From NCBI GenBank assembly GCA_019057635.1, contig DXJL01000104.1, forward strand, positions 32,001 to 96,000: DNA of 64,000 nucleotides, written 5' to 3'. Shown here piece by piece: positions 1 through 64,000 of this stretch. A program made the translations under genes and the position numbers. How positions within the stretch are numbered: the stretch's first letter is position 1; each line of letters starts with the position of its first letter. The notes beneath the pieces were generated by a model. That model had not been told where the DNA came from and searched no databases. It saw nothing but the letters and a program-made list of their open reading frames with translations. Source of the stretch: Candidatus Heimdallarchaeota archaeon. GTDB lineage: Archaea > Asgardarchaeota > Heimdallarchaeia > Hodarchaeales > Hodarchaeaceae.

Positions 1-1198
1 GGATTACTTGGCTGCTGTTAATATACCGCTGCAGGATATTACAGGCAGCATTATAATCAGCATTCAGGTGATGACCACATTTACGACAACAGAAGCATCC
101 GCGCGATTTCCGGTTACGTTTGTCTACATAGCCACACTGACTACATTGTTGGGAGGTATACGCCTCATTTACGCGCACTACCGTCATCCCCACAAGTTTC
201 GCTTTATACTCGAGCATTTTAATAAATTTGAAGAAGGGGATTTGAACAAAAGACTGATTGGTACGTTTTCCTAAGTTACAGTGGTGTTTCCACCTGGCAT
301 TGTAACCGATGACCAATGTCTCGATATTGTGCTGTAAACAGTAAGTAATAATTCGGCGGGAGGTTTGATGGAAGAAATTCTGAAGGCGGTTCATCCGCAC
401 TCGCTGAAGACCTTGAATCCGGCGAGTGGTAAACTGTTGATTGTGAGTGGTTGCTAGCGATCGATAATGGGCCAGTTGTTTGTTATACCACTGATTAATG
501 GTCTTCCCCACCCCGCCTTTGACGAGTAAGCCGTCTGACGTAGTTACGAGGTTGTTAAGACCAAGATCTATTCCCATAGCTCGGGGAGAAGACGAATCAG
601 AGGAGGGAAAAGGGAGAACTTGCACTTCATAGAGTAATTCTACCACAAATCGATCATAATACGGTACCAATCGAGCGCCCACACACGTTTCTACAGTTAA
701 TGGAAGGGTTCCGAGTGAAAAAGTGGGAAAGCCGCGTGCCATGAGATTCCGAGCAAAAAGAATCTGGTTCTCCCGAATTCGAACGCGGGGGCGGGGAAAG
801 TTCAGCATGTGCAGCCCATTCTTGGGTTTATACCTGGGCGCTCGGGGCCGGGTCTGAAATTTGGTCGGATCGGTTTTCCATGCTTTCAGTCCATTGAAAA
901 AGCTCCGCCAAATTTGTTCTACTTGACGGAGGACTTGTTGCGGTAAATAACTATCCGAAATGTCCTTTAATGCGAGATACACTGGTTCGTGCTTGAGGCG
1001 ATGATACAAGCTCGTGTATTGGAGCCATTTCCCCGTCTTAAAGAATTCTTGGCGCACCTCATAGGTGGCGCGATTATACAGATTTTTGGCACAGGTGCAC
1101 AAATCGGTAAAAATGGGCCGCGGTTTCATCTGCATTCGGATAGCTAACTGGGGGTGAGAGTGTTTCGTGGTACGCATTCCCATTCCAAGAAGACTCAT
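1..1198 (-). CDS. tnpB: TnpB RNA-guided endonuclease (IS200/IS605 family); 3' end runs off the window
   Basis: Manual translation of the minus strand gives an uninterrupted frame from ATG 1198 (alternatives 1183, 1177): ...CAKNLYNRATYEVRQ...PQQVLRQVEQIWRSFF...RPRAPRYKPK...AMGIDLGLNNL (RuvC-I)...LVIGYNARWK...FVQIPF...LEYKAKLVG...VNEAYTSQQCSQCG...FCCRKCGHHLNADYNAACNIL (Zn finger, RuvC-III). No stop inside the window, which explains why the ORF track missed it. Confidence 0.95.
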   Translation of the reverse strand, partial: MSLLGMGMRTTKHSHPQLAIRMQMKPRPIFTDLCTCAKNLYNRATYEVRQEFFKTGKWLQYTSLYHRLKHEPVYLALKDISDSYLPQQVLRQVEQIWRSFFNGLKAWKTDPTKFQTRPRAPRYKPKNGLHMLNFPRPRVRIRENQILFARNLMARGFPTFSLGTLPLTVETCVGARLVPYYDRFVVELLYEVQVLPFPSSDSSSPRAMGIDLGLNNLVTTSDGLLVKGGVGKTINQWYNKQLAHYRSLATTHNQQFTTRRIQGLQRVRMNRLQNFFHQTSRRIITYCLQHNIETLVIGYNARWKHHCNLGKRTNQSFVQIPFFKFIKMLEYKAKLVGMTVVRVNEAYTSQQCSQCGYVDKRNRKSRGCFCCRKCGHHLNADYNAACNILQRYINSSQVI

Positions 1199-1234
1199 TC
1201 GCTCTTATAAGCTCGAGACAGAGAGAGATCAGTG
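1..1234 (-). mobile_element. IS200/IS605-family element carrying tnpB with no adjacent upstream tnpA (IS1341-like); left end near 1227-1234
   Basis: Visibly more GC-rich than the flanks. The upstream sequence CACTGATCTCTCTCTGTCTCGAGCTTATAAGAGC (minus strand) has a related copy at 17053-17086. No tnpA ORF in 1200-1500. Confidence 0.75.
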
Positions 1235-1498
1235 AAAATAACAAATGTGACGAAAATGAACCTTTTTTCTTCCTGGCTTAGAATAATAAATACTGGTTGT
1301 CAGACAAATTTGATCATGTTTATATCCTGTATTCGAAAAAATCTTCATGATATTAGCTTTACTTTCGCCATGTCGTACAAAAATGATCTCCAGTTCATAG
1401 CCACCTTTTTAAATCAATAACTGTCCTTATGCCTGTGATGCTATTAAATTATGTTGATGTAGTAATTCATAATTTCAATTTTCCAATAATTCTTACTG

Positions 1499-2910
1499 TT
1501 ACGTCTCTCTAGTTGAAGAATAAGATGCCATCAGGTCTAGTATTTTAACAGCAGTATTGATATCATCATAAACAACTCCACCATTGGACCGAATCTGAGA
1601 AGTCCATCGAGATTTTATGGAATTATCTCCCACTATATAAGTGATAATTGGTTTCCTATATTTTTGCATATCATGTAAAACGGTGGGATCAAATGTGATG
1701 GCAACCTGCATCGCCGCAATCATCAACAAATCATGTCAATTTCATTACTTTCACATAGAATGGGTATAATTCGACGGAGAGCTTCATCTAATCCATGAAT
1801 TTCAAAAGCAGACCATGAATCAACAGGGTTCTTTGGAGGCATCCATTCTGGGAAGAGCTTTTGTAATTTTTGTGTTGTCGATTCTGAGAACTCAGGTATT
1901 TTTATATTATATTTCGCTGCGATATCTGCCCCAATAACACCTCCTGCACCAGTTATAGTTACGATTGCAAGACGATTCCCATTAGGGAGCGGTAATTTAG
2001 CAAAGGCCTCTACAATATTAAAAAAGTCTCCAAATTCAGTCGCTTGTATAATTTTTGATTGTTTTAGTAGATCTGATAATAATTGAGGGGAACCATGGGC
2101 AGTACTAGATGTGTGGCTTAGTGCAGCTGATCTACCTACTTCTGATTGACCTCCAAGTAAACAAATCAGAGGTTTAGACTGTGTAAACTCTTTAGCAAGT
2201 TTTAAAAATTTACGTGGCCGTTTCAAACCTTCAAGATAAAATGCTGCAACTTTTGTTTCTTCATCCTTTAGGAAATCTTGGAGCAAATCACATTCATCAA
2301 TATCTATCCTATTCCCAATAGATGCAGCTTTACGGATACCGGTGTAACGTTCTGTGAATAATTGTAATATAACTGCTCCAGAAAAATACCCTGATTGACC
2401 TACGATTGAAACAACTCCTTTTCTCCTCATATCTGCAGTAATTGGCTCGAAAGTCGTGATTAACTCGTCTGTTACTGTTCCCATACAATTTCCTCCCCAG
2501 ATGCGTATGTTTAATTGCTTTCCAAGTTTACCTATTTCCTCTTGTATGGCTTTTCCTTCCTTACCCGCTTCAGCAAACCCAGCACTTTCAATAATTATAC
2601 CTTTCACACCTTTTTGGTGACATTCTTTCAATAGAGAGGGTATACTTTTGGGCGCAACAAAACATATTACCAAATTAATGTTTTCTGGGACTTCCATTAG
2701 GGAATGATAAACTTTCAATCCTAGTATTTCTTTTGCCTTAGGATTAATTGGAAAAATTTGTTCTGTCCTAGAAAATGTCCAAAGAACATTCTTTAAAATG
2801 CCATAACCCGCTTTAGAACTATTTCGACTAACACCAATGATTGCTATCGATTCTGGGTGAAAAAAGCATGAGAGATCAGGTTGCATAGGATTTCCTCTTC
2901 GATCAATCAT
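1499..2910 (-). pseudogene. ADP-forming acyl-CoA synthetase alpha subunit (CoA-binding domain), split by a 1-nt frameshift near 1729
   Basis: Motifs SIAIIGVS, PINPK, GFAEAG, WGGNCMG, GQSG, SIGN, GAGGVIGAD and KNPVD. ATG ATT TGT TGA versus the other frame TTG TTG ATG ATT GCG: one extra T joins the 395-aa and 76-aa ORFs. Could be a sequencing error. Confidence 0.8.
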
Positions 2911-2997
2911 AGGACGCTCAGGATCCCTGAAAATATAAGAGTTTCATAAACCAGCGTATATTATTCACATCAAGTATAATTTCTGTAGAGATGAATA

Positions 2998-3582
2998 ATG
3001 GCTCAGCGTAAAGATCAATCGATAAAAGATGGGGTTTTTTATCCTCCGTATGACAAATTAATCATATTTAAATGCAATGTTATGAACACTTCTGGCTTTC
3101 TAAGAGATATTTTACTCTCAACTGCCATTATTGGAATATTTGCATTTCTTTTACTTGAATGGCTTGCACTTCTGATCGTACCACTGAGCTGGCCTTTTCT
3201 AGTTCAATTTTCTCTACCTAAACATTATCAATACCTTCAATTCAACAAGCATTCGGTATTTTATGGCTCAGGTTCTTTAAAAAATCTTATACTTTCGAGA
3301 TCATTATTCACTGGGAATAAAAATCAATATGGGGATATTTCTTACATGCGTTTTAACAAATGGGAGAAAAGCAAACGAGGAGGAGTGAAAGACAAGTTTG
3401 GAAAAATCGAAATTCAGATTGATCACCAGTCACCTATTTTTCATTTCTTAGTGACAAGTGAGGATTTAGCTAAGATCGTAAAGATTTTTGATACCTACCG
3501 TTTCCATTCCAAAGTGATAAAAAAACGTTCACGAGGAGAACTTCTGTTAATTTTTCCATCATCTCCTCGATATAACACCTAA
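2998..3582 (+). CDS. Hypothetical membrane protein (two TM helices plus a basic soluble domain)
   Basis: 194-aa ORF with hydrophobic stretch ILLSTAIIGIFAFLLLEWLALLIVPLSWPFLV; no recognised motif. Confidence 0.65.
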   Translation: MAQRKDQSIKDGVFYPPYDKLIIFKCNVMNTSGFLRDILLSTAIIGIFAFLLLEWLALLIVPLSWPFLVQFSLPKHYQYLQFNKHSVFYGSGSLKNLILSRSLFTGNKNQYGDISYMRFNKWEKSKRGGVKDKFGKIEIQIDHQSPIFHFLVTSEDLAKIVKIFDTYRFHSKVIKKRSRGELLLIFPSSPRYNT

Positions 3583-3667
3583 ATCCAGACAAATCATTTT
3601 CCTGAAAAGTCTTTGTTAATGCCCAAACGTTTATAATTTTGCATACATGCATTAACTCTAGATTCTA

Positions 3668-4807
3668 ATGAATTCTATGAAATCTTTGCTCTTTGTTATC
3701 TTCATTGCTACTTTATTAACTATTAGTTCTATCCCAAAAAATTCGCAAGCTACTTCAAATCCTGTTAATCTTCCTTGGAATCTTCAACAGATCAGTATAG
3801 CTGGTGCTTGGAATATTACTACAGGGAGAACAGATATTATCATTGCAATTATTGATTCAGGAATTGATTTTTCTCATCCTGCTTTATCTCAAGCTCAATG
3901 GATCAACTCTGATGAAATTATTAATAATTCTCAAGACGATGATAATAATGGCTATATTGATGATTTTTGTGGATGGGATTGGATCAATCAGGACAATAAT
4001 CCAGGTTGGCAGGACGAAGACGAGATACATCACCATGGAACATTTATTGCGGGGATTATTGCGGCTAATGATAGCGAAGTATTTGGGATAGCCCCGAAAG
4101 TAAAAGTTATGTCCTTACGAGTAGTTGATAGAAATACCCTTATCCCTAACACAGCAGGATTAGAAGAAGCAGTAGAATATGCTATTCAAAAAAATGCAGC
4201 AGTTATTATAATGAGTCTCGATTTATTGATAGGCCCTCCAGGATTCAGAGATAGTATTCGGTCTGCGGTATCAGCTAATATTCCTGTTATTGGGGTAGCT
4301 GGAAATTCCGATGAAGGAAATGAATCAGTAGTATTACCTGGTAGATTTTCTGAAGTCATCGCAGTTGGAGCGTCGAACCCAAATGGAGAAAAAGCTTATT
4401 ATAGTAATATTGGTGAGGAAGTTGAGATTCTGGCTCCAGGGGGTCAGTTGAGGAGTACTTCTGTAAAAAGTGGATATCTTTACGGGCAGGGGACGTCCTA
4501 TGCAGCGCCTCACGTCGCTGGTGTCATCGGACTGATAAAATCAATAAGGAGCGATCTTTCGGTGGATGACATACGTTCCATTCTTTATTCTACAGCACAA
4601 GACATAGGAGATTCTGGATGGGATGCAGAAACTGGATATGGAATACTAAATGCCTCAGCTGCGATAGAACTTACACAGACGTATGTTAAAACATCAACTA
4701 TTACCTCCCACTCCCCACGATTATTCGGTATAAACAGTATCCCTCATGTAGAAATCGTGTTATTTATTATTCTGATAATCCCGATATTTGGGAGAAAACA
4801 AAAATAA
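3668..4807 (+). CDS. Subtilisin-like S8 serine protease, secreted and C-terminally membrane anchored
   Basis: Signal peptide; catalytic motifs IIDSG, HHGT and GTSYA; DDDNNGYIDD loop; S/T linker, TM helix and basic tail. Confidence 0.92.
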   Translation: MNSMKSLLFVIFIATLLTISSIPKNSQATSNPVNLPWNLQQISIAGAWNITTGRTDIIIAIIDSGIDFSHPALSQAQWINSDEIINNSQDDDNNGYIDDFCGWDWINQDNNPGWQDEDEIHHHGTFIAGIIAANDSEVFGIAPKVKVMSLRVVDRNTLIPNTAGLEEAVEYAIQKNAAVIIMSLDLLIGPPGFRDSIRSAVSANIPVIGVAGNSDEGNESVVLPGRFSEVIAVGASNPNGEKAYYSNIGEEVEILAPGGQLRSTSVKSGYLYGQGTSYAAPHVAGVIGLIKSIRSDLSVDDIRSILYSTAQDIGDSGWDAETGYGILNASAAIELTQTYVKTSTITSHSPRLFGINSIPHVEIVLFIILIIPIFGRKQK

Positions 4808-4823
4808 AATACAAAATTACATT

Positions 4824-6497
4824 TCAGGCCTCAGCAGGCCCTTTATCTAAGCATTCAGGGGATATACGATACAGTCCGAGCTTATGACGCACTCCAGAAT
4901 GTATTTCAACCTCTTCGACATTGATCAGCCCACTTTCATAGACAGATATGACATTAAAAGAATTTAATCTACGCGATCGGATTTTTTTGCTTGAAAATGT
5001 ACCCGCATTCACAAATAATGTATTTTCGACCTGCATTGTCGTGGCATAGTGCTCTAATCCTGATAAAACGAGAGGTACATTATGGGAAGTTAAAAACTGT
5101 ATCACATCACCAGCGTCCTTTACTACTCTTTTAAAGTAACTTCTCGGAACTGGTAAGACTGAATGATGCATCGCTACCAAAAAAAATTTGTAATTTCCAT
5201 AACAATCATACTCATGCTCAATCATATGCATTCGGCTGCGACCTACACGACCAGAAGCATCAGCACCTGTATTAATACCTAAGACTCGGACTGTGGGATC
5301 TTCGTATACTGGATCTAAAGGACCGATCTGTTGTACCCACATCTCTCGTCCAAAAGGTTGTAGATCACGAGTTCCTGGAACAATAAGGTAGGGTACTCCT
5401 AATTCTCTCAATTCTCGTAATCTGAGCTTAGCTATAGCAAAATCCTCTGGATAAGAATCATTTGTAAGATCACCCGTATGAATCAAGACATTAGGTTTTT
5501 CACGAATCATCATCTTAATACCTAGATCATAGATTTTGGTTAAAAAGTCACTTCCGTCCGTGAAGTGCGTATCAGAGAACTGACATATTTTTGTTACCAA
5601 ATTTTCCCCTGGAATCAAATAATTTGCCTTAGTAGCTAACTCTCCCTTCCAGATTTGTTGAGATTCCTGATTTGCAGTTAAGAATTTAGAATAAGTATCA
5701 ATTCCATGGAATTGAACATCAATATTCTTATCCTTAACAATTATGTCCACAAATGTGTGACCTGCCGTACCTCTTGTTTTAAAACTGCTAAATGTACCTG
5801 AATTTATTAATAAAGCTCTACGTTCACCATTAGATAAGGAAAACATATTAGGATAATGTCGATGCGCAGTTATCAGAACGTCAATACCTGCTTTCCATAT
5901 CACTTGTGAAACATCACCAGCATCTAAAATCATGGATCTTTCTCTCCCAGTTGAAGGAATTGGCAATAGATGATGGTGAAAACATAGGATTTTAAGGACA
6001 TCGTCTGGTATAGTTTCTAGTTCAGCAATGGCTTCAATCCCTCGGTCTCCAATTCGACCTGTGTTTTCATCAGGTTCTGAAGAATCAATCCCCAGAATGA
6101 CTATGTTTCCGCCCCTCTCTCGAGTATCTATGTAAAACTGTCTCTCACCATAGAATTTTTTCCAAAGTTGATCCCCGATATTTCGCATATCATGGTTCCC
6201 AGGAACGGTGAAAAGTTCTTTTACTGTAGGAAAATGAGTTTGTAAAATCTCCTTTGAAAGATCAAAATCCTCATATGTCCCAGAGTCAGTAATATCGCCT
6301 AAATGCAGTACTAAGGCATCTGGATTCTGTTTCAATCTTTTATTAATTAAAATAGCTCCTGTTTCAAATGCTTCTTGATGAAATAGGCCAGTGAATTTTG
6401 ATATGTGTGTATCAGAAAATATAAGTAATTCTTCAAGCTTGGATTTCCTTTTAGATCGTTTATCCATCTCATGTTCGTCCTTACAAATTTTAATCAA
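4824..6497 (-). CDS. Tandem metallophosphoesterase (CpdA/Icc-like, two domains)
   Basis: Domain 1: SDTH, GDITD, PGNHD, HHH, AHRH. Domain 2: SDTH, GDLT, PGTRD, HHS, GLEH. Confidence 0.88.
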   Translation of the reverse strand: MIKICKDEHEMDKRSKRKSKLEELLIFSDTHISKFTGLFHQEAFETGAILINKRLKQNPDALVLHLGDITDSGTYEDFDLSKEILQTHFPTVKELFTVPGNHDMRNIGDQLWKKFYGERQFYIDTRERGGNIVILGIDSSEPDENTGRIGDRGIEAIAELETIPDDVLKILCFHHHLLPIPSTGRERSMILDAGDVSQVIWKAGIDVLITAHRHYPNMFSLSNGERRALLINSGTFSSFKTRGTAGHTFVDIIVKDKNIDVQFHGIDTYSKFLTANQESQQIWKGELATKANYLIPGENLVTKICQFSDTHFTDGSDFLTKIYDLGIKMMIREKPNVLIHTGDLTNDSYPEDFAIAKLRLRELRELGVPYLIVPGTRDLQPFGREMWVQQIGPLDPVYEDPTVRVLGINTGADASGRVGRSRMHMIEHEYDCYGNYKFFLVAMHHSVLPVPRSYFKRVVKDAGDVIQFLTSHNVPLVLSGLEHYATTMQVENTLFVNAGTFSSKKIRSRRLNSFNVISVYESGLINVEEVEIHSGVRHKLGLYRISPECLDKGPAEA

Positions 6498-6661
6498 ATA
6501 TCCTGGGCTTTTTTCACTTCAAGGTTAGTGTAAGGTTCATTCCTCATCCTTTGAATATAAATAATTCTTCCTTTATGTTAATAAATACTCCCTTTTCAAT
6601 GCTACAAACTGTAATCGCGAAACAAACGATAATCAAATAGCGTTATATTGGAGAATTATCC

Positions 6662-8788
6662 ATGAGTTCTAAAAAATGTCCTCTGTGTACTGGAAGCGGA
6701 ATTATATCAACGAAAACAAAGAAAAAATGTCCTCAATGTCGTGGGATGGGATCCACTAAGATTTTAATTGGAGGAGGAAAGCCCAAAGCAAAAGACACCT
6801 GTTCTAAGTGTAAGGGCTCCGGAAAAATTGAGATAAGTACAGATAAAACTTGTCCTTCCTGTTTAGGAGAAGGCACTCTCAAATTAAAATGTGTCTTATG
6901 TGGAAATCCTTTGAAAGAAGACAATATCGATCTGTGTACAAAATGTCAAGGAAAAACTTCAATACACCAGTTAATCCCTCCAGTAACAAAACAAATGGTT
7001 GAATTTAATCAACTTTATCAAAGTAAAGTTGTAAATATTGTTGATTTTGGTTATTTCGTGCAATTAGCTCCTAAAATCGAGGGATTAGTAAGGAATAAAC
7101 GCTTTGCAGGAAAGAAAGATGATACAGTTATTATAAAATTAATAAACATGAAGGGAGATAGACTTGAATTTGAGGAAGTTAAGATAACTGACTTATCTCA
7201 GTTTTCTATCACAAGAATGCATGACTCTATTCCTTTGCAAAAAATTCATCAGAAACGGGACGTAGGGGCGTTCCTCTCTTTTATTGCCCGAATTGAGAAT
7301 GTTCGTCAGATTCCCAATGGACCAAAAGTATTCACATTACTAGATGAGACTGGAAATATTGAAGCCGCTGCGTTTCGATTAGATTTTGTTGATGAAATGG
7401 CCATCGGTGATATTGTAGAGGTGGCAGGGCAATTTAATGTTCATCGCGGAGCAGAGCAAATTGAAATTGCGGATATGTTCATTGTCGATAAAGCATACTC
7501 AAATGCATTCAACAAGAAGCTAAAAGCACACTTAGATTCAATAAGCGAACCTAAATCCATTGATTTTTTAGTGAAATCAAACGTTCTCAATCTTTTACGT
7601 CCTAAGTTTATTGCCGTTGCAAAACGACTTCGCAGGGCATTTTTTGAATCTCAACCTATTATAATTCGTCATCATAATGACTGCGATGGAATTTCCGCAG
7701 GAATTGCAGTAGAATTATCTTTACGTCAACTATGGATAGACACTTATCAACAGATTGATGAGGATAAATTACGTCATTTAATCAAGCGAACAGTTAACAA
7801 ACCTCCCTTTTATGACCCTTTAGATGCTGTTCGAGATGTTAATTTTGCTTTAGAAGATGAAAATCGCTTTGGTGATAAACTTCCCTTAGTTATTATGCTT
7901 GATACAGGTAGTAGTGAAGAGAGTCTCTTTTCTTATAAACTTCTGCAAACCTATGGTATGGAAGTCATGGTAGTTGATCATCATTTTCCTTCGGCTTCTG
8001 TTCAAGAGGTTATTAGTAATCATTTGAATAATTATTATGCTGGTGGTGATTATAATATATGCACGGGTATGCTTGGTGTTGAGCTAGCTCGTTTTGTGAA
8101 CCCAGCAGTTACTAATAATATAATTCATATCCCAGCCATTGCAGGTATCGGAGATCGAGTTAAAGGGGAAGAATTCGACCAATACCTAGAACTTGCCAAG
8201 CAACGGAATTATACTGAATCATTTTTATCTGATATTGCGATAGCTGTAGATTACCAAGCATATTTCCTTAAATTTTCACCAGGCCGACTTTTGCTGACTG
8301 ATCTACTCGGAATCAAGGGAACTGATGAACGACAGCTAGCTTTTGTGAAGTTGTTAGCCACAGAAGCCCGAGATCTTCTCGAAAAGCAACTACTCATCTC
8401 TCTCGAATATTGTCAAGAAACAGCCTTACCCAATGGAATACAATTAGCCATATTAGATGTTGAGCAATTCGCTAGTCGGTTTGACTATCCTCCCCCTGGA
8501 AAGATCACAGGAAGTCTTTTTGATCATCTTGGTAGACTAAATTCAAAAAAACCATTAGTGACTATCGGATTAGGGCCAGATTTTGCCATATTTCGGTCTC
8601 AACATGTGAAACTCGATTTTCCTAACCTCGTAAGGACTTTAGCCGAAGATATGCCACATGCAAACATTGAAGGAGGAGGTCATGAAATTGTTGGCAGCCT
8701 TAAGTTTATCACTGGTGCGAGAACTGAATTTATTGATTTAATTCAAGAAAAATTAACAATAATTAGCGTTGCAACCTCGGAGAACTAA
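6662..8788 (+). CDS. Archaeal RecJ-like DHH nuclease with DnaJ-type Zn finger and S1/OB domains (COG1107-like)
   Basis: Four CxxCxGxG repeats; S1-like VVNIVDFGYFVQL; HHNDCDG, DTGS, DHH and GGGH motifs. Confidence 0.9.
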   Translation: MSSKKCPLCTGSGIISTKTKKKCPQCRGMGSTKILIGGGKPKAKDTCSKCKGSGKIEISTDKTCPSCLGEGTLKLKCVLCGNPLKEDNIDLCTKCQGKTSIHQLIPPVTKQMVEFNQLYQSKVVNIVDFGYFVQLAPKIEGLVRNKRFAGKKDDTVIIKLINMKGDRLEFEEVKITDLSQFSITRMHDSIPLQKIHQKRDVGAFLSFIARIENVRQIPNGPKVFTLLDETGNIEAAAFRLDFVDEMAIGDIVEVAGQFNVHRGAEQIEIADMFIVDKAYSNAFNKKLKAHLDSISEPKSIDFLVKSNVLNLLRPKFIAVAKRLRRAFFESQPIIIRHHNDCDGISAGIAVELSLRQLWIDTYQQIDEDKLRHLIKRTVNKPPFYDPLDAVRDVNFALEDENRFGDKLPLVIMLDTGSSEESLFSYKLLQTYGMEVMVVDHHFPSASVQEVISNHLNNYYAGGDYNICTGMLGVELARFVNPAVTNNIIHIPAIAGIGDRVKGEEFDQYLELAKQRNYTESFLSDIAIAVDYQAYFLKFSPGRLLLTDLLGIKGTDERQLAFVKLLATEARDLLEKQLLISLEYCQETALPNGIQLAILDVEQFASRFDYPPPGKITGSLFDHLGRLNSKKPLVTIGLGPDFAIFRSQHVKLDFPNLVRTLAEDMPHANIEGGGHEIVGSLKFITGARTEFIDLIQEKLTIISVATSEN

Positions 8789-8791
8789 TAG

Positions 8792-8995
8792 ATGATTAGA
8801 AAATGCGCTCTATGTAATTTAAATCTTACTAATGACCCCAAGTTTCGAGTTTTCTCCTATTGGAAAATTAATTGCCCAGGTAAATGGCATATTTTTATTT
8901 GTAATGGCTGTATTACAAAAAATATTGATACTCCATGCACTCAAGACGAAATCAGTAAACAAAAAATAAGAAAAGGATTTCAGATTAAGCATTAA
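8792..8995 (+). CDS. Small putative Zn-finger protein
   Basis: CALC...CNGC; starts 3 nt after the upstream stop. Confidence 0.5.
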   Translation: MIRKCALCNLNLTNDPKFRVFSYWKINCPGKWHIFICNGCITKNIDTPCTQDEISKQKIRKGFQIKH

Positions 8996-9022
8996 CTTAC
9001 GTAACCAATGGAGATTAGCTGA

Positions 9023-9619
9023 TTGGATTTACAGATTAAGGATTATACCCCCAACTACGAGGAACAGTGGTTAGAATGTTTGAAAGAGACCTTTTATGCC
9101 TCCTCATACTATGATATGATTCTAAAAATTAAACCTCGGTATGAACAACCTATTGTCGAGCTAATTACTCTTCATGGAGGTAAAATTGTTGCTTTCCTTG
9201 ATATTGAATTGATACCTCTTTCAGAGCAGTTATGTAGTAAAGATGAAGAGTATTGTGGCCAAATATCCCTCATTGGTGTTCATCCGAAATATAGACGCCA
9301 AAAAATTGCCACTAAACTACTTGAAAACGCAATTACCAAGATTAAGAAGAATAGTCAAATTGAAAGATTAGAGGTTTCTTTCCGAGAAGATAAGGAAATT
9401 AGTACGTGGCTCCATTCGATGGATTTTTTTCCTTGCGAGAAATATTATGAAGTGAGTTTTAGTCAAGACTTTTTCATTAAATATGGTATCGAGCTTCCTT
9501 ACGGATTGAATCCTAGTATATTAACTGGATTTGTTGATCAAAAAGGGTTTCGTCTTATATCCACTGATCATCCTCCAGAGAAGACTTTTCCATATTTAAT
9601 TATGGAAAAAAAACTTTAA
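9023..9619 (+). CDS. GNAT-family acetyltransferase
   Basis: Acetyl-CoA motif IGVHPKYRRQKIATKLL. Confidence 0.85.
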   Translation: MDLQIKDYTPNYEEQWLECLKETFYASSYYDMILKIKPRYEQPIVELITLHGGKIVAFLDIELIPLSEQLCSKDEEYCGQISLIGVHPKYRRQKIATKLLENAITKIKKNSQIERLEVSFREDKEISTWLHSMDFFPCEKYYEVSFSQDFFIKYGIELPYGLNPSILTGFVDQKGFRLISTDHPPEKTFPYLIMEKKL

Positions 9620-9622
9620 TTT

Positions 9623-10954
9623 CTATTCTTTTCTAAAAATTAAACAGTATATGTGACAACGATTACCTACCCATGCGTTATTGACACCTAACGCAAGCAA
9701 GCGTTTATCATCCTGTAACCAAATCTTTTCATCTTTTAAAACCCAATCTGATTCTGATAAGGTGGTTGCAGTATCGTAAGCTAACGGATAGAGCTTGCCG
9801 TTAGTAAAAACATTGTTCGTAATGACAACTAAATATCCTTTAGGTTTCATCAGGTTATGTATCTGACGAAAAACTCTTTTCTGGGTCTCCAAAAAAGTCT
9901 TGTAGTTGGTAATATTAGCAAGATCGAGTTGGTTTATTTCACTATATTTAGTGTCTAACCCTTTTGTTTTTCGATCTTTTTGACGCATTTCTGTACGATC
10001 TAGTTGACTCCAATATGGGGGAGAGGTGATAACGAAATCAATCTCAGAAAATCCGTATTTTTCCCAAATTTCGTATAACTTCAAACTATTAGCGTGGATT
10101 ACTTCCCATTCTCCTTTTTCTTTTGTTGTATAAAGAGGACTATAAGGAAGGGACGCCAGTTGGGCAAGTCGTTCATTGCTAATCCCCACATATTTTTCTG
10201 CAAGCTCAATTCCAACAGCATTTCTATTGCATTGCTTGGCTGCGATTACTGTACTACCACTTCCTAAAAAGGGATCTACAACTAGCTCTCCAGGTTTTGT
10301 GAAAAATGTGATAAACTTACGGACTAAAATTTCTGGAAATTTCGCAGGATGAAGAATTTCGTTCTTTTTACGAGGAGGAGGGCGAACAATTATCCAAGAC
10401 TTGGTCATTCGAAGCCATTCTCTGCCTGTAAGATAGTTTAACTTATTTTTTTTGTTCAAAATACCAAATGGACGCTTTTTTCTTCCTTTTTTTAGTGTTA
10501 TCAAGTCCCTCATTCCCCCCTGTTGTTCCTCTGTTTTGTAAACAAGAAATGTATTCTCTTCTAATTCATTATCAATATTGATTAGAATTCGTTCAATTTC
10601 TTGATTATAATGAGTGGCAAGTTGTGACCGTATCGATTTTGTAACTGATAAGAAGAGAGAATAACTTTGATAATCTATTGAATTTTTCAGTAAAGGGATA
10701 AATATTAACGGCGTCTCTAGATCCAAGTAAAAGAAAATTAATTTTTGTTTTTGTATCTGTAATTCGATTTGAAAACAATTCAAATTATTGTGCTTAATAA
10801 GCTCCCAAAGCTTTCTGAAGCTGGCTTTTTCTGGATGCTTAAGAAGATCATCAAGAGAAAAAACATGTAATAAAGTGTGAGGATGGCTAATAAACTCAAA
10901 ATACTTCCATATTTCATTAGTAACATCCTCTGGGCCTTTAGATAAAGATTTCAT
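9623..10954 (-). CDS. DNA amino-methyltransferase (probably N4-cytosine) with a ~150-aa N-terminal extension
   Basis: HPAKFP, motif I DPFLGSGST, then motif IV TSPPY; no cognate endonuclease nearby. Confidence 0.85.
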   Translation of the reverse strand: MKSLSKGPEDVTNEIWKYFEFISHPHTLLHVFSLDDLLKHPEKASFRKLWELIKHNNLNCFQIELQIQKQKLIFFYLDLETPLIFIPLLKNSIDYQSYSLFLSVTKSIRSQLATHYNQEIERILINIDNELEENTFLVYKTEEQQGGMRDLITLKKGRKKRPFGILNKKNKLNYLTGREWLRMTKSWIIVRPPPRKKNEILHPAKFPEILVRKFITFFTKPGELVVDPFLGSGSTVIAAKQCNRNAVGIELAEKYVGISNERLAQLASLPYSPLYTTKEKGEWEVIHANSLKLYEIWEKYGFSEIDFVITSPPYWSQLDRTEMRQKDRKTKGLDTKYSEINQLDLANITNYKTFLETQKRVFRQIHNLMKPKGYLVVITNNVFTNGKLYPLAYDTATTLSESDWVLKDEKIWLQDDKRLLALGVNNAWVGNRCHIYCLIFRKE

Positions 10955-11089
10955 TTATTATGCTAGCTTCCTATATTCTTAAAACAGCTTGTTTTTTATT
11001 ATGTGATGTATCTCGAAGAGAAAGTTAAAAAGGATATTTGGTTATAGTTAGATGATAATAGCGATATTGTCTTTTAGAGTCGTATCAAG

Positions 11090-11467
11090 ATGCCAGACTA
11101 TTGTGTTAACTGCGGTGAAAAGCTTGTTCAAGATGATATTTTCTGTAGTAACTGTGGAAGTGAAATAAAACAGGAGAAACCATCCTATAGTCCAAGACCT
11201 AGGCGTACATCAGACTATTCCGCTCGTAGTAACGTAACACCTCCCAAATTGTTTCGAAGTCGAAACGATCGGTGGATATTAGGTGTGTGTGGAGGTTTAG
11301 GAAGACATTTCAGTATTGATCCCATCCTCGTTCGAATAGGATTTATTATCACATTTTTTTTCTATGGATCAAGTCTCATTTTGTACATTATTTTAGTAAT
11401 TTTCATTGAAGAAGAAGAGCTAAATTCCGAATTTGCACCATCTCAAATATACGAACCACCCTATTAA
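11090..11467 (+). CDS. Zinc-ribbon plus PspC-domain membrane protein
   Basis: CVNCG...FCSNCG, then the PspC motif LFRSRNDRWILGVCGGLGRHFSIDPILVR and a TM helix. Confidence 0.88.
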   Translation: MPDYCVNCGEKLVQDDIFCSNCGSEIKQEKPSYSPRPRRTSDYSARSNVTPPKLFRSRNDRWILGVCGGLGRHFSIDPILVRIGFIITFFFYGSSLILYIILVIFIEEEELNSEFAPSQIYEPPY

Positions 11468-11566
11468 CGGATTTTGTATTCACATTTAACAAATTTCGTT
11501 GAATCTCGTATCGACCCGTTTTAAAACGAATTTTCTACACCGCTGAGTTCAATTAGAATATCGGAT

Positions 11567-11803
11567 TTGACAAATATGAATTATGATATTAAATTACCAG
11601 AAGAACTAGTTAACTTCTTCGATTCTGTTTTTACAGTGTTCGATTTAGAATTTACCGACAAGGAAAATATGTTGAAGCACGTATTACTCGAGAGTCTCGA
11701 GCATAGATTAGAACATATGGCTGAAAACCAAAGTTTTGAGCAACATAAGAAGTATCACAATTTAATTGGTAATGAAAAAGTTAAATGTGTTAGTTCTGAG
11801 TGA
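11567..11803 (+). CDS. Small hypothetical protein (possibly ribbon-helix-helix-like)
   Basis: 78-aa ORF beginning YDIKLPEELV. Confidence 0.5.
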   Translation: MTNMNYDIKLPEELVNFFDSVFTVFDLEFTDKENMLKHVLLESLEHRLEHMAENQSFEQHKKYHNLIGNEKVKCVSSE

Positions 11804-11833
11804 TTTCACATTATCCAATTTATATTCTGAAAC

Positions 11834-11859
11834 TCCTCAAGAGCGCATATCCTTGAGGA
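11834..11859. terminator. Inverted repeat between convergent genes
   Basis: TCCTCAAG-N10-CTTGAGGA, a perfect 8-bp stem between the stops at 11803 and 11864. Confidence 0.45.
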
Positions 11860-11863
11860 TACT

Positions 11864-12049
11864 TTATTCTTTTTCCCCGTATTCAATTTCCAGAGAAATT
11901 TTTTGAATATCCATTCCTTTTATACGTAATGAACTTACCATTCCAAAAGTTGAGTATCCAATAAAGTCTTGAACAAACTGTTTGAGGCCAATAGACTTAC
12001 CATTTACTTTGAGCTTTAATTCATTAACTTCTTTCATTTTCAACACCAA
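11864..12049 (-). CDS. Small protein resembling the archaeal MobB C-terminal domain
   Basis: LKVNGKSIGLKQFVQDFIGYSTFGMVSSLR pattern. Confidence 0.6.
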   Translation of the reverse strand: MVLKMKEVNELKLKVNGKSIGLKQFVQDFIGYSTFGMVSSLRIKGMDIQKISLEIEYGEKE

Positions 12050-12118
12050 GCCATATTTTAGAATCTTCAGGAGATAATTATTAAAATTCTATCCTAGAAT
12101 TTAGGGGAGTGTGATCCG

Positions 12119-12868
12119 GTGTCAGTTGTGAACTTAATTAATCTTGAGAATGTATCCAAATATTATACAATGGGAGAAGTCCAAGTTAATGCACTATCGG
12201 ACCTTTCCTTAGAGATTGATAGAGGGAAATTTGTCGTTCTGATAGGTCCCTCTGGTACTGGAAAAAGTACATTATTAAATATAATAAGTGCGATTGATAC
12301 CCCATCTAAAGGAAGAATTCTAATTGAAGGAGTTGATATCTCATTCCTGACCCGAAAACAACGTGCTCAATTTCGAAGACACAAGATTGGGTTTATATTT
12401 CAGTTTTTTAATCTTTTACCAACCTTAACTGCAGTAGAAAATGTTGAATTCGGTCTTGCATTAGTAGGTGTTACCAATTCATCTGGAAACATTTCCTACG
12501 ATACAAGAGACATTCACTCGACAGCTTTGGGATGGCTTGAAAAGGTTGGATTAACTCACAGAGCCAATCACTTTCCCAGCCAAATGAGTGGGGGAGAACA
12601 ACAAAGAGTTGCAATTGCGAGGGCATTAGCTAAAGATCCTCCTATTATAATAGCTGACGAACCAACAGGAAATTTAGATTTTCGTACAGGGATTAAAGTT
12701 CTTAAATTAATGAAAGAATTAAACAAACAAACTCAGAAAACATTCATCATTGCTACTCACAACAGTCAACTTGCAAAAATTGCTGATTATGTAATTTCTC
12801 TTCAAATGGGAGGGGTAGAAACCTATGATCAAATACCCAAGGAAGATCTTGACAATCTCATATGGTAA
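12119..12868 (+). CDS. ABC transporter ATP-binding protein (LolD/MacB type)
   Basis: [28 protein letters not shown]. Confidence 0.95.
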
Positions 12869-12871
12869 GAT

Positions 12872-15559
12872 ATGACAAAAAGGACGAAGAATATGAATTT
12901 TCTTTCTCAATATTGGCGTAAAAAACTGATTGGAGATATCAAACAGCAAAAGTTGTTGTTTTCAGCCTTATTTTTCCTTTGTATCTTTGGAGTAGGTTCC
13001 TATGTAACTCTCACCATGGGATATACGAATTTATATGCTTCTTTGGATAGAATATATGCAACTACTAATTTTGCTGATGTGGAAATAAATACACACTCTG
13101 ATATATGGTTTAATATCTCAGAAGTTGAGTCATTCGTCAAAAATTTTTCTAAACAGAACCCTGAAGTCGGTACAATAAATTTTCGTCTATTAGCCGCATC
13201 AGGATATAATTCGTCAATTGAAACTAAAGACGGTACTCGTTTTCAGCTTACTGCTGGACGAGCTATTGGAATTGACTGGACTTTCTCTCAAACTGAGATG
13301 GTTAATGGATTTATTTTTACAGAAGGGATGGAAAATCCTAATCCAGTGAATAATTCGATCCTTTTAGAAGCTCATTATGCTCGTACTTACGATTTGCATG
13401 TCAATGATTCACTCCAAACTAAGATAAACGGACAGGAATTTAATCTTACTATTCAAGGTATTGTTTATAATCCAGAATCACTAATTGTAATTCCTTCACG
13501 TCATGATTTTTTACCCAATAATCGATTTGGTAATATTTATCTACCTTTAAGAGCTTTACAAGAATATACTAATCTCACTGATCTAGCAAATAATATTATA
13601 ATTAAATTAGCAGATGATTTACACGATGAAGCGCGTTCTTCAATAGTTTCTAACTTCTATAGAGAGCTTAATCTATACACCACCAATTCGTTTGCACCAC
13701 CTATTTTTCAAGAATACCAGGTCTCGAATTGGGCAATTAATATGGATTTAGAGGAAATCAATAAAATTGCTATTGTCCTACCTATTCTAATTCTTGGTGT
13801 AGCAAGCATTGCCATTTTTATTACTTTAAATCGTCTAGTACAAAGTCAACGTCGAATAATCGGAATTGCTTCAAGTCTTGGTTATACACCCAATGACATT
13901 CTTCTCCATTATACCTCTTTTTCCCTAATACTGGGGATTTTAGGGAGTCTCGTAGGAATAATTTTGGGAATTTTATTATCTGGAGGTATAACCTGGGTAT
14001 ATGCCTACTTCATGGGTTTTCCAGCCATTATTTCGGTGGAATTACAACTAGAAGTAATCCTAAGTGCATTTTTCATCGGGGTATCAGTGACATTTATCAG
14101 TGGTCTAATCCCCGCTGTTAAAGCTAATTTAATTTCACCACGAGAGGCACTTCAGGGGAATATCACAGTCGGAAAGGGACGATTTTCATTCATTGAGAAG
14201 TTATTAAGGATTCGATCATTTCGTATCCGCTTTACAATTCCTCTTCGTAATCTTTTTAGGCAAAGATCGCGCACTATTGCAACGATATTCGCGATTTCTG
14301 CCTCTGTGATGATTTTAGTTGTATCAGGTGCATTTAACGATTCAATAAACACTGGAATCTCCAAACAATTTTCTGAAACATCACCGTATCACTTAACGGT
14401 TAGTTATGATGGTTTTAAATTTGCAGACCTTGGATTACTAGATGATATTGCTTTTATTGAACAACTACCAGGTGTTGAGTCAGTAGATCCAGTTTTAGAG
14501 CTTCCCTCTATACTTGAGACAAGTAGTCGAAAGGAAGAAGCTCTAATCATAGCATGGAACTCCTCATCTCCTCGAGCTCACAATTTTCAATGGACTTCGA
14601 AAGGAGATCAATTATTACCCAACAGCAGTCTTATACTCACTTCTGGTCTAGCTAGGACTTTAGGTTCCTCTACAGGCAGTATTTTATCTTATGGATATCC
14701 AAGAATTCCTTATTTGAATTCTGCTTTTGAAATTGCTAATGCAACATGGAATATATGGTTTACATTTGGTGAAGAGCGTGCTAGAAATGAGACTTTAGAT
14801 GAAATATATTCACTCATCACCCGAAACAAAGAACGCTTATCATTCTCCCAGACCTCGGAAGGTGTTAACCTTAGGAATGCAGATATCACGGTAACAGGAG
14901 TATCTGAAGAGATATGGGGCAGTGTAGCTTATACCACTGTACAAACTCTTACAGAATCAATGGGTATTGATATTTTCAAAAATTCTCATCTTGACATTGA
15001 CTTATCTCCTTATTCCAAGTTAATTCTAAAGGTAAAAAATCCAAACAATCTTACTATTTTAGAAAATATAAAAACAGAGATCAGTTCTCTTAGTGAAATA
15101 CGTTCTATTACTTTTGGGTACGATTTCCGAACATCAGTCAACCTCACTATGACTGCTTTCAATGTAATTGTAACCATTTTCATTATTTTTGCCTGTATTT
15201 TAGCAGGAGCTGCAATTTTCACAACTATACACATAAACTTTCAAGAACGAGCACGTGAAAGTGCCACAATGTTAACACTTGGTTTATCGGATCAAGAATT
15301 CCTATTCATCATTACAATTGAAAATGTCTTCCAAACAATAATGGGTATCCTCGGTGGAATTCTTCCTGGTCTTTTACTTGCAGATTGGATTCTTAGTAAT
15401 GCTTTAAGAACTTTTTACTTCAGGATCATAGTTACACCCCAAACCTGGATTATTTTATGGTTTGGTGTATTATTAATTGTCCTTATATCACAGATTCCTG
15501 CGATAATACAAGGAGTCAAGATGGATCTTGCAGAAGTCACAAAGGAATTTTCTCATTAA
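12872..15559 (+). CDS. ABC transporter permease (FtsX/MacB-like, two repeats)
   Basis: Two repeats of TM, large extracellular loop and 3 TM (QRRIIGIASSLG; RARESATMLTLG); adjacent to the ATPase. Confidence 0.9.
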   Translation: MTKRTKNMNFLSQYWRKKLIGDIKQQKLLFSALFFLCIFGVGSYVTLTMGYTNLYASLDRIYATTNFADVEINTHSDIWFNISEVESFVKNFSKQNPEVGTINFRLLAASGYNSSIETKDGTRFQLTAGRAIGIDWTFSQTEMVNGFIFTEGMENPNPVNNSILLEAHYARTYDLHVNDSLQTKINGQEFNLTIQGIVYNPESLIVIPSRHDFLPNNRFGNIYLPLRALQEYTNLTDLANNIIIKLADDLHDEARSSIVSNFYRELNLYTTNSFAPPIFQEYQVSNWAINMDLEEINKIAIVLPILILGVASIAIFITLNRLVQSQRRIIGIASSLGYTPNDILLHYTSFSLILGILGSLVGIILGILLSGGITWVYAYFMGFPAIISVELQLEVILSAFFIGVSVTFISGLIPAVKANLISPREALQGNITVGKGRFSFIEKLLRIRSFRIRFTIPLRNLFRQRSRTIATIFAISASVMILVVSGAFNDSINTGISKQFSETSPYHLTVSYDGFKFADLGLLDDIAFIEQLPGVESVDPVLELPSILETSSRKEEALIIAWNSSSPRAHNFQWTSKGDQLLPNSSLILTSGLARTLGSSTGSILSYGYPRIPYLNSAFEIANATWNIWFTFGEERARNETLDEIYSLITRNKERLSFSQTSEGVNLRNADITVTGVSEEIWGSVAYTTVQTLTESMGIDIFKNSHLDIDLSPYSKLILKVKNPNNLTILENIKTEISSLSEIRSITFGYDFRTSVNLTMTAFNVIVTIFIIFACILAGAAIFTTIHINFQERARESATMLTLGLSDQEFLFIITIENVFQTIMGILGGILPGLLLADWILSNALRTFYFRIIVTPQTWIILWFGVLLIVLISQIPAIIQGVKMDLAEVTKEFSH

Positions 15560-15617
15560 TTTTATCATATACGATTGTCTACAAAATAAGATTTGTGGGT
15601 CATGTGTCTATAGTGGA

Positions 15618-17021
15618 TCAATCAGAGGTGGGTATGTTGGCAACAACTCGTCCATCATGTTTTAAGTCGATTAGATCACGCTGATGTAACGGCTTAAGCT
15701 GGTTTTCTAAAACGATTGGATCCATACCAACACTTTTGGCTAAGGCATCTAAGCTCATTTCCCCATTCATTCTAATAAGGATTGTAATCGGTGCATAGTT
15801 AGAAAGGGATAGAACTTGTTCAATATAATCATTAATATTTCTAACTCTGTTCAAAGTTTGAGTTGTGATCTTTGTTAGCTTTATTTCTGATTCACGATCC
15901 CTAGCTTCTTCTAATTCTGCGTTTACTTTATCTATTTCTATTTTATAATCTGTTAAATTTTTGGATATATTGTCATTTAGCTCTACGAGCTCCGTTATCT
16001 GTACATCCATTTGTGTTGCGTTATTTTCAAGTGAAGCATTTCTTGCAGATAATTCTGTAATTTGAGTATGCAATTCTTTCGAGATATCAGCTTTCTTTGT
16101 TTGAGCTTCTACCAGTTTAGCTTGTAGTTCTTCTATTTCCGCCTGGAATTGTTTGGTGTTATCTCTTAAGCGCGTTTTAGCTGATTCTTCATATTCTTGT
16201 TTAACTTTAGTTAATGAGATCTGGAACTGCTCGTTTTTAAATTTGTATTTTTCTTGTTGCTCTTGTATTAGCTTCTGATATTCTTCCTGTTGTTCAGAAT
16301 ATGCACTGGCCCAAGTTTCCATTGCTTCCGATGCTTGAGAATCCGTAAGAGAGTTTAATCGGGAAATTTCAGCAGTTTTGTCAATTAATTCCATCTGTAA
16401 GGAGGCATTTTTCTCTTCTAGCGTAACGAAATTTTCACCTTTATTATCTAACTTACTTGTTTTTTCACTCAATTCGTTTACAGTTTCTTCCAGTTGAAAT
16501 GATAAATCTTCATTTTTGGTTTTCTCTTCGATTATAAGATTCTGCATTTCTTTTTGATAACTGTCGAATTTTGACTCAATTTCAGCATACTCTTTCTCTT
16601 TCATCTTTAATTGTTCTTGCAAGGATTCATTTATATGATTCAATCGGGACAGATCATTAGTTTGATTTTTTAGCCTTTCTCGGTCGTATTTGGTAAATTT
16701 TTCGTTTGCACCTGTGTCATCGAACGTAACATCTTGGATTAACATATTTTTTATCCAATTAAATGAAGACATTGTAATACGTGTTAATTGGCTCTCGATA
16801 GACCTATTAACATCATCATCAAGTGATTTCAACAATGAATCAACATATACTCGATCTTCATGTCGTGTGATGATATTCGACCGATTCAGTAGGTCATTTT
16901 TGAATCCACTGAATGACACTCCCAATGTTTGAATTGCTATCTTTCTATCCTTCGCTAAATCCTTAATAAATTCTAACCCATATTTTCGTAATTTGGATTC
17001 ATTCGATTCATCCATGGTCAT
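15618..17021 (-). CDS. Long coiled-coil protein with C-terminal winged helix
   Basis: Long E/K/Q heptad-rich region; C-terminus GEMSLDALAKSVGMDPIVLENQLKPLHQRDLID. Confidence 0.8.
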   Translation of the reverse strand: MTMDESNESKLRKYGLEFIKDLAKDRKIAIQTLGVSFSGFKNDLLNRSNIITRHEDRVYVDSLLKSLDDDVNRSIESQLTRITMSSFNWIKNMLIQDVTFDDTGANEKFTKYDRERLKNQTNDLSRLNHINESLQEQLKMKEKEYAEIESKFDSYQKEMQNLIIEEKTKNEDLSFQLEETVNELSEKTSKLDNKGENFVTLEEKNASLQMELIDKTAEISRLNSLTDSQASEAMETWASAYSEQQEEYQKLIQEQQEKYKFKNEQFQISLTKVKQEYEESAKTRLRDNTKQFQAEIEELQAKLVEAQTKKADISKELHTQITELSARNASLENNATQMDVQITELVELNDNISKNLTDYKIEIDKVNAELEEARDRESEIKLTKITTQTLNRVRNINDYIEQVLSLSNYAPITILIRMNGEMSLDALAKSVGMDPIVLENQLKPLHQRDLIDLKHDGRVVANIPTSD

Positions 17022-17052
17022 TTTTGTCCGACAAAGTGATTTTCTTCATATT

Positions 17053-17375
17053 CGCTGACCTCTCTCTCTCACAACCTTAAAAGGTCTCCCTCCCTCACAT
17101 CTTCAACCTTGAGGTGATGAAAAAAATACTTCCTTAGCTCCAAGGTCATAATCTCTTGTAACTTCGTTAGACGAGTTACCCGTCAAAGGCAAGAGAGCAT
17201 TGCCCCAAATATGTTGAAAATTATTGATGTTGTGGATGTCAAAACTAGATGTGTTTCAAGTAGTCCCAACGGAAAGCATACATTCTCTTGTTGCTAACCT
17301 GCCGGATAGTAGATGTGTGACTCATCCAGTCCATAACTATTTTTCTAAATAGTTGTCTGACAAATTTAGTCATGA
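17053..17375 (+). mobile_element. Non-autonomous, internally deleted derivative of the tnpB element (MITE-like or omega-RNA-only unit)
   Basis: 17053-17086 matches the reverse complement of 1201-1234 at 25/34 nt. 17158-17190 matches the reverse complement of 515-547 at 28/33 nt. 17257-17266 matches the reverse complement of 1-10 at 9/10 nt and continues as QVVP...PDSRCVTHPV. Hairpin at 17333-17356. The right boundary is uncertain. Confidence 0.8.
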
Positions 17376-17442
17376 GACTTTTATGTAGAAACTGCAGCAA
17401 AAATATTCGCTAACAGATTGGTGATCCTGCAAATATTTTTAA

Positions 17443-18489
17443 TTATCCTTTCCACACATTGCTAGTATTGCGAGGAACGGGAATATCTTTCATTGTATAG
17501 AGTCCTTCACTGGAATTACATGCCTGTGGAATTAAATTTACGACCATAGCTGCTGTACCAAGATCACCATGTACGCCTCCAATTATTTTTTGATTGATAT
17601 TAGGCGTTCCTTGTATATTAACACTATCATATTCCTCATGATCCCCAGCGAAGGCAATAAAATCCATTGAGATGAAAATTTCTCCTTTATCCAAATTTAT
17701 TTGAGTAGCGTTACTTTTCAAGCCACAAACATCCCCTTTTTGAATTAATTTACCATAGGAAGTCATGAAATCCTGTGTAGCAAGTATGGGTTCAGGGAGT
17801 GATTCTACAATCCTTCCGTAAGATAAACCTAATGCTCCGATAATCATCTGAATTGATTCTTTTAATCCTACATGACCAGTTATTTCTTTCTTCTTAATTT
17901 TATCTTGAAACTCACTCGGTGACAAACCCGTACCAATCTTTCTTTGAAAGGGTTCTCTTCTTTTAGATGAGTTCATCATTCGTGTAATAGATATCTTTTC
18001 TACTTCTTGACAGGGAGCTGTTAACACTATTGGTAATAGATCCATCAAATATCCTGGATTAATACCCGTTCCAATAATAGTACACCCCTTTTCCTTTGCC
18101 AATTTGTCTAACTCCTGTGACAATTCTGGGTGGTTAATATATGGATAAGAAAGCTCTTCACAGATAGATATGACATTTATCCCCTCTAAGACTATCTCTT
18201 TGATAGTAGATGCAGCACTTATTAAGGAGGAGGTCGTAGCAACGATAACAACGTCAACTTGGGTACTAGCCAATATTGGTTTGAAGCTCTTTTGGATTTT
18301 AATTTGAGGAGCTGATGAATTTTCCAAAACATCACTTAATAATTGACCCTCAAGCTGAGGATCAATATCTACAACCCCTAGAAGATTGATATTTTCACGA
18401 GAAATTAGCAAACTGGTAATAAGTTTACCCATTGGACCTAAACCGATTTGTACAATATTAAAACCTTTAGCCATTCTAATTCGAACCAC
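17443..18489 (-). CDS. NAD(P)-dependent oxidoreductase, 2,4-diaminopentanoate dehydrogenase / DapB-like family
   Basis: GLGPMG Rossmann motif; NVISICEEL; GTGINPG; FQRKIGTG; GHVG; GGVHGD. Confidence 0.8.
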   Translation of the reverse strand: MVRIRMAKGFNIVQIGLGPMGKLITSLLISRENINLLGVVDIDPQLEGQLLSDVLENSSAPQIKIQKSFKPILASTQVDVVIVATTSSLISAASTIKEIVLEGINVISICEELSYPYINHPELSQELDKLAKEKGCTIIGTGINPGYLMDLLPIVLTAPCQEVEKISITRMMNSSKRREPFQRKIGTGLSPSEFQDKIKKKEITGHVGLKESIQMIIGALGLSYGRIVESLPEPILATQDFMTSYGKLIQKGDVCGLKSNATQINLDKGEIFISMDFIAFAGDHEEYDSVNIQGTPNINQKIIGGVHGDLGTAAMVVNLIPQACNSSEGLYTMKDIPVPRNTSNVWKG

Positions 18490-18491
18490 TT

Positions 18492-19451
18492 TTATTTGCT
18501 TAAATTAAAGAATTTTTCTGCATTCTTCCAGTAAAAATGTTCCAAGATCTTATCTGAAAGATTCAAGCCATTAATGTATGTCGGGGAATTTGGATTATCT
18601 TCATCAGGAAAAGGAAGTTCAATTTTTTGGTGGTTACTTTCCCAGAATAACCTCTGGGCCCAATAACGAGTAGCTAGATACTTTTCGTCGCGGTCTTCCC
18701 ATCCAACAGATAGATCTGTTGCAAAAAGTATCCTTTTGTAATGTTGTTCAAAGAATTCTTTTGTACGTTCGATATTATTCCCTAGTTCCCTAATCATCCA
18801 TTTAGTTGAGGCCGTGTCAATGTAGAGGTTTGGAAAATCATGTAAATCCTGAGTAACTTGTTTTAAATTCTCTGGGAGACTATGAAAATGAACACTAATT
18901 AATTTCAAAGACAAATGATTTCTCATTACTTCTCGAAACTCGCTCAATGCCTGCTCTTTTGATCTATATCGCTCCACGTCTTGATATTTTGTGGCATACC
19001 AGATGTCTGGATCAGCAACATGAATATCCATTGGAATGTGGTAATTTTCAATTAATGTAAAAGCTGGATCGAAAATTGGGAGATTAAGAGAAAATGGTTT
19101 ATCTGCTTCAAAAAAATCAAGGAATCTAGGACCAAACCAAACCTTAACCATCGAGTAATTTTCCAAGTGCGCTTCTTCAATAGCAGTGAGTATTCTCTCT
19201 GGTTCATGTTTGGCAAATGCATCAATCGGGAGATAATAAGCAAACTTGATCAGATCGTCGTGTCCATCCTCTTCTAAAGTTTTTTTTACATCAGGCGCAG
19301 CGATTCCCATGAAACGATGCACACCATATTTCCTACCAATCTTTAATAATGGTTCAAAGGCATCAGCGCTCCATATGTGAACATGCGAATCCCATATCTT
19401 CGTATTAAGCTTTGATAGTCCGTTTAGTGGATTAGAAAGATCAAACTGCAT
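18492..19451 (-). CDS. Amidohydrolase-family metalloprotein
   Basis: DSHVH, IHVAD, LYIDTAS, RILFATD. Confidence 0.82.
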   Translation of the reverse strand: MQFDLSNPLNGLSKLNTKIWDSHVHIWSADAFEPLLKIGRKYGVHRFMGIAAPDVKKTLEEDGHDDLIKFAYYLPIDAFAKHEPERILTAIEEAHLENYSMVKVWFGPRFLDFFEADKPFSLNLPIFDPAFTLIENYHIPMDIHVADPDIWYATKYQDVERYRSKEQALSEFREVMRNHLSLKLISVHFHSLPENLKQVTQDLHDFPNLYIDTASTKWMIRELGNNIERTKEFFEQHYKRILFATDLSVGWEDRDEKYLATRYWAQRLFWESNHQKIELPFPDEDNPNSPTYINGLNLSDKILEHFYWKNAEKFFNLSK

Positions 19452-19665
19452 GTTTTTGCCATTTTCTCATCAATGCAATAAACTTGATGTTTTTTGAAAA
19501 GGTAAAATTGAGTTGAAGTTTTAGTAACAAAACAGATCTCAGAAAGGATTAATAAAACTAAAAGACACCAACCTTTAAGATCACACAAAAAATTACTCTA
19601 TGTGGAAGATAATAAACGACTATCATGAAAAACAGTTTTTCCTTACCAGGATATTATCAAACTAG

Positions 19666-20400
19666 TTGATGGAATCGAATCATATGTCTAACTTAACTCC
19701 TGTATCACTTAAAGCTATACTTTTTGATTTCGATGGCACTTTGGTCGACACAAAATCATTTTATTTCGGACTAATTGCTGATTATCTTGGTACAGACCAT
19801 ATCAAAACAATTTCCTTAGCGGGTGAGATTATCGAGGCTAAATTAGTACCTGAAGATGCTAATGTAAGATGGAAAATTATAAAGGCTTCCTACCAAGTTT
19901 CCCGAAAAATGGGATTTGGTATTATTCGATCCCTGAAGGCAATTTGGTATCTTTCACAAAATCATTCTAAGCATTTCTCCTCTGCGAAACCAACAGAGGG
20001 GACAATTCAAGGGATAATTAAACTAAAGAAACTAGGAGTTCAAATTGGGATTATCAGTTATACTTCTCGTAAAAAAATCTTATCTTTCTTATCTAAGTAC
20101 TTTCAAGACAGTAGCATAATACCAGAAAGAAATATTCTGGCTAAGGGAGAATTTGGAAAATCGAAGGAAGCGGGAATTGAAAAATTCATTAGATCATTTG
20201 ACCTTGTAGAACATAAATATTTGTGCGCAATTGTTGGTGATCTAGGAGGAGATATTCTTGCAGGCAATAATCTTGGTATCACAACAATTGGATTAACAAC
20301 GGGTTATGCCCCCTCAAAAATACTAAAATTAACTAAACCCTCTAAGATATTTAATTCGGTAATCGAATTAGCCGAAGCCGTCGAAATCCCTTCTAACTAG
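19666..20400 (+). CDS. HAD-family hydrolase
   Basis: FDFDGTLVDT; IVGDLGGDI. Confidence 0.88.
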   Translation: MMESNHMSNLTPVSLKAILFDFDGTLVDTKSFYFGLIADYLGTDHIKTISLAGEIIEAKLVPEDANVRWKIIKASYQVSRKMGFGIIRSLKAIWYLSQNHSKHFSSAKPTEGTIQGIIKLKKLGVQIGIISYTSRKKILSFLSKYFQDSSIIPERNILAKGEFGKSKEAGIEKFIRSFDLVEHKYLCAIVGDLGGDILAGNNLGITTIGLTTGYAPSKILKLTKPSKIFNSVIELAEAVEIPSN

Positions 20401-21907
20401 GATCTACCCATGCTTTGGCCTTTGTTACCGCCTTATTCCAATAGTGAAGGTGTTTTTTACGTTCATCCTCACTCATACTCGGCTTAAAAATCCTATCAAC
20501 AGCCCATGTTTCCTTTAGCTCCCTTAAATCCTGCCAGTATCCTACAGCTAACCCCGCTGCGTATGCGGCTCCTAAAGCTGTGGTTTCCTCAATTCTTGGT
20601 CGAATGCACTCAATCCCCAAAATATCCGCTTGAAATTGCATCAACAAGCTATTCTTTGATGCCCCTCCATCTACTCTTAAATTAGATAACTTAACTTTAC
20701 TATCTACTTCCATGGCATCGAAAACATCTACAGATTGAAATGCGATAGATTCCAATACAGCACGGGTGATATGTGCTTTGTTACTTCCTCTAGTTAGCCC
20801 CACGACTGTTCCACGCGCAGTTATATCCCAATGGGGGGAAAATAGTCCAACAAATGCAGGGACAAAATACACTCCTCCATTGTCTTCAACCGAAGATGCT
20901 AATTCCTCAGATTCCTTGGCCGTTGAAAAAAAACCTAATTGATCCCTTAACCACTGTACAGCTGCTCCACTTATCGCAATGCTTCCTTCCAACGCATAAG
21001 TGATTTCGTTACCAACTCCATAGCCAACCGTTGTAATTAATCCTGATTTCGATTGAACAATATTTTTTCCAGTATTCATAAGAAGGAAGTTACCAGTTCC
21101 GTATGTGTTCTTTGCATTTCCACTTTCAAAACAAGTTTGTCCAAACAAGGCTGCTTGTTGATCTCCTAAGTCACCACATATAGGGGGACCTTTTCCTTCG
21201 GCTTTCCATACGTATCCATAAATATTTGAATCGCTAGAAGGACGAATATCAGGTAACATAGATCGAGGAACTTTTAAAATTTCTAATAGCTCATCATCCC
21301 ATTTTAGTGTTTTTAAATTCATCAACATTGTACGAGACGCATTTGAAAAATCTGTGACATGAACTCCACCTTTAATCCCTCCAGTTAAATTCCATAGAAT
21401 CCATGTATCAATATTCCCAAAAAGAAGCTGTTGATTTGTAACTTTTGAGCGTGATTTACTTACATTATCTAAGATCCATTGAATTTTGGGACCTGAAAAG
21501 TAAGTTGCTGTAACTAAACCAGTTCGAGCTTTGATCTCATCTTCTAATCCTTCCCTCTTTAACGATTCACAGATGTCATTAGTACGAGTACACTGCCAGA
21601 CGATGGCATTACAAATCGGGATTCCAGAATTTTTATTCCAAACAACTGTCGTTTCTCGCTGATTTGTTATACCAATAGCTTTTAAATCATCAATAGATAA
21701 CTTAGCAGATTGCAGGGCTTTATGTATGGCGAAATCCGTATTTTTCCATATTTCCAGAGGATCATGCTCTACCCACCCAGGTTTAGGAAAGATTTGTTGA
21801 TGTTCTTTGTAGTGCGAACTAACCAAATTACTTTCGTGATCAAAAATCATGAATCTTGTGCCTGTGGTACCCTGATCAATAGCACCTATGTACTTTTCTG
21901 TGACCAA
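20393..21907 (-). CDS. glpK: Glycerol kinase
   Basis: AIDQGTTGTR, ITNQRETT, VWQC, YFSGPK, NASRT, GDQQAALFGQ, KNTYGTG, VDGG, ETTALGAA. Confidence 0.97.
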   Translation of the reverse strand: MVTEKYIGAIDQGTTGTRFMIFDHESNLVSSHYKEHQQIFPKPGWVEHDPLEIWKNTDFAIHKALQSAKLSIDDLKAIGITNQRETTVVWNKNSGIPICNAIVWQCTRTNDICESLKREGLEDEIKARTGLVTATYFSGPKIQWILDNVSKSRSKVTNQQLLFGNIDTWILWNLTGGIKGGVHVTDFSNASRTMLMNLKTLKWDDELLEILKVPRSMLPDIRPSSDSNIYGYVWKAEGKGPPICGDLGDQQAALFGQTCFESGNAKNTYGTGNFLLMNTGKNIVQSKSGLITTVGYGVGNEITYALEGSIAISGAAVQWLRDQLGFFSTAKESEELASSVEDNGGVYFVPAFVGLFSPHWDITARGTVVGLTRGSNKAHITRAVLESIAFQSVDVFDAMEVDSKVKLSNLRVDGGASKNSLLMQFQADILGIECIRPRIEETTALGAAYAAGLAVGYWQDLRELKETWAVDRIFKPSMSEDERKKHLHYWNKAVTKAKAWVDPS

Positions 21908-21986
21908 AGGGAATGAACTCCATAACTAGGATTTTAGACGATTAAACTCTTATTAAACAATTTTGTAAATGTCAATACTGGTGAGT

Positions 21987-22517
21987 CTACTTCCCCTGAG
22001 AAGTCTTATCTATTTTTCTTTTCACTTGGTTCAAGAGAGACTGGTTCTTACCAAAACTACATCGAAGCACTTCGTAATCAAATTTTAAACTAAATTCAGA
22101 TAGAAAATCATCAAAAATCGATTCACGAAGAACTATTATATTCCCCTGAGGTCGAGTAAGGGCTGTTTCAAGTACAGGAAAGTACCCTTTTCCATCCATC
22201 TCCAAAATGCCAATTTCATCGATGAAAAGGTATGCACAATCCTGTCCACTAGAAATATGTTGTAGCGCAAGTTGCATGTTCTTTTCACTAATTCGAAATT
22301 TCCCAATAGAAACTGAGGATTCGTGATTTTTAGCCTCAAATGAAATTTTCTCTTCGCTTTGAATTAAATAAAAACATCTCACTGTGTTCAGGATGGTGAT
22401 AACCCCTCCAGCAGAGAGTTCATGGTTTTGAATATGATTTAAAATTTCTAGACATAAGGTAGATTTCCCAGACTTGCTCGGCCCTGTAATGAGAAATGAA
22501 GGGTTCTTACTTACCAT
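21987..22517 (-). CDS. Nucleoside-triphosphatase (THEP1/NTPase_1-like)
   Basis: ITGPSKSGKST; FIDEIGILE. Confidence 0.8.
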   Translation of the reverse strand: MVSKNPSFLITGPSKSGKSTLCLEILNHIQNHELSAGGVITILNTVRCFYLIQSEEKISFEAKNHESSVSIGKFRISEKNMQLALQHISSGQDCAYLFIDEIGILEMDGKGYFPVLETALTRPQGNIIVLRESIFDDFLSEFSLKFDYEVLRCSFGKNQSLLNQVKRKIDKTSQGK

Positions 22518-22690
22518 GATTAACCCTTTTTTACTCTATTTATAAACTCGTATTAGTCTAAATTTCATAATTTGATTTGGTAGGCAACTTAAATTTAAGA
22601 GTTCCGAAAGAAGAATTCGTACTTCAGTTTTTCTATAGCCCACAATTTACACTCGGTTTGGTACAAGGGTTGACAATAGTCAATATTTCT

Positions 22691-22722
22691 GTGGACAAAT
22701 AGAGACAAATATGGACAGATAT
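22691..22722 (+). repeat. Three degenerate 10-bp tandem repeats
   Basis: GTGGACAAAT AGAGACAAAT ATGGACAGAT. Confidence 0.45.
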
Positions 22723-22784
22723 CCCAGAGAAAAGGTGGTTTTCAAGGAAAATTCATATCTCCCTAAAAACCGAGAAATGGCAGG

Positions 22785-23870
22785 CTAGTTCACATCGATA
22801 ATACCATCGCCAGTGATTGCGAATACTGTTTCATTTTCAGGCAAAAGAGGTGAGTCGGCAATTCGAGCAATCCGGCGTTCACCCTTGGATTTTCGAAGGT
22901 AAACACGAGTCTGACTTGCATGAGCTACAATATGTCCACCAACAGGCAAAGTTGGATCACCAAAAAACATATCTGGTTTAGAATGGACTTGATTAGTGAG
23001 AATGACTGCCATATTTCCGACTTCGGCCATTTTTAGTAATGTATGGATATGTTGATTCAATTTTTGTTGTCTGGTAGCTAATGTTCCTCTGCCGATATAT
23101 TCCGCACGAAAATGTGCAATTAAGGAGTCAACTATGACCAATCCGATTGGCTCTGTTTGGCTATCTTGAGCTGCTTTTTCAGCTAGAACCATTTGATGGT
23201 CACTATTATATGCACGGCCATGCATAATGTTTTTTAAGACTTGTTTGACATCCAAATCACCTTCCCATCTCTTAGTCATATTTAAAATACGTTCAGGCCG
23301 AAACGTACCTTCAGTATCGATATAAATTACTTTTATTGGACCATCAACACGTAATCCTCCTAATTCACGCGGTAGCTGCGCAGCAACACATAATTGATGA
23401 GCTAATTGAGTTTTTCCTGTTCGGAATTCCCCATAAAGTTCAGTAACTGCACCAGTTTCAATCCCACCTCCGAAAAGGTCATCCAACGATGCTGAACCAG
23501 TAGTAATCTTTAACATGTTCCGTCGGCGTTCTAATATTTCATCTGCAGATACAAAGCCGAAATTAAGTGAATCTCTCGCCGCTTGGATAATTTTACTCGA
23601 AGTAGCTTCTCCAAGATTCCCCACTGCAACTAACTGGCCAATACTCACCGTAGCGAGTGATTCCAGTGTTCCAAAACCTGATTCCCTCAGTTTTTTTGCG
23701 GTTGCAGGACCAATACCTGGAAGATCATCAATACTTCCCGTTGATGCTTCATTATTAGTAGCTACATTAGGAACAGAAGTGGAATTTTCTGACATTGTAC
23801 CTTCCAACACACCTTCTTCCTCAACAATTTCATTCTTAGCATTATTTGATTTTTTCTTGCGGGGTGGCAT
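22785..23870 (-). CDS. radA: DNA repair and recombination protein RadA
   Basis: HhH DLPGIGP; GEFRTGKTQ; IDTEGTFRPER; HFRAEYIGRG.LA.RQQ; TNQV; GGHIVAH; DSP.LPE. Confidence 0.97.
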   Translation of the reverse strand: MPPRKKKSNNAKNEIVEEEGVLEGTMSENSTSVPNVATNNEASTGSIDDLPGIGPATAKKLRESGFGTLESLATVSIGQLVAVGNLGEATSSKIIQAARDSLNFGFVSADEILERRRNMLKITTGSASLDDLFGGGIETGAVTELYGEFRTGKTQLAHQLCVAAQLPRELGGLRVDGPIKVIYIDTEGTFRPERILNMTKRWEGDLDVKQVLKNIMHGRAYNSDHQMVLAEKAAQDSQTEPIGLVIVDSLIAHFRAEYIGRGTLATRQQKLNQHIHTLLKMAEVGNMAVILTNQVHSKPDMFFGDPTLPVGGHIVAHASQTRVYLRKSKGERRIARIADSPLLPENETVFAITGDGIIDVN

Positions 23871-24551
23871 CCTAAATCACACCGTAGATTTCATATGAGA
23901 TGATAAGACATGATTCACACATCGTTTTAACTAAACAGAGCATATTATCCAAATGATTTTTTGCTTAATCGTAATTCAATGGACTCTACTAGGTAAATCA
24001 AAAAAAATATGTCTGATCTTTGGAAGAGAAGAACAAAGATTTAGTTTCAAGTAGTTATCCCAGCAAGAAATGCGGTAATTACAGGATTTCGTTCATATAT
24101 TTGCAACTCTGCAGTTAAATAGATATTCTGGTTTATTCTTGTCATTTTCGAGGAAGTCACTCTCACTCCAAGAGGTAGTTTTAGAATAAGTCCTTGTTAA
24201 TCACTTTCATTTTACTCTCTATTGAATAACAATTATCTAGAAAAAAGCAAAGAAGAATCTTAGTAATTGTTTTTAGATATCTCATCTGGTGGTTCTGACA
24301 AAAGCTCCGTAAAACTTCGTTGAACTCTATTTACGAAAGAAAATCCAGAAACATCAACACACTACGGGAATTCTCCTGACTCTAAATCACTTATACTTAC
24401 TCCTCAACCATCTATCTGCGGTTAACCCATATTTAGTTACTATTTGATTTTAATAACTGTGTCCTTAAGACTTTTTTACGAAGCGACAATATATTCACTT
24501 AATACCGAATTAAAAGGTAACTTTCTGATTGAACCCGACTTAATTCTGTTC

Positions 24552-24609
24552 GAGTTGAAAAAGTCAACTACCCCGCGGTAAAGCATTGGGGTTTCCTTGA
24601 GTTGAAAAA
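24552..24609 (+). repeat. IS200/IS605-end-like degenerate hairpin flanked by 11-bp direct repeats
   Basis: GAGTTGAAAAA at 24552-24562 and 24599-24609 enclose GTCAACTACCCCGCGGTAAAGCATTGGGGTTTCCTT. Confidence 0.55.
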
Positions 24610-25893
24610 ATGAATACCAATAAAAATTACTCTTTTTCAGATCTTTTTGGTTCTCATCCAACAGTTTTTCGCGAAGATGATGGTGATGTAAATCAAGGAG
24701 AAAAAGTGTTTACATCTTCATATACACCTCATTCTATCTGGCATCGGGAAGATGAAATGAAAGCCCTTGTTTCATATTTTAAATCTATCATCACAAGTCC
24801 GACTGCTTCTTCAAAGAAAGTAATTCTTTATGGACCAGTGGGGACTGGAAAAACTGTCATCTCCCATGCTTTTGGAACTGAATTGACAACTTATATAGCT
24901 AAAAATCGTGATCATGGAGAGCCGAGATTTAGATATTTTCATATTAATTGTAGGAAGACTAAAACTCCACATCTCATTCTAACAACCATCCTAAGATATC
25001 TAGTGTCAGGATTTCCCTTGAGAGGGTTTAGTGTAGATGAATTATTACGAATGTTCACCCTCTTACTATATGAACAGAACTTAACAGTGCTCCTTGTCTT
25101 AGACGAAATTGATTACCTGTTACCTGAGGAAAGGACTGACTTTCTTTATTCTCTTTCCCGATTAGAAGAATCACCTATTATTAGAGAAGAATTCGAGCTT
25201 TCTCAGGACCGTTTAGAGTCCCGTTTTAATCTTCTCACGATTACTCGGGATAAGAATTTCCGTTATTATTTAGATACTTCCACCGCTTCATCTTTAGGTC
25301 GCAATTATATTACATTTGCCCCATACACTCGGTATCAACTATTCGATATACTAGCAACCCGAGCAGAGCTGGGGCTATGTGAAGATAGTTATAGCGATGA
25401 GCTACTAGATACAGTTGCCAGTCTTGCAGAAGAAAAAGGTGATGCTAGATTTGCTATTGAACTTCTTTGGAGAACTGCAAAAATTTGTGAAGCCGAGGGA
25501 GAAAAAAAACTTAGTACAGAGCATGTTAGACGAGCAGTTGTGGAAGTACTACCAATTGAAAAATCAATAATTGATGATTTAAACACCCACCAAAAACTTG
25601 TGTTGCTCAGTATTGCCCGTCTTCTTTCGGTTTGCAATCAGTCATTTGTAACTACTCTCGAAGTAAAAGGGGAATACGAAAGGGTGTGCGAAGAAGCAAG
25701 TATACGTAGTAGACGGCAAACACAAGTATGGGCATATCTAAAGGATTTAGGTCGACTTGGTTTAATTCAACAAGAAGTGGAAAATCGTCATACTAATGGT
25801 CGGTCTTTAGGACGAATTTCAACCATAAGGATTCGTGACTTACCGACAGAGGAAATTATCACTTCCCTTGGATCTTTGTTGAACGGAGACTAA
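24610..25893 (+). CDS. cdc6: Orc1/Cdc6 replication initiator
   Basis: YTP...HRE; GPVGTGKT; INC; LVLDEID; PYT..QL..IL..R; GDARFAI; C-terminal winged helix. Confidence 0.95.
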   Translation: MNTNKNYSFSDLFGSHPTVFREDDGDVNQGEKVFTSSYTPHSIWHREDEMKALVSYFKSIITSPTASSKKVILYGPVGTGKTVISHAFGTELTTYIAKNRDHGEPRFRYFHINCRKTKTPHLILTTILRYLVSGFPLRGFSVDELLRMFTLLLYEQNLTVLLVLDEIDYLLPEERTDFLYSLSRLEESPIIREEFELSQDRLESRFNLLTITRDKNFRYYLDTSTASSLGRNYITFAPYTRYQLFDILATRAELGLCEDSYSDELLDTVASLAEEKGDARFAIELLWRTAKICEAEGEKKLSTEHVRRAVVEVLPIEKSIIDDLNTHQKLVLLSIARLLSVCNQSFVTTLEVKGEYERVCEEASIRSRRQTQVWAYLKDLGRLGLIQQEVENRHTNGRSLGRISTIRIRDLPTEEIITSLGSLLNGD

Positions 25894-25904
25894 AAGAGAA
25901 GAGG

Positions 25905-27002
25905 TTACATCCCAAAGCTCAATGCAACATATATCCAATCAACGGCAAACCAGATAATTGCTCCAAGTACTGCAGTTACTGGAACGGTGACTACCCAAGA
26001 AATAACAATTGTATTCACCATTTTTCGTTGAATTGGTAATCTTTCAGCCCAACCAACGGCAATCATTGCGGCTATAAGAACATGGGTTCCACTTAATGGA
26101 AAACCAGCCAATGTTCCTATTGTCATAACTAGCGTCACAGCTACCATGGCCGACAAAGCCGAACCTGCATTCATTGAAACGATTTCCTTCGCAACAACTT
26201 TGATAACTTTCCAACCAACCAAGATTAAACCCAAAGCCATCCCCACCCCCCCAATAATCATTAAATATTCAGTAAAGGTTCCAGGAGAGGTACTATCATT
26301 TAGAATCTGTAATGATAAAACTGGGGCGATAGAGTTCGCGACATCATTCCCAGCTCGAGATGCGGAACTCAGTATTAAAAAAAAACTAAGCAGATATGTA
26401 TAAACGCGATCTAAACGTTCTCGCTCGGTCATTTGAAACCCTACCGCTTGTTCCTCATCTATATCCTTTTCTTCAATGTCTTCCAGTTTTTTGGTAAAAT
26501 AAGTCTCCTCGAATCGCTGTAACCAGAACTGAACCGTTGAAGCAGCAAAAAATCCAATTATTGGACTTAAAATCCAGCCTGCAGCAATTTCTGTAAGTTG
26601 CCAATAATCAACTGAGAAAACACCCCATTCTGGGGATTTCAATCCTGCAACTACACATACACCAATTATCGCACCAATCACCTATTGTGTGGTTGAGATA
26701 GGTAAACCCTCAGCTATACTTGTTGATACAAGAACGATTATCATTGCTATCAATATTGAAATTATCATAGGGTCAGTTAAAACACGATTTCCTATCAAAT
26801 CTTTCCCTATTTTCTAGGCAACAGGTGCACCCATAAGAAACGCACCTAGAACACTAAAGATAGCTCCAAGAATTACAGCCGTACGCAATGTAAATACACC
26901 CGAAGCAATACCAGGTGCCATCATTTCATCATTTGTACCTGCAGCAAAAGCTACAGCGAAAGCCATGGCAAGGGCAAAAAGAAAAATGATAACTTCAATC
27001 AA
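25905..27002 (-). pseudogene. PiT-family inorganic phosphate transporter interrupted by two in-frame TAG codons (pseudogene or amber readthrough)
   Basis: One frame from 27002 to 25905: GTND...GAPVA*KIGKDLI...GLPISTTQ*VIGAIIG...AGNDVANS...GFPLSGTH...SWVVTVP. TAG at 26814-26816 and 26682-26684. Confidence 0.88.
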
Positions 27003-27011
27003 AGAGCGCCC

Positions 27012-27692
27012 TCATTGCCCATATTTTACTGTCATAACTTGAATATAATCAGATGTTTGTTCAGCTGCTTCTGCAACGACAATCAAACTAACGGATATCT
27101 TATAGCAATAATATGCATCTTTGGCATCATAATCAGGTGAATTTATCCTCCCAAAAATATGGAAATCTAAATCTCGCGCTTCTTCACGGGTACTATCTAC
27201 CTTCCCTGCATATTTTCTTGCCTTCTCGTGATCCGCATCAACATATTTTAGTGCATCTTGTAAAAAATCAGTGCACTGATGTACTTTCTCTGCTAAAATC
27301 GGCATCTCATGGGGAATTCTCTGTGGAAAATCCTCCCGAGCGACAAGCCGACGGATTACTACTTCTGTTTTATTGACAATATTATCCATATGTCGGACTA
27401 ACCGATGTCTATCTTCTGTTGCTTGCGGTAGGTATGCTCCCTTAGAGAAAATAGTGTCTATCAACTCTTCTTTAATGTCGTCGCATCGACGTTCGGCTTT
27501 CACAATTTCATCCTTTAAATGCATAATCTTTGATCGAGCTTCTGGATCTTTCTCATGATTTGACCAAATAATAATTGCATCAGCTAGTTTAGCTGAAGCT
27601 ATTTGTAATTCCTTTGCTAATTGCACAAATAGCTCCTCGCCTCGTTTCCACAGTTTTTTATCTCTTCGAAATAACAAAAATTCACCATCCAC
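27012..27692 (-). CDS. DUF47/PhoU-like phosphate transport regulator
   Basis: ERRCDDIKEE...YLP...EDR...D motif; upstream of PiT. The start is probably TTG after a GGTGA site. Confidence 0.85.
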   Translation of the reverse strand: MDGEFLLFRRDKKLWKRGEELFVQLAKELQIASAKLADAIIIWSNHEKDPEARSKIMHLKDEIVKAERRCDDIKEELIDTIFSKGAYLPQATEDRHRLVRHMDNIVNKTEVVIRRLVAREDFPQRIPHEMPILAEKVHQCTDFLQDALKYVDADHEKARKYAGKVDSTREEARDLDFHIFGRINSPDYDAKDAYYCYKISVSLIVVAEAAEQTSDYIQVMTVKYGQ

Positions 27693-27867
27693 TAAGAATG
27701 TCTTTGATAACCATCCTCCAATAATTCATTTATGAATTCCTCGCATTATCCTACAACTAAGTTACATATTCATCTCGGGATATGTTCCATAAATGAAATC
27801 TTTATATCCTCACCTCCAGTTAATTTGGAAATGAAACTATGCTTTCCGCTAGAGGTTTGTTTTCACA

Positions 27868-28836
27868 TTGTCAAAAGAAAAAGAGTTCTTAATTCAAGAT
27901 TTAACAATTGATGATGAGTATGATACAATTTCAGCCAATGCTTCAGTACAAGAAGCGGCATTAAAAATGAAGGAAAAAGGAATTCCGGATTTGGTTGTCC
28001 TTGATGACGATAATATGTATCAGGGCATCATAGCTGATTTTGATATTGTAACTGGCTTGGTTGCAGAAGGGTTATCCGTGGATAAGTCGAAAGTAACCGA
28101 GATTATGTACACAATTGACCCAGTCACAAAAAATACAACAGTATCCGATGCTTTTGCTCGTATGAGAGACTTAGATGTATCAGTCGTTCCTGTTGTAGAA
28201 AATAATGAAGTAATCGGAGTTGCTACGATAACTGATTGCTGGGGATTTTTACCTGAAAAGTATGAAGACCAAAAAGGCCTTATACCTGTTTCTAATCCTC
28301 GATTTGCAAATTATAGTTTTACCATTCTTATGTCGGTGTTATACCTATTTTTCGGGATTTTTGCTCCCCTTATAGGTATTGTTGGTTACCTAAAAGCACC
28401 GATTGCAAGCCAAGGGGGTTTCACAGCCACGTACTATCTTTTTGAGGCTCGAGGAGCTAGTTTTTGGATCCGATATACAGACATCCAAGGTCAATTTAAC
28501 TTTTTATGGCTTTCCCTGTCAATCTTTGGGGTTTTATTTATCGTTCTTGGTCTTGTAAGCATTTATGCAATTTTCCAATGGGCATATGCAGATTATAAGA
28601 TGATTAAAGTCAATCGAAATTGGCATGCTATTGGTACATTATTAGGTCTGTTAGGAATTATAGTAGAATGGCTATTCTTTGTTTCTTTCATTCTGATGGA
28701 TGTCCTACGTGTTTCTAGTACTCAAATTGATTTTGGTGGATTGTTATTCTCAGTTATAGCCATAATTTGTCTACTCGCAGCCGTTTCTCGTGACCTTGTA
28801 TTCCGCGAAACGTCCGCCACACCCGAGGAGGAATAA
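27868..28836 (+). CDS. CBS-pair domain membrane protein
   Basis: Two CBS repeats (ASVQEAALKM...GII...DI; TTVSDAFARM...VPVVENNEVIGV) and ~4 TM helices. Confidence 0.85.
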   Translation: MSKEKEFLIQDLTIDDEYDTISANASVQEAALKMKEKGIPDLVVLDDDNMYQGIIADFDIVTGLVAEGLSVDKSKVTEIMYTIDPVTKNTTVSDAFARMRDLDVSVVPVVENNEVIGVATITDCWGFLPEKYEDQKGLIPVSNPRFANYSFTILMSVLYLFFGIFAPLIGIVGYLKAPIASQGGFTATYYLFEARGASFWIRYTDIQGQFNFLWLSLSIFGVLFIVLGLVSIYAIFQWAYADYKMIKVNRNWHAIGTLLGLLGIIVEWLFFVSFILMDVLRVSSTQIDFGGLLFSVIAIICLLAAVSRDLVFRETSATPEEE

Positions 28837-28840
28837 AAAA

Positions 28841-30523
28841 ATGCCTCGTGGTGGTGGTGGATTTCGAGGCGGCGGAGGGGGCGGTTTTCGCGGTGGTGGT
28901 GGGTTTAGAGGTGGAGGTTTCCGAGGTGGAAGCCGAAGCTTCCGAGTAGGCTCAGTAAGAAGCTCAGGACGTCCATTTGGCCGAACTGGTTCTCGTCGAA
29001 CTGTTTCCCGGGCTCCACGATCTCGTCCAGGAAGAAATTATCATCGCAGACGTCATCGACGTTATTGGGGTGGTTATTATCGGCCATGGTATCGTCGATG
29101 GTGGCATTGGAATTGGTGGTGGGGATATCCATACCGAAGATGGTATTATGCACCTGTTTATTGGGGTGGTGGTGCAGTGTTTGGTATCATTGCCCTACTT
29201 GTAATTTTGCCAATAATTGGTATGGCCTTTATTCCTTATCCATTTGCTAGTAGTAATGCAACTGGAACAGTCACATATCAGGATACACAGACTATTTGGT
29301 ATAATGAGTACTGGTATGAACGAGAACCGATGCAAGAAGATCAAATAATCGATTATAGTGTCGAAGCAACGTCTAAGGTGACGTTTTTAATTTGGGATCA
29401 ACCGTTTGAGAATTTACCGCAAGACCAAGACTTATCTGGGAGCTATTCTGAAAGTATAGTTGTTCAGGCTGATCATGACTATGAATACATTGGGTACTTC
29501 TTAAAGCCTGGTTCTGAATTAACCTACCAATTTAACGTGACCTTAGGCGGTGATATCGAATTCTTTGTTGCTGATGCAAATGCCCTTAATCGTTGGAACA
29601 ATTGGGAGACAATAATACCCGAGGATTCCTACACTGGCTCTGAATCCTATGAGAATAACTTTGTGGTTACCTATGCCCAAGATTGGTACTTAGTATGGTA
29701 CAACCCGACGGCTTCACCAATTCAGATAGATTTTGTAGTAGATTATGTTGCCACGGACAATATTGATATCTCTGCAGCTGAGTATTATATTGAAGATGTC
29801 GAGGATCGACAATCTGATACATTTCCTGTGCCCAGAGATGGCACCTGGTATTTCTTCATATATATGAATCCATTTGTCAACTCTGAAGAATCTGTAGACA
29901 TTACTTTTGAGGTTCGGTATAATACAGAAGTGACTTACGAAGACCATTGGAAGGATGCAAGGCCAGTTTTGTTCATTATAGGCTTTATTGTTGTCCTAGT
30001 TCTCATAGTGGCAGTAGTTCAAAGAAAAAGTTCTAAGAAAAGTGCAATTGCAGCAGCCACGAGTACAGGTACATCATCAACACAGACTGCTACAACTACT
30101 ACGGCCCCGTCACCTCAAAAGACTGAGTGTCATCGATGTAAAGCGGTTTATAGACCAAGTGATGTCTTTTGTACAAATTGTGGGGCTAAACTTCATGGGC
30201 GTGACTATGGTACACCTAAAGCGACAACTCCTGCAAATTCTAAATGGTGTAAAAATTGTGGTGATACTTTGAAGTCAGATAGTCGTTTCTGTAAGAATTG
30301 TGGAACACCAGTCGAGCAGAAGTCCGAATCTCACAAATTTTTCCCTGATGAAAGAAAATCTTTCTTTTGTCAATTAGACAATGAGCAGCATCCCTCAACT
30401 GACTCTGCTTACCAATGTGATCAATGTTCACGAATGGTTTGTGCGAATTGTTATGATGACATCGGAAAAACTGGCATCAGAGTTTGCCCCTATTGTAAAG
30501 GAAATCTAAGTAAAGTTCAATGA
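28841..30523 (+). CDS. Membrane protein: RGG/GAR tail, TM, lumenal beta domain, TM, two zinc ribbons, RING-like Cys cluster
   Basis: ATG at 28841 follows GAGGAGG; repeated FRGGG; CHRC/CTNC and CKNC/CKNC ribbons; C-terminal CQLD..H..CDQC..CANC..CPYC. Confidence 0.88.
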   Translation: MPRGGGGFRGGGGGGFRGGGGFRGGGFRGGSRSFRVGSVRSSGRPFGRTGSRRTVSRAPRSRPGRNYHRRRHRRYWGGYYRPWYRRWWHWNWWWGYPYRRWYYAPVYWGGGAVFGIIALLVILPIIGMAFIPYPFASSNATGTVTYQDTQTIWYNEYWYEREPMQEDQIIDYSVEATSKVTFLIWDQPFENLPQDQDLSGSYSESIVVQADHDYEYIGYFLKPGSELTYQFNVTLGGDIEFFVADANALNRWNNWETIIPEDSYTGSESYENNFVVTYAQDWYLVWYNPTASPIQIDFVVDYVATDNIDISAAEYYIEDVEDRQSDTFPVPRDGTWYFFIYMNPFVNSEESVDITFEVRYNTEVTYEDHWKDARPVLFIIGFIVVLVLIVAVVQRKSSKKSAIAAATSTGTSSTQTATTTTAPSPQKTECHRCKAVYRPSDVFCTNCGAKLHGRDYGTPKATTPANSKWCKNCGDTLKSDSRFCKNCGTPVEQKSESHKFFPDERKSFFCQLDNEQHPSTDSAYQCDQCSRMVCANCYDDIGKTGIRVCPYCKGNLSKVQ

Positions 30524-31512
30524 TTTCCTTTCAAATTCTCTTTTTTCATTTCAGGTATTAAATTGGGGGGTATTAATCCCTTTTCGATTGCAATAATATT
30601 CTCTGCAACCATGATTGCCATTGCTTCACGAGCTTGTTTCGTTGCAGATCCAATATGGGGAGTTAATACTATATTCTTCAATTCGCGCATCTCTTTGGGA
30701 ATTAATGGTTCATTATAGTAGACATCTAGACCCGCACCAGCAATTTTACTTTCACTTAGTGCTTTAATTAGAGCTACTTCATCAATAACCTTCCCGCGCG
30801 ATGTATTAATCAGAAAAGCGTTATTTTTCATCAAATCCAGCTCATTTTCCCCAATAAGGTGATGCGTTTCGTCTGTATATGGTACATGGAGACTTACTAT
30901 ATCACAAGATTCTAATAATTCTTTTAATTTCGGAAGGTATGTCACTTTCATTGATTCGGGTAGATTGTTTGATTTCGAGCGAGAATAATAACAAATTTTC
31001 ATATCAAAACCCGTCCCTCTTTTAGCCACCGCTGAACCAATTCGCCCCATCCCCACGATCCCAAGAGTTTTCCCAGATAATTCATACCCTAGCATGTACT
31101 CAGGTGCCCATCCTGAAAATACAGCTTGTCGACATTCTTGATCCCCTTCAACTATTCTACGTGTAATTGCAAGAATTAAAGCCCAAGTTAGGTCTGCAGT
31201 AGCATTAGTTAAAACATCTGGAGTGTTAGTTACTGGTATACCACATTCAATTGCAACATTGACGTCTATATTATTATAACCGACGGCATAATTCGCAATT
31301 CCCTTCAAATTTGTACAATTTCCTAACAGATTGCTATCTATCCTCACTGATAAAAGAGAGACAAGATAATCAACTGTAGGTAAGATTTTACTCAATTGGA
31401 TATCTGGTGAACTACCAGAATCTAATATAACAACCTCAAAATGGTTCTTTAAAAGTTCTATACCTTTTTTTGGAATTTTATGTGTTAAAAGTACTCGAAT
31501 TTTTCTTTGCAT
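30517..31512 (-). CDS. D-2-hydroxyacid dehydrogenase (glyoxylate reductase-like)
   Basis: AVGYNNID, TNTPDVL, GMGRIG, INTSRG, PHIGSAT. Confidence 0.92.
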   Translation of the reverse strand: MQRKIRVLLTHKIPKKGIELLKNHFEVVILDSGSSPDIQLSKILPTVDYLVSLLSVRIDSNLLGNCTNLKGIANYAVGYNNIDVNVAIECGIPVTNTPDVLTNATADLTWALILAITRRIVEGDQECRQAVFSGWAPEYMLGYELSGKTLGIVGMGRIGSAVAKRGTGFDMKICYYSRSKSNNLPESMKVTYLPKLKELLESCDIVSLHVPYTDETHHLIGENELDLMKNNAFLINTSRGKVIDEVALIKALSESKIAGAGLDVYYNEPLIPKEMRELKNIVLTPHIGSATKQAREAMAIMVAENIIAIEKGLIPPNLIPEMKKENLKGNH

Positions 31513-31558
31513 TTCTAATCATCATTTCTCCATTAAGAGTGATAGTTCAGAACGGTTA

Positions 31559-33187
31559 TTACATAGGATTTGAAGTTCCATCGTGCACACATAATCCTTC
31601 TACATAAGTTTGTTCAATTCTTAATTCCTTTATCTCACTGGAGTTAATTGTAAATGGCGATTTCTCTAAAATAATGAAGTCAGCATATTTACCCTTCATG
31701 ATATTGCCTAATTCATGCTCTACTGAGAGAGCTACTGCATTACTAATAGTATATGCTTTAATTGCCTCCTCAACAGATATATGGATGTCTTTTGAGGGGA
31801 AATTGACTGATTGATGTATCCCAAATAATGGAGAAAGGGGCATATTATCAGAGCCGAAAGATAGATTGGCCCTTAGCTGCAGAATTTTATTAAAACGATT
31901 TAATGAATATATTCTATCTCGTCCGAGCCGTTGCTCATATAATTCTCCAGGATATTGCCATTTCAAGAAATTAGGCTGCATTGACAGTATAATTCCCAAC
32001 TTGTTAGCTCGAACAATTTGAGAATCAGATATCATTTCCGCGTGTTCAATTCTATGTTTTTGTTTTGTAGATGTATTTCCTGCATTAGTTATCCCTTCTT
32101 CAAAGCAATCTAGTAATTTTTCTATTGCCTGATCTCCAATTGCGTGTACACATAGGGTACAATGATTTTCCTCTGCAAACTTAACCTGAGATGCCAAATC
32201 AGCTTCATCTAGAAACTTATCTCCCTTTCCACCTTTATCAACATATTCAAAACTTAACATAGCAGTATGAGATCCTATTGCACCATCAAAAAATCCTTTA
32301 TACCCCGAATATCGTATTTTATTCTTCCCTTGATTTCGACGAATCCCTTTTTTAACATATTCTTCCATTAAATCACGAGTTGGATTCAGAAATACTCGTA
32401 TTGGTATTTCATTATTCATTTCTAGCTCAAAATATTCTTTCAAAATATTTTGTTGTCCTTCTGGCACGATGGTGAGATTATCAACAACAGCGGTTATTCC
32501 TACAGATGCAGCAATCTTACATGAGGCTTTAATACTTTCAGAAATGAGATCTTGGAAATAAGGGGTGAGATTAAGCCAAACATCTTTTAAAACTCCCGTC
32601 GGATGCCCTTCAGCATCTTTCATAACTCCTTTATTCTCTAAAGAAACTGGTAACTGCTCAAGTGCTAGTGAATTTACAACAACAAGATGTCCATCCTCTC
32701 TTTTCATATAAAGTGGATTGTTTTGACTTATCCTATCTAAATCTTTTAATGTGGGAAATTCTTTTTTGTCTAACCAAAAGGATTCATCCCAACCAGAAAG
32801 AAAGACCCACTCTCCAGGTTTTTTTGACTTAACTACGATTTCTACTTTGTTTAAAGTTTCTTTATATGTAGAAATTCCAGTTAAATCGATATTTATTATG
32901 GGGGCTTCAATCCAAAGGTGTGTATGGAGGTCAATAAACCCTGGAAGAACAGTTTTTCCTTCTATATCTATGGAACTGATTGCGTTTTGGATCAATTCTT
33001 CATTATGGTCTCCAACATAACTAAATTTACCATTTGTAATCGCAATCATCTGTGCAGTTTTAAAATTATCGTCAAATGTTACTATATGACCATTATAAAT
33101 CACTGTGTCATTTCGTTCGAGAGTCACTTTCATATTCCTCCTTATCCATATAGCCAACTTCTTGAAATAATGTATGTAAAGAAGCAC
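31559..33187 (-). CDS. Amidohydrolase 3 (YtcJ-like)
   Basis: PGFIDLHTH, DGH, DGAIGSHTA, HAIGD, HRIEH, GSD. The true start is probably the later MKVTLE. Confidence 0.9.
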   Translation of the reverse strand: MLLYIHYFKKLAIWIRRNMKVTLERNDTVIYNGHIVTFDDNFKTAQMIAITNGKFSYVGDHNEELIQNAISSIDIEGKTVLPGFIDLHTHLWIEAPIINIDLTGISTYKETLNKVEIVVKSKKPGEWVFLSGWDESFWLDKKEFPTLKDLDRISQNNPLYMKREDGHLVVVNSLALEQLPVSLENKGVMKDAEGHPTGVLKDVWLNLTPYFQDLISESIKASCKIAASVGITAVVDNLTIVPEGQQNILKEYFELEMNNEIPIRVFLNPTRDLMEEYVKKGIRRNQGKNKIRYSGYKGFFDGAIGSHTAMLSFEYVDKGGKGDKFLDEADLASQVKFAEENHCTLCVHAIGDQAIEKLLDCFEEGITNAGNTSTKQKHRIEHAEMISDSQIVRANKLGIILSMQPNFLKWQYPGELYEQRLGRDRIYSLNRFNKILQLRANLSFGSDNMPLSPLFGIHQSVNFPSKDIHISVEEAIKAYTISNAVALSVEHELGNIMKGKYADFIILEKSPFTINSSEIKELRIEQTYVEGLCVHDGTSNPM

Positions 33188-33280
33188 ATAAGAACTATTA
33201 AAAGTATTTTTCCGATATTTAGTTTAGCAGATCGATACCAGTTAATTTCAAGTGTACGCTGATGCTCATAAGGAAGGCAA

Positions 33281-34330
33281 TTGATATTGGACAACATTGA
33301 TTACAAAATTGTGGAACTTGACATGGGACAGGGAGGAAAGAAAATGGATACTCTCCTTGAATTCATAACAAATCGTATTAAAATAAAAAAAGTTTCTGAT
33401 GAGGGAATTGGAGTTGAATCATTCGATGATGGAGCAATTATTCCCTTACCCAATCGATCAATCGATTTGGTACTCACAACTGATTCTTTTACTGTCTCAC
33501 CATTATTCTTCCGTGGAGGGAATATTGGTACATTAGCCGCAGCTGGTACAATAAATGACCTTCTCATGATGGGAGCCAAACCTATTGCAATGACATTGGC
33601 ACTCGTAATAAGGGAGGGGTTAAAATTCGATGTTCTAGCCAATATTATTGATACAATTGCGGAAATTACCGAAAAATTTAAGATTGCCATAGTTGCAGGT
33701 GATACCAAAGTCATGCCTGTAGGTTCGATGGATGAAACTGGATTAATAATAAATACTACTGGCCTGGGGGAGATACCAGCAGGACAACGAATAACTGACA
33801 GTTCAATTCAACCAGAGGATATTATATTAACAACAGGCACGCTTGGAGATCATGGATTTGCCATGCTTGTGACGCGAGAGGGAATTGAGTTAGAAACAGA
33901 ATTAAAATCTGATGTTGCGCCATTACAATCCTTAATTCAACCCATTTTACAATATCGTATACATGCAATGAAAGATCCTACTCGCGGAGGCCTAACAGGT
34001 GTTTTAACTGAATGGGCAATGAAATCGAAAGTGTCAATTTGGCTTGATGAGAAGTCTCTCCCAATTTCTGATGATGTCCAAATTATTTCTGATATATTTG
34101 GAATTGACCCTTTGCATGTTTCCTGCGAAGGAAAAGCGATCATCGCCGTTCATCCAGAAGATGCTGATAAGGTCTTGAGTTTATTAAGATCTAATCCTTT
34201 AGGCATTCATGCGGCAATTATTGGAAAAGTAAAAAACTCTCGAAAAGGACGAGTATTTCTTAAAACTGTTATAGGTGGACATAGAATATTGGATAAATCT
34301 GTCGGTGAACCGATTCCGCGTGTTTGCTAA
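33281..34330 (+). CDS. hypE: Hydrogenase maturation protein HypE
   Basis: TTDSFTVSPLFF.GG.IG.LA..GT.ND; GDTKV; DPTRGG; C-terminal PRVC. Confidence 0.96.
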   Translation: MILDNIDYKIVELDMGQGGKKMDTLLEFITNRIKIKKVSDEGIGVESFDDGAIIPLPNRSIDLVLTTDSFTVSPLFFRGGNIGTLAAAGTINDLLMMGAKPIAMTLALVIREGLKFDVLANIIDTIAEITEKFKIAIVAGDTKVMPVGSMDETGLIINTTGLGEIPAGQRITDSSIQPEDIILTTGTLGDHGFAMLVTREGIELETELKSDVAPLQSLIQPILQYRIHAMKDPTRGGLTGVLTEWAMKSKVSIWLDEKSLPISDDVQIISDIFGIDPLHVSCEGKAIIAVHPEDADKVLSLLRSNPLGIHAAIIGKVKNSRKGRVFLKTVIGGHRILDKSVGEPIPRVC

Positions 34331-34599
34331 GATTGTTGTAGAGAGTTTCTTCCCTCTTCCTCTGATTTCCAAAGCTCCTCCCAAAGATCTAATGTTTCCT
34401 TCGCTTCTTCTGGAGACATTTTTGAAACAGCATAACCCGTATGAATGAGAATCCAATCTCCAACTTGAAGTTCCTCACCTAATAATGCAATACTTACCTC
34501 TCTTTTCACTCCACGACCGAAATCTGCAATGATAAGATAGTCTTCTAGGAATTCTTGAACTTGTGCTGGTATGGCTAGACACATTGTAGGAGGAACCAT
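34327..34599 (-). CDS. hypC: Hydrogenase chaperone HypC
   Basis: MCLAIPA...VGDWILIHTGYA; the true start is probably at MCLAIP. Confidence 0.95.
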   Translation of the reverse strand: MVPPTMCLAIPAQVQEFLEDYLIIADFGRGVKREVSIALLGEELQVGDWILIHTGYAVSKMSPEEAKETLDLWEELWKSEEEGRNSLQQS

Positions 34600-34735
34600 C
34601 CGAATAATTGGATGAGAGAGATGAAAAATGAGTGAGTAAAAAATATTATGGCCTATTTTTCAAAGGAAGTCTGTTGGAAGCAGTTATTACTCCGTCCGAT
34701 ACCCCATCGATCAATCTCAATATTGAGGTAAGTAT

Positions 34736-37117
34736 GTGTACTGTCAAATCATGATAAATGGTGTGGTTCAAGGTATCGGATTCCGACCATTCGTCTACAA
34801 TCTTGCTGTAAAACACAAATTGTTGGGATTTGTCCTCAATAGAGGAGACGCGGGAGTAGAAATACAAATAAAAGGATCAAGAGAGCAGATAAACACATTT
34901 ATTTATGAACTACAGCATAATAAACCTGCTCTTGCTAGATATGAAAAATTTGAATCTGTTTTAGACTTTGAAGCTATAGATGTACAGAATTTTGATAGTT
35001 TTCGAATTGCTAAAAGCACGTTAACTCGTGGGAATGAAGGATCATATATTCCCCCAGATTTACCGATATGTGACAAATGTATGGACGAAATGGGATTTGA
35101 TCCTCGAAGAATTAATTACCCATTTACATCATGTGTGGACTGTGGTCCAAGGTATTCTGTTATTACCTCCTTACCTTATGATAGGCCTAGAACTGTAATG
35201 GATGAATTTCCATTATGTTCCAAGTGCTTAGCAGAATATACTAATCCAAGCGATAGACGGTTTCATGCTCAAACAACCTGTTGCTGGGATTGCGGACCTC
35301 AATACCAACTACTAGATAATAAGGGGAATCTAGTACTTTCACCTGAAGAATTCAGGAGAAAGGGGAGTTTACCGTCAAAACTTCTTAATGAAGGCAAGAT
35401 AATCGCAATTAAAGGAATTGGCGGTACTCATATTGCATGTAGAACATTGAGTGATGACCCCATCTTAAAGATACGTGATTGGAAAGGTGCCAGAGGAGAA
35501 AAACCCTTTGCAGTAATGTCTAAAAATCGACAAACTACCCAACAATTCGCTCATTGCTCAAAACTTGAAGCAGAATATCTTAATACCCACATCAGACCAA
35601 TTCTACTTTTAAATAAAAATGACAAATACTCTTTATCGAAGCATATCTCACCAAATTTACACAATATAGGTGTGTTATTTCCGTATGCGGGGATACACAT
35701 TACATTATTTGAGGAGATAAATGATCCAGCGTTAGTGATGACTTCTGGTAACCCCTCCAACTTACCGATACTAATTGAAAATGATCAAATCCAAAAAAAC
35801 CTGTCTTCTATCGTAGATTACTTTTTATTACATGATAGACAAATCTTCCAACGTATTGATGATAGTGTATTACGCCTTCATACATTCAATGACCATAAAT
35901 ATCCATTAATTATCCGGAGAAGTAGAGGGTATGTTCCTGAACCAATATCCCTGCCTTGGAAGAACATACATCCGACAGTGATAACGTTAGGAGCAGAAAT
36001 GCATTCTGTTGGTTCTATTGGAGTAGGTAATAGAATTTTTCCAACTCAACATATTGGTCACCTTAGTACGTTAGAAAATATAGAATTTCTCAAATCCAGC
36101 TTAATACATATGAAATCTTTACTCGGAGTTGATAAAATTCAAGGTATTGGCGGCGATTTACACCCACAGTTCTCTTCTACTGCTTTGGGAGAGGAATGGG
36201 CTGAAAAAAACGGAATAAAGTTTTACCAATTTCAACATCATTATGCCCATTTAAGCGCTTTAGCCGTTGATGCAGGTGTGAGTCCTGAAGATAACATTAT
36301 TTGTGCAACGTTAGATGGTACAGGCTATGGAACTGATGGAACTATATGGGGAGGAGAAATATTAATGGGGAATTTCTCAGATTTCAAGAGAGTAGCACAT
36401 CTAGAACCATTAACCATCCCTGGAGGGGACTTAGCAATAAAACAACCTCATCGAGGGTTATTAGCATATCTTCTTTCATTCATGTCTCCAGAGGAGATAA
36501 CTACAAGTATTAATTCACTTCCCTGGTTAAAATGGATAACTAATTTGGAAAATTATTCTCTATTAATTAGTTCCATGAAGAAGCAGATCAAAACCCAGAA
36601 TATTCCAAGACATAACATAACCTCTAGTTGTGGTCGTGTTCTCGACATTCTCAGTGTTATGCTTGGTGTGACTAAATATCGTACTTATGAAGGGGAGCCA
36701 GCGATAAAACTTGAATCATTTGCATGGAAAAAGAATAACGATTCAAAGTTAGAACTAGAAATACCATATAGAGAAAATAATCGAGGTGCAATTGAAATTC
36801 AGACTAAACATCTTTTAAGGGATATTTGGAATAGAATTCAAAAGGATCAGACCAGACATTTATTAGCAGCTGCAGCAGAGAAAGCCCTTGCAAAGACAGT
36901 AGCAGAAGTTTCAATTCTAATGGCGGATAAACATGGCATACACAATATTGGAATGTCTGGGGGAGTGTGCTATAATCAAGCTATATTTTCTGAATTTTAT
37001 CGAAATATAATAAGTGCGGGTAAAAAATACACTTCCATCTATCACAAACAAATCCCATGTGGAGATGGTTGTATATCTATTGGCCAAGTTCCTTTAATCC
37101 AAACTAAATTGATGTAA
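34736..37117 (+). CDS. hypF: Carbamoyltransferase HypF
   Basis: GVVQGIGFRPF; Zn fingers (CDKC, CVDCGPR, CSKC, CWDCGP); KGIGG; QHHYAH; DGTGYG; GDGCISIGQ. Confidence 0.97.
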   Translation: MYCQIMINGVVQGIGFRPFVYNLAVKHKLLGFVLNRGDAGVEIQIKGSREQINTFIYELQHNKPALARYEKFESVLDFEAIDVQNFDSFRIAKSTLTRGNEGSYIPPDLPICDKCMDEMGFDPRRINYPFTSCVDCGPRYSVITSLPYDRPRTVMDEFPLCSKCLAEYTNPSDRRFHAQTTCCWDCGPQYQLLDNKGNLVLSPEEFRRKGSLPSKLLNEGKIIAIKGIGGTHIACRTLSDDPILKIRDWKGARGEKPFAVMSKNRQTTQQFAHCSKLEAEYLNTHIRPILLLNKNDKYSLSKHISPNLHNIGVLFPYAGIHITLFEEINDPALVMTSGNPSNLPILIENDQIQKNLSSIVDYFLLHDRQIFQRIDDSVLRLHTFNDHKYPLIIRRSRGYVPEPISLPWKNIHPTVITLGAEMHSVGSIGVGNRIFPTQHIGHLSTLENIEFLKSSLIHMKSLLGVDKIQGIGGDLHPQFSSTALGEEWAEKNGIKFYQFQHHYAHLSALAVDAGVSPEDNIICATLDGTGYGTDGTIWGGEILMGNFSDFKRVAHLEPLTIPGGDLAIKQPHRGLLAYLLSFMSPEEITTSINSLPWLKWITNLENYSLLISSMKKQIKTQNIPRHNITSSCGRVLDILSVMLGVTKYRTYEGEPAIKLESFAWKKNNDSKLELEIPYRENNRGAIEIQTKHLLRDIWNRIQKDQTRHLLAAAAEKALAKTVAEVSILMADKHGIHNIGMSGGVCYNQAIFSEFYRNIISAGKKYTSIYHKQIPCGDGCISIGQVPLIQTKLM

Positions 37118-37270
37118 ATTTAAAATTTTTATCATATACTCCCCTATATCACCTCTTTAGGAAAATTTAGTCATGAATAGATTTAAATGTTCAATGTCCT
37201 AGAATTTCGTAGAAAGAGGCTACTGTCTAAATTTATTTTCTTTTATCCGCAATAAAGACGTGAAACTATC

Positions 37271-37846
37271 ATGGTTAACCCAGATGATGAAACAAGATCC
37301 TATCAAGATTATTTTGAAGAAGTTTTTGATTCACTGTCATTACTTAAATCACAAATAGATACACCGTTAGAAAAGCCTGATGAGGCTTATAAACAATTAG
37401 GTACTATAGAAGATGTTTTAGAAACTCTATTAAACTGGATAAAATTACAGAAAAATGGTTTACGTAATTTTGATACGATTGTCGATTGGGTGAAGAAATT
37501 AGCAATCGATTCCACTTTGACCAAAGATGAAATTCGTAGTCGTTTACGAATTATTGTTCTCCCTCAAGTTGAATCCTTTACGCAGAATCTCACAACCAAT
37601 GAAAAAAGCGCATTAAAGGTTCTTGATGCTGTAAGCAAAAACTTAGAAGCACTACCTGATTTCTTAAAATCTATTCAGCAGAAAAATTTTAAATTATTAA
37701 CGCTAATTGGTTATGATCCTCAAACGGGTTCTTCTCAACTTGATTTGATGTTTCAAAATCTCTATCAAGGTCGTTTTAATGATTTTCAAAAAGAGCTAGA
37801 CCAGTTAAAAGAGAATCTGATTCCAAGGAAAGATACTTCCGAGTAA
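37271..37846 (+). CDS. Hypothetical helical protein
   Basis: 191-aa ORF, first of a co-oriented run with the coiled-coil, MoxR and vWA genes. Confidence 0.7.
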   Translation: MVNPDDETRSYQDYFEEVFDSLSLLKSQIDTPLEKPDEAYKQLGTIEDVLETLLNWIKLQKNGLRNFDTIVDWVKKLAIDSTLTKDEIRSRLRIIVLPQVESFTQNLTTNEKSALKVLDAVSKNLEALPDFLKSIQQKNFKLLTLIGYDPQTGSSQLDLMFQNLYQGRFNDFQKELDQLKENLIPRKDTSE

Positions 37847-37995
37847 TTTTTTATTCATTTTTCAATAGATATTAAACCGTTATTTTAAAAAGTAAAATCA
37901 TCTATATAGAGATTAAAACCGAAAGTAATAGTAAATTATTTCGATATTACTTCAAATCATCGTATTTCGTAAAATAAAATAGAGGGTTCAGAACT

Positions 37996-39942
37996 TTGGC
38001 CAGTAACAATCCCAAACTTGCTTTTATAAGAAGTATTGCCCAACAAGCTCGAAGATTGGAACATGAAATTTCCTCTGAAATGAAAAGCAGTGTAAATAAA
38101 CTTTATTCACGACCGAAATCCTACTATACGTTGCAAGATGTAGAAGAAGTCATAGAAAGCTTAAAAGAGAAAATGATTGTTTTAAATAAGGAAGCACATA
38201 CAGAATTTTCCAAAAGAGGGATGAAAGACATTGATAATATTGACCTTGTGCAACCAGAGTCAGATTCAACACTTATAGCAAAATCTGAACTTCAAAGATT
38301 GCAGAATGAGATTGAATCCTTAAGTCAGCAAGCAACAGATTTGTCACCCTTTGAAAAAAAAATTGCCGATTTGGAAATCTTATTAGAAGAAAAAGAAGCA
38401 GAAATTTCTCTTTTAAATTCAAAGACTGGGTTAACATCTGAAAAATATCAAAATCAATTAGAAGAGATAAATCGTATCCAGGAGCTACTTGATGAAGCTC
38501 AAAGAGAATTGAAACAGACAAAATTAGAAAGGGACAAAATTGAAGCGGAGTATGAAGTCATAGGTAATACATTGATGACTACACGTTTAGAAATTGAGGA
38601 ACTACAGACAGTAATAGGAAACAAGGATATAGAATTAGAAAACTTGAACTCGGAAGTACAAGTTCTTACTAGTCATGCAGAAGATAATATTATTCTAAAA
38701 GAACAGAACATTAAGCTAAATGACGAGATAGCAAATCTCAAAACAGTTGTTCAAAATGAAATTGAGAAGGTAAAAAAAGCATCTTCTAAACAATCGGATG
38801 ATCTGTTAGAGGATAAAGAAGCTCTGAATTCACAAATTAGAGAAATTAAAATTGCTATGGCTGAATTAGAAGAAAAAAATCAAATATTGGAGAAAGAGAA
38901 TGAAGATCTTTTAATTGATTCAGGAGAAACGACTGAAGAAGCCTTAACTGTTAGAAAAGAATTATCTGAATCTAGAGTTTTGCTTGACCAGAAGATCAAG
39001 GAAAATGAAGACCTGAATCGTCGATTAAGCGATCTTGAAAATCAGGTTGAATTGCAAGAAAAAGAGAAAGTCGAATTTAAACAAAAACTTGCATCAAGTG
39101 AATCTTCTAGGGAAAAAGTGGAAGGCAATTTGACACATACACAACAAGAAATGGACGATAAGGATGCGCTTATTGAAAAAATTCAATTGCGACTTCAAGA
39201 AGCAAAAGAAGCAGAAGATAAATTACGTACTGAAAATCGTGCTTTTGTAACTTCAACAGAAGACTTACAAGTGGAAATCCAAGGTAAAAATGAACGAATT
39301 GACGTAATAGAAAAAGCTTTGAATGAAGCCCGAGAAAATCTAGCTAATTTGAAAATACATTTTGAAAAACAAAAGTCTTCTATACTCGAGCAGGAGACCC
39401 AACTCAAAACAAAAGACTTGGAAGTAGTTGAAGCAATGAAGGAATTAGACACCATCAGAGAGAAACATGAAAATTTGAGGGAGGAGATTGATGGTTCAAG
39501 AACAAAGAGTGCGGCTTTTGAGCGACAAAAAGAGACATACGATATAGAAATTAAGAGTCTAGGACTCCAGCTTGCTGAAGCGAATAAGGAAAATAAAAGA
39601 TTAGATAAGAAAATTAATTCGTTCAAGAATGAAATCACAAAGAGTAATGGGGAAAATGATGCTCTTAATCGTCAGGTAACAAAACTGAAAGAGGAATCTG
39701 AACAGTATAAACAAGCTGTCGAAGTTCTGAAAATAAATCTGTCCAAAAATCCAAAATATGCGATACTCTTTGTTCTCCAAGATATCCAACAGGCTTCAGT
39801 GGAAGAATTGGCTAAAACTGTCGCAATTCAACTTGTATTTGCAGAACGTCTGATGAAAGAATTAGAATCTGAAGGATGGATTGATTACAATGTAGATCGA
39901 GCACAAGTCACCCTGAAAAGAAGTTTCTTAGATCTTGAATAA
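37996..39942 (+). CDS. Long coiled-coil protein with C-terminal winged helix
   Basis: ~480 aa of heptad-rich sequence; C-terminus ASVEELAKTVAIQLVFAERLMKELESEGWIDY. Confidence 0.85.
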   Translation: MASNNPKLAFIRSIAQQARRLEHEISSEMKSSVNKLYSRPKSYYTLQDVEEVIESLKEKMIVLNKEAHTEFSKRGMKDIDNIDLVQPESDSTLIAKSELQRLQNEIESLSQQATDLSPFEKKIADLEILLEEKEAEISLLNSKTGLTSEKYQNQLEEINRIQELLDEAQRELKQTKLERDKIEAEYEVIGNTLMTTRLEIEELQTVIGNKDIELENLNSEVQVLTSHAEDNIILKEQNIKLNDEIANLKTVVQNEIEKVKKASSKQSDDLLEDKEALNSQIREIKIAMAELEEKNQILEKENEDLLIDSGETTEEALTVRKELSESRVLLDQKIKENEDLNRRLSDLENQVELQEKEKVEFKQKLASSESSREKVEGNLTHTQQEMDDKDALIEKIQLRLQEAKEAEDKLRTENRAFVTSTEDLQVEIQGKNERIDVIEKALNEARENLANLKIHFEKQKSSILEQETQLKTKDLEVVEAMKELDTIREKHENLREEIDGSRTKSAAFERQKETYDIEIKSLGLQLAEANKENKRLDKKINSFKNEITKSNGENDALNRQVTKLKEESEQYKQAVEVLKINLSKNPKYAILFVLQDIQQASVEELAKTVAIQLVFAERLMKELESEGWIDYNVDRAQVTLKRSFLDLE

Positions 39943-39982
39943 AAAATTCTATAAATTAGCTTAAACCAAAATTCTGGGTGAC

Positions 39983-40843
39983 TTGATGCAAGTACAAATG
40001 ATTCTTAGCAAGTGTAAAGAGAATTTAGTTGATTTAGATGATCACATCATTCTTATTTTGAAGGCTATTGATCAAAATATCAGTATTATTGTAGAAGGAG
40101 AATCAGGAACAGGGAAAACAGAACTAGCAAAAACCATTGCTTTTGCCCTTGAAAGGCCATTTTACAGAGTTGATGGAGATGAAAATCTAACAATTACACA
40201 ACTTCGTGGTTGGTTTGATCCGTCTTTAGTCATCGAATCAGGTTTTGGAGAAAAATCTTTCATACCAGGTCCTCTAACATTGGCAATGTCAAAAGGAGGA
40301 TTATTCTTCTTTAATGAAGTCAATCGCGCGCCAAGTGAATCAATTAATGGAGCACTTTCTGCGATGGATTCCAGCGAAAGATCCATTGAAATTCCACAAT
40401 ATATGAATATTAAGGCAAGAGACGATTTTTATACAATTTTTACCCTTAATCCTTCAGAATATATTGGTACTAATCCGTTACCTGAAGCATTTTTTGATAG
40501 ATGCATTAGAATCCATTTAACACATAAAACTGGAAAAATTGCAGAGGAAATAGTCAAATTAAGGACTAATTGTGCTGATGATGACTTAATACACAAATGT
40601 GTATTATTCACTGAAAAAACTCGTTCCAATACTGATTTCGAACGTGGTGCAAGTATTCGAGCAGCTATTCAGTTAACGCAATTATTGATGAATGAAGAAA
40701 ACCAAGATAAACACATAATTCAAGCGATCAATGCAGTTTACTCTGGTAAAATTAAACTACAACCTGATATTTCTCGATCAGTCGAAAAGTGTTTACATGA
40801 GATAGCTGACGAGGTTTTTTTTGAGAATAGACCAAAAAACTAG
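39983..40843 (+). CDS. MoxR-family AAA+ ATPase
   Basis: GESGTGKT; FIPGPLT.AM..G; Walker B variant FFFNEVNR; TLNP.EY.GT.PLPEAFFDR; ASIR. Confidence 0.92.
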   Translation: MMQVQMILSKCKENLVDLDDHIILILKAIDQNISIIVEGESGTGKTELAKTIAFALERPFYRVDGDENLTITQLRGWFDPSLVIESGFGEKSFIPGPLTLAMSKGGLFFFNEVNRAPSESINGALSAMDSSERSIEIPQYMNIKARDDFYTIFTLNPSEYIGTNPLPEAFFDRCIRIHLTHKTGKIAEEIVKLRTNCADDDLIHKCVLFTEKTRSNTDFERGASIRAAIQLTQLLMNEENQDKHIIQAINAVYSGKIKLQPDISRSVEKCLHEIADEVFFENRPKN

Positions 40844-41874
40844 AAAAGCGGGACGGAGAGCCCGCGGTATCAGAACACTCAATTAAATTATCTCACCCTA
40901 CTCATCAGTATGATCTGATTGAAACTATCCTTGAATATCGACTTCAGCAAAAGCTTGATACTTCGAAAACTATCGAATTTACAGAACAAGCACTCAAATC
41001 GCGAAATTTGCATGCAGTTGAAATACTAGCTGAATCATATCCTCACGTCGTGGCAGACGTCATACAGATGGAAAATTTCGACTCTAATCTTGTTTTAGAA
41101 TCAAAAAGTCTAGTTTTTCAAATAAAAGATCATCTAGATCCCTCAATTGAAAAAAAATTGATGCAAATACTAATCCCAAGGATGATAAAACACTCTGAAT
41201 CATTATTTCATAGCATCGATCGTTCAAAATATCCTATCCGAATACCATATATGCCAGGGAGAAAATGGAATGTCGAAAAAACTGTAATGAAATTCTTGGT
41301 TTCAGGGGATACAAATTTAAACTACTCACATGTCGTTTGTGAGGAACGAAAAGAAAGGAAAGCAACAGTAGTCCTCCTAATTGATAAGAGTCACTCCGTT
41401 ATTCAGCACTTGAGATTTATTATTATTTCAGCAATAATATTCAGTTTAGCATTACAAAATAAAGATATAAGTATAATTAGTTTTGACACACGACCATCTG
41501 TAGTTAAGAGTATGAAAGATAGGCGCGACTCAAGTACTCAAATTGTGAAAAAACTGATAAAACTTAGCTCAGGTGGAAAAACTGATATTTATTCTGCTCT
41601 GTTAAAAGCTCAAAAAGAATTTTCTACTGTCATAAGCAGAAAAAAAACACTCGTACTGATATCCGACTTATTAGCAACGTCTGGAGAGGACTTTTTACCT
41701 ATTTTAAGAACATTTAACGATGTTAGGATCATTGTAACACCTAGGCGTCAGACTTTACAACTGACAAAACCTCTACTCGGCCATTTACGCAGAATGAATA
41801 ATGTCAAATTATTTCTCTTACCCGAAAATGAACGATTAATCCTTAATATGTTAGAAAAGGTTTTATTTTTTTAA
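40831..41874 (+). CDS. vWA (MIDAS) domain protein; probably the C-terminal part of a frameshifted MoxR-vWA fusion
   Basis: IDKSHS, GGKTD and LISD motifs. The frame is open from 40831, -1 relative to MoxR, with no ATG/GTG/TTG until 41008. Confidence 0.85.
   Translation, partial: TKKLEKRDGEPAVSEHSIKLSHPTHQYDLIETILEYRLQQKLDTSKTIEFTEQALKSRNLHAVEILAESYPHVVADVIQMENFDSNLVLESKSLVFQIKDHLDPSIEKKLMQILIPRMIKHSESLFHSIDRSKYPIRIPYMPGRKWNVEKTVMKFLVSGDTNLNYSHVVCEERKERKATVVLLIDKSHSVIQHLRFIIISAIIFSLALQNKDISIISFDTRPSVVKSMKDRRDSSTQIVKKLIKLSSGGKTDIYSALLKAQKEFSTVISRKKTLVLISDLLATSGEDFLPILRTFNDVRIIVTPRRQTLQLTKPLLGHLRRMNNVKLFLLPENERLILNMLEKVLFF
40834..40865 (+). promoter_or_regulatory. Putative -1 programmed ribosomal frameshift signal
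   Basis: A_AAA_AAC at 40834-40840, in phase with MoxR and just before TAG; 7-nt spacer; hairpin GCGGG (40848-40852) / CCCGC (40861-40865). Confidence 0.75.
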
Positions 41875-41876
41875 TC

Positions 41877-43367
41877 CTAATTGTTGGACACTATATCTTC
41901 AGAATTTGTGGTATCAGGTTGTTCACTTAGAATCTCATCAAGAATCTTGCTGTAATTTTGTGGATGAAAGATTTTATATATTTGTAGGATTCTTGTCCTG
42001 AAACTTGGGTGATCACTATCTTTCTCTGGAGTTTGTAGGATTTCATGCTCAAATACCATTTTTTGAGGATGAGAAAGTAATGTAACAATAAAATTATCAA
42101 GTTCTTCTGCTTCTAAGTAATAACTTTCGTCTGAATCAAACTTTCTCCAATCAATTGTCTTTTCCTTCAACTTAGTCGGAGTGAGGACTTCATCATTTTC
42201 AACCATCGATTCGAAAAACTTTGTTCGTTTTTCCAGTAATGAAGGAACAGCCTGCGTTATTAGCTGATCTCGATAATCTAGATCTATTTTTAATCCATAG
42301 GCTGTCATTAATCGATGTAGCTTTTCCTCGAGAAAAATCCTTGGAGCCATTTCTCTGGCTACATCCTCATTTAACTGAGTTCGAGGGAATCGATGATTTA
42401 TATTACGCATAAAATCAGCTGAAGGTTTTTTTTCTCCTGCTAAACCATTTAGCCATTCAATCTCGTGAGATAAGATTTGCATTGTTTCACTTCTTTGACC
42501 CAGATGGATCAACGAGTTGATCAAGATATCGGATCCGACTGTTTGTGCAGCGAAATAATCAGACAAAAATTCAGCCTGTCTATTTGCTGAATACAAGAAC
42601 CTTACAGTAAACTTTGTTAGTATTGCTATGACTAAATATATTAATCCCAAAAATAATGTTCTCTCTATTGCATCAATTAATCGAAATGTTTCAAACAGTG
42701 CATTTTGGATACCGGTTAGAACCTGGAGATAAATGAATAAATAAGCAAGATTAAGAAATAAACGAGGTATAGACAAGATTAGCCGAAACAAGCTATCCCC
42801 ATGTTTAACATGGGCAAGTTCATGTGCTACAACTGCTTCAATCTCATTATCACTAAGAATTTCTAGCACATTTGTATTTAATACAATATAAGGTCTTCGC
42901 AAAAATGGAATTGGGATCAAATCCAGACTAAACGCATTAGGTACGCTTTTTCGATAAATAAATATCTTTTTGACCTTAATTTTTGTTCGTTCTGCGACAT
43001 TTGAAACAATATTTATTGTTTTATTAACTAGCTTTTCCTCTTCTGGTAAGTGAGCCATACCTTTCTTAGGTAGTGGGAAAATTTGTATCATATTCTTGTT
43101 AGAAAAAACAACATTTACTAAGAAGATTAATAATAGGATTTGTAATCCTCCTGTGAGGATTACCAGAACTGCAGTGAATCGTAATTCTGAAAATGGATTA
43201 ATTGAAATGTAAAAACCGAGAATTTTTGCGAAAGTGAAATCTGATCCTTCATCTGGAATTTGACTGATAGAAATCCAAGATACTATAATCATTTGCAGGA
43301 GTGTTAATAAGAAAAATACACTTGCATTAAAAAAACGATATACGCGGATCCTTCTAATTGAAACCAT
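41877..43367 (-). CDS. M48 (HtpX-like) membrane zinc metalloprotease with an inserted region
   Basis: PNAFS, EIEAVVAHELAH, EFLSD, DHPS..RI; TM helices. Confidence 0.9.
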   Translation of the reverse strand: MVSIRRIRVYRFFNASVFFLLTLLQMIIVSWISISQIPDEGSDFTFAKILGFYISINPFSELRFTAVLVILTGGLQILLLIFLVNVVFSNKNMIQIFPLPKKGMAHLPEEEKLVNKTINIVSNVAERTKIKVKKIFIYRKSVPNAFSLDLIPIPFLRRPYIVLNTNVLEILSDNEIEAVVAHELAHVKHGDSLFRLILSIPRLFLNLAYLFIYLQVLTGIQNALFETFRLIDAIERTLFLGLIYLVIAILTKFTVRFLYSANRQAEFLSDYFAAQTVGSDILINSLIHLGQRSETMQILSHEIEWLNGLAGEKKPSADFMRNINHRFPRTQLNEDVAREMAPRIFLEEKLHRLMTAYGLKIDLDYRDQLITQAVPSLLEKRTKFFESMVENDEVLTPTKLKEKTIDWRKFDSDESYYLEAEELDNFIVTLLSHPQKMVFEHEILQTPEKDSDHPSFRTRILQIYKIFHPQNYSKILDEILSEQPDTTNSEDIVSNN

Positions 43368-43507
43368 TTATTCCACCTTTGCAAGGAGAATCTTCGAATA
43401 ACGCATGTCAAAATATACCACGAGTGTCGATTAAATTTCTTTGCTTAGAAAATAACTCGTTGATATATGATTTGTAAATTCATAATTACTCCATATTGGC
43501 TTTTTCT

Positions 43508-46258
43508 TCACCAATATCCTGCCAAGTAGTGTAATTGTGGTACATTCTTAGCAAGAAATGTACGTATTTCATCAATAAGAACTAATATACTGCCAACAAA
43601 AATAACTACAAACCAATCGATTAGTCCTAAACCTGTTGTATCAAATATTATCTGAAGAGGGGGAAGATAAAGAATCATCAAATGAAGAGCAATAGAGCTT
43701 GAGATAGCTAACAGCAGGTAAGGATTTCTAAAGAATTCTTTCCCAATCAAAGAATGCTCTTCTTTCCGAATATTCAAGGCCATAACCATTTGAAAAATAA
43801 TAAGCATAGTAAAACTAATTGTTCTGGGGTAAATTATCTCGTCAGGGGTAGGTGCCACACCATTCACAAGATTAGGCCATAAATATAAGAAAAACAATAG
43901 CAATGAGCCAATTCCGATCATAACACCTGAATAGATGATAAAATATATTGATTTCTTAGTTAATATTTGTTCGTCAGGATCACGAGGTTTTCTAATCATA
44001 ACATCTGCATCTGGTGGGTCAAATCCAAGGGCTAAGGCAGGTAAACCATCTGTAACTAAATTTACCCAAAGAATTTGAATCGCGAGCAAAGGTAAAATGG
44101 GTTCTTTGAAAAGAATAGAGGTCAAAATCATACCCAATAACATTACCATTATTTCTCCAGCATTGCAGGAAAGCAAATAGAGAACAAATTTACGCATATT
44201 ATCATATATAGTTCTTCCTTCAAGGATCGCACCGACGATCGTTGAGAAATCGTCATCAGCTAACACCATGTCTGATGCCTCCTTGGAAACATCTGTCCCA
44301 GAGATTCCCATCGCAACACCAATATCAGCTCTTTTTAATGCTGGAGCATCATTAACACCATCACCAGTCATTGCAACAATTTGATTGCTACCCTTTAATG
44401 CCGTGACTAGTCTTAGTTTATGTTCTGGAGAAACCCGGGCAAACACATTTACCTCCTTCACTTTCTCGGATAATTCTGAATCCGACATTTTTGATAATTG
44501 GTGTCCCTCCAATGCAATATTGGATTCTGTTTCTTCAATTAATCCAATTTCAGAGGCAACTGCAATAGCTGTTTTCAGATGATCTCCAGTAATCATTATA
44601 GGTCGTATTCCAGCTTGCTTACAAGTAGCGATTGCTTCCTTTGTACCTCGTCTTGGAGGATCCATTATTGCAACGGCTCCAATGTAAATCATCCCGGATT
44701 CTATCTCTTCATTATCCTCAGAAAATATATGTAATTCAGCTTGTTCCTTTTCTATTTGTTTCGATGCCATTCCAAGCATTCTATAGCCCAATGTAGCAAT
44801 TTTCTGTTCCTGTTCCTCTAACATTACACGTGCGCTTTCTTCTAGGGGTTTCACTTTTCCTTTCGTTAAATAATGAGTACAAATCGTAATAAGGACATCT
44901 GGAGCACCCTTCATTAATACCGAATACTTTTCACTTGAATCTTTTACAACTACACTCATTCTTTTTGAATCAGAATCAAAAGGAATTTCAAACACTCGTT
45001 CAAAGGAAGATTTGGCTAGATTCAATCTTTTAGCTACTCTCAATAAGGCTAGTTCTGTTGGATCTCCAACAGCTTTCTCAGTCCGCTTTTCACCAATTTG
45101 GGCATTATTACACTCTCTCCCAATCACTAGCAATTCATTTACTGCACTATTTAATTTTAGCTTTTTTGTAACATCAAATTCAGCGTCTACAGTTAATATT
45201 TTTCTAACGGTCATTTTATTCATTGTTAATGTCCCCGTTTTATCGGAACATATGACTGTAGTAGAGCCAAGAGTTTCAACAGAAGGTAATCGTCGAATAA
45301 TTGCATTTTTCTTACTCATCTTCTGCACCCCTAGAGCTAATGAGAGGGTAACAACTGCTGGAAGACCTTCAGGTACAGCGGCCACTGCAAGGCCGACAGA
45401 TACGATAAACATCTCAAGAGCTTCCCTACCCAGAATTATTCCAATAGTAAAAATGACTGCGCATATTGCAAGGCTTCCAACACCGATATATTTGCCTAAA
45501 ATACCTAATCTTTGTTGTAATGGGGTTTCTTCTTTGGTGTCTTCCATTAAACCCTGAGCGATTTTACCAAACTCAGTTTTCATACCTGTCTGTGTAATAA
45601 TAACCTGACCCCGTCCTCTGGAAACATTAGTTCCACTAAACACAGAATTCAGCATTTCTGCGATTTGGGCATCTTTAGATACATTGGCATTTACATTCTT
45701 GGCAACTGGAAAGGATTCACCTGTTAACATGCTTTCATCGATTCTAAGGGCAAGAGATTGAAGTAGTCTTCCGTCAGCAGGAATTTTATCTCCTTCCTCA
45801 AGAAATACAATATCTCCAGGAACTAGGTGGGTGGCTTCAATACGTGCTTTTTTTCCGTCCCGAACTACTGTTGAAAATGGAGCTGCCATAGATTTAAGGG
45901 CTTCTATAGACTTTTCAGCCTTATATTCTTGAACAAAACCAAAAAAGGCATTGAATAAGACAATAACTGAGATTGCAACGGAATCAATGAAATATTCGAG
46001 TTTTGCATGTTCATCTGTAGAAAAAATACCTATTGTTATTGAAATAACAAGGGCCACGAGTAGAATCACTACTAATGGGTCAGCAAATTGCTCAAAAAAT
46101 AATGTAATAGGTGATTTACTATCGCTTTTTTTCAACTCATTCAAGCCATATTTACCTATACGGCGAGAGGCTTCTTCAGATGATAAACCTAAATCATCTT
46201 TTACTCCTAAGTCAGCCATCAATGTACGTGTATCAACAGAATACCTATTATCTACCAT
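43508..46258 (-). CDS. P-type IIA Ca2+-transporting ATPase
   Basis: TGES, PEGL, DKTGTLT, KGAPD, TGDGVND, CNAGE, QILWVNLVTDG. Confidence 0.95.
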   Translation of the reverse strand: MVDNRYSVDTRTLMADLGVKDDLGLSSEEASRRIGKYGLNELKKSDSKSPITLFFEQFADPLVVILLVALVISITIGIFSTDEHAKLEYFIDSVAISVIVLFNAFFGFVQEYKAEKSIEALKSMAAPFSTVVRDGKKARIEATHLVPGDIVFLEEGDKIPADGRLLQSLALRIDESMLTGESFPVAKNVNANVSKDAQIAEMLNSVFSGTNVSRGRGQVIITQTGMKTEFGKIAQGLMEDTKEETPLQQRLGILGKYIGVGSLAICAVIFTIGIILGREALEMFIVSVGLAVAAVPEGLPAVVTLSLALGVQKMSKKNAIIRRLPSVETLGSTTVICSDKTGTLTMNKMTVRKILTVDAEFDVTKKLKLNSAVNELLVIGRECNNAQIGEKRTEKAVGDPTELALLRVAKRLNLAKSSFERVFEIPFDSDSKRMSVVVKDSSEKYSVLMKGAPDVLITICTHYLTKGKVKPLEESARVMLEEQEQKIATLGYRMLGMASKQIEKEQAELHIFSEDNEEIESGMIYIGAVAIMDPPRRGTKEAIATCKQAGIRPIMITGDHLKTAIAVASEIGLIEETESNIALEGHQLSKMSDSELSEKVKEVNVFARVSPEHKLRLVTALKGSNQIVAMTGDGVNDAPALKRADIGVAMGISGTDVSKEASDMVLADDDFSTIVGAILEGRTIYDNMRKFVLYLLSCNAGEIMVMLLGMILTSILFKEPILPLLAIQILWVNLVTDGLPALALGFDPPDADVMIRKPRDPDEQILTKKSIYFIIYSGVMIGIGSLLLFFLYLWPNLVNGVAPTPDEIIYPRTISFTMLIIFQMVMALNIRKEEHSLIGKEFFRNPYLLLAISSSIALHLMILYLPPLQIIFDTTGLGLIDWFVVIFVGSILVLIDEIRTFLAKNVPQLHYLAGYW

Positions 46259-46438
46259 TAAAATCCCTGAAAGACGATTTGTATCTCAATTTTTTCATCA
46301 ATGCTAGTATACTCAACGTATTCACTCTATTAGTATTCGGCAAAAAAAGTTAGGGCATCTTATCGCTTTTGTGAGATATTCTTTGTAATTGCGGAATTTT
46401 CGCAAGTAATACCAGTCATTTTTTAAGCCCTTTTTAAT

Positions 46439-46529
46439 ATTCTGATAAGGGACTTGAGTTAATATCTAATACAGCTGATCTTAAACGGGTAGGGACATTT
46501 AAGTGAATAAAACTCAAGTCTGTCAGAAT
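46439..46529. other. Nested inverted repeat (candidate structured RNA)
   Basis: ATTCTGATA-AGG-GACTTGAGTT (46439-46460) pairs with AACTCAAGTC-TGTCAGAAT (46511-46529); inner stem CTTAAA..TTTAAG (46480-46503). Confidence 0.55.
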
Positions 46530-46588
46530 TCCCCTTGTCGAGAAGAAAGAAGTTCCTAACATTTCGTGAATTTTTAGAGTGATTTTTG

Positions 46589-47767
46589 TTACGCAAATAC
46601 TTGAATAACGTCGCCATCTTCTAAAATCCGATCTAATCCTACTTTTTCACCATCAAACTTTGCAGATTTTCCCCATACACGTGCAAATCGAAAAAATCTT
46701 AACATTTTCTTTGATAAGACTTCAATAGCATTTTCTATTGTACTTCCTTTGTCAAGAATTATTGGTCGCTCTGAGATATCTCCAACATTGTTTCTAGTAA
46801 ATACCCTAATTTTATTGAGTTTATTGAAAATTGTCTCTTCTATAGAATCAAATCCTTCATTATTAGAGCTAGATACGGGAATTATCTCTAGTGGTAATTT
46901 ATTAGTAGAAATATATTCCATTAGTGTTGAATAATTAGATTTCGATCCTTTCACATCTCCCTTCGTAGCAAAAATTATCGCAGGAAGGTAACTTATTGTA
47001 TAATCCAAAGCATCAAAAAATTGATCTACAGTTGTAGGTCCATGAAATCTCACGATAACATTCATGTAGCCCTTTGTTCTCATAATTTCAGTAATTTCAT
47101 CATTTCCTTTACCTTCATAATAATGAGAATTGAAAACCTGAATATTCCCTGATCCTACTTTTTCAATTATCACTGATGGTTTTTCAGTGTTTAATCGTAT
47201 TTTTCCGACAGAAAGCTCCTTTAAAATAAGTTTCAGCTGTTCAACTGGATTATGGGTTAAATCGATGGTTAATATTACACAATCTGAATTGCGAATTCCT
47301 GCTAAAACTAATTTTCCAGACATTTCTCCGCGGACACTTCCCTCAACAATTGCTGGAAGTTCAACGAGTTGTAAACGAGCTCCTCTAGCTGTTGTCGATC
47401 CCACTTCAGGTTTAACAGTCGTGAATGGATAAGCGCCAACCTTTGCAGCAGAATCTGAATGAGACAAAGAATTCAATATAGATGATTTCCCTGCATTTAC
47501 AGTACCAATAATTGCAATTTGTGCATCTTCACCCTTAGGAACTAACCATCTTTCTCCTGAACCTTTCTTAGCTTGGCGCATTTTTTCCTGGGTGGCTTTT
47601 AAGCGTTTTAATTTCTGCTTAGCCATCCTTAGATGGTTTTCAACCCCTTTATGCTTTACGACAACCCCCACAAATCGTTCAAGATGTGCGATTTGTTCTT
47701 CCATAGAGGAAGCCTCTAAGTATTTGTCCCATTCAACTTGAGCTTCATGATTGAGATTTATGGGCAC
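46589..47767 (-). CDS. DRG/Rbg-like OBG-family GTPase with TGS domain
   Basis: HKG.E; GTVNAGKSS; AYPFTT; ARVWGKSAKFDG.KVG.D..LEDGDV. Confidence 0.92.
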   Translation of the reverse strand: MPINLNHEAQVEWDKYLEASSMEEQIAHLERFVGVVVKHKGVENHLRMAKQKLKRLKATQEKMRQAKKGSGERWLVPKGEDAQIAIIGTVNAGKSSILNSLSHSDSAAKVGAYPFTTVKPEVGSTTARGARLQLVELPAIVEGSVRGEMSGKLVLAGIRNSDCVILTIDLTHNPVEQLKLILKELSVGKIRLNTEKPSVIIEKVGSGNIQVFNSHYYEGKGNDEITEIMRTKGYMNVIVRFHGPTTVDQFFDALDYTISYLPAIIFATKGDVKGSKSNYSTLMEYISTNKLPLEIIPVSSSNNEGFDSIEETIFNKLNKIRVFTRNNVGDISERPIILDKGSTIENAIEVLSKKMLRFFRFARVWGKSAKFDGEKVGLDRILEDGDVIQVFA

Positions 47768-47883
47768 GGAGGTTAATTCCTATATGGATCAATAGAAAAA
47801 TTTTTTGTTAGTCGTCTATTAAAGGTTCTACTAGATATTGATTCTATTCTCCTTTGAATTTTATGCTTTATATTACTAGCGCC

Positions 47884-48804
47884 TCAATGTTCCCCTAACA
47901 TTTCTCGAGTATATTCAATGATTTCTCTTGGCTTATTCATTAAGAGTATATTTTTTCGTGCGTTTGCTGCATAGCGGAAATGTTTCAAGAAATCAGAAGA
48001 CTGTACTCGTAAATTAAAAAGATTATAATACTCTGTATTCTCCATATATTGTACTAAACGATCATATACATATTGTGATGATAATTGTGGCTTTTTTTGA
48101 AATATTTGAGGATTTCCACGAGCTGATCTCCCAATTGCAACACCTTTCACTCCGAATTGGTTAATTACTTGACACGCATGATCATAAGATCGAATATCCC
48201 CATTCGCTATTATCGGGATGGTAGAATATTTGACTGCTTGTTCCCAATAACCCCATTTCGCAGAAATTTGGTAATTATCGGTTGCGAGACGAGAGTGAAA
48301 GGTAATAAAAGACACACCAGCTTTTTCTGCTATTTTTATCACTTCAGGATAAGTAATTTCATTAAAACCTGCCCGGATCTTTAATGCAAATGGTAATTTT
48401 GAGCTTGTACTTCCGATTTCAAGCAATTCCTTCAGCAAAATATGATTTTGTACAGTTAAAAGGTATGCTCCGAGTCCCGCATTTGTGATTTTAGGTTTAG
48501 GGCACCCTAGATTTAGTTCTATAAAATCAGAAAGATTTTCTGATTCAATGAGTTCAATTGTGTTCACTAAGTCGTCTGGGCTATTGGTTAGCAATTGTAT
48601 GCCGTACTTTTCTTCGGTTTTTGCTCGAGTGATCCTTCTTAATGACTTAGGATCTTTATATAATATGCCCTTTGCGTAGGTCATCTCACTTATAGTTACT
48701 GCTCCAAACTCTGCACATATCCTACGAAAGGGGGGGATAGTAATTTCTGCAAGAGGTGATAAAATCAAAGGATTTTTTAAACCGAGTACAGATACTTTAA
48801 TCAC
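47884..48804 (-). CDS. dus: tRNA-dihydrouridine synthase
   Basis: LSPLA, SEM, NLGCP, KIRAG, HSR, IANGDI, IGRSARGNP. Confidence 0.9.
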   Translation of the reverse strand: MIKVSVLGLKNPLILSPLAEITIPPFRRICAEFGAVTISEMTYAKGILYKDPKSLRRITRAKTEEKYGIQLLTNSPDDLVNTIELIESENLSDFIELNLGCPKPKITNAGLGAYLLTVQNHILLKELLEIGSTSSKLPFALKIRAGFNEITYPEVIKIAEKAGVSFITFHSRLATDNYQISAKWGYWEQAVKYSTIPIIANGDIRSYDHACQVINQFGVKGVAIGRSARGNPQIFQKKPQLSSQYVYDRLVQYMENTEYYNLFNLRVQSSDFLKHFRYAANARKNILLMNKPREIIEYTREMLGEH

Positions 48805-48880
48805 CTAAGGAACAATTTATCCCCCAGATAGTAAACTCTAAAGAATACTTCTCAACGCTTCTTCACCATGAGGATAGTTT

Positions 48881-49570
48881 ATGAAGCCAAAAGCTCTTCT
48901 TTTTGATTTAGATGGCACTTTAGTGAATACTCTCCGCGTTTTCCCTCAATTAATCGCACAGGAATTCATGTTCAATCCAAATTCAAAGAGTGTACGCAAT
49001 TACCTTCATAGATTAGGGGTTATATATAATTCTGGCAACAAACATTCCTGGTTTAAACCAGAATTTTTCCTTACTCTAAAAGCGGATTTTAATCTCTCAT
49101 GGTTTACATTAGGTAAAGGTTTAATGCGTGTTTTGTGGTTATTTCTGAAATGGGACAGTACTCCACATATAATTCCTGGTGTCATCGAAACTCTTACCCA
49201 ACTCAAATCACAAGGATATTTTCTTGGAATTGTATCAAACGGTTCTCCTCGACTTTTAAAAAAACGGTTTGGTGCCTATTTAGACCTTTTTGATGTTTTA
49301 ATAGAATCTAAAAGTATTGGAGTTTCAAAACCATCGCCTATTCCACTGTATTATGCTTGTTCGAAGTTAAAAATTAATAAAAAGGATGCGATCTTCATAG
49401 GGGATACTTTAGTTGATTTATTGGCAGCAAAAAACGCAAAAATGCGAGTCATCCTTGTTCGAACAGGTGTTTTTGGGGATAACTTTCCTATTACAGAAGT
49501 TGAATATGAACCAATATCTATAATTCCTACTGTCGGAAAGGGTCTTATTAAAGTTCTTTCTAAGATGTAA
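48881..49570 (+). CDS. HAD-family hydrolase
   Basis: FDLDGTL; SN; KPSP; IGDT..D. Confidence 0.9.
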   Translation: MKPKALLFDLDGTLVNTLRVFPQLIAQEFMFNPNSKSVRNYLHRLGVIYNSGNKHSWFKPEFFLTLKADFNLSWFTLGKGLMRVLWLFLKWDSTPHIIPGVIETLTQLKSQGYFLGIVSNGSPRLLKKRFGAYLDLFDVLIESKSIGVSKPSPIPLYYACSKLKINKKDAIFIGDTLVDLLAAKNAKMRVILVRTGVFGDNFPITEVEYEPISIIPTVGKGLIKVLSKM

Positions 49571-49611
49571 GAGGAAGTAGGAAAAGTACCTACAACATCC
49601 TCTTCTACAGC

Positions 49612-50760
49612 TTAATTTTCCTTTAGAGTTAATCTGCTAGCAACCACAAGCATTAAGACAAAGCTAATTTGAAATAATAGTCCAAAATTTAAAGGCTCTA
49701 GAACATACCCTTCTATCGCGATTTGTCGTAATAAATCGACAGAATAAGTGGTTGGTAATAAATAACTAACCCATCTGATAATTTCAGGAATTTGGCTAAG
49801 TGGAATTACAATACCAGAAAGTAATAAGACTGGAATTATTGTAATAGGAATGAATTGCACCGCTTGAAATTCTGATCTAGCAAATGCTGAAAGGAAGATA
49901 GCAAGTACCAAACCCGTCCAACCAACTATTATTGCTGCTATATAAAGTGAAATGTAATTAGCAATTGTAACTCCCAAGGATACTTGGAAAACAAGTCCTG
50001 CTATAAGAATTATCAGAGTAGTTTGGATTGTACTGACGATTGAAAATGCAGCTAGATACCCTAAAATTATTTCAATTTTATCATATGGACATTGAAGAAG
50101 TAATGATAATGTTCCTGATCTTCTTTCTTCTATTAATGTCATTATAACAAGCATAAAAGAGAAAAAGAAGACACCATAGACAATCATACCCGGTGTAAAG
50201 AAATCTAAAGTTGAAATATCTTTTCCATAAGCGTACGTAACATCAAATCCAAGATTTGCACGAAATTCGCCAGTAGCTTGTTGGAAAGACTCCTGGATTG
50301 CCTGAATTACTACTCCTCCTACCTGTGGATTAGAGTTATCAAAATAAATCTCCAGAGATATATTTGACCCTTGGGGGCTTACAAGATTATAGGTGAAATT
50401 CACAGGAATTAGTACTGCACAAGCATATTTTTTATTATCAACCTCTTTCTTAGCTGATTCGTAATCTGTTAGATGAGTGACATCAACTCTAGGATCATCA
50501 AGATCAAGTGTGTTAGTAATTGAATCACCTAATGATGAAACAGTTTCATTAAAAACAATGAAGATACCGTATGTTATGACTACTTCAGCATCACTATCAT
50601 TATTGATTATGGCAATGGGTACATGTTCAATCTCTCCACCAAAGGCGATTCCAAACATTACCATAAAAAGAGCTGGAGCGACTACAACTAGACCGACAGT
50701 TCGATGATCTCGTGATAAGGTTCGAAAAAGTCTTTTCATTATAAGAAATGTTAACCTCAT
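49612..50760 (-). CDS. ABC-2 type permease
   Basis: EERRSGTL; six-TM pattern; LLPTTY; overlaps the ATPase stop. Confidence 0.9.
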   Translation of the reverse strand: MRLTFLIMKRLFRTLSRDHRTVGLVVVAPALFMVMFGIAFGGEIEHVPIAIINNDSDAEVVITYGIFIVFNETVSSLGDSITNTLDLDDPRVDVTHLTDYESAKKEVDNKKYACAVLIPVNFTYNLVSPQGSNISLEIYFDNSNPQVGGVVIQAIQESFQQATGEFRANLGFDVTYAYGKDISTLDFFTPGMIVYGVFFFSFMLVIMTLIEERRSGTLSLLLQCPYDKIEIILGYLAAFSIVSTIQTTLIILIAGLVFQVSLGVTIANYISLYIAAIIVGWTGLVLAIFLSAFARSEFQAVQFIPITIIPVLLLSGIVIPLSQIPEIIRWVSYLLPTTYSVDLLRQIAIEGYVLEPLNFGLLFQISFVLMLVVASRLTLKEN

Positions 50761-51506
50761 TGTGTTTCCCCCTTAATCAGTTCAAAAAACATATTTTCCA
50801 TATTGTGCTGATTTGTTTGTTCCATGAGTTTTTGTGGTGTCTCTATGGCTATGAGTTTTCCATCTCTCATAACACCCACTCGATCAGCCCATTCAGCTTC
50901 ATTTAAATAGTGAGTGGTGACAACTATTGTTGTATTTTGAGATCTTGCGATTTGTTTGAAATATTCCCAGAATTCTCTTCTAAGTACAGGATCTAAACCA
51001 ACAGTAGGTTCATCAAGAAACACTATTTGAGGATTATTAACCATAGCAGACGCTAAGGCTGTTCGTTGCTGGGTACCACCCGAGAGATGGACAGCTAATT
51101 TTTGTTGATGTTCTGTTAGTGATAACCTTTTGATCATTGCACTTGTGTTAATCTTAGCATCACTATTTGAGAGTCCTTTCGCTTTTGCAAAGAACTCAAT
51201 ATTTTCTCGTGCAGTAAGCATATCATAGAGGGCTTTTCGTTGGGGTAAATATCCCATTATTTTCCTTAACTTCTTTTTCTCTGCTGGGATATTAAAACCC
51301 TTGACACGAATGTTTGTATCTCCTTTCTCTGGTTTAAGAATTCCTAGTATGAGTTTAATTGTTGTTGTTTTACCTGCGGCATTTGGTCCAACTAAACAGA
51401 AGATTTCTCCTTGCTTAATATTTAGATCCAAATTATCTACAGCATTTATCGTACCAAATTTCTTATTGACATTTCTTAACTCTACATCATATTTCAACAA
51501 TTGCAC
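50757..51506 (-). CDS. ABC transporter ATP-binding protein
   Basis: GPNAAGKTT, LSGG, LDEPTVGLDP, TTH. Confidence 0.95.
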   Translation of the reverse strand: MQLLKYDVELRNVNKKFGTINAVDNLDLNIKQGEIFCLVGPNAAGKTTTIKLILGILKPEKGDTNIRVKGFNIPAEKKKLRKIMGYLPQRKALYDMLTARENIEFFAKAKGLSNSDAKINTSAMIKRLSLTEHQQKLAVHLSGGTQQRTALASAMVNNPQIVFLDEPTVGLDPVLRREFWEYFKQIARSQNTTIVVTTHYLNEAEWADRVGVMRDGKLIAIETPQKLMEQTNQHNMENMFFELIKGETQ

Positions 51507-51593
51507 CCGTTAAGTTTGAATGAGAGAATTAGACATTTTTCTTCACGACTTTGTCTAATTTTACGTCCAAAATAAATTATTGATTTATGTTTC

Positions 51594-52562
51594 TCACTTT
51601 GAGAGAAGAAAAATTTGTTGAGCACGTTTCAAGAATTCTATATTTAATTCCTCCATATCGTGATATGCGCTCAAAAGTTCACTAAACCGCTTTTCTATTA
51701 CAGCTCTATTAGGTAAAATTGATCTATAGAGGATTGGAAACGTTACTACTACTAAACCATAATTTAATGAATTATTGAGCTTTATCCGTTCATCGACATG
51801 GTCTTTTTCAGTCATCCTAAACCCATAAACTAAACTATGATATTTACTAAAGGGACTTGGAGGTTGAATCGTCTCTTCTTGGTGGTTATTGGAAGCTATA
51901 AACGGATGAGGACTAGGAACAGGTAGTTCGTATAATCCTTGTGCATAATCATGTCCTGTCCCCGTAGCAGACATGTAATGTGTCCCTAATTTCACAAGAA
52001 AGCTTTCTCTGTCTTGTTCAGATTCAAATGCATTTTCAAAAGGAAGAGGGGATGTGAGATATGGCTCGGGTCCTACTTGGCCAAATTTGAATACGGAAAT
52101 TGACAATTGTGTGGGATCAGCTTCCAAGCGTTTAGCTAGGACAGTTTCCTGCAGTAATTTTCGTTCAAGCAAGAGGGGAACAATATTTTCTTTAAAATCT
52201 GCTTGTAGGAGATCTTCTTTTGTGATATAATCTTGAATACCTAACTTCATTGCCTGCACGGCAATTTGTTCCGATCCTAAACCAGTTACCATAATGATTG
52301 GAATTTCTGGATTCAAATTTCTAATTTCTCGTATCACATCAATGCCAGAAAGTTCTGTTGGAAGACTATAATCCACTAGAATTAGGTCATAATCTGGTTC
52401 TCCCTTAATCTTCTCAACAGCTTGTTCACCTGTTTCACTTATCGTGATATTGTGGATTCCAAGGCTATTTAGACGTTTTACAAACAGAAGTTGATGATCT
52501 TTCGAATCCTCAACCAGAAGTACCCGTGCGTTGATAATGGGATCGATATTTTCATCACTCAT
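51594..52562 (-). CDS. Response regulator: receiver domain plus a longin/uDENN-like C-terminal domain
   Basis: Receiver motifs LLVEDS, LVDYSLP, MVTG and DYITK are clear. The C-terminal fold call is by pattern only. Confidence 0.85.
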   Translation of the reverse strand: MSDENIDPIINARVLLVEDSKDHQLLFVKRLNSLGIHNITISETGEQAVEKIKGEPDYDLILVDYSLPTELSGIDVIREIRNLNPEIPIIMVTGLGSEQIAVQAMKLGIQDYITKEDLLQADFKENIVPLLLERKLLQETVLAKRLEADPTQLSISVFKFGQVGPEPYLTSPLPFENAFESEQDRESFLVKLGTHYMSATGTGHDYAQGLYELPVPSPHPFIASNNHQEETIQPPSPFSKYHSLVYGFRMTEKDHVDERIKLNNSLNYGLVVVTFPILYRSILPNRAVIEKRFSELLSAYHDMEELNIEFLKRAQQIFLLSK

Positions 52563-52705
52563 GTGGGTACCTTCATGATATAATCGTTACGTAGTAAATT
52601 CTGATTAGGTTAGAGAAATTATGTTTTTTATTTGTATCTAAATATTTGTATATTCTCCTCCTTAGTCCTCCCTTTTCTGGATGAGAGAATCTCTCTAAAG
52701 TAACC

Positions 52706-53737
52706 CTAATCCACATTTTGCTTTGGCGGAAAATACCCGTGTGATGTTAACCATTCATACGACTCATCAAGTGTAATTTCCATGTTCTTTTCTGGTTCAA
52801 AGTTGAGTTCCGTTTTTATTTTCGTATCATCATAACGGCGAGACTTGGCAAATTTTGTTACACGATACCTATTCAATGTCGTTTTTCGACCTGAGATCTT
52901 TGAATAGAGTTCGGATAATACAGCTACAGTGTAAACAAGACGGTAATTCATTGGAGAGGGGGCTTTGGTCGGATTAACTAATTTAACAATATACTCTAAG
53001 AAATTCATCATTTTACTTTCAAAGGATCGGATATTGTATGCTTGTCCTTTCGAACGTGACTTATTAGAATCTAACAGAAGTAGTGCAGAACAAAGATCGA
53101 GTGGGTGAATAAATGTAGCATACATATCTCCTCCTCTTAAAATTGGGAATTTATGTTCATAGACTGCTTTGAATATTTCACCTATCGTTTTAGTGTCTCG
53201 TGGTCCTATTACACTAGGTGATCTAACAAGACTGAAATTTTCCCATCCTTCATGTTCCTTCAGCTCCCATAAATGCTTTTCCTGGTAATATTTACTCTTT
53301 TGATATATACTTGTAGGATTAAACCGGTATGTTTCAGTTATTCGTGTACTAGGAATATAATGGCCGTAAACTCCCGTAGAACTCACGTGAGAAATGAATG
53401 GATCGGTATTAGCATTCCGACAAACTGATACTAAATTCTCTAGTCCTTCGACATTAACCCTGTAAAGGTCTTTCCATGTAGCCCAATCATCTGCTCTCGC
53501 TGCTAAATGAATAACAGAAGTAACATCTTTAATTGCTTTCTTTAGACTGGTAATGTCATTTAAATCAGCTTCAATCGGAGTTAATCCGAGTTTTTCAACT
53601 TTCAGCCTACTCTCGGAATTACGTACAATGACACGACATTCACTCTCGTTTAATGAAGGTGTAGCGGTAAATTTTTCTAGTAAAAAACTCCCTACTAGAC
53701 CAGTACCACCAGTAATTAAGAAAACCATACTCACCAC
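52706..53737 (-). CDS. NAD-dependent epimerase/dehydratase (3-beta-HSD-like extended SDR)
   Basis: TGGTGLVG, HLAA, SSTGVYG, YQKSK. Confidence 0.9.
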   Translation of the reverse strand: MVSMVFLITGGTGLVGSFLLEKFTATPSLNESECRVIVRNSESRLKVEKLGLTPIEADLNDITSLKKAIKDVTSVIHLAARADDWATWKDLYRVNVEGLENLVSVCRNANTDPFISHVSSTGVYGHYIPSTRITETYRFNPTSIYQKSKYYQEKHLWELKEHEGWENFSLVRSPSVIGPRDTKTIGEIFKAVYEHKFPILRGGDMYATFIHPLDLCSALLLLDSNKSRSKGQAYNIRSFESKMMNFLEYIVKLVNPTKAPSPMNYRLVYTVAVLSELYSKISGRKTTLNRYRVTKFAKSRRYDDTKIKTELNFEPEKNMEITLDESYEWLTSHGYFPPKQNVD

Positions 53738-53801
53738 GGATGTATTCGTGTTTTGCTCCTTGAATTACTGTAATTAATTAGTTGTTTGAAACATTCATGA
53801 A

Positions 53802-54599
53802 TCATTTCCCAGTATCACTTAACCAGAAATCTAAGCTAGTATCCTTAGTGCCAAGATCGATTATTTGGTCTTTTATCCGTCTTTCAGCAATTTGATAGAT
53901 TTTTTCTGATAATTCAAAGCCGATGAACTGTCTATTGTATTTTATTGCTGATAATACCACACTCCCACTCCCTAAAAAGGGTTCAAGTATGGTATCACCC
54001 TCATTACTTCCCATTCGTACACATTTATCAGTGATTGCTAAAGGAAGTCGAGTTGGTGTCTTTTCTCCCCCTTTCTGATAATCTCTGTTAATACGCCAGA
54101 CATCCTCAAAATATAGTTTCCCTGGGGAACTGCTATATTCAGGTACCCTATTAAACGTCCGTAATCTATCCTCCTTCACCCCTAATTTAGTGAAATACAG
54201 TATATGGTAATGACTTGTGACAAACCGTTTTTTTGTAAACACTCCGAATTGATATTTCCATACAATGTGATTGATAATCCGAAACCCTAATTCAGCAAGC
54301 GCATTCAAAATATCCCCCAAATGGTTCCATCCACTGAAAATATAACCACTAGCCCTAGGTTTCATAGCTTCCCAACAGGGTTTCAACCAATTTAAGGTAA
54401 AATCATAATATTCATCAGCAGAGACCTCATGGTACATTTTACCGAGCTCTTTCTGCTTTCTGTTGTATTGAGTTCCAACTTTATGAAAATCTATTCCGAA
54501 AGGAGGGTCGGTTAGTAAAAGATCAATTGAATTCTTCTCAAGCTGAGCTAGGCCATCAATACAATCCATATTATAGATTTGATTAATATCTAAGGGCAT
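53802..54599 (-). CDS. Beta-class DNA amino-methyltransferase (orphan)
   Basis: Motif IV TDPPF precedes motif I EPFLGSGS. Confidence 0.9.
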   Translation of the reverse strand: MPLDINQIYNMDCIDGLAQLEKNSIDLLLTDPPFGIDFHKVGTQYNRKQKELGKMYHEVSADEYYDFTLNWLKPCWEAMKPRASGYIFSGWNHLGDILNALAELGFRIINHIVWKYQFGVFTKKRFVTSHYHILYFTKLGVKEDRLRTFNRVPEYSSSPGKLYFEDVWRINRDYQKGGEKTPTRLPLAITDKCVRMGSNEGDTILEPFLGSGSVVLSAIKYNRQFIGFELSEKIYQIAERRIKDQIIDLGTKDTSLDFWLSDTGK

Positions 54600-54736
54600 G
54601 GGTAGTCATTTACTCCCTGAATTTCACTTAAAAGGTTACAGTTGATAATTCTTTAGATATGAGTTATTAGAAGAAATACCAATCAGAATCGATTGATTGA
54701 GGAGGAGTCTGTTACTATGCTGATAGTGGAGTAACA

Positions 54737-56143
54737 CTATTGCTGAGTTTGAACTCCGTCCAATAATTTGAGCACAATGTCCTCATAAATTGCAGAAAAT
54801 TGTAACATCGATTCTAAGTCAATATATTCATCTACACCATGAATATTTCCTCCTTTGGGCCCGATGTCAATTGCAGGTACTCCAAACATGGTTGCATAAC
54901 GAGCATCTGATGCGCCTTCTTGTTCTTTAGGGGGTTCGTCATCGTCCATTAACTTGTATGCTTTCATAACCTGAGTTGAAATTGTGACCAAAGAATTAGA
55001 AGGATCAGTATAGAAATAACCAGAGGAACCACGGCATTCAAGCTCTACTTGTTCAAATGATCCTAAACTACTGGTAACTGCATCAATTATCCTTCCTTTT
55101 TCATCAGGTGACAGAAAGGCACGAATATCGAATTGTACCGACGTACCATCAGTAGTAGAATACGATAAAATATTCGGATTCATAGTTATCCCAAAATCGC
55201 TCCGCTTTTCTGTCTTCACTTTGCTTAAGACTAAACTTCGGAGTATTCGTAATATTTTTGTTAAATTTTCATCATATGTAACCTGTTGCGTTAAGTCAGA
55301 TTCCGTTTGAGGATCTACAACGGTGGCATGTACCGTATTTGGGATCACATTCCCCTTTACCCACTCACCGGAAATTGTATTGATTTTTACATGAGGGTTG
55401 ATGTGTAAATACTTGGATAATAATAATAGAGCATGAGAATCTACTCCAGGTACAAAATAAGCACTGTGTCGATTATTATCATATAGAATGCGAGTGAAAA
55501 ACACTTTCTCTTTTACTGACGCTGTTGTTTTTTTAACTAATGGTGGGGCCGTCAATCGTAGGTTAAATCCTGCTCGTCTTTTGAAAACTACCTTTGGGCC
55601 TCCGTCGACATTAATCACACGTTTTGGTAGAATATCAGATTTTTTAGCATAACTAAAAAATTCCCTTGCCCCATATTGCCCTCCACTCTCTTCGTCAGTT
55701 GAAAGAAATAAACCTATTCTGTTGACTACAGATTTGGCTTTAGGATTTAGATTGATTTTTTTTAAAAACATGAGCACAGACACAACAGATCCTTTGCAAT
55801 CCTTTGATCCTCTACCAAAACCCAATTTCTCATCTTTTATTGTCAATTCAAATGGATTGGAATTCCAATCACTTGTAACTGGAACAACATCGAGATGTCC
55901 TAGAAATACAATATCACTTGGTTTAGTAATATCATTTGATATATAAAGAGAACTATACTTCTCAGTTTCAAAAATTTTCGATTTGTATTTAGGATTCCAA
56001 CGAAGGAGAGTTTCTTGAATATCTGCAATAATACTCAGATCAGGAAATTGATTTTCGGAAGGATTATTAACAGTATTATAGTGTATTAAACTTCTTAAAA
56101 GATCTATAGCTGATTCTTCCCAAGTCACTTTCAAGCCATCCAT
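54737..56143 (-). CDS. M20 metallopeptidase (DapE/ArgE-like)
   Basis: GHLDVVP, GRGSKDCKG, DEE, GASDA, HGVDE. Confidence 0.9.
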   Translation of the reverse strand: MDGLKVTWEESAIDLLRSLIHYNTVNNPSENQFPDLSIIADIQETLLRWNPKYKSKIFETEKYSSLYISNDITKPSDIVFLGHLDVVPVTSDWNSNPFELTIKDEKLGFGRGSKDCKGSVVSVLMFLKKINLNPKAKSVVNRIGLFLSTDEESGGQYGAREFFSYAKKSDILPKRVINVDGGPKVVFKRRAGFNLRLTAPPLVKKTTASVKEKVFFTRILYDNNRHSAYFVPGVDSHALLLLSKYLHINPHVKINTISGEWVKGNVIPNTVHATVVDPQTESDLTQQVTYDENLTKILRILRSLVLSKVKTEKRSDFGITMNPNILSYSTTDGTSVQFDIRAFLSPDEKGRIIDAVTSSLGSFEQVELECRGSSGYFYTDPSNSLVTISTQVMKAYKLMDDDEPPKEQEGASDARYATMFGVPAIDIGPKGGNIHGVDEYIDLESMLQFSAIYEDIVLKLLDGVQTQQ

Positions 56144-56211
56144 ACTAAACGAATACTTTTTTAGGAGGTTGCCTAATAATTCAAACTATGGTATGATTAG
56201 GGGAATTACTC

Positions 56212-56415
56212 ATGAAGTTAACTGAAAAAATCATCGATTCTACGACTGGACTCAAAATGAAATCAGGCGCAATAGTGGAAGTACATGTCATTCATAGTCA
56301 GAACAGTGATGAAAAAAGCTTAATGATAAAAACAGATGATGGAGTTCTCTCCCTAGACCAAGATGACATCTCCAGTTTCATGGATCTCTTTAGTAAGTTC
56401 CTAGAAAGTTTTTAA
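56212..56415 (+). CDS. Small hypothetical protein, similar to the N-terminal domain of the next gene
   Basis: 67 aa; purine-rich RBS; beta-beta-beta-alpha-like pattern. Confidence 0.6.
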   Translation: MKLTEKIIDSTTGLKMKSGAIVEVHVIHSQNSDEKSLMIKTDDGVLSLDQDDISSFMDLFSKFLESF

Positions 56416-56434
56416 AATGCAGGATTGATATATA

Positions 56435-57379
56435 ATGGATGTTGAGTATCAAAAAAAGGAAGTTACCTGGTGCTTAGATCGTGTTGGTCCAAAGATTTGT
56501 CTGAAAGCAGTAGCAATAAATGATAAACTTCAACAACTCGAGATTACCAGTGAGGACTTCATTTTAGAATTTGAGAATGAAGAAGCAAGAGAATTTTTAG
56601 ATATCTTAGGAAAGATAATTTCTGCGAAACCAGCCTCTATTCTTGAACCTGTAGTGGTATCACCCCATGTTAAACATGTTGAGAAACCCAAAGAAGAAAT
56701 CGTTTCAATTCCCGAAACAAAGGTAGTAAAACCAAAACCCATTCTTAAACTCGATACGGCGGAAATTTTAGAAGTATTAAAACAATCCGAGAGTAATGAT
56801 GAGGAAGAGAGAATTTCTTTCGTGAAAAAATTTGCTGAAAATGAAGCACTTGTTAAGGAACCTACTACACTACCAATATCACAACAGGTGGCAGAAGAAC
56901 CTGTACCGGGTATATCTGCTGAAGAAAATGTTCGACCATCAGAGATTCTTAGAGAAAAATTAGATACGGCATCATTTTTCGGGGAAGTGGAAGAAAAATC
57001 TCCCCTTGAGCAATTGCTAGAAGAAAAAGAAGATCCTGCTGAAGAAGTTATAACATCAGATCCACTTTCGTCTAGTACAGATTCGTTTACCGAACCAGAA
57101 GAAACTCAACCTCAATCTGAAACAAACGTTCCTTTTTCTCCAGATGACTTAAATTCTACTTCTTTTGTAAGTAATTTTAGTACTGGTTCATTTGAACAAG
57201 AAATAAAATCTGAAAAATTAGAAACTGAAGAAACTGAATCACTAGCCGAACTCGATCATCAAGAACCAGAACCAGATGAACAAAAAGCTTTTTTAAATGA
57301 AGAAGAACGAAAAAAAGATATCGAACGGCAACGTACAGCGAGGAAAAAGCGACTGTGGGAACTTACACGCGGTTTTTAA
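56435..57379 (+). CDS. Protein with a small N-terminal domain, long acidic disordered region and basic C-terminal motif
   Basis: E/P/S-rich middle; ends RKKRLWELTRGF. Confidence 0.75.
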   Translation: MDVEYQKKEVTWCLDRVGPKICLKAVAINDKLQQLEITSEDFILEFENEEAREFLDILGKIISAKPASILEPVVVSPHVKHVEKPKEEIVSIPETKVVKPKPILKLDTAEILEVLKQSESNDEEERISFVKKFAENEALVKEPTTLPISQQVAEEPVPGISAEENVRPSEILREKLDTASFFGEVEEKSPLEQLLEEKEDPAEEVITSDPLSSSTDSFTEPEETQPQSETNVPFSPDDLNSTSFVSNFSTGSFEQEIKSEKLETEETESLAELDHQEPEPDEQKAFLNEEERKKDIERQRTARKKRLWELTRGF

Positions 57380-57427
57380 ACTAATCGTTTGATTTACTTT
57401 TCTTCAACTTGTTCTCAGTGATATCAT

Positions 57428-58627
57428 ATGCTAGATAATGATATTAAACCCGAGATAGTCATCGTTTGTCATGCATATCAGCCCCCTAATCAAACTCCAG
57501 AAGTTTTAGATCGTATTATCAATAATTGTTACATCCCAGTCGCTGAAATGTTAGAGGAAAATCCCGAGATAAAGCTCACTTTGAATTTCAATGCTAGTCT
57601 TAGCGAAATGCTTGAAGCAGGATATACAAATGTAATTGAGAAGTTCGCAAATCTAGCTAGAAATGGCCAAGTAGAATTTCTTGAATCTGGGGCTTATCAC
57701 CCAATTTTACCTTTACTATCAGAAAAAGAATCCCGTTACCAAATAACATTGAATCACCAGATGAACTTGAGGATTTTTGGCTCAGTTTGGCATCCAGTTG
57801 GTTTTTGGCCACCAGAATTAGCTGTATCGCCGATTTTGTTAAACCAGTTAGAATCTTTAGGGTATCAATACACTATTATACCCGAGATTGCCGTGAGTAG
57901 TAATGAAAACCACCCATCACCTCTATTTCAGAAAATCCCAGTTCATCATTCTGCTCCAAATCTAGCGCTTATCTATAGAAATCGTGAACTCTCAAATAAC
58001 ATTTCCTTCAAAAATTACCCCAGTGTTGACAATTTTATTGAGCATGTGAATCTTTTAAAGGCTAAACAACCTCAACAATCGGTTCTAGTTGTTGCTACTG
58101 ATTTAGAAACTTTCGGAGAGCATCATCTCGGTTATGAGAAATTTCTGAAAAAATTTTTGCGAAGATCTGTTACCCATACAGTTAAAGATATTTTAACATT
58201 TCCCAGAGAGAAAATTGAAGTATTTCAGGAAAGTAGTTGGAGCACATCTGAGGAGGATCTCTATAGGAACATTCCTTATCCTCTTTGGGCGTTTCCTGGC
58301 AATTCAATTCATGAAATCCTGAATTTTCATTCTGATATTCTCTCGGAATCGTTGGATTTTTTATTGAGACATAAGGAAGAAAGTGATTTTGAAGTACGTC
58401 AGGCATTGAAGGAAGTGGCAAAGGCTCAATACAGTTGTCAGACATGGTGGGCCTCCGCAAAAGATCATTTCAGTAAAGAACTAATAATAAAAGGATTCGA
58501 AGAACAGAAAAAAGCATTAAATGCCATTTTAAAAGCAATTGGGTCGAATTATCCTCATTCTATATTAAATGCAACCTCTGATAGGCTTGAAAAACGATTA
58601 AAACGCTATTTACAAAGGATTACGTGA
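57428..58627 (+). CDS. Glycoside hydrolase family 57
   Basis: HAYQP, YHPILPLL, WPPELA, DLETFGEH, SSW. Confidence 0.9.
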   Translation: MLDNDIKPEIVIVCHAYQPPNQTPEVLDRIINNCYIPVAEMLEENPEIKLTLNFNASLSEMLEAGYTNVIEKFANLARNGQVEFLESGAYHPILPLLSEKESRYQITLNHQMNLRIFGSVWHPVGFWPPELAVSPILLNQLESLGYQYTIIPEIAVSSNENHPSPLFQKIPVHHSAPNLALIYRNRELSNNISFKNYPSVDNFIEHVNLLKAKQPQQSVLVVATDLETFGEHHLGYEKFLKKFLRRSVTHTVKDILTFPREKIEVFQESSWSTSEEDLYRNIPYPLWAFPGNSIHEILNFHSDILSESLDFLLRHKEESDFEVRQALKEVAKAQYSCQTWWASAKDHFSKELIIKGFEEQKKALNAILKAIGSNYPHSILNATSDRLEKRLKRYLQRIT

Positions 58628-58662
58628 GAAGCAGTGGATATACCTTAACTTGAGTCTAATTT

Positions 58663-59658
58663 CTAGCTCAATTCTGGTATCAGAAGAGGGTCAGTTTCAT
58701 TAGATAAAATAACCAAACGACTTACTTCAGATTCTGCAACGATTTTATAACCAGTTAAATTTTCAAGTTGTTTGGCAAATTCCATTATCCTAGAATGTGA
58801 TGGCATCGCTGTACGTGGTAATCGCTTTTCAGCTGCACCAACGTGAACTACTCCTTTCACTTCTACAAAAGACGGTTTCATCATTCCAGTTATCATTTCT
58901 GCATACCCTTCTGGATCGATAAGATTTAATCCTTCAGCTACAGTCAATCGTGCAACAGTCCGAAAAGGTACACCTTCTCCGATAATTCTTAAGCTCTCAT
59001 TAATATTTTCTAAAGCCTTTTCTTTTTCAAGGGGCCTATGTACACTCAGAAAATTTTTTACTCCAGGAGTGGGTAGAGTTATGTACAATTGTGTTGGATA
59101 AGCTCGCTTTTCTAGAATGGAGCGTAAAGTACTAGGCACACTCCCATTAGTAACGATAAAAACGGTCAAATTTCGACTTTTTAACTCATCAATTAATTCA
59201 GGTATCCACGGATAAAGAAAGGGTTCTCCTGTTAAACTCAAAGTCGCATGTTTCGGTTTCATTGCTTCATCGTACTTCAAAGTTGAGACATATGGTTTAT
59301 AACCGCAAATAATTTTCTGTTGACTCACAAATAATGCATCTACAACATCTTTAGGGGAGTCAAAGATTTCTATCAGTCTTTCCTGATCTTGCGGATCATA
59401 TTGCCTAAACATGTTTTCAACCCCGATATCAGATTCATGTACTCGCCAACAAAATTTACACAGAAAGTTACAAATTAATACTGGTGAAAATTGTATGCAT
59501 TGATGTGACTTAATACCATAAAAGTGCTTGTAACAGTACCTATCCTCTCTTAAAGAATTATGTGTCCATCTACACTTTTTAACAGCAGTATTTTTTCCTG
59601 ATATTTGGTATTTTTGTTTTTTCAGCAGTGCTTGCATTTTAGGATCCGCAAAAGACAT
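58663..59658 (-). CDS. taw1: 4-demethylwyosine synthase (radical SAM)
   Basis: VKKC.W...CYK.FYGI.SHQC; CNFLCKFCWR; SLTGEP; VTNG; VEVKG. Confidence 0.93.
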   Translation of the reverse strand: MSFADPKMQALLKKQKYQISGKNTAVKKCRWTHNSLREDRYCYKHFYGIKSHQCIQFSPVLICNFLCKFCWRVHESDIGVENMFRQYDPQDQERLIEIFDSPKDVVDALFVSQQKIICGYKPYVSTLKYDEAMKPKHATLSLTGEPFLYPWIPELIDELKSRNLTVFIVTNGSVPSTLRSILEKRAYPTQLYITLPTPGVKNFLSVHRPLEKEKALENINESLRIIGEGVPFRTVARLTVAEGLNLIDPEGYAEMITGMMKPSFVEVKGVVHVGAAEKRLPRTAMPSHSRIMEFAKQLENLTGYKIVAESEVSRLVILSNETDPLLIPELS

Positions 59659-59768
59659 AATGAACTCACTAGAGCGAATGTTAATATCTTTGTTTAGACG
59701 ATTTCAATCAATTCTAAAGATGGTAGAGTGATAAATGGTCCAAAAATATGATTCAAAAGTTACATTTC

Positions 59769-60101
59769 TTAACGATAGAAATCTAATAGGTTAGGGTCGT
59801 CTTCATTACTCTCATGTGGGTTGAGAATGATACGAAATAGATCCCAAACGATCTCACTTGCATAGCGTCCCCGATTTGATAATACATATAGGATTTCTGT
59901 ATTATTCTCTATTTTAATCTTATAAACCAACCCAATTGCTGCAAGGGTTTTGAGGCTTACTGTTACTTTTTTAGGATTTGCATGGTGCTCGATTGATGCG
60001 CAGATTTGACTAAATGTTTTACCTCTTGGATTCAAATGCAAATATTGAAGTATAAGAAGAATGTACTCTTGTTCGAGCTGTTTTAAAGGATTTCCTGCCA
60101 A
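59769..60101 (-). CDS. Winged-helix transcription regulator (HxlR-like)
   Basis: KTFSQI...NPKKVTVSLKTL...GLV...YVLSNRG. Confidence 0.75.
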   Translation of the reverse strand: MAGNPLKQLEQEYILLILQYLHLNPRGKTFSQICASIEHHANPKKVTVSLKTLAAIGLVYKIKIENNTEILYVLSNRGRYASEIVWDLFRIILNPHESNEDDPNLLDFYR

Positions 60102-60185
60102 TTCTTTATCCCATTCAAGAATTATCTTGATCTTTTTTAAGGATTAGGTTATTACCATATTAAGTTTGGAAGTACTGCAGATTAT

Positions 60186-61637
60186 CTATGTCTTCGGTAA
60201 AACTACTTTTACAGTACTCCCTTTATTCCTCCCGGGAGATACTAAACTAATTTTTCCCCCGTGAATATCTTCGATAATTTTCTTTGTGATAGACAGTCCT
60301 AATCCAGTTGATTTTGAATGTATCTCGAATCGAGAAAATGGTTGGAAGATTTTCTTTAAATCAGCCTTTCGGAAACCAAAGCCATTGTCTTGTATTGTGA
60401 TTATAATTACATTTTGATGTCCTGCTTTTTTTTCCTCAACATATACCTCTATTTTACCCTTTTCGGGAGGTGAATATTTGATGGCATTATCTAACAGATT
60501 TTGTAATGCTCTCACAATTAATTCTTTGTTTGCTACAATTTCTAATGATTCTGGTACAAAATATGATATTTTTTGACCTCTACGAATCATCTGAGGAAGA
60601 ACCGCCATTTTTGCATCTTCGAGAATTGAAATTAAATCGAAAGTCTCCCTTTCCGCAATGTAGGTTGATCGATCATATTGCTCGAATTCAAGAAGACTAT
60701 CAACCATACGAACGAGACGATGTGTATTAGTAATAATTGTACCAAGCTGTTTTTTCATTTCTGGGGTAATCGGTCCGGATAACCCATGTAGGATTACTTC
60801 AGAATAACCTTGGATTGATGCCAGGGGAGATTTTAAATCATGAATAACCGTCGAAAGGATCTGTGTTTTTTGATTGTATTTTTGTTTCAATGAATGAAAT
60901 TCCATTAAGGAGATTAAATCTGCGGGAATCTCATGAGAACTTCTAGATTTCCCTTCCTGGGTTAAATAAAAAGATAAAGTTGACTCTAATATGTTACGCT
61001 GAGTTGATATTTGAAATAACTGTTTTTCTAATCGTTCTATCTCCAGTTTTTCTGCTTTCAATTCCTTTATCAGGATTTCTATGGGCTGATATAATTCTCT
61101 AAGTGATTCTGGAAACTTTCTGCTAGAGCCATCATCGTAATAGAAATTTGGATAGATTTGAGAAGGAGTTAAACACAGATATGGAAATCTTAGGGCCAAC
61201 TGTCGAGATTGTTGTTTAGAGAGGTGTTGTTCATTAAATATGACAAAAATAGTACACTCGGAATTATTTTTGATGAGATGTTTTTCGAATGTGTCAACAA
61301 TTAGTAAAATCTGCTTCGTAGGTAATTTAATATTCGAGAAATCCAAAAAGAGATGGATTTCAAGTGCTGATTTAGGGACTTCTAAAAGGCAGCTTTTCAT
61401 TTTTTCATTAAGAAAGGTAAGAGATGTCTTTTTTCGCTTCGTTGAAGCGATCTCTATGAATTTTACATCATATCTTTTTGTAATTTCTGCTTGAAAACCA
61501 ATAGGTTTTTTCCCCTCCTCCTTAATAGAGATTAGACAACGTAGAATATCAGATTGGGCAAGATCACTTAGAAAGAATGATTCTAGGCCCTTTACATCAC
61601 GAAAGAGGCAAAATACTTTCGTCTGTCTAATTTCCAA
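60186..61637 (-). CDS. Cytoplasmic sensor histidine kinase (possible MEDS-like N-terminus)
   Basis: HDLKSPL, NLLDNAIKYS, DNGFG, F.PF, STGLGL. Confidence 0.92.
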   Translation of the reverse strand: MEIRQTKVFCLFRDVKGLESFFLSDLAQSDILRCLISIKEEGKKPIGFQAEITKRYDVKFIEIASTKRKKTSLTFLNEKMKSCLLEVPKSALEIHLFLDFSNIKLPTKQILLIVDTFEKHLIKNNSECTIFVIFNEQHLSKQQSRQLALRFPYLCLTPSQIYPNFYYDDGSSRKFPESLRELYQPIEILIKELKAEKLEIERLEKQLFQISTQRNILESTLSFYLTQEGKSRSSHEIPADLISLMEFHSLKQKYNQKTQILSTVIHDLKSPLASIQGYSEVILHGLSGPITPEMKKQLGTIITNTHRLVRMVDSLLEFEQYDRSTYIAERETFDLISILEDAKMAVLPQMIRRGQKISYFVPESLEIVANKELIVRALQNLLDNAIKYSPPEKGKIEVYVEEKKAGHQNVIIITIQDNGFGFRKADLKKIFQPFSRFEIHSKSTGLGLSITKKIIEDIHGGKISLVSPGRNKGSTVKVVLPKT

Positions 61638-61676
61638 GACGATAAGACCCCTCTATGTACATTTCTTAATAATTGA

Positions 61677-62051
61677 TTATGTAATAAAAACATTTGTAAT
61701 ATCAAAATTGGACAATCTAGCATTACTAATCCTGTAAAGCTGACGAATCAAAGTGATACCCTCATCAGGGGTTGTAACTACTCCTAGGATTGAATTTACT
61801 ACCAGTGCAACTTTATTTCTACTCTTTCTCTCCTTTAAGATAATCAAACGAACTAATTTTTGGTCACAATCCCCTCTAACATCAATAATTTGGCCTTTAT
61901 TTCCCTTAACAACTATCAAACCTTTCTTCCAGTCAGTTAAATCCCCTATAAGACATTCACTCATGTCTTCATTGAAAATGACATTATTAAAATCTTCTAT
62001 CGATTCAACAACAGCAGATTCTATTGAAAAGTATTCATCTTCAATTTTCAC
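61677..62051 (-). CDS. CheW-like protein
   Basis: DEYFSIE...V.E; KGLIVVKG...IIDV; ALVVNSILGV. Confidence 0.55.
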   Translation of the reverse strand: MKIEDEYFSIESAVVESIEDFNNVIFNEDMSECLIGDLTDWKKGLIVVKGNKGQIIDVRGDCDQKLVRLIILKERKSRNKVALVVNSILGVVTTPDEGITLIRQLYRISNARLSNFDITNVFIT

Positions 62052-62108
62052 GATGAGTAATCGCTTACTTTGAGCTTGCAGATTTAATACAACCTAATAG
62101 TGATATAT

Positions 62109-62705
62109 TCACTCAAATTCAAAACGGGAGTGAATTGAATTATGAAACGCCATATCTTGTATTGACCGTTTCAGTCCAAGGTACCCCTTATCTGCAGTTT
62201 TACCAACTGGTATTAATCCAATAATTGATAATTCTTCATTTAATCCTAGCATTTCTTCAATAGAATCATCAAAATCGACTATTAGATTAGTTCCCAAATT
62301 CATTGTTGTGGCTGCAAGTATCAATTGATTACTAGCAATAATAGCATCAATGATATTCTTATCGTCATTTTCATCCTGAACAGCAACTACAGCAAATATT
62401 ACTGCTGCATTTCTTACATCAATTTCTTTATTAGCAATTTTTTCAGAGATATTTGCCTTCAAATTGGGATCAGTAATGATTATATAAGCGAAGTTCTGAA
62501 TATCACTCAAAGATGGTGCTAATTGAGCACAGGCTAATAGTTGCTTTAATTGATCATGATTAAGAGATTCTTCTGACTGGAAAGAGTTATATCTCTTATT
62601 CTTAATAATGGTTTCAAAAAAATCCATAAAATCATCTCTGTTACTCATAAAAAAAAGTTGAAAGGGGTTATCTCCTTTCACCATTCTTTCATTTTTAAGA
62701 GTCAT
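62109..62705 (-). CDS. Nitroreductase-family protein
   Basis: LLACAQLAPS..DIQ; LILAATTMNLGT. The start is probably downstream (MSNRDD or MDFF). Confidence 0.82.
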   Translation of the reverse strand: MTLKNERMVKGDNPFQLFFMSNRDDFMDFFETIIKNKRYNSFQSEESLNHDQLKQLLACAQLAPSLSDIQNFAYIIITDPNLKANISEKIANKEIDVRNAAVIFAVVAVQDENDDKNIIDAIIASNQLILAATTMNLGTNLIVDFDDSIEEMLGLNEELSIIGLIPVGKTADKGYLGLKRSIQDMAFHNSIHSRFEFE

Positions 62706-62913
62706 GACTATTCATTAATTTATCGCAAAAAAAATTGAAAGAAACTTGTATTCAAACACAAGAGATAAGCTATTAAAAACTGCTTTGTTTGTGCAGATTG
62801 ATATAAATAAAACTTCACATTGAAAGAAACAATTGAAAAGATGGTTTCTCTCATTATAAGAGAATAAGAATGTTCCATTCTGAATTTAATAACGAGTATC
62901 AGGCGATGATGAA

Positions 62914-63801
62914 ATGACAAACTCAAATGATCAATTAAAATTATATTATGATCAACAGAGAGAGTTAATTGATCAAATAAAGACTATGAGAAAAGAGCTA
63001 GATCAAGAACAAAAATTAACAACTCGCTATAGGAAACAACGTGATCGATATAAAGCAGAGCGACAGTCATTACTACAAAAAACGACACCTGATGTAGAGG
63101 GAAGAGACTCTAAGAAAGACTTATTAGAGGGATTAAAGAAACGACGTGATTTTCTGAGACGTCAAGCCCAACGAAAAGAAGGGGCTCCATTCAAACTACT
63201 TACAAACATTGAGCTTGAAAAGCTAACAATTGTTGAGCTTAAATTCCATCTTTATGAACTTGAATTTAAACAACAAACAAGTTCTCTCGACAGAGAGGAG
63301 GAAGGATTGCTAATTGACGAAATAAGACGAATTGAAGAAAGAGTTGTTCTTTTGGAAAAACGTAATGAAGCTATCGTAGCAAATTACTTAGGAGATATAC
63401 CTAAATCCAAAGAGAGAATTCAAGAAGAAATTTCAAGCATCGAACAGAAAATCTCCGAAGAAGAAAATCTTCGGAAAGATGTTCAGACTAAAATTCAGAA
63501 ATTATATACGAGGATTGGTCCATTAAAAGAAGAAGAGGATAAAGCTCATCAAGAATTCGTTGATCATCTTCAACGTGTAGAAGAGTTAAAAGAAGTAGTC
63601 CAAGCGAAGCAAGAAGAACTGGATTCATTGAAAGCGAAGATATCGCAAGTTAAGAAAAAATTGAAGATTGAATCGCAACAAGAGACTTTTGGAAAGATAG
63701 AAGAAAGAATCCAGGGGTTATTAAAGAAAAGGGATGGAGATCAGGTACTTTCACCAGAAGAACAGGAATTTCTAATGAGCTACGGTCATGTTCCATTCTA
63801 A
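62914..63801 (+). CDS. Archaeal coiled-coil protein (COG1340-like)
   Basis: LEFKQQTSSL...EE...IDEI motif within coiled coils. Confidence 0.7.
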   Translation: MTNSNDQLKLYYDQQRELIDQIKTMRKELDQEQKLTTRYRKQRDRYKAERQSLLQKTTPDVEGRDSKKDLLEGLKKRRDFLRRQAQRKEGAPFKLLTNIELEKLTIVELKFHLYELEFKQQTSSLDREEEGLLIDEIRRIEERVVLLEKRNEAIVANYLGDIPKSKERIQEEISSIEQKISEEENLRKDVQTKIQKLYTRIGPLKEEEDKAHQEFVDHLQRVEELKEVVQAKQEELDSLKAKISQVKKKLKIESQQETFGKIEERIQGLLKKRDGDQVLSPEEQEFLMSYGHVPF

Positions 63802-64000
63802 TATTCAAATATTTGTAATCAATTGATTGATTAGTATTCGATTAGAGCTATTTTCAGTAACACTTCAATCTAATGATGCCAGAAGACCATAAGAAATTTA
63901 AAACAATTCCAACTTATTGATACACTCTTGAAAACGAGCTACTCACGTTACAAATAAAAAAACGAGACTCTTTGCGACACCTTAAAAAAGGTGAATTCAG

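Follow-up and report, generated by a model that had tools for sequence, protein, structure and literature searches.

The window analysed here, a 64,000-nt stretch (C72:32001-96000) of assembly G000 (3.19 Mb in 214 contigs, 36% G+C, 91.6% complete), carries a whole miniature element of 362 bp on its plus strand at 17013-17374, counting a CATG at both ends. Its edges were set from an alignment of 19 genome copies with their flanks together with an alignment of 41 copies from five genomes, and the DNA contigs of three sequencing runs break at 17013 and at 17374/17375, in agreement with these edges. A first-pass annotation made from the letters of the sequence had recognized that an element exists here; it placed the edges at 17053-17375 and missed the left 22-bp inverted end. 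It also had the element begin about 30 nt upstream of a divergent coiled-coil gene (15618-17015) whose promoter might be affected. The element instead abuts the ATG of that gene (CAT at 17013-17015), and the suggested effect understated its position: it sits on the start codon and displaces all of the former upstream DNA.

The left-side CATG (17013-17016), which we identify as the target tetranucleotide from an empty allele and from flank counts, contains the coiled-coil gene ATG (minus strand, 17015-17013). It is followed by the left inverted end (17017-17035), recognized by its match to the right end in inverted orientation, with the palindrome TTTGTCCGACAAA at 17023-17035; the left 22-bp inverted end reads CATGGTCATTTTTGTCCGACAA. 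A CT tract (17059-17070) and a TATA-like box, CTTAAAAG (17076-17083), make the stretch 17059-17083 a candidate archaeal promoter facing into the element, as judged from homology to the tnpB upstream region. The homologue of this stretch in full-length elements, CTTATAAGAG, lies just upstream of the tnpB start. CTTAAAA is nearly invariant among the 41 aligned copies and the promoter-like box is kept in all of them. A promoter consensus sought in the upstream regions of the 14 tRNAs called gave no clear box. Further in, invariant columns of the same alignment mark a nearly invariant, Shine-Dalgarno-like motif, GAGGTGATGA (17111-17120), which is followed by only 6 to 14 non-conserved codons (short frames read by eye).

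The second half of the element is more structured. Module 1 (17152-17196), defined by covariation and codon conservation, consists of an outer helix, TCTCTTG / CAAGAGA, around an invariant block, TAACTTCGTTAGACGAGTTACCCGTCAAAGG (17159-17189), and derives from the RuvC-I region of tnpB. A variable spacer of 60 nt (17197-17256) follows; it gave no BLAST match to the full element and no conserved fold, with a mean z of -0.17 for single-sequence folds over 40 sequences. The stretch 17257-17303 holds a conserved box, CAAGTAGTCCC (17257-17267), and hairpin A (about 17271-17303), which is conserved in position and variable in sequence. Hairpin B (17304-17332), with the form GGATAG.GGATG-loop-CATCCTGTCC, is nearly invariant in the 41-copy alignment, and hairpin C (17333-17357), ATAACTATTT / AAATAGTTGT, shows the strongest covariation. 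The right inverted end, TTGTCTGACAAATTTAGTCATG (17353-17374), was found by comparing the ends, and in full-length elements the tnpB TGA lies inside it. By its position, the flank AGACTTTTATGTAGAAACTG (17375-17394) could be read as a guide if the element works like a TnpB omega RNA. The element is without protein-coding capacity: its longest frame is 51 aa, and a 42-aa frame (17224-17352) is a remnant of the TnpB C-terminus that is not kept in the second subfamily.

The parent-type element lies at the start of the window. It is 1,424 bp long (C72:31895-33318, minus strand) and covers window positions 1-1318, its last 105 nt, including the right end, lying to the left of the window. It starts with CATGATCAAATTTGTCTGACAAC and ends with GTTGTCTGACAAATTTAGTCATG; both ends contain the palindrome TTGTCNGACAA, and around it they are inverted repeats of each other over 22 bp. 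Its tnpB frame of 429 aa stops at the TGA that lies within the right end. The protein encoded at 2-1198 (minus strand), where the window begins, is TnpB, with matches to PF07282 (1e-23) and PF01385 (7e-18) and to solved TnpB and Cas12f chains, among them ISDra2 TnpB (PDB 8exa/8bf8/8h1j; E 6e-10, residues 82-401). Close relatives with 71-95% identity occur in Candidatus Heimdallarchaeota and Candidatus Hodarchaeota MAGs, and the next-best matches are bacterial, at 36% or less, which identifies the host as an Asgard archaeon of the Heimdall/Hodarchaeota type.

Pairwise BLAST aligned the miniature element with this parent in three collinear segments. Positions 29-71 of the miniature element, with the CT tract and TATA-like box, match 74-115 of the full element (77% over 43 nt, E 7e-5); 143-178 match 769-804, adjoining RuvC-I (83% over 36 nt, E 4e-6); and 245-362, at the 3' end of tnpB together with the right end, match 1309-1424 (79% over 118 nt, E 3e-24). 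The first-pass annotation had noticed all three, and each exceeds chance. It gave the third as 9 of 10 nt; the match itself is real and its length far greater, which went unseen because the parent right end sits 105 nt to the left of the window (C72:31895). The annotation had also named a lack of similarity between 17257-17360 and the true tnpB 3' end as the result that would speak against its view, and we found that 17257-17374 matches that end. Its estimate that roughly 1 kb of tnpB is gone agrees with the approximately 1,062 bp of 1,424 that are absent, the sequence it quoted, GGATAGTAGATGTGTGACTCATCCAGT (17304-17330), and its 10-bp hairpin (17334-17357, our hairpin C) are both present, and the anatomy it proposed, a deletion derivative of tnpB in which both the promoter end and the omega-RNA end are retained, is the one these matches describe. 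The miniature family arose by internal deletion from a tnpB-only insertion sequence of 1.42 kb whose inverted ends are 22 bp long. It has kept both ends, the TATA region, a single structured block of the tnpB interior and the 3' segment of about 120 nt.

A BLAST search for further copies returned 18 hits in which 350 or more of the 363 query positions were aligned. Two of these, at the start of C133 and on C182, share flanks, leaving 17 distinct loci in addition to one 5'-truncated miniature copy. Two subfamilies can be told apart among the miniature copies of the genome, one with about 80% and the other with about 66% identity to the window copy. Counts of the end pattern were 62 in this genome, 67 in the related genome G002 and 25 in G020, while the reversed control gave 0 in all 22 genomes. 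Full or partial matches to the element were obtained in 7 of 21 other genomes of the genus and, weakly, in 1 of 19 genomes of other genera. In G002 at least five copies are 97.5-99.2% identical with unrelated flanks; near-identical copies in different surroundings show recent movement there.

The genome also holds intact tnpB genes. Three of six full-length copies examined have intact ORFs (429, 423 and 421 aa), with the D/E/D motifs read by eye. Hairpin B and the right end of the full-length copies are identical to those of the miniature copies, and the intact TnpB proteins are probably compatible with them. Family-level tnpB (at least 66% identity) was found in G000, G002, G004, G018 and G013, with fragments in G020. 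One genome, G005 (74% complete), has a full miniature copy, and no family tnpB was found in it with this query.

The last 120 nt or so of the element form three hairpins, marked by compensatory changes and by G-U pairs on the sense strand. We evaluated the fold in two alignments: A1, the 41 copies from five genomes, and A3, a covariance-model alignment of 67 modules (miniature, full-length and solo ends; 64 distinct), which, being fitted to the model, leans in its favour. In A1, pairing holds in 96.6% of cells as compared to 89.3 +/- 0.6 in shuffled alignments, with 67 double-change cells against 24. Covariation was 0.220 against 0.106, a value that 0 of 500 shuffles reached, and controls with slid partners gave 0.05-0.09. 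The model-fitted A3 gave 92.4% pairing against 80.7 and covariation of 0.313 against 0.119 (0 of 500 shuffles); with the same leaning, it has double changes in 16 of 26 pairs, including all 8 of hairpin A. At least five different stem versions of hairpin A fold at the same place. Hairpin C has double changes in 5 of 8 pairs in A1 and 7 of 8 in A3, for example AU 28 / CG 28. A conserved U-G wobble in hairpin B, present in 62 of 64 distinct sequences, would be a mismatch on the opposite strand; the conserved wobbles therefore assign the fold to the tnpB-sense strand. Sense-strand hairpins with G-T wobbles are also expected of single-stranded-DNA transposition signals.

When a covariance model built from 28 modules was run on the genome, it hit 41 modules, each of them at a right end. 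The window had no Rfam match at gathering scores, and four loci (6,113 bases) had none at E values up to 5. A single-sequence fold of 290 nt (z -2.54) was set aside as its structure differs from the family consensus. The first-pass annotation had proposed a covariance model and a BLASTN search for more copies and empty sites, and had allowed for a single copy in random, non-compensatory decay. The 17 distinct full-length loci, the copies in relatives and the compensation in the hairpins speak against such a copy, and an exact empty allele was found on C199. What the annotation called a candidate stand-alone guide-RNA gene is a member of a mobile miniature-transposon family rather than a gene of the host.

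Module 1 is conserved as nucleic acid. Its helix (A1 columns 158-166/196-204) is 96.9% paired with double changes in 3 of 8 pairs, and the closing helix covaries by subfamily (CCCTTG/CAAGAG in one, CCCTCG/CGAGGG in the other), while the block at 17159-17189 is almost invariant in all miniature copies. Among 13 full-length elements, with identity down to 67%, third-codon-position conservation over this block is 0.88-0.97 as compared to about 0.55-0.75 elsewhere, and the sole other peak is the scaffold formed by hairpins A to C. This constraint on synonymous sites indicates that module 1 is a functional nucleic-acid element overlapping coding sequence. Long-range pairings are possible between the module 1 loop and the right-end palindrome (9 bp), between module 1 and the hairpin B loop (7 bp) and between the hairpin B loop and the last 7 nt (7 bp); all columns concerned are invariant, which makes covariation uninformative for them. 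Module 1 has no place in the known omega-RNA model.

The region is represented in one metatranscriptome library by a 196-nt contig that corresponds to window 17072-17267 with one difference; the contig is strandless and carry-over of DNA is possible. A second contig of the same library carries the 3' end of a sister tnpB subfamily. The first contig starts upstream of the proposed TATA box and stops at 17267, where the sequence becomes repeated among copies, short of hairpins A to C and of the guide. Its start at 17072 fits read-through or antisense transcription at least as well as initiation at the proposed promoter. The flanking genes were without cover in RNA run X9, which is not evidence either way. 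Runs of T5-T6 lie inside the scaffold, in the hairpin C loop and, in some subfamilies, in the 3' strand of hairpin A; such runs could terminate archaeal transcription ahead of the guide.

The insertion site is documented by an empty and an occupied allele within the same assembly. The empty allele, on C199, reads AATACATGATGTATAG with one CATG. The occupied allele, on C194, reads AATACATG, then 358 bp plus CATG, then ATGTATCG, with two CATG, and the insert runs ATCA...AGTCATG. One CATG at the empty site and one at each edge of the occupied site fit no duplication and a 4-bp duplication alike. The 16-nt flank of the C194 copy matches the empty allele beside ACATG with one mismatch. The flanks of the 41 genomic right ends are all different except at one duplicated locus, and, the empty allele aside, a search for targets of these guides elsewhere gave chance-level near-matches only (up to 2 mismatches in 16). 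At the window locus an orthologous copy is present in G002, and the element is absent in G020, G004 and G018. A second empty-site candidate, in G020 for the copy on C82, was too diverged to align.

The flanks of the family as a whole are asymmetric. Of 71 distinct left flanks, 53 have CATG and 15 have TATG. Only 2 of the 71 have a T directly ahead of the tetranucleotide, where about 23 are expected (p 1.6e-9), while the right end always reads TCATG; 38 of 70 right flanks begin with A and 4 with C. The two sides, read outward, thus differ, which indicates that insertion is oriented relative to an asymmetric site with the consensus A-CATG-A. Variants of one end were mirrored at the opposite end of the same copy in 0 of 12 variant copies. 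The asymmetry of the flanks and the unmirrored variants favour targeting of the IS200/IS605 type. Since the element itself ends in T-CATG, we propose a 5-nt self-avoidance motif: recognition of V-CATG as opposed to the element's own T-CATG would let a nuclease cut empty sites and spare occupied ones. Insertion at start codons was considered as a rule and rejected, as outward ATGs that open long ORFs occur at 6 of 63 ends, compared to 11.1% of all CATG.

We searched for the enzyme that moves the family. No Y1 TnpA (PF01797) was matched in G000; among the 22 genomes of the genus it occurs in two, both times in unrelated IS605 elements without these ends, and in none of those with many copies. 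Two serine recombinases adjoin distant tnpB genes, both without these inverted ends, and for Cas1 there was only a sub-threshold match of 17.8 bits at a contig end. Across the 22 genomes, none of the Y1, serine-recombinase, Cas1 and DDE classes was represented by a partner with these ends. Larger or transposase-bearing elements with the same ends were likewise absent from the relatives, the metagenome contigs and the viral contigs searched: the exact end pattern occurred as three solo fragments in the metagenome contigs and not at all in the viral contigs, and long end pairs in G002 that resembled a larger element were a host ORF, a 146-bp derivative and solo ends. The ends are carried only by tnpB-only elements of 1.42 kb, in 11 MAG loci and in G000 and G002. 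One could imagine that the family spreads without a dedicated transposase, that module 1 and the palindromic ends are recognized by the TnpB-omega RNA complex or by a host enzyme, that excision or copying is RNA-guided or host-driven and that V-CATG versus T-CATG serves as a rule of self and non-self; we regard this as a long shot.

The window copy scores 135.7 bits with the family scaffold model (12th of 41), and its ends, TATA box and module 1 are intact. In its hairpin B, on the other hand, adenines at 17311 and 17326 disrupt 2 of 10 pairs (A1 pairs 319-339 and 322-338) that are kept in 37-38 of the 41 copies. It also has a G at the fifth position of the left end and a T for G before hairpin C. 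Compared to the orthologue in G002, its first 255 nt are 96.1% identical and its last 110 nt or so only 61-67%. Identity drops immediately behind the box CAAGTAGTCCC, and the window lacks 44 nt of the flank seen in G002. The abrupt switch and the lost flank indicate that the 3' module and "guide" were exchanged by recombination in one lineage. The present flank is therefore not that of the original insertion, and the copy looks weakened.

The coiled-coil gene evolves under purifying selection (dN/dS 0.20 over 366 codons, against G002). A tract of low divergence, 13 mismatches in 555 nt, extends over 16696-17250 and includes 300 nt of coding sequence with its synonymous sites. The 5' part of a second orthologous pair of miniature elements is 87.4% identical and lacks comparable conservation. 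We do not claim in-situ selection on the 5' part of the window copy, since the tract spans coding sequence and the second pair lacks it; a recombination tract explains the 5' conservation as well as selection does.

Taken together, our preferred reading, to which we give a probability of roughly 60%, is that 17013-17374 is a copy of a mobile, non-autonomous (PATE/MITE-like) stand-alone omega-RNA cassette, dependent on TnpB that intact copies at other loci of the genome produce. Transcription would run from the left-end promoter through the scaffold into the flank, and the RNA would be bound by TnpB made by the full-length copies. The flank would then guide TnpB to the matching empty site beside CATG. 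After excision, cutting of the empty site could lead to restoration of the element by recombination. A homing/retention model of this kind has been shown for bacterial IS605 elements.

A different account would be that the family is a plain non-autonomous transposon, whose ends, hairpins and module 1 are cis-acting DNA signals, probably single-stranded, for transposase-driven excision and integration, with any transcript incidental. Hairpin C and the palindromes are positioned like the subterminal hairpins recognized by IS200/IS605 transposases, as the available text of PMC3119063 describes them, and hairpins in DNA tolerate G-T wobbles. The 146-bp derivative in G002 retains only the left end, hairpin C and the right end, target choice is strand-asymmetric as in single-strand transposition, and the RNA contig does not reach the scaffold. 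Nevertheless we consider this explanation unlikely. Hairpins A and B lie 40-100 nt from the end, in the tnpB 3' region known for omega RNA; hairpin B does not vary, even in its loop, which is what a protein-bound RNA would show; a promoter-like box is kept in all copies; and no Y1 transposase accompanies the family, the two genomes of 22 that encode one carrying it in unrelated elements.

Two further explanations concern the window copy rather than the family, and we judge both to be quite improbable. The host may have taken the copy over as the promoter or 5' leader of the coiled-coil gene, mobility and guide supply having become secondary or lost. Such a role would suit an element that abuts the ATG, has displaced the former upstream DNA of a constrained gene and is shared with G002, where its first 255 nt are more similar (96.1%) than another intergenic stretch (82%). 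The damage to hairpin B and an RNA contig that takes in the TATA box region, as would a transcript crossing the element, point the same way. However, the low-divergence tract also covers coding and synonymous sites and is explained equally by recent recombination, the second orthologous pair reaches only 87.4% in its 5' part, and outward ATGs opening long ORFs are not enriched at the ends of the family. Alternatively, the copy may be what is left of a once-active member, decaying and now devoid of any function. This is suggested by the two broken pairs, the altered left end, the T before hairpin C, the loss of 44 nt of flank and the distance to the nearest genomic copies, which are only about 80% identical in the 5' part. 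Its rank with the scaffold model, its intact ends, TATA box and module 1 and its presence in the RNA library with one difference in 196 nt argue against decay.

If the omega-RNA cassette reading is correct, dozens of cassettes, each a promoter plus a scaffold, aim the same few TnpB nucleases at different sites, a natural form of guide multiplexing in which the miniature element is a parasite exploiting the nuclease of another parasite. The genome would also offer a compact archaeal TnpB (421-429 aa) with a defined scaffold of about 120 nt and a candidate target motif of the CATG type. The wider questions raised by the family are what moves a tnpB-only element and what role is played by a tnpB block constrained at both the protein and the nucleotide level.

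In ISDra2, the omega RNA shares sequence with the 3' end of tnpB and with the right end of the element, the guide comes from the flank, and the 4-5 nt target motif is also the insertion site. The protein of that complex belongs to the same family as ours, with only a distant relation in sequence. The scaffold here differs in having three hairpins without an Rfam match, and because CATG forms the end of the element as well, a fifth base would be required for self-avoidance. Members of the IS1341 group of IS200/IS605 elements are without terminal inverted repeats, whereas this family has both palindromes and inverted ends; in contrast to a classical MITE, no transposase-bearing element with the same inverted ends was found among the sequences searched.

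The closest parallels are protein-less. PATEs are described in the available text of PMC3119063 as protein-less derivatives of IS1341-type tnpB elements in Haloquadratum walsbyi. Like them, the family here arose by deletion of a core, keeps near-terminal palindromes, is multi-copy, has a targeting sequence of 4-5 nt and is polymorphic for presence and absence. As defined in that text PATEs lack inverted terminal repeats, unlike the 22-bp inverted match seen here, and their hosts have a Y1 transposase partner, where our search found none. PATE-like elements of Geobacillus stearothermophilus "often encode omega RNAs" and need TnpB in trans, according to the portion of 10.1101/2023.03.14.532601 available. 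Sense-overlapping transcripts (sotRNAs), which the consulted part of PMC4615843 places at the 3' end of IS1341-type tnpB genes in archaea, are likewise archaeal non-coding RNAs from the tnpB 3' end; they differ, as presented there, in coming from tnpB-bearing elements and from haloarchaea.

Stand-alone, effector-less omega RNAs of OMEGA/TnpB systems have been shown to work in trans (Altae-Tran et al. 2021, as related in the portion of PMC10691335 available). The present family shares with them a mobilized guide-RNA region free of nuclease and transposase, effector copies in the same genome and a guide just outside the end. It is set apart by its Asgard host, its 22-bp inverted-repeat ends and its extra internal structured block, and its own action in trans is putative. 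Among the paper titles listed on TnpB in Asgard transposons, none was about this family. The kind of element to which it belongs has already been described, in PATEs and in stand-alone omega RNAs, and the window copy is a clear but ordinary example of it with a few unexplained traits.

The miniature element in the window, a protein-less derivative of the tnpB-only element at the window start, retains a block adjoining the RuvC-I motif (17159-17189), which lies inside a covarying helix. The same block occupies positions of about 753-806 of the full element (window about 513-566, minus strand), where it showed no variation, even at synonymous sites, in 13/13 full-length tnpB elements. All miniature copies kept it, enclosed in the covarying helix. 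Judged from this conservation, the block is a second functional nucleic-acid element. A further motif, GAGGTGATGA (window 17111-17120), is strongly Shine-Dalgarno-like, is accompanied by an ATG and is nearly invariant across 41 miniature copies; downstream of it there are only 6-14 codons, and these are not conserved.

We compared the window copy with its orthologue in a related genome of the same genus (locus L140, G002:C34). The 5' 255 nt are common to both at 96% identity, whereas the 3' scaffold module (window 17269-17374) differs, and 44 nt of flank present at L140 are missing from the window. In sequence terms, the swapped 3' module and the lost flank suggest that copies recombined with one another at the conserved box CAAGTAGTCCC. 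Between the same two genomes, a tract that takes in most of the miniature element together with the 5' end of the coiled-coil gene (window 16696-17250) was of low divergence, with 13 mismatches in 555 nt, while the remainder of the gene diverged by about 10%.

For one miniature-element site, both alleles occur in the window's own assembly, G000: one occupied (C194:472-833) and one empty (C199:about 6724), with flanks that are 94% identical. The co-occurrence of the two alleles suggests that this metagenome-assembled genome either combines differing strains or contains a paralogous segment.

In a 146-bp micro-derivative (L151, G002:C57:96043-96188), hairpin C and the right end follow immediately on the left end and TATA region; module 1 is absent, as are hairpins A and B. 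At L149 (G002:C8:61600-64800), an 840-aa membrane-protein ORF starts within a solo element end, whose sequence encodes the ORF's first residues, MSDKFDH. In RNA run X9, a 203-nt contig (record 26) matches window 17298-17331; it carries hairpin B and, after it, the right end belonging to the C35-type sister tnpB subfamily, so that an RNA library contains a related element's 3' end.

The full tnpB element has as neighbours, about 180 nt away from its left end, two overlapping minus-strand frames of 76 and 395 aa (window 1499-2910), resembling CoA-binding or succinyl-CoA-ligase proteins; a frameshift, or truncation of the gene, may account for their split.

G000 also carries two IS607-like pairs (C54:5867-7419 and C56:27316-29189), in each of which a distantly related tnpB comes after a serine recombinase. 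The inverted ends of the family are absent from both pairs, and their tnpB genes share about 40% identity with the tnpB family from which the miniature element derives.

Follow-up and report, generated by a model that had tools for sequence, protein, structure and literature searches.

We analyzed a 64,000-nucleotide stretch of contig DXJL01000104.1 from a Candidatus Heimdallarchaeota archaeon (hereafter the window, to which all coordinates refer), centering on a gene for a two-pass membrane protein and the CBS-domain gene directly upstream of it. The longer form of the main open reading frame spans 28790..30523 (+); the ATG at 28841 gives a protein of 560 aa beginning MPRGGGGFRGGGGGGFRGGGGFRGGGFRGG, and the N-termini of its homologues accord with this start. 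The two genes and the parts of the main protein are as follows:

27868..28836, + strand: partner gene, 322 aa; cytoplasmic CBS pair, then four predicted transmembrane (TM) helices
28841..30523, + strand: main open reading frame, 560 aa plus stop; two-pass membrane protein
28841..29038, + strand: cytoplasmic RGG/FRGG tail, aa 1-66; 16 R, 24 G, 0 acidic residues; contains RPFGRTG
29039..29170, + strand: juxtamembrane Arg/Trp/Tyr-rich tract, aa 67-110; 10 R, 10 W, 10 Y
29171..29245, + strand: TM helix 1, aa ~111-135; from hydropathy, with a helix at model residues 2-26
29246..29956, + strand: extracellular acidic all-beta domain, aa 136-372; two sandwiches, net charge -37, 0 Cys
29435..29752, + strand: GOLD-like core, aa ~199-304; contains the APD1-4_N match at aa 204-234
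29957..30022, + strand: TM helix 2, aa ~373-394; from the AF2 model and hydropathy
30023..30124, + strand: cytoplasmic linker, basic then Thr/Ser-rich, aa 395-428; net charge +5, S/T 17/34
30125..30316, + strand: double zinc ribbon, aa 429-492; Pfam DZR (PF12773), 37.8 bits against a cut-off of 27.3
30356..30520, + strand: RING-like C4C4-type finger, aa 506-560; C-x2-D-x3-H-x8-CxxC-x4-CxxC-x11-CxxC

All the features that the original prediction had listed for 28841-30523 are present, and all are conserved. The main gene is a real, conserved Asgard-archaeal gene for a two-pass membrane protein, with 77 database homologues and 95 genomic relatives, and its conservation goes far beyond chance. 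Between the two main clades, which come from a quick tree, the folded parts and transmembrane helices share 36-48% mean pairwise identity; the linker (aa 395-428) is the least conserved of all regions, at 18.5%, and the RGG tail the most conserved, at 72.8%, a figure pushed up by low complexity. Four short RNA-library contigs (151-188 nt, from two metatranscriptome studies) map onto the gene, and two such contigs are identical to it, over 30306-30489 and 30404-30523; these are not proof of expression, because carry-over of DNA is possible and the runs contain only 5-6% of the words sampled. An NCBIfam search with the main protein returned no matches, nor did Rfam and tRNA scans of the whole window.

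In the AF2 model, two helices flank the beta domain, as expected from the TM-ectodomain-TM topology proposed originally. The net charge is +26 on the N-terminal side, -37 in the ectodomain and +5 in the linker, and this distribution places both ends of the protein in the cytoplasm. The ectodomain, which carries 2 N-x-S/T sequons, is modeled with 17 strands at a mean pLDDT of 89.5 over aa 105-400. Its core aligns with the GOLD domain of p24beta1 (5azw_B) at a Z score of 13.3 and an rmsd of 1.5 A, covering 89 of the 93 p24beta1 residues with 18% identity, and further GOLD matches follow with p24gamma2 (5gu5_A, Z 12.7), TMED1 (7rrm_C, Z 12.3) and SPF (1o6u_A, Z 11.9). Foldseek also matched the ectodomain to a GOLD domain, with a TM score of 0.78 on the target. 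GOLD-like jelly rolls are common, and other jelly rolls, namely Ena pilins, PirA, PliG and PPC domains, likewise score at Z 10-12; GOLD proteins also occur in other archaea. In the ESM Atlas, the best named cluster for the ectodomain (0.83) holds archaeal proteins, 19% of them with EMP24/GOLD, which we take as a lead only. Two other candidates were discarded: birnavirus VP2, which occupied the top Foldseek rows for the ectodomain through spurious long alignments (TM 0.12-0.24, rmsd 15-22 A), and Pfam GLEYA (E 0.0077, 17 bits), matched by just 1 of 79 members.

At the sequence level, the ectodomain leads to the APD1-4 families of eukaryotes. APD1-4_N matches 44 of the 79 orthologues at E<=0.01 and exceeds its 27-bit gathering cut-off in two of the eight homologues scanned (29.1 and 28.4 bits); the window protein itself falls below that cut-off, with 16.8 bits for the whole protein and 18.7 bits for the ectodomain alone. 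For APD1-4_M, Pfam gave no match at E<=1 in the window protein, and none of 400 Asgard genomes had a match over its 25-bit cut-off. Searching 1.84 billion proteins with a profile of the ectodomain yielded 184 matches at E<=1e-3, and 22 of the 64 matches that were scanned carry APD1-4_N or APD1-4_M over cut-off. These APD-positive matches span E-values from 3.6e-9, for the EukProt protein P0133, to 1e-4, and include a plant-type APD, P0185 (E 2.6e-5), whose own APD Pfam scores are 163 and 137 bits. Aligned by hhalign to 18 APD-type proteins, the ectodomain profile reached a probability of 99.2% over 145 columns, with an E-value that is inflated because the 18 proteins came from the same profile's own matches; against a single plant-type APD, the E-value was 2.5e-4 and the probability 43%. 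The APD likeness suggested by the original prediction is real homology, because the ectodomain profile retrieves carriers of APD1-4_N/M, including a EukProt protein; these sequence comparisons show the ectodomain to be homologous to the eukaryotic APD1-4 lumenal domain.

Eukaryotic APD proteins (Pfam PF16040, PF16041) are the closest known system, with the same order of TM helix, extracytoplasmic beta domain, TM helix and cytoplasmic zinc finger and a homologous ectodomain core; a Gly-rich basic tail is found in P0133 as well. In Arabidopsis, APD1-4 are described (PMC13210498) as transmembrane RING E3 ligases of an 'orphan' kind whose substrates are unknown. The Asgard protein differs, in addition to its APD Pfam scores, by an extra outer sandwich, the four N-terminal strands of which lie outside the APD-aligned region, by a double zinc ribbon and a C4C4-type finger that replaces the plant RING, and by a near-universal CBS-4TM partner gene. 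Our literature search, which covered only a minority of subscription journals, found no paper linking APD domains to Asgard archaea; the APD papers listed concerned plants or were unrelated.

Given that p24/TMED GOLD domains are the best fold matches of the core, the protein could instead be a p24-like cargo receptor, the GOLD-like domain of which binds surface or secreted cargo while the cytoplasmic tails bind coat-like, ESCRT or other membrane-remodelling machinery, making it an archaeal forerunner of GOLD cargo sorting. PMC10936438 links GOLD to adaptin-like parts in ESCRT-related loci of Methanosarcinales type, and the ectodomain profile also reached two distant proteins in which the Pfam family EMP24_GP25L (PF01105) is over cut-off, P0129 (E 4.5e-10) and P0189. 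The same family, however, has no match at E<=1 in the window protein, and a common fold says nothing on function. The core shares its fold with p24/TMED and with SEC14L/SPF GOLD domains, but strands of the second sandwich flank it, the protein crosses the membrane twice, and its cytoplasmic portions are of other kinds; the signal peptide, coiled coil and single-TM layout of p24 are all absent. Moreover, the only conserved neighbor is the CBS-4TM gene, with no ESCRT or coat gene. We consider a cargo receptor very unlikely.

The cytoplasmic N-terminus comprises two conserved parts. The RGG tail contains five RGG motifs within aa 1-30, four of them as FRGG, and the RPFGRTG columns are invariant in a 27-sequence alignment; the Arg/Trp/Tyr-rich tract that follows (aa 67-110) is conserved and free of acidic residues. 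RGG/GAR regions are established RNA binders, and clustered RGG/FRGG repeats are common to this tail and to eukaryotic RGG/GAR regions such as those of fibrillarin, Gar1 and nucleolin, but here they form the N-terminal tail of a membrane protein, with a fixed sequence, an adjacent aromatic tract and no RNA-binding fold. Only two open reading frames in the genome carry at least three RGG motifs, the main gene and one for an OB-fold protein of the nucleic-acid-binding kind. Together with the conservation of the tail, the highest of any region, these features are in line with a protein whose main function is to tether RNA to the membrane or to seed condensates: the tail and tract would bind RNA or self-associate via cation-pi contacts, so that nucleic acid, or else a phase rich in protein, is retained at the membrane, and the outer domain would merely position the protein. 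Such a function does not account for the ribbons, the partner or the conservation of the ectodomain, and it fits poorly with the variation of the tail among relatives. In the TPR variant P0080, a TPR domain takes the place of the RGG tail and the aromatic tract is retained; distant relatives have a Gly/His- or Gly/Tyr-rich tail instead of RGG, and about 11 of the 22 N-termini of relatives listed begin M-[PGR]-[RK]-[HG]-GGG or similar. Gly-rich basic N-terminal tails also recur among the APD-Pfam-positive relatives, P0133 included. Because distant relatives carry Gly/His-rich tails and not RGG, a more general role of the tail is suggested. We rate RNA tethering or condensate seeding as the main function very unlikely.

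The partner gene ends 4 nt before the main ATG. In 78 of the 79 related loci, a counterpart of it immediately precedes the main gene in the same orientation, so that the tight coupling to a CBS membrane protein noted earlier extends across the family; the intergenic gap is 0-9 nt in 51 loci, those with a pattern-found ATG start. The distributions of the two genes are identical, both occurring in the same 5 of 33 Asgard families. The CBS pair is matched by Pfam CBS in two stretches (57 bits against a cut-off of 24), and hydropathy segments follow at aa 146-180, 208-241, 252-283 and 284-314. CBS proteins in the PDB match positions 16-131 of the partner profile, with structure matches limited to the CBS part, and the ESM Atlas returned only the partner's own Asgard cluster. 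MgtE, CNNM/CorC and ClC likewise combine a membrane domain with a CBS pair in the cytoplasm, and the MgtE CBS region is among the partner's weak matches (E 0.0014), but the four-TM part belongs to no known family in Pfam, the PDB or NCBIfam (which gives CBS only), and a transport function cannot be read from its sequence. A complex prediction of the partner with aa 105-400 of the main protein gave a score of 0.00 and a mark of 0.32, which has no bearing on binding either way. The main protein is produced together with its CBS-4TM partner and most likely works with it; the two would be in physical contact, and the CBS pair would sense nucleotides.

At the C-terminus, the double ribbon consists of two CxxC-x10-CxxC units, all eight Cys of which are invariant in 27 sequences, and is followed by the finger, which ends in CANC-x11-CPYC and whose ligands are invariant across 37 sequences. 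Comparing 22 copies of the finger, including five paralogous ones, we found seven invariant Cys in the pattern C-x2-[CDH]-x12-13-CxxC-x4-CxxC-x8-11-CxxC, an eight-ligand cross-brace spacing as a sequence pattern only. At the second ligand position, the orthologues and two of the paralogous copies have D, another paralogous copy has H, and the remaining two have C, which makes a canonical CxxC there. The spacing CxxC-x4-CxxC-x11-CxxC is shared with C4C4 RINGs (zf-RING_4 of CNOT4/NOT4, zf-UDP of cellulose synthase, Prok-RING_2 and Prok-RING_4), and the published NOT4 RING spacing agrees with it. Unlike in those RINGs, the first ligand pair of the orthologues is C-x2-D (or C-x6-H) and not CxxC, all scores are below cut-off, and both the cross-brace fold and E2 binding are putative.

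Among curated Pfam RING families, none exceeds its cut-off in the window protein; the best is zf-UDP (23.5 bits, cut-off 27.1), followed by zf-RING_4 (18.9, cut-off 27) and Prok-RING_4 (17.9, cut-off 27), and zf-UDP and zf-RING_4 each match 17 of the 22 finger copies at E<=0.01. The top PDB sequence matches are the RINGs of TRIM32, p44, MAT1 and NOT4 (E 0.008-0.017), with CesA RINGs too among the best. The AF2 model of the finger is of moderate confidence (pLDDT 72). In an unbiased fold search, RING/U-box structures made up about 30 of the 50 matches listed, at Z 2.5-3.5; the best fold Z was 3.8-3.9 (VIA), and RINGs ranked level with TFIIE zinc ribbons, a ribosomal zinc protein and sirtuin zinc modules. 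RINGs also filled the top Foldseek rows, yet with E-values of at least 0.098 and none at E<=1e-3. The RING-like C-terminus of the original prediction agrees with the ligand spacing, with the many RING and U-box entries in the fold search and with the sub-threshold matches in Pfam and the PDB; all scores are weak, however, and 61 of the 79 loci have no finger. We regard the finger as compatible with a RING and the cross-brace fold as putative. Neither outcome that would have spoken against the original prediction, a lack of structural similarity to APD domains or a C-terminal cluster other than a cross-brace RING, was obtained.

The finger is confined to the Hodarchaeales-type clade, of which the window's protein is a member (19 of 80 copies), consistent with one gain or loss. 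The same finger terminates Cache-HAMP sensors (P0073-78) and, in this genome, a WD40/TM protein, a receptor-output theme, and in some finger-free proteins the ectodomain is joined to a WD40 propeller or a TPR domain. Because 61 of 79 loci lack it, the conserved core function of the family cannot depend on the finger. The layout of the main protein recurs in two distant members, P0174 and P0187, which end in a RING-H2-like finger scoring 24-25 bits against a cut-off of 27.3; a homologue search with P0174, which comes from a JGI metagenome, returned only P0174 itself.

Ubiquitin, E1 and E2 genes, whose presence had been proposed as a check, were all found in the genome, with 2 ubiquitin, 4 E2 and 5 ThiF/E1-like matches in three clusters. 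In one of these (C82), the gene that comes after an E1-like gene, in the same orientation, encodes a 586-aa protein that carries two copies of the finger type seen in the main protein. Canonical zf-RING_2 proteins are also encoded in the genome, one within a ubiquitin cluster, and could act as E3s; a finger-like match in another cluster (C20; E 0.087) proved to be a zinc ribbon on a multi-TM protein. An archaeal cascade of E1, E2 and a small RING is described for Caldiarchaeum subterraneum in PMC5654768, and a ubiquitin-ESCRT system of Asgard archaea in PMC9192718. Ubiquitin, E1-like, E2 and small RING genes are clustered there as they are here, and the clusters of this genome could supply the finger with an E2, but their RINGs in those systems are small, soluble and inside the operon, whereas the main protein is membrane-bound and its gene sits outside all three clusters.

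Judged by its sequence, the main protein may be an archaeal membrane ubiquitin ligase. The explanation we favor, which we hold at just short of an even chance, is that this two-pass, receptor-like membrane protein and its CBS partner act as a membrane-anchored E3 or E3 adaptor. The protein would sit in the plasma membrane with both ends in the cytoplasm and the GOLD-type beta-sandwich core outside; the inner side would present the Arg/Gly/aromatic tail, the double zinc ribbon and, in the Hodarchaeales-type clade, the C4C4 RING-type finger. The ectodomain would bind something extracellular or on the cell surface, and the finger would recruit an E2~ubiquitin(-like) conjugate encoded by the genome, leading to modification of membrane or membrane-near targets, which the CBS subunit would tune to an adenosine-nucleotide ligand. 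For this scheme we infer the zinc cross-brace, the E2 binding, the ligand and the substrates.

A receptor or scaffold without ligase activity is a quite possible alternative, though below an even chance. The core job would then be the one common to the finger-less Loki-type members, carried out by the GOLD-like ectodomain and the partner gene's product along with the RGG/aromatic tail and the double ribbon, for example surface sensing or anchoring whose outcome is relayed either to partners in the cytoplasm or to a small unit for transport or regulation, with the finger as an extra zinc-binding protein-interaction module. The finger-less loci do retain the tail, ectodomain, ribbons and partner; the RING scores of the finger are all sub-cut-off and its fold Z is at most 3.9, level with non-RING zinc modules; and both the finger-free WD40 and TPR fusions of the ectodomain and the lack of known relatives for the partner's TM part point the same way. 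Against this, APD1-4, the eukaryotic proteins to which the ectodomain is related, are RING ligases (PMC13210498), P0174 and P0187 terminate in a RING-H2-like finger, the two-finger protein adjoins E1 and E2 genes, and a receptor or scaffold offers no mechanism itself.

The layout of a Gly/Arg-rich tail, TM helix, GOLD/APD domain, TM helix and zinc-finger or ligase-recruiting tail might predate eukaryotes, with the Asgard family as a prokaryotic ancestor of, or sister to, the APD ligases of eukaryotes, an origin that we consider rather unlikely on present evidence. If it were true, the family would be a new eukaryotic signature protein that, jointly with a nucleotide-sensing CBS subunit, would link GOLD-type surface recognition to ubiquitin-type modification at the membrane. 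The prokaryotic roots of membrane RING ligases and GOLD receptors, both parts of the eukaryotic endomembrane and ubiquitin systems, are poorly known, and here one Asgard protein unites an APD/GOLD-type outer domain with RING-type zinc fingers in a host genome with ubiquitin, E1 and E2. For asking what the APD domain recognizes, this simple archaeal relative and its fixed partner gene also offer a second system. The question becomes a practical one because relatives of the gene are carried by cultured Loki-type species, namely Lokiarchaeum ossiferum and, among the genomes examined, those of Promethearchaeum sp. (L092, L086, L087).

The open reading frame of the two-pass membrane protein (the main protein) spans 28790..30523 on the + strand and, from the ATG at 28841, encodes 560 aa, a start that agrees with the aligned N-termini of the homologues (MPRGG or MARGG). 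Translation confirmed both this frame and the order of parts originally proposed for it: five RGG within the first 30 residues, four of them as FRGG; a tract containing ten each of Arg, Trp and Tyr and zero acidic residues; a hydrophobic helix; an acidic domain of 237 residues that lacks Cys; another helix; a Thr/Ser-rich linker; and, in the C-terminal part, two CxxC-x10-CxxC ribbons followed by a cluster ending CANC-x11-CPYC. The net charge is +26 over the first 110 residues, which include no acidic ones, -37 over the middle domain and +5 after the second helix, so that, by the positive-inside rule, both termini are predicted to be cytoplasmic and the middle domain to lie outside. The proposed TM-ectodomain-TM topology is borne out by these charges and by an AlphaFold2 model, in which two helices flank the strands.

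This model, of aa 105-400 (67 sequences in the alignment, mean pLDDT 89.5), contains 17 strands between two long helices. When the model was compared with 48,161 representative chains, its residues ~95-200 (aa ~199-304) aligned best with GOLD domains of the p24 family, led by p24beta1 (Z 13.3, rmsd 1.5 Å, 89/93 aligned), p24gamma2 (Z 12.7), TMED1 (Z 12.3) and the corresponding domain of supernatant protein factor (Z 11.9). Behind these, at Z 9-12, came further jelly rolls, namely Ena pilins, PirA, PliG, PPC, collagen-binding domains and the SID1 ectodomain. Foldseek concurred, with a TM score of 0.78 on p24beta1. In the model, four strands before and four after the GOLD-like core appear to form a second sandwich.

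The ectodomain had been likened to that of the eukaryotic APD1-4 membrane RING ligases, and this resemblance held in both directions of search. The Pfam model APD1-4_N matched the main protein at aa 204-234 with 16.8-18.7 bits versus a cut-off of 27, passed the cut-off in 2 of 8 scanned homologues, and gave E<=0.01 for 44 of the 79 orthologous ectodomains; no other Pfam family was consistent across these 79. The reverse search gave the stronger result: an HMM built from the 79 ectodomains and run against 1.84 billion representatives retrieved 184 proteins at E<=1e-3, the matches outside the main-gene family covering profile positions ~60-175, that is, the GOLD-like core. Pfam scans of 64 of the best 150 of these 184 placed APD1-4_N or APD1-4_M over the cut-off in 22 and EMP24_GP25L/GOLD in 2. 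The 22 include P0133 (E 3.6e-9), from the EukProt eukaryotic transcriptomes, and P0185 (E 2.6e-5), whose 163 and 137 bits on the two APD models identify it as a bona fide plant-type APD. With hhalign, the Asgard profile aligned to 18 APD-type proteins over 145 columns with a probability of 99.2%, at an E-value that is inflated because the 18 were chosen from the profile's own matches; against P0185 alone, the E-value was 2.5e-4 and the probability 43%. APD1-4_M passed its cut-off in none of 400 Asgard genomes, and the main protein does not qualify for the APD family by Pfam's own criteria. We conclude that the core of the ectodomain and the lumenal domain of APD proteins are homologous, both having a GOLD-like fold.

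A word-indexed search with aa 120-560 as the query found 77 proteins, every named one from Asgard archaea: 68 family members, 3 WD40 fusions that share the ectodomain with the main protein, and 6 Cache-HAMP sensors in which the similarity is confined to the C-terminal fifth. P0070-P0072 are WD40-propeller surface proteins in whose sequence the ectodomain is embedded, and P0080 (875 aa) carries a zinc ribbon and a TPR domain in place of the RGG tail, with the Arg/Trp/Tyr tract retained. A genome scan yielded 95 relatives, of which 79 loci were kept, all from Asgard MAGs or isolates; the closest, at 92% identity, is from a Heimdallarchaeota/Hodarchaeales-type MAG, and Lokiarchaeum ossiferum and Promethearchaeum sp. 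are among the carriers. The ectodomain profile matched 130 of 400 Asgard genomes at E<=1e-10, mostly with one gene copy per genome. Positives comprised 18 of the 21 other genomes of the genus from which the window comes, 10/14, 95/135 and 1/1 genomes of three Loki-type families, and 1/31 of another family; the remaining Asgard families among the 400 genomes gave no match except four weak partial ones. The family is not phylum-wide in Asgard archaea.

The genes around the main gene are listed below.

25905-26681 and 26814-27002, - strand: two ORFs of a Pit-like transporter (tblastn label), beside the PhoU_div gene
27012-27692, - strand: PhoU_div (DUF47) gene
27868..28836, + strand: CBS-4TM partner, with a 57-bit CBS pair plus four hydrophobic segments, ending 4 nt before the main ATG
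30517-31512, - strand: D-2-hydroxyacid dehydrogenase gene, converging on the main ORF and overlapping its last 7 nt

The original prediction of tight coupling to the CBS-domain gene proved to extend far beyond this one locus. By tblastn, 77 of the 79 loci have the partner immediately upstream in the same orientation; in L084, its C-terminal part is recognisable by eye in ~600 nt of upstream sequence, and L070 is a locus without any upstream sequence. A pattern search located an ATG (MPRG-type start) in 51 of the 77 loci, and there the two genes are 0-9 nt apart (mode 2). It located none in the remaining 26, where the examples inspected begin with VPRGG or LPRGG, pointing to GTG or TTG as start codons. 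The partner profile (E<=1e-30) matched 127 of the 400 Asgard genomes, all of them from the five families that carry the main gene. Manual comparison of the lists showed both genes in 124 genomes, the partner alone in 3 and the main gene alone in 2, with several of these five single-gene matches being partial or near contig ends. Outside the Hodarchaeales-type clade, the other neighbours (the 2-hydroxyacid dehydrogenase, an amidohydrolase and HypE) are not conserved. In Pfam, NCBIfam and the PDB, matches of the partner to known families or structures were confined to the CBS pair. A conserved two-gene unit, probably translationally coupled, is thus well supported, and we infer physical contact between the two proteins.

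The C-terminal finger is far more restricted, the last ~70 residues being present in 18 of the 79 loci, plus the main protein itself. In a quick maximum-likelihood tree of the ectodomain, these 19 rows fall on one side of a branch (SH-aLRT 100), implying that the finger was gained or lost once. One Cys, one His and six further Cys occupy the same columns in all 37 aligned finger sequences, and adding five paralogous copies encoded in this genome leaves seven Cys invariant. At the second ligand position, two of the five have Cys (canonical CxxC), one has His, and the other two, like the orthologues, have Asp. The resulting pattern, C-x2-[CDH]-x12-13-CxxC-x4-CxxC-x8-11-CxxC, is spaced as in C4C4 RINGs, for example that of NOT4. 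At E<=0.01, zf-UDP and zf-RING_4 each hit 17 of the 22 copies, but the main protein's own copy stays below the Pfam cut-offs (23.5 versus 27.1 for zf-UDP). A profile search of PDB sequences placed the RINGs of TRIM32, p44, MAT1 and NOT4 on top with weak E-values (0.008-0.017). For an AlphaFold2 model of aa 424-560 of moderate quality (pLDDT 72), the top Foldseek rows were RING domains, with a best E of only 0.098, and an unbiased fold search with VIA returned 119 of 48,161 chains at Z>=2: about 30 of the best 50 rows were RING or U-box entries (Z 2.5-3.5), and TFIIE zinc ribbons and a ribosomal zinc protein tied at the top (Z 3.7-3.8). The proposed RING is therefore plausible by ligand pattern and kind of match, but all scores are weak and a cross-brace is putative. 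A non-catalytic receptor or scaffold, in which the extra finger is a mere interaction module, is the main rival reading, which we regard as somewhat less probable than the preferred one given below.

The source genome (3.19 Mb, 91.6% complete) contains the ubiquitin machinery that the original prediction called for, with matches to 2 ubiquitin, 4 E2 and 5 ThiF/E1-like genes forming three clusters. These clusters, and a finger-bearing membrane protein, are as follows.

Contig C20: ubiquitin, E1, two E2s and a 71-aa zf-RING_2 ORF
Contig C150: ubiquitin, E1 and E2
Contig C82, 10636-16154: E2 (- strand), E1-like ORF (12622-13911, + strand) and, following it on that strand, a 586-aa protein (14394-16154, + strand)
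Contig C58, 7958-10318: large membrane protein with WD40 repeats, Asp-rich calcium-binding-like repeats and a TM helix

The 586-aa protein carries two fingers of the main-protein type and weak winged-helix matches to E3_UFM1_ligase, DDRGK and PCI, and the C82 cluster may represent a UFM1-like or other Ubl system. The same type of finger occurs with a zinc ribbon in the cytoplasmic tail of the C58 protein, ends an LRR protein (C60) and a TPR protein (C111), and is present in two copies in a 368-aa protein (C203). In related Hodarchaeales-type genomes, the Cache-HAMP sensors P0073-P0078 end in a zinc ribbon and a nearly identical finger (FFCQLDNEKHP...CPYCKG), indicating that the finger is a movable output module. 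Its presence at the cytoplasmic end of several sensor-like membrane proteins and beside E1/E2 genes is the pattern expected of an output module feeding conjugation, an association rather than proof. Our preferred, still tentative, reading takes the main protein as receptor-like and membrane-bound and, in this clade, as a ubiquitin(-like) ligase or adaptor of RING type that works with its CBS-4TM subunit. The earlier interpretation is thus supported in part: it stands in its APD-like domain, topology, ubiquitin genes and CBS coupling, with the RING plausible only and RNA binding or condensate formation hypothetical.

When the Hodarchaeales-type and Loki-type clades are compared, no region is better conserved than the RGG tail: its mean identity is 72.8%, a figure inflated by low complexity, whereas the folded domains and transmembrane helices reach 36-48%. 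Within the tail, RPFGRTG and many single columns are invariant in the alignment. The genome contains just one further ORF with at least three RGG (contig C66, 5268-5861), which encodes a 198-aa OB-fold-like protein and has seven in a C-terminal Gly/Arg/Tyr tail. Among 22 distant relatives whose ends were inspected, about 11 have a Gly-rich basic N-terminal tail, including the EukProt protein P0133 (MPRHGGGSRSGG), and in several the tail is Gly/His or Gly/Tyr, not RGG; a Gly-rich cationic tail before the first TM helix therefore seems to be a feature of the wider superfamily. Three proteins scoring on both APD models (P0133, P0186 and P0194), whose N-termini are Gly/Arg/His tails, have Pro/Tyr-rich C-terminal tails resembling PPxY motifs. 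PPxY motifs recruit HECT ligases, and the APD-type family may have more than one kind of link with ubiquitin ligases. Two JGI metagenome proteins, P0174 and P0187, have the main-protein layout in smaller form (RG-rich tail, TM, single GOLD-like domain, TM and linker, then a zinc ribbon) and were the only 2 of the 64 scanned ectodomain-HMM matches with a RING-H2-like C-terminal finger, just below the cut-off (zf-RING_2, 24-25 bits versus 27.3).

Follow-up and report, generated by a model that had tools for sequence, protein, structure and literature searches.

A Probable Programmed -1 Frameshift Lets One Gene of Heimdall-Type Asgard Archaea Encode Both a MoxR-like ATPase and an ATPase-vWA Fusion

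Introduction

In Escherichia coli dnaX, a -1 shift at an A-rich heptamer, accompanied by a downstream hairpin and a nearby stop codon, sets the tau/gamma ratio. The frameshifted chelatase genes (fs-chlD) are described as giving AAA+-only and AAA+-linker-vWA subunits by means of a -1 shift, the A-rich shift site lying between the two modules; the same accounts report fused orthologs in other species, public annotation as two adjacent genes, and suggested archaeal members (PMC3711429, PMC9227772). Within the archaea, the alpha-L-fucosidase gene fucA1 of S. solfataricus is described as split between the 0 and -1 frames, with a heptamer of the A_AAA_AAT type and a putative downstream stem-loop (PMC1616953, PMC8211752). 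A 2021 review presents fucA1 as frameshifted in two strains only and full-length in relatives, with the shift needed to make the enzyme, and names it as the only -1 frameshift demonstrated in archaea (PMC8211752).

Here we analyze a locus in a stretch of 64,000 nucleotides from a Candidatus Heimdallarchaeota archaeon (this whole stretch is referred to as the window), where sequence comparisons indicate that, owing to a slippery A-run with an RNA hairpin behind it, a single gene probably yields two proteins, a short ATPase and a longer one in which the ATPase is joined to an adaptor. Like fs-chlD as published, the locus has a C-terminal MIDAS vWA domain, a proposed -1 shift at an A-run within the linker, and fused orthologs elsewhere. 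Unlike the fs-chlD genes in those accounts, it resides in Heimdall-type Asgard archaea and combines a short A6/A7 heptamer with a tightly spaced hairpin, its ATPase falls in the AAA_5/MoxR-like clade with no PF01078 match, and it is not known to be linked to a ChlH/CobN large subunit. The frameshift principle is known from chlD; here it would operate in another AAA+ family. With fucA1, as far as the cited descriptions go, the locus shares the setting of an archaeal cellular gene and an A-rich heptamer with a downstream stem-loop, and one member of the window's genus carries A_AAA_AAT in place of A_AAA_AAC. It differs from the fucA1 of those descriptions in that two families retain the site and the 0-frame product by itself already amounts to a complete domain.

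The pairing of an AAA_5 ATPase with a MIDAS-bearing vWA protein is shared with NorQ/NorD, CbbQ/CbbO, and CoxD/CoxE, which are encoded by separate genes, whereas the two parts are proposed to be joined here through recoding; the present ATPase also departs from those systems in having Asn for Asp in Walker B and in reaching no equivalog cut-off. As in dnaX, two forms of an AAA+ subunit would arise from one gene, but the dnaX shift gives the shorter product and the shift proposed here the longer. We found no description of such a case in the literature on Asgard frameshifting, MoxR frameshifting, and chlD, where the cluster lists in the chlD supplements could hold related entries.

Results and Discussion

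An Open -1 Frame Begins within the 3' End of a MoxR-like ATPase ORF

A first-pass annotation had proposed a putative -1 programmed frameshift at this locus, and its coordinates for the ORFs, the heptamer, the hairpin, and the -1 frame all proved correct on re-checking (Table 1). The 0-frame ORF ends with AGA CCA AAA AAC TAG; its true start may alternatively be the ATG at 39986, which is preceded by GGTGA. A TAG at 40828-40830 directly precedes the open -1 frame, and the 0 and -1 frames overlap by 13 nt around the A-run. The reading of A_AAA_AAC as a correctly phased slippery heptamer holds in the window. We also considered an upstream T8 run (40815-40822), which contains an in-phase T_TTT_TTT. 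A -1 slip there runs into a TGA at 40822, and the run was rejected as part of the signal, as it codes for a conserved Phe-Phe and is missing from the second family examined below.

Table 1. Features of the locus and its neighbors, in window coordinates.
Feature	Position	Strand	Basis
Coiled-coil protein, 648 aa, upstream neighbor on the same strand	37996..39942	+	
0-frame ORF: MoxR-like AAA+ ATPase (AAA_5), 286 aa, TAG stop	39983..40843	+	ORF list, profile search
-1-frame ORF, 347 codons: linker, helical domain, and vWA/MIDAS domain	40831..41874	+	
Linker, -1-frame residues 1-23: conserved KK..RD..PA, then variable	40831..40899	+	alignment
Slippery heptamer A_AAA_AAC, 0-frame phase X_XXY_YYZ	40834..40840	+	
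0-frame TAG stop, immediately 3' of the heptamer	40841..40843	+	
Spacer between heptamer and stem, 7 nt	40841..40847	+	
Putative stimulatory hairpin, GCGGG/CCCGC stem and 8-nt loop	40848..40865	+	
Helical domain, -1-frame residues 24-128	40900..41214	+	AF2 model
vWA domain with complete MIDAS motif	41323..41871	+	profile search, invariant alignment columns
M48 metallopeptidase, 496 aa, convergent downstream neighbor	41877..43367	-	

Both domain assignments of the first reading, a MoxR ATPase in the 0 frame and a vWA domain in the -1 frame, were borne out by Pfam searches. The 0-frame ORF matched AAA_5 at 65.2 bits, compared with a gathering score of 22 (E 8e-18), and also AAA_3 (E 1e-11), while the -1 frame matched VWA_CoxE (E 2e-10) and VWA_2 (E 2e-9). 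The MIDAS motif comprises D185-x-S187-x-S189 at 41383-41397 and is completed by T251 and D279; all five residues are invariant in an alignment of 17 sequences. Walker A (GESGTGKT) is intact, and Walker B reads FFFNE, with the Glu present and the Asp replaced by Asn. This atypical Walker B, already remarked upon in the first-pass annotation, is real, but it is a family-wide trait and not peculiar to the locus, N-E being found also in the 40 orthologous ATPase ORFs listed, three paralogs, and one standalone relative. Because Asn replaces the Walker B Asp, ATPase activity is in doubt. The sensor-1 Asn, the DR-motif Arg, and the sensor-2 Arg were read from the alignment at what we take to be the positions of these motifs.

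A chelatase module of the ChlI/BchI type was considered for the AAA+ part and rejected: neither the 0-frame nor the -1-frame product matched Mg_chelatase (PF01078) at E values up to 0.01, and scores lay far below the family cut-offs (27.9 bits vs 499.55 for the BchD-ChlD model TIGR02031; 15-19 bits vs 779 for TIGR02442). The GvpN model gave 72.9 bits against a cut-off of 266.8. In a sequence search of the PDB, NorQ and CbbQ matched at E ∼4e-7. Kinship with midasin was likewise rejected, as the top PDB match (E 6e-26) is a score summed over eight repeat matches, and the best single domain, at 34.4 bits, is level with bacterial MoxR 2r44 (35.6), NorQ (32.9), and CbbQ (32.4). A profile of the vWA part found no match among PDB sequences at E up to 0.01, and its relatives were found by fold search alone: in Foldseek, the -1-frame model matched NorD chains from NorQD complexes best (E 7e-9 to 1e-7) and, after these, the MIDAS domains of Rea1/MDN1. 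The locus encodes an AAA_5/MoxR-class ATPase with a MIDAS-bearing, NorD-like vWA partner.

The -1 Frame Is Conserved Upstream of Its First Start Codon

The -1 frame had been described as open throughout and free of start codons for its first 59 codons, and we confirmed both points; the first ATG, GTG, or TTG is a TTG at 41008, codon 60. Orthologs align to the -1-frame product from residue 1 or 2. The KK..RD..PA motif of the linker is encoded by the slip site and the hairpin, and the protein is conserved from about residue 28, with A54 invariant and N59 nearly invariant in the alignment, both upstream of codon 60. In an AF2 model of the product, residues 1-24 have pLDDT below 50 and are predicted to be disordered, whereas helices at residues 24-38 and 44-56 are placed ahead of the TTG, with a mean pLDDT of 89-92 in each 10-residue block between residues 31 and 80. 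The helical domain starts 36 codons ahead of the first possible start codon.

These observations bear on the view that the locus consists of two ordinary neighboring genes, with the vWA protein started by reinitiation or at a non-canonical start codon and the hairpin and A-run serving as intergenic regulatory signals. Paralogous MoxR and vWA pairs in related genomes are indeed separate genes, one pair having an ATGA overlap and another an ATG 7 nt past the stop, and an ATGA overlap of 4 nt likewise puts the second gene at -1; in a second Heimdallarchaeia family, many loci have an ATG 65-71 nt past the stop. Against this, the frame overlap can be down to 13 nt, in which case it contains no start codon, and in the window the conserved, well-folded residues 24-59 precede the first start. 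The position of the first start codon varies among the genus loci, two of which lack one throughout codons 1-80. Of the 22 loci of the second family, 3 are without the Met near the junction, and the stretch ahead of this Met evolves like coding sequence (codon-position entropy 0.72 / 0.54 / 1.02, figures that describe the vWA frame only, the control frames having been realigned separately and not being comparable). Fused orthologs, described below, join both parts in one polypeptide. Two separate genes are, on this evidence, an improbable account of the locus.

The -1 Relation and the Phase of the A-Run Hold across Two Families

Distinct genomes numbering 42, all of them metagenome bins, were inspected; 20 belong to the window's genus and 22 to the second Heimdallarchaeia family, and the total is the union of a genus set and a species-level genome collection that overlap. 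In all 42, the A-run lies inside the frame overlap and the vWA frame stands at -1. Taken set by set, the -1 relation was found in 20/20 loci of the genus and in 40/40 loci of the species-level collection that have both ORFs, a 41st locus being cut by a contig end. It persists while vWA identity falls to 29%, both halves are conserved as protein down to 29-49% identity, and none of the 42 genomes of the two families has an in-frame fusion.

Among 41 junctions, the A6 and A7 runs begin at codon position 3 in 37 of 37 cases, with differing preceding codons, so that the phase of the heptamer is fixed among these orthologs. Two of the four longer runs among these junctions begin at the same codon position, as does the A13 run; the A9 run starts at codon position 1, yet it contains in-phase heptamers. 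The runs range from A6 to A13 in length, and the 0-frame stop begins 1-15 nt past the end of the run in the 41 junctions.

Homopolymers are error-prone and the frame overlap amounts to just 13 nt around the A-run, which raises the question of an artefact or a decaying gene: the assembly may have miscounted the homopolymer, or a fusion gene may recently have acquired a frameshift mutation. The first-pass annotation had itself pointed to an A7 count as the sign of a plain fusion gene. Contigs spanning the run gave A6 instead, without indel, in three runs of three studies, one of which may be the source sample; because these independent contigs confirm A6, assembly error is not the cause. The same -1 relation in 42 independent assemblies with runs of A6 to A13, together with the preservation of both halves at the protein level, argues against artefact and decay alike, and we give this explanation hardly any weight. 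The locus was also sought among RNA runs, and none is listed as containing it.

A Predicted Hairpin Follows the Candidate Slip Site

The first reading had placed a GC hairpin 7 nt past the heptamer. We found it there, and the spacer to the core stem is exactly 7 nt in all 16 genus loci with runs of A6-A9. In the window, the stem has 5 bp and one further pair across a bulge, and its right arm reads GCCCGC. The window hairpin alone is modest (-10.1 kcal/mol, z = -1.74), with 10 of 200 shuffles folding equally well. The combined heptamer-plus-hairpin pattern, by comparison, occurs once in the window vs 0 in 100 shuffles, and since the pattern finds only this site in the 3.19-Mb genome, the signal is not a repeated element. 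Conservation in related genomes lifts the predicted signal well above chance. The core stem is present in 17 of the 20 genus genomes and is invariant, while the loop and flanks are variable; as the stem never varies, it offers no covariation to read. It is built from codons that this genome seldom uses (CGG 8%, GAC 19%, CCC 16.5%, GCG 10.8%), and third-position identity peaks at codons 1-11 of the 347-codon frame, at 0.77-0.86 vs a mean of 0.44. Conservation of the genus stem could in principle reflect another RNA-level role.

The second family has a different, two-helix hairpin at the same place, whose outer helix, in the most frequent variant, begins 8 nt past the run. Changes on both sides are found in 6 of its 11 pairs, 87% of cells are paired vs 28-56% with the partners slid, and the covariation score was reached by none of 500 shuffles. 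This predicted hairpin shows compensatory changes, as would a structure maintained in evolution.

An identical protein outcome would follow from programmed transcriptional slippage, in which RNA polymerase adds one A, some mRNAs encode the fusion in frame, and the ribosome does not slip. Runs of A9, A10, A11, and A13 are seen within the genus, and of the four genus genomes whose run is A10 or longer, three are missing the complete hairpin, which suggests that long runs work without the hairpin, possibly through polymerase slippage. For frameshifted chelatase reporters, efficiency is reported to rise with poly-A length, with 40% at 9 A's and 63% at 11 (PMC3711429). The window and six other genus genomes, however, have a mere A6. 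Such a run is a poor template for polymerase slippage. The fixed phase of the A6/A7 runs and the 7-nt hairpin spacing are, furthermore, immaterial to a polymerase and hallmarks of ribosomal -1 shifting, and the second family retains A7 with a covarying downstream structure. Slippage by the polymerase is therefore an unlikely explanation for the locus as a whole.

Programmed -1 ribosomal frameshifting, giving AAA-only and AAA-vWA fusion products from one gene, is the reading we consider likely, and the proposal of the first-pass annotation is supported to that extent. Of the two findings that it had named as contrary, an A7 count and an independent vWA start in orthologs lacking the signal, neither was made; the orthologs have no independent vWA start, and they retain the phase of the heptamer and the hairpin as well as the -1 relation and the codons from the slip site to the first start.

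Relatives Encode the Same Parts as Fusions or as Two Genes

In some other Asgard lineages, the corresponding genes are single-ORF fusions of 618 and 621 aa that are collinear with both frames: 0-frame residues 24-278 align to fusion residues 13-267, and -1-frame residues 27-345 to fusion residues 293-617. The junction position corresponds to the linker of these natural fusions, and a search of the phylum yielded further fused ORFs of 636-650 aa. These fused orthologs show that both parts belong to a single polypeptide in other lineages. In one relative, an AAA-only gene of 277 aa precedes an AAA-vWA gene of 638 aa, and in the 638-aa copy Walker A, the Asn of the N-E Walker B, sensor 1, and sensor 2 are all altered. 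To judge from these motifs, this two-gene relative would arrive at these two products as well, the longer of them carrying an inactive, ChlD-like ATPase. A need for both AAA-only and AAA-vWA products is backed by this relative, since it encodes the two as neighbors.

Building on the signal observed here, its phase, spacing, and conservation, the coding continuity of the -1 frame, and the fused and two-gene equivalents in relatives, we propose the following mechanism. Most ribosomes would read the AAA+ ATPase frame as far as the TAG (40841) and terminate there, releasing the 286-aa MoxR-like subunit. Some would stall at the GC hairpin with Lys and Asn tRNAs on A_AAA_AAC, slip back one base, and continue through the linker, the helical domain, and the MIDAS vWA domain to give a fusion of ∼630 aa. 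The slip rate would set how many adaptor-bearing subunits are made per plain ATPase subunit; the two kinds presumably share one ring, an arrangement that would parallel BchI/BchD, NorQ/NorD, and frameshifted chlD. Slippage by the ribosome rather than by RNA polymerase, the slip efficiency, the co-assembly of the subunits, and the cellular client belong to the inferred part of this model.

A fuller history is possible, and we put it forward tentatively. The locus may hold a true ribosomal -1 site of the classic heptamer-spacer-stem type that is at least as old as the common ancestor of the two Heimdallarchaeia families and whose origin was a Lys-Lys pair (AAA AAA) read in frame within the linker of an AAA-vWA fusion gene. 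Relatives would solve the same stoichiometry by plain fusion or by duplication and decay of one ATPase site, and lineages whose run grew to A10 or longer would have switched to slippage that does not need the hairpin, perhaps that of RNA polymerase. Were this joint reading true, the site would be the first case known in archaea of a cellular -1 frameshift with deep conservation; the frameshift itself, if real, would be one of the rare programmed frameshifts of archaea that are conserved. The Asgard group includes the closest archaeal relatives of eukaryotes, and a measurable phase, spacing, and covarying structure would make the locus a clean test case for frameshifting by archaeal ribosomes of this lineage. 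The principle of one AAA+ gene giving two subunits by recoding would be extended beyond chelatases to the MoxR/vWA chaperone class. At such loci, gene callers will report an ATPase together with a separate, truncated "hypothetical VWA protein".

Flanking Genes

Both flanking genes are conserved neighbors within the genus. By tblastn, the coiled-coil protein was matched in 17 of 41 loci (40-95% identity) and the M48 metallopeptidase in 18 of 41 (56-98% identity), all of them in the window's genus.

Locus layout

In the window the ATPase frame and the vWA frame overlap by only 13 nt, and the A-run lies inside this overlap. The 0-frame ORF carries the Pfam domains AAA_5 (8e-18) and AAA_3/MoxR (1e-11), while residues 165–284 of the -1 frame carry VWA_CoxE (2e-10) and VWA_2 (2e-9). 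The earliest ATG, GTG or TTG of the -1 frame is a TTG at 41008, its codon 60. The first-pass annotation had proposed a programmed -1 frameshift at this site, and all details of its description hold: the ORF ends, the phase of the heptamer, the 7-nt spacer, the hairpin and the start-less -1 frame. Taken alone, the window hairpin is unremarkable (-10.1 kcal/mol, z = -1.74, with equally good folds in 10 of 200 shuffles); the pattern of heptamer plus hairpin occurs once in the window (0 of 100 shuffles yield one) and once in the 3.19-Mb genome. A T-run that codes for a conserved Phe-Phe lies 12 nt 5' of the A-run; a -1 slip there would hit a TGA immediately (40822–40824), and as a U-run it could pair with the A-run.

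Features of the ATPase-vWA locus and its flanking genes
Feature	Position	Strand	Remarks
Coiled-coil protein, 648 aa	37996–39942	same strand, upstream	conserved neighbour in genus
0-frame ATPase ORF, 286 aa	39983–40843	+	TTG start, ATG at 39986; 3' end AGA CCA AAA AAC TAG
Walker B	40291–40305	+	FFFNE or FFYNE (window and orthologues)
T8 run	40815–40822	+	in-phase T_TTT_TTT
-1-frame vWA ORF, 347 codons	40831–41874	+	opens directly past a TAG
Slippery heptamer A_AAA_AAC	40834–40840	+	phase X_XXY_YYZ
Hairpin, GCGGG pairing with CCCGC	40848–40852, 40861–40865	+	loop 8 nt; 7 nt past heptamer
M48 metallopeptidase	41877–43367	convergent	conserved neighbour in genus

The -1 arrangement is conserved in 42 genomes

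We searched the -1-frame protein against 41 related genomes and obtained matches in 20 genomes of the same genus (the window's own included) at 46–100% identity. The match begins at residue 1–3 in 17 of these 20 and later (residues 9–27) in the other three, one of which lies at a contig end. The vWA open frames of the genus span 311–368 aa, the shortest being the contig-cut one, and no frame of ~630 aa was seen in the 20 genomes. Every one of them has its vWA frame shifted by -1 from the ATPase frame, and the 13–91 nt that the two frames share contain an A-run. In a species-level genome collection 41 loci were recovered, one of them contig-cut, and the -1 relation holds in all 40 that have both ORFs. 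The two locus sets overlap and jointly cover 42 distinct genomes, 20 of the window's genus (vWA identity to the window 46–95%) and 22 of a second family in the same class (29–33%); the -1 phase and an A-run are kept in all 42. An artefact, such as an assembly that recorded A6 in place of A7, or a decaying gene is poorly supported and in our judgement extremely improbable: contigs from three sequencing runs of three studies (one run possibly being the source sample), with a few substitutions relative to the window, span the A-run without an indel and uphold A6. By tblastn, the coiled-coil neighbour was found in 17 of 41 loci and the M48 neighbour in 18 of 41, all of the window's genus, where the pair flanks those loci that extend far enough; with these queries, neither was found beside second-family loci.

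Coding continuity across the junction

The -1 frame appears to be translated from the slip site onward. When 17 -1-frame proteins are aligned, KK..RD..PA (the slip site and stem) stands out as conserved; a variable stretch comes next, and conservation resumes from about residue 28. In the same alignment A54 is invariant and N59 nearly so, and both lie 5' of the window's first start codon. The AlphaFold model of the -1-frame protein (mean pLDDT 83) predicts disorder in residues 1–24, a helical domain in residues 24–128 and a vWA fold next; in this model, initiation at codon 60 would cost the helical domain two helices. Separate initiation of the vWA protein is therefore poorly supported, and we regard it as very unlikely: no start codon close to the junction is conserved, two genus loci have none within 80 codons, and conservation reaches upstream of the first start codon. 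A Met does lie about 30 residues in within the second family; it is absent from 3 of 22 loci, and the stretch 5' of it has codon-position entropies of 0.72 (first), 0.54 (second) and 1.02 (third), a coding pattern. Many second-family loci (L046–L067) also carry a GGGGATGAAC motif 40–75 nt past the 0-frame stop, with an ATG in the ATPase frame. This ATG opens a short ORF, whose TGA in one locus (L046) overlaps the vWA-frame Met; the motif may be due to chance.

Slippery run and downstream hairpins

Within the genus the run is A6 in 7 genomes, A7 in 8, A10 in 2, and A9, A11 and A13 in one each; all 22 second-family genomes have A7. The A6 and A7 runs start at codon position 3 in 37 of 37 cases despite differing preceding codons, and the base 3' of the A6 run is C in six cases and T in one.

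The conservation of the downstream hairpins suggests that the frameshift signal is under selection as RNA. Of the 20 genus genomes, 17 have a core stem, GCGGG(A)/(T)CCCGC (one with 5 pairs), which lies exactly 7 nt past the heptamer in 16 of 16 A6–A9 loci despite differences in spacer sequence and in the position of the 0-frame stop. For the six core pairs, pairing is retained in 99 of 102 cells, while the loop varies. The codons of this stem are rare among 1189 long ORFs of the window's genome (share of synonymous codons: Arg CGG 8%, Asp GAC 19%, Pro CCC 16.5%, Ala GCG 10.8%), and in a 15-sequence codon alignment of the whole -1 frame the top seven 5-codon windows of third-position identity all fall within codons 1–11 (0.77–0.86 versus a mean of 0.44). 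In the second family the same position is taken by a different hairpin, made of a 7-bp inner helix and a GGU/ACC outer helix, with both-side changes in 6 of 11 pairs and 87% of cells paired versus 28–56% with slid partners. Its covariation score was reached by 0 of 500 shuffles, a count that overstates significance because the sequences are kin; the slid controls retain this kinship and still fall far below the observed pairing.

These features match the layout of phase, spacing and downstream structure that PMC8211752 describes for -1 ribosomal frameshifting. They support the proposed programmed -1 shift, and we consider ribosomal slippage the probable mechanism since polymerase slippage needs neither phase, 7-nt spacing nor downstream structure. 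RNA polymerase slippage at the A-run, which we hold to be unlikely, is most plausible in the A10–A11 genomes, which have lost the hairpin or keep a truncated one. The complete hairpin is missing in three of the four genus genomes with A10 or longer (L039, L040, L019, L041), the fourth keeping 5 bp, and in none of the 16 with A6–A9; two of the three losing it are close relatives, leaving about two independent events. L039 differs from a near relative in having three more A's and in lacking 6 nt of the left arm, differences that together preserve the frame.

Protein identity and relatives with other gene arrangements

Among known cases frameshifted chlD comes closest, and the window gene would work in the same way. 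For chlD, PMC3711429 and PMC9227772 describe a -1 shift, located at an A-run that lies between the AAA+ and vWA parts and giving the small and medium chelatase subunits, with fused orthologues elsewhere and archaeal members suggested. Unlike frameshifted chlD, the window gene fails the chelatase family test: its ATPase falls below every NCBIfam equivalog cut-off (BchD-ChlD 27.9 versus 499.55 bits, GvpN 72.9 versus 266.8). Literature searches, which did not extend to the supplements of the chlD papers, found no paper describing the frameshifted MoxR-class AAA-vWA gene. PDB sequence matches of the ATPase are bacterial MoxR, NorQ and CbbQ, at ~33–36 bits each. Midasin was rejected as closest relative, its far better E-value being a sum over its repeats. 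In the vWA part the MIDAS motif is complete and invariant among the 17 aligned proteins, and the modelled structure is closest to NorD chains of NorQD complexes, with the Rea1/MDN1 MIDAS domain as the next match. The atypical Walker B noted in the first-pass annotation, with Asn in the usual Asp place, is real, yet family-wide: N-E stands in place of D-E not only in the window but also in the 40 orthologous ATPase ORFs listed by the scan, three paralogues (ILFINE in separate-gene paralogues), the standalone relative and two database fusions.

These two fusions are single AAA_5 + VWA ORFs of 618 and 621 aa (NCBI names Hodarchaeales and Odinarchaeota archaeon). ATPase residues 24–278 align to their residues 13–267, and -1-frame residues 27–345 (or 30–332) to 293–617 (or 301–607), so the frameshift site maps to the linker of the fused proteins. 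Across 301 genomes of the phylum, a search gave more single ORFs, of 636–650 aa, in three other families; Pfam confirmed AAA_5 and a VWA domain in both that were scanned. One of these genomes, from the same class (L069:1486-4244, minus strand), has a 277-aa AAA-only gene lying 8 nt upstream of a 638-aa AAA-vWA gene. The ATPase motifs are kept in the standalone copy, while the fused one reads GKR at Walker A and Q-E at the N-E motif, and has lost Asn and Arg at what we take to be the sensor 1 and sensor 2 positions. This pair appears to be the two-gene equivalent of both products expected at the window locus, and resembles BchI/BchD in its pattern, an intact AAA-only and an altered AAA-vWA protein, within a MoxR-class system. 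The linker of its fused gene contains an in-frame CCG AAA AAA, which hints that the slippery run may have originated as a Lys-Lys pair.

In related genomes, paralogous MoxR and vWA pairs consist of ordinary, separate genes; one pair overlaps at an ATGA, and in another an ATG follows the stop. The window's own genome carries a paralogous MoxR-like gene (G000:C113:16400-20331, locus L024), with a vWA match (25% identity) ~680 nt downstream in a HMMER-based search; in relatives this pair has the ordinary two-gene arrangement.
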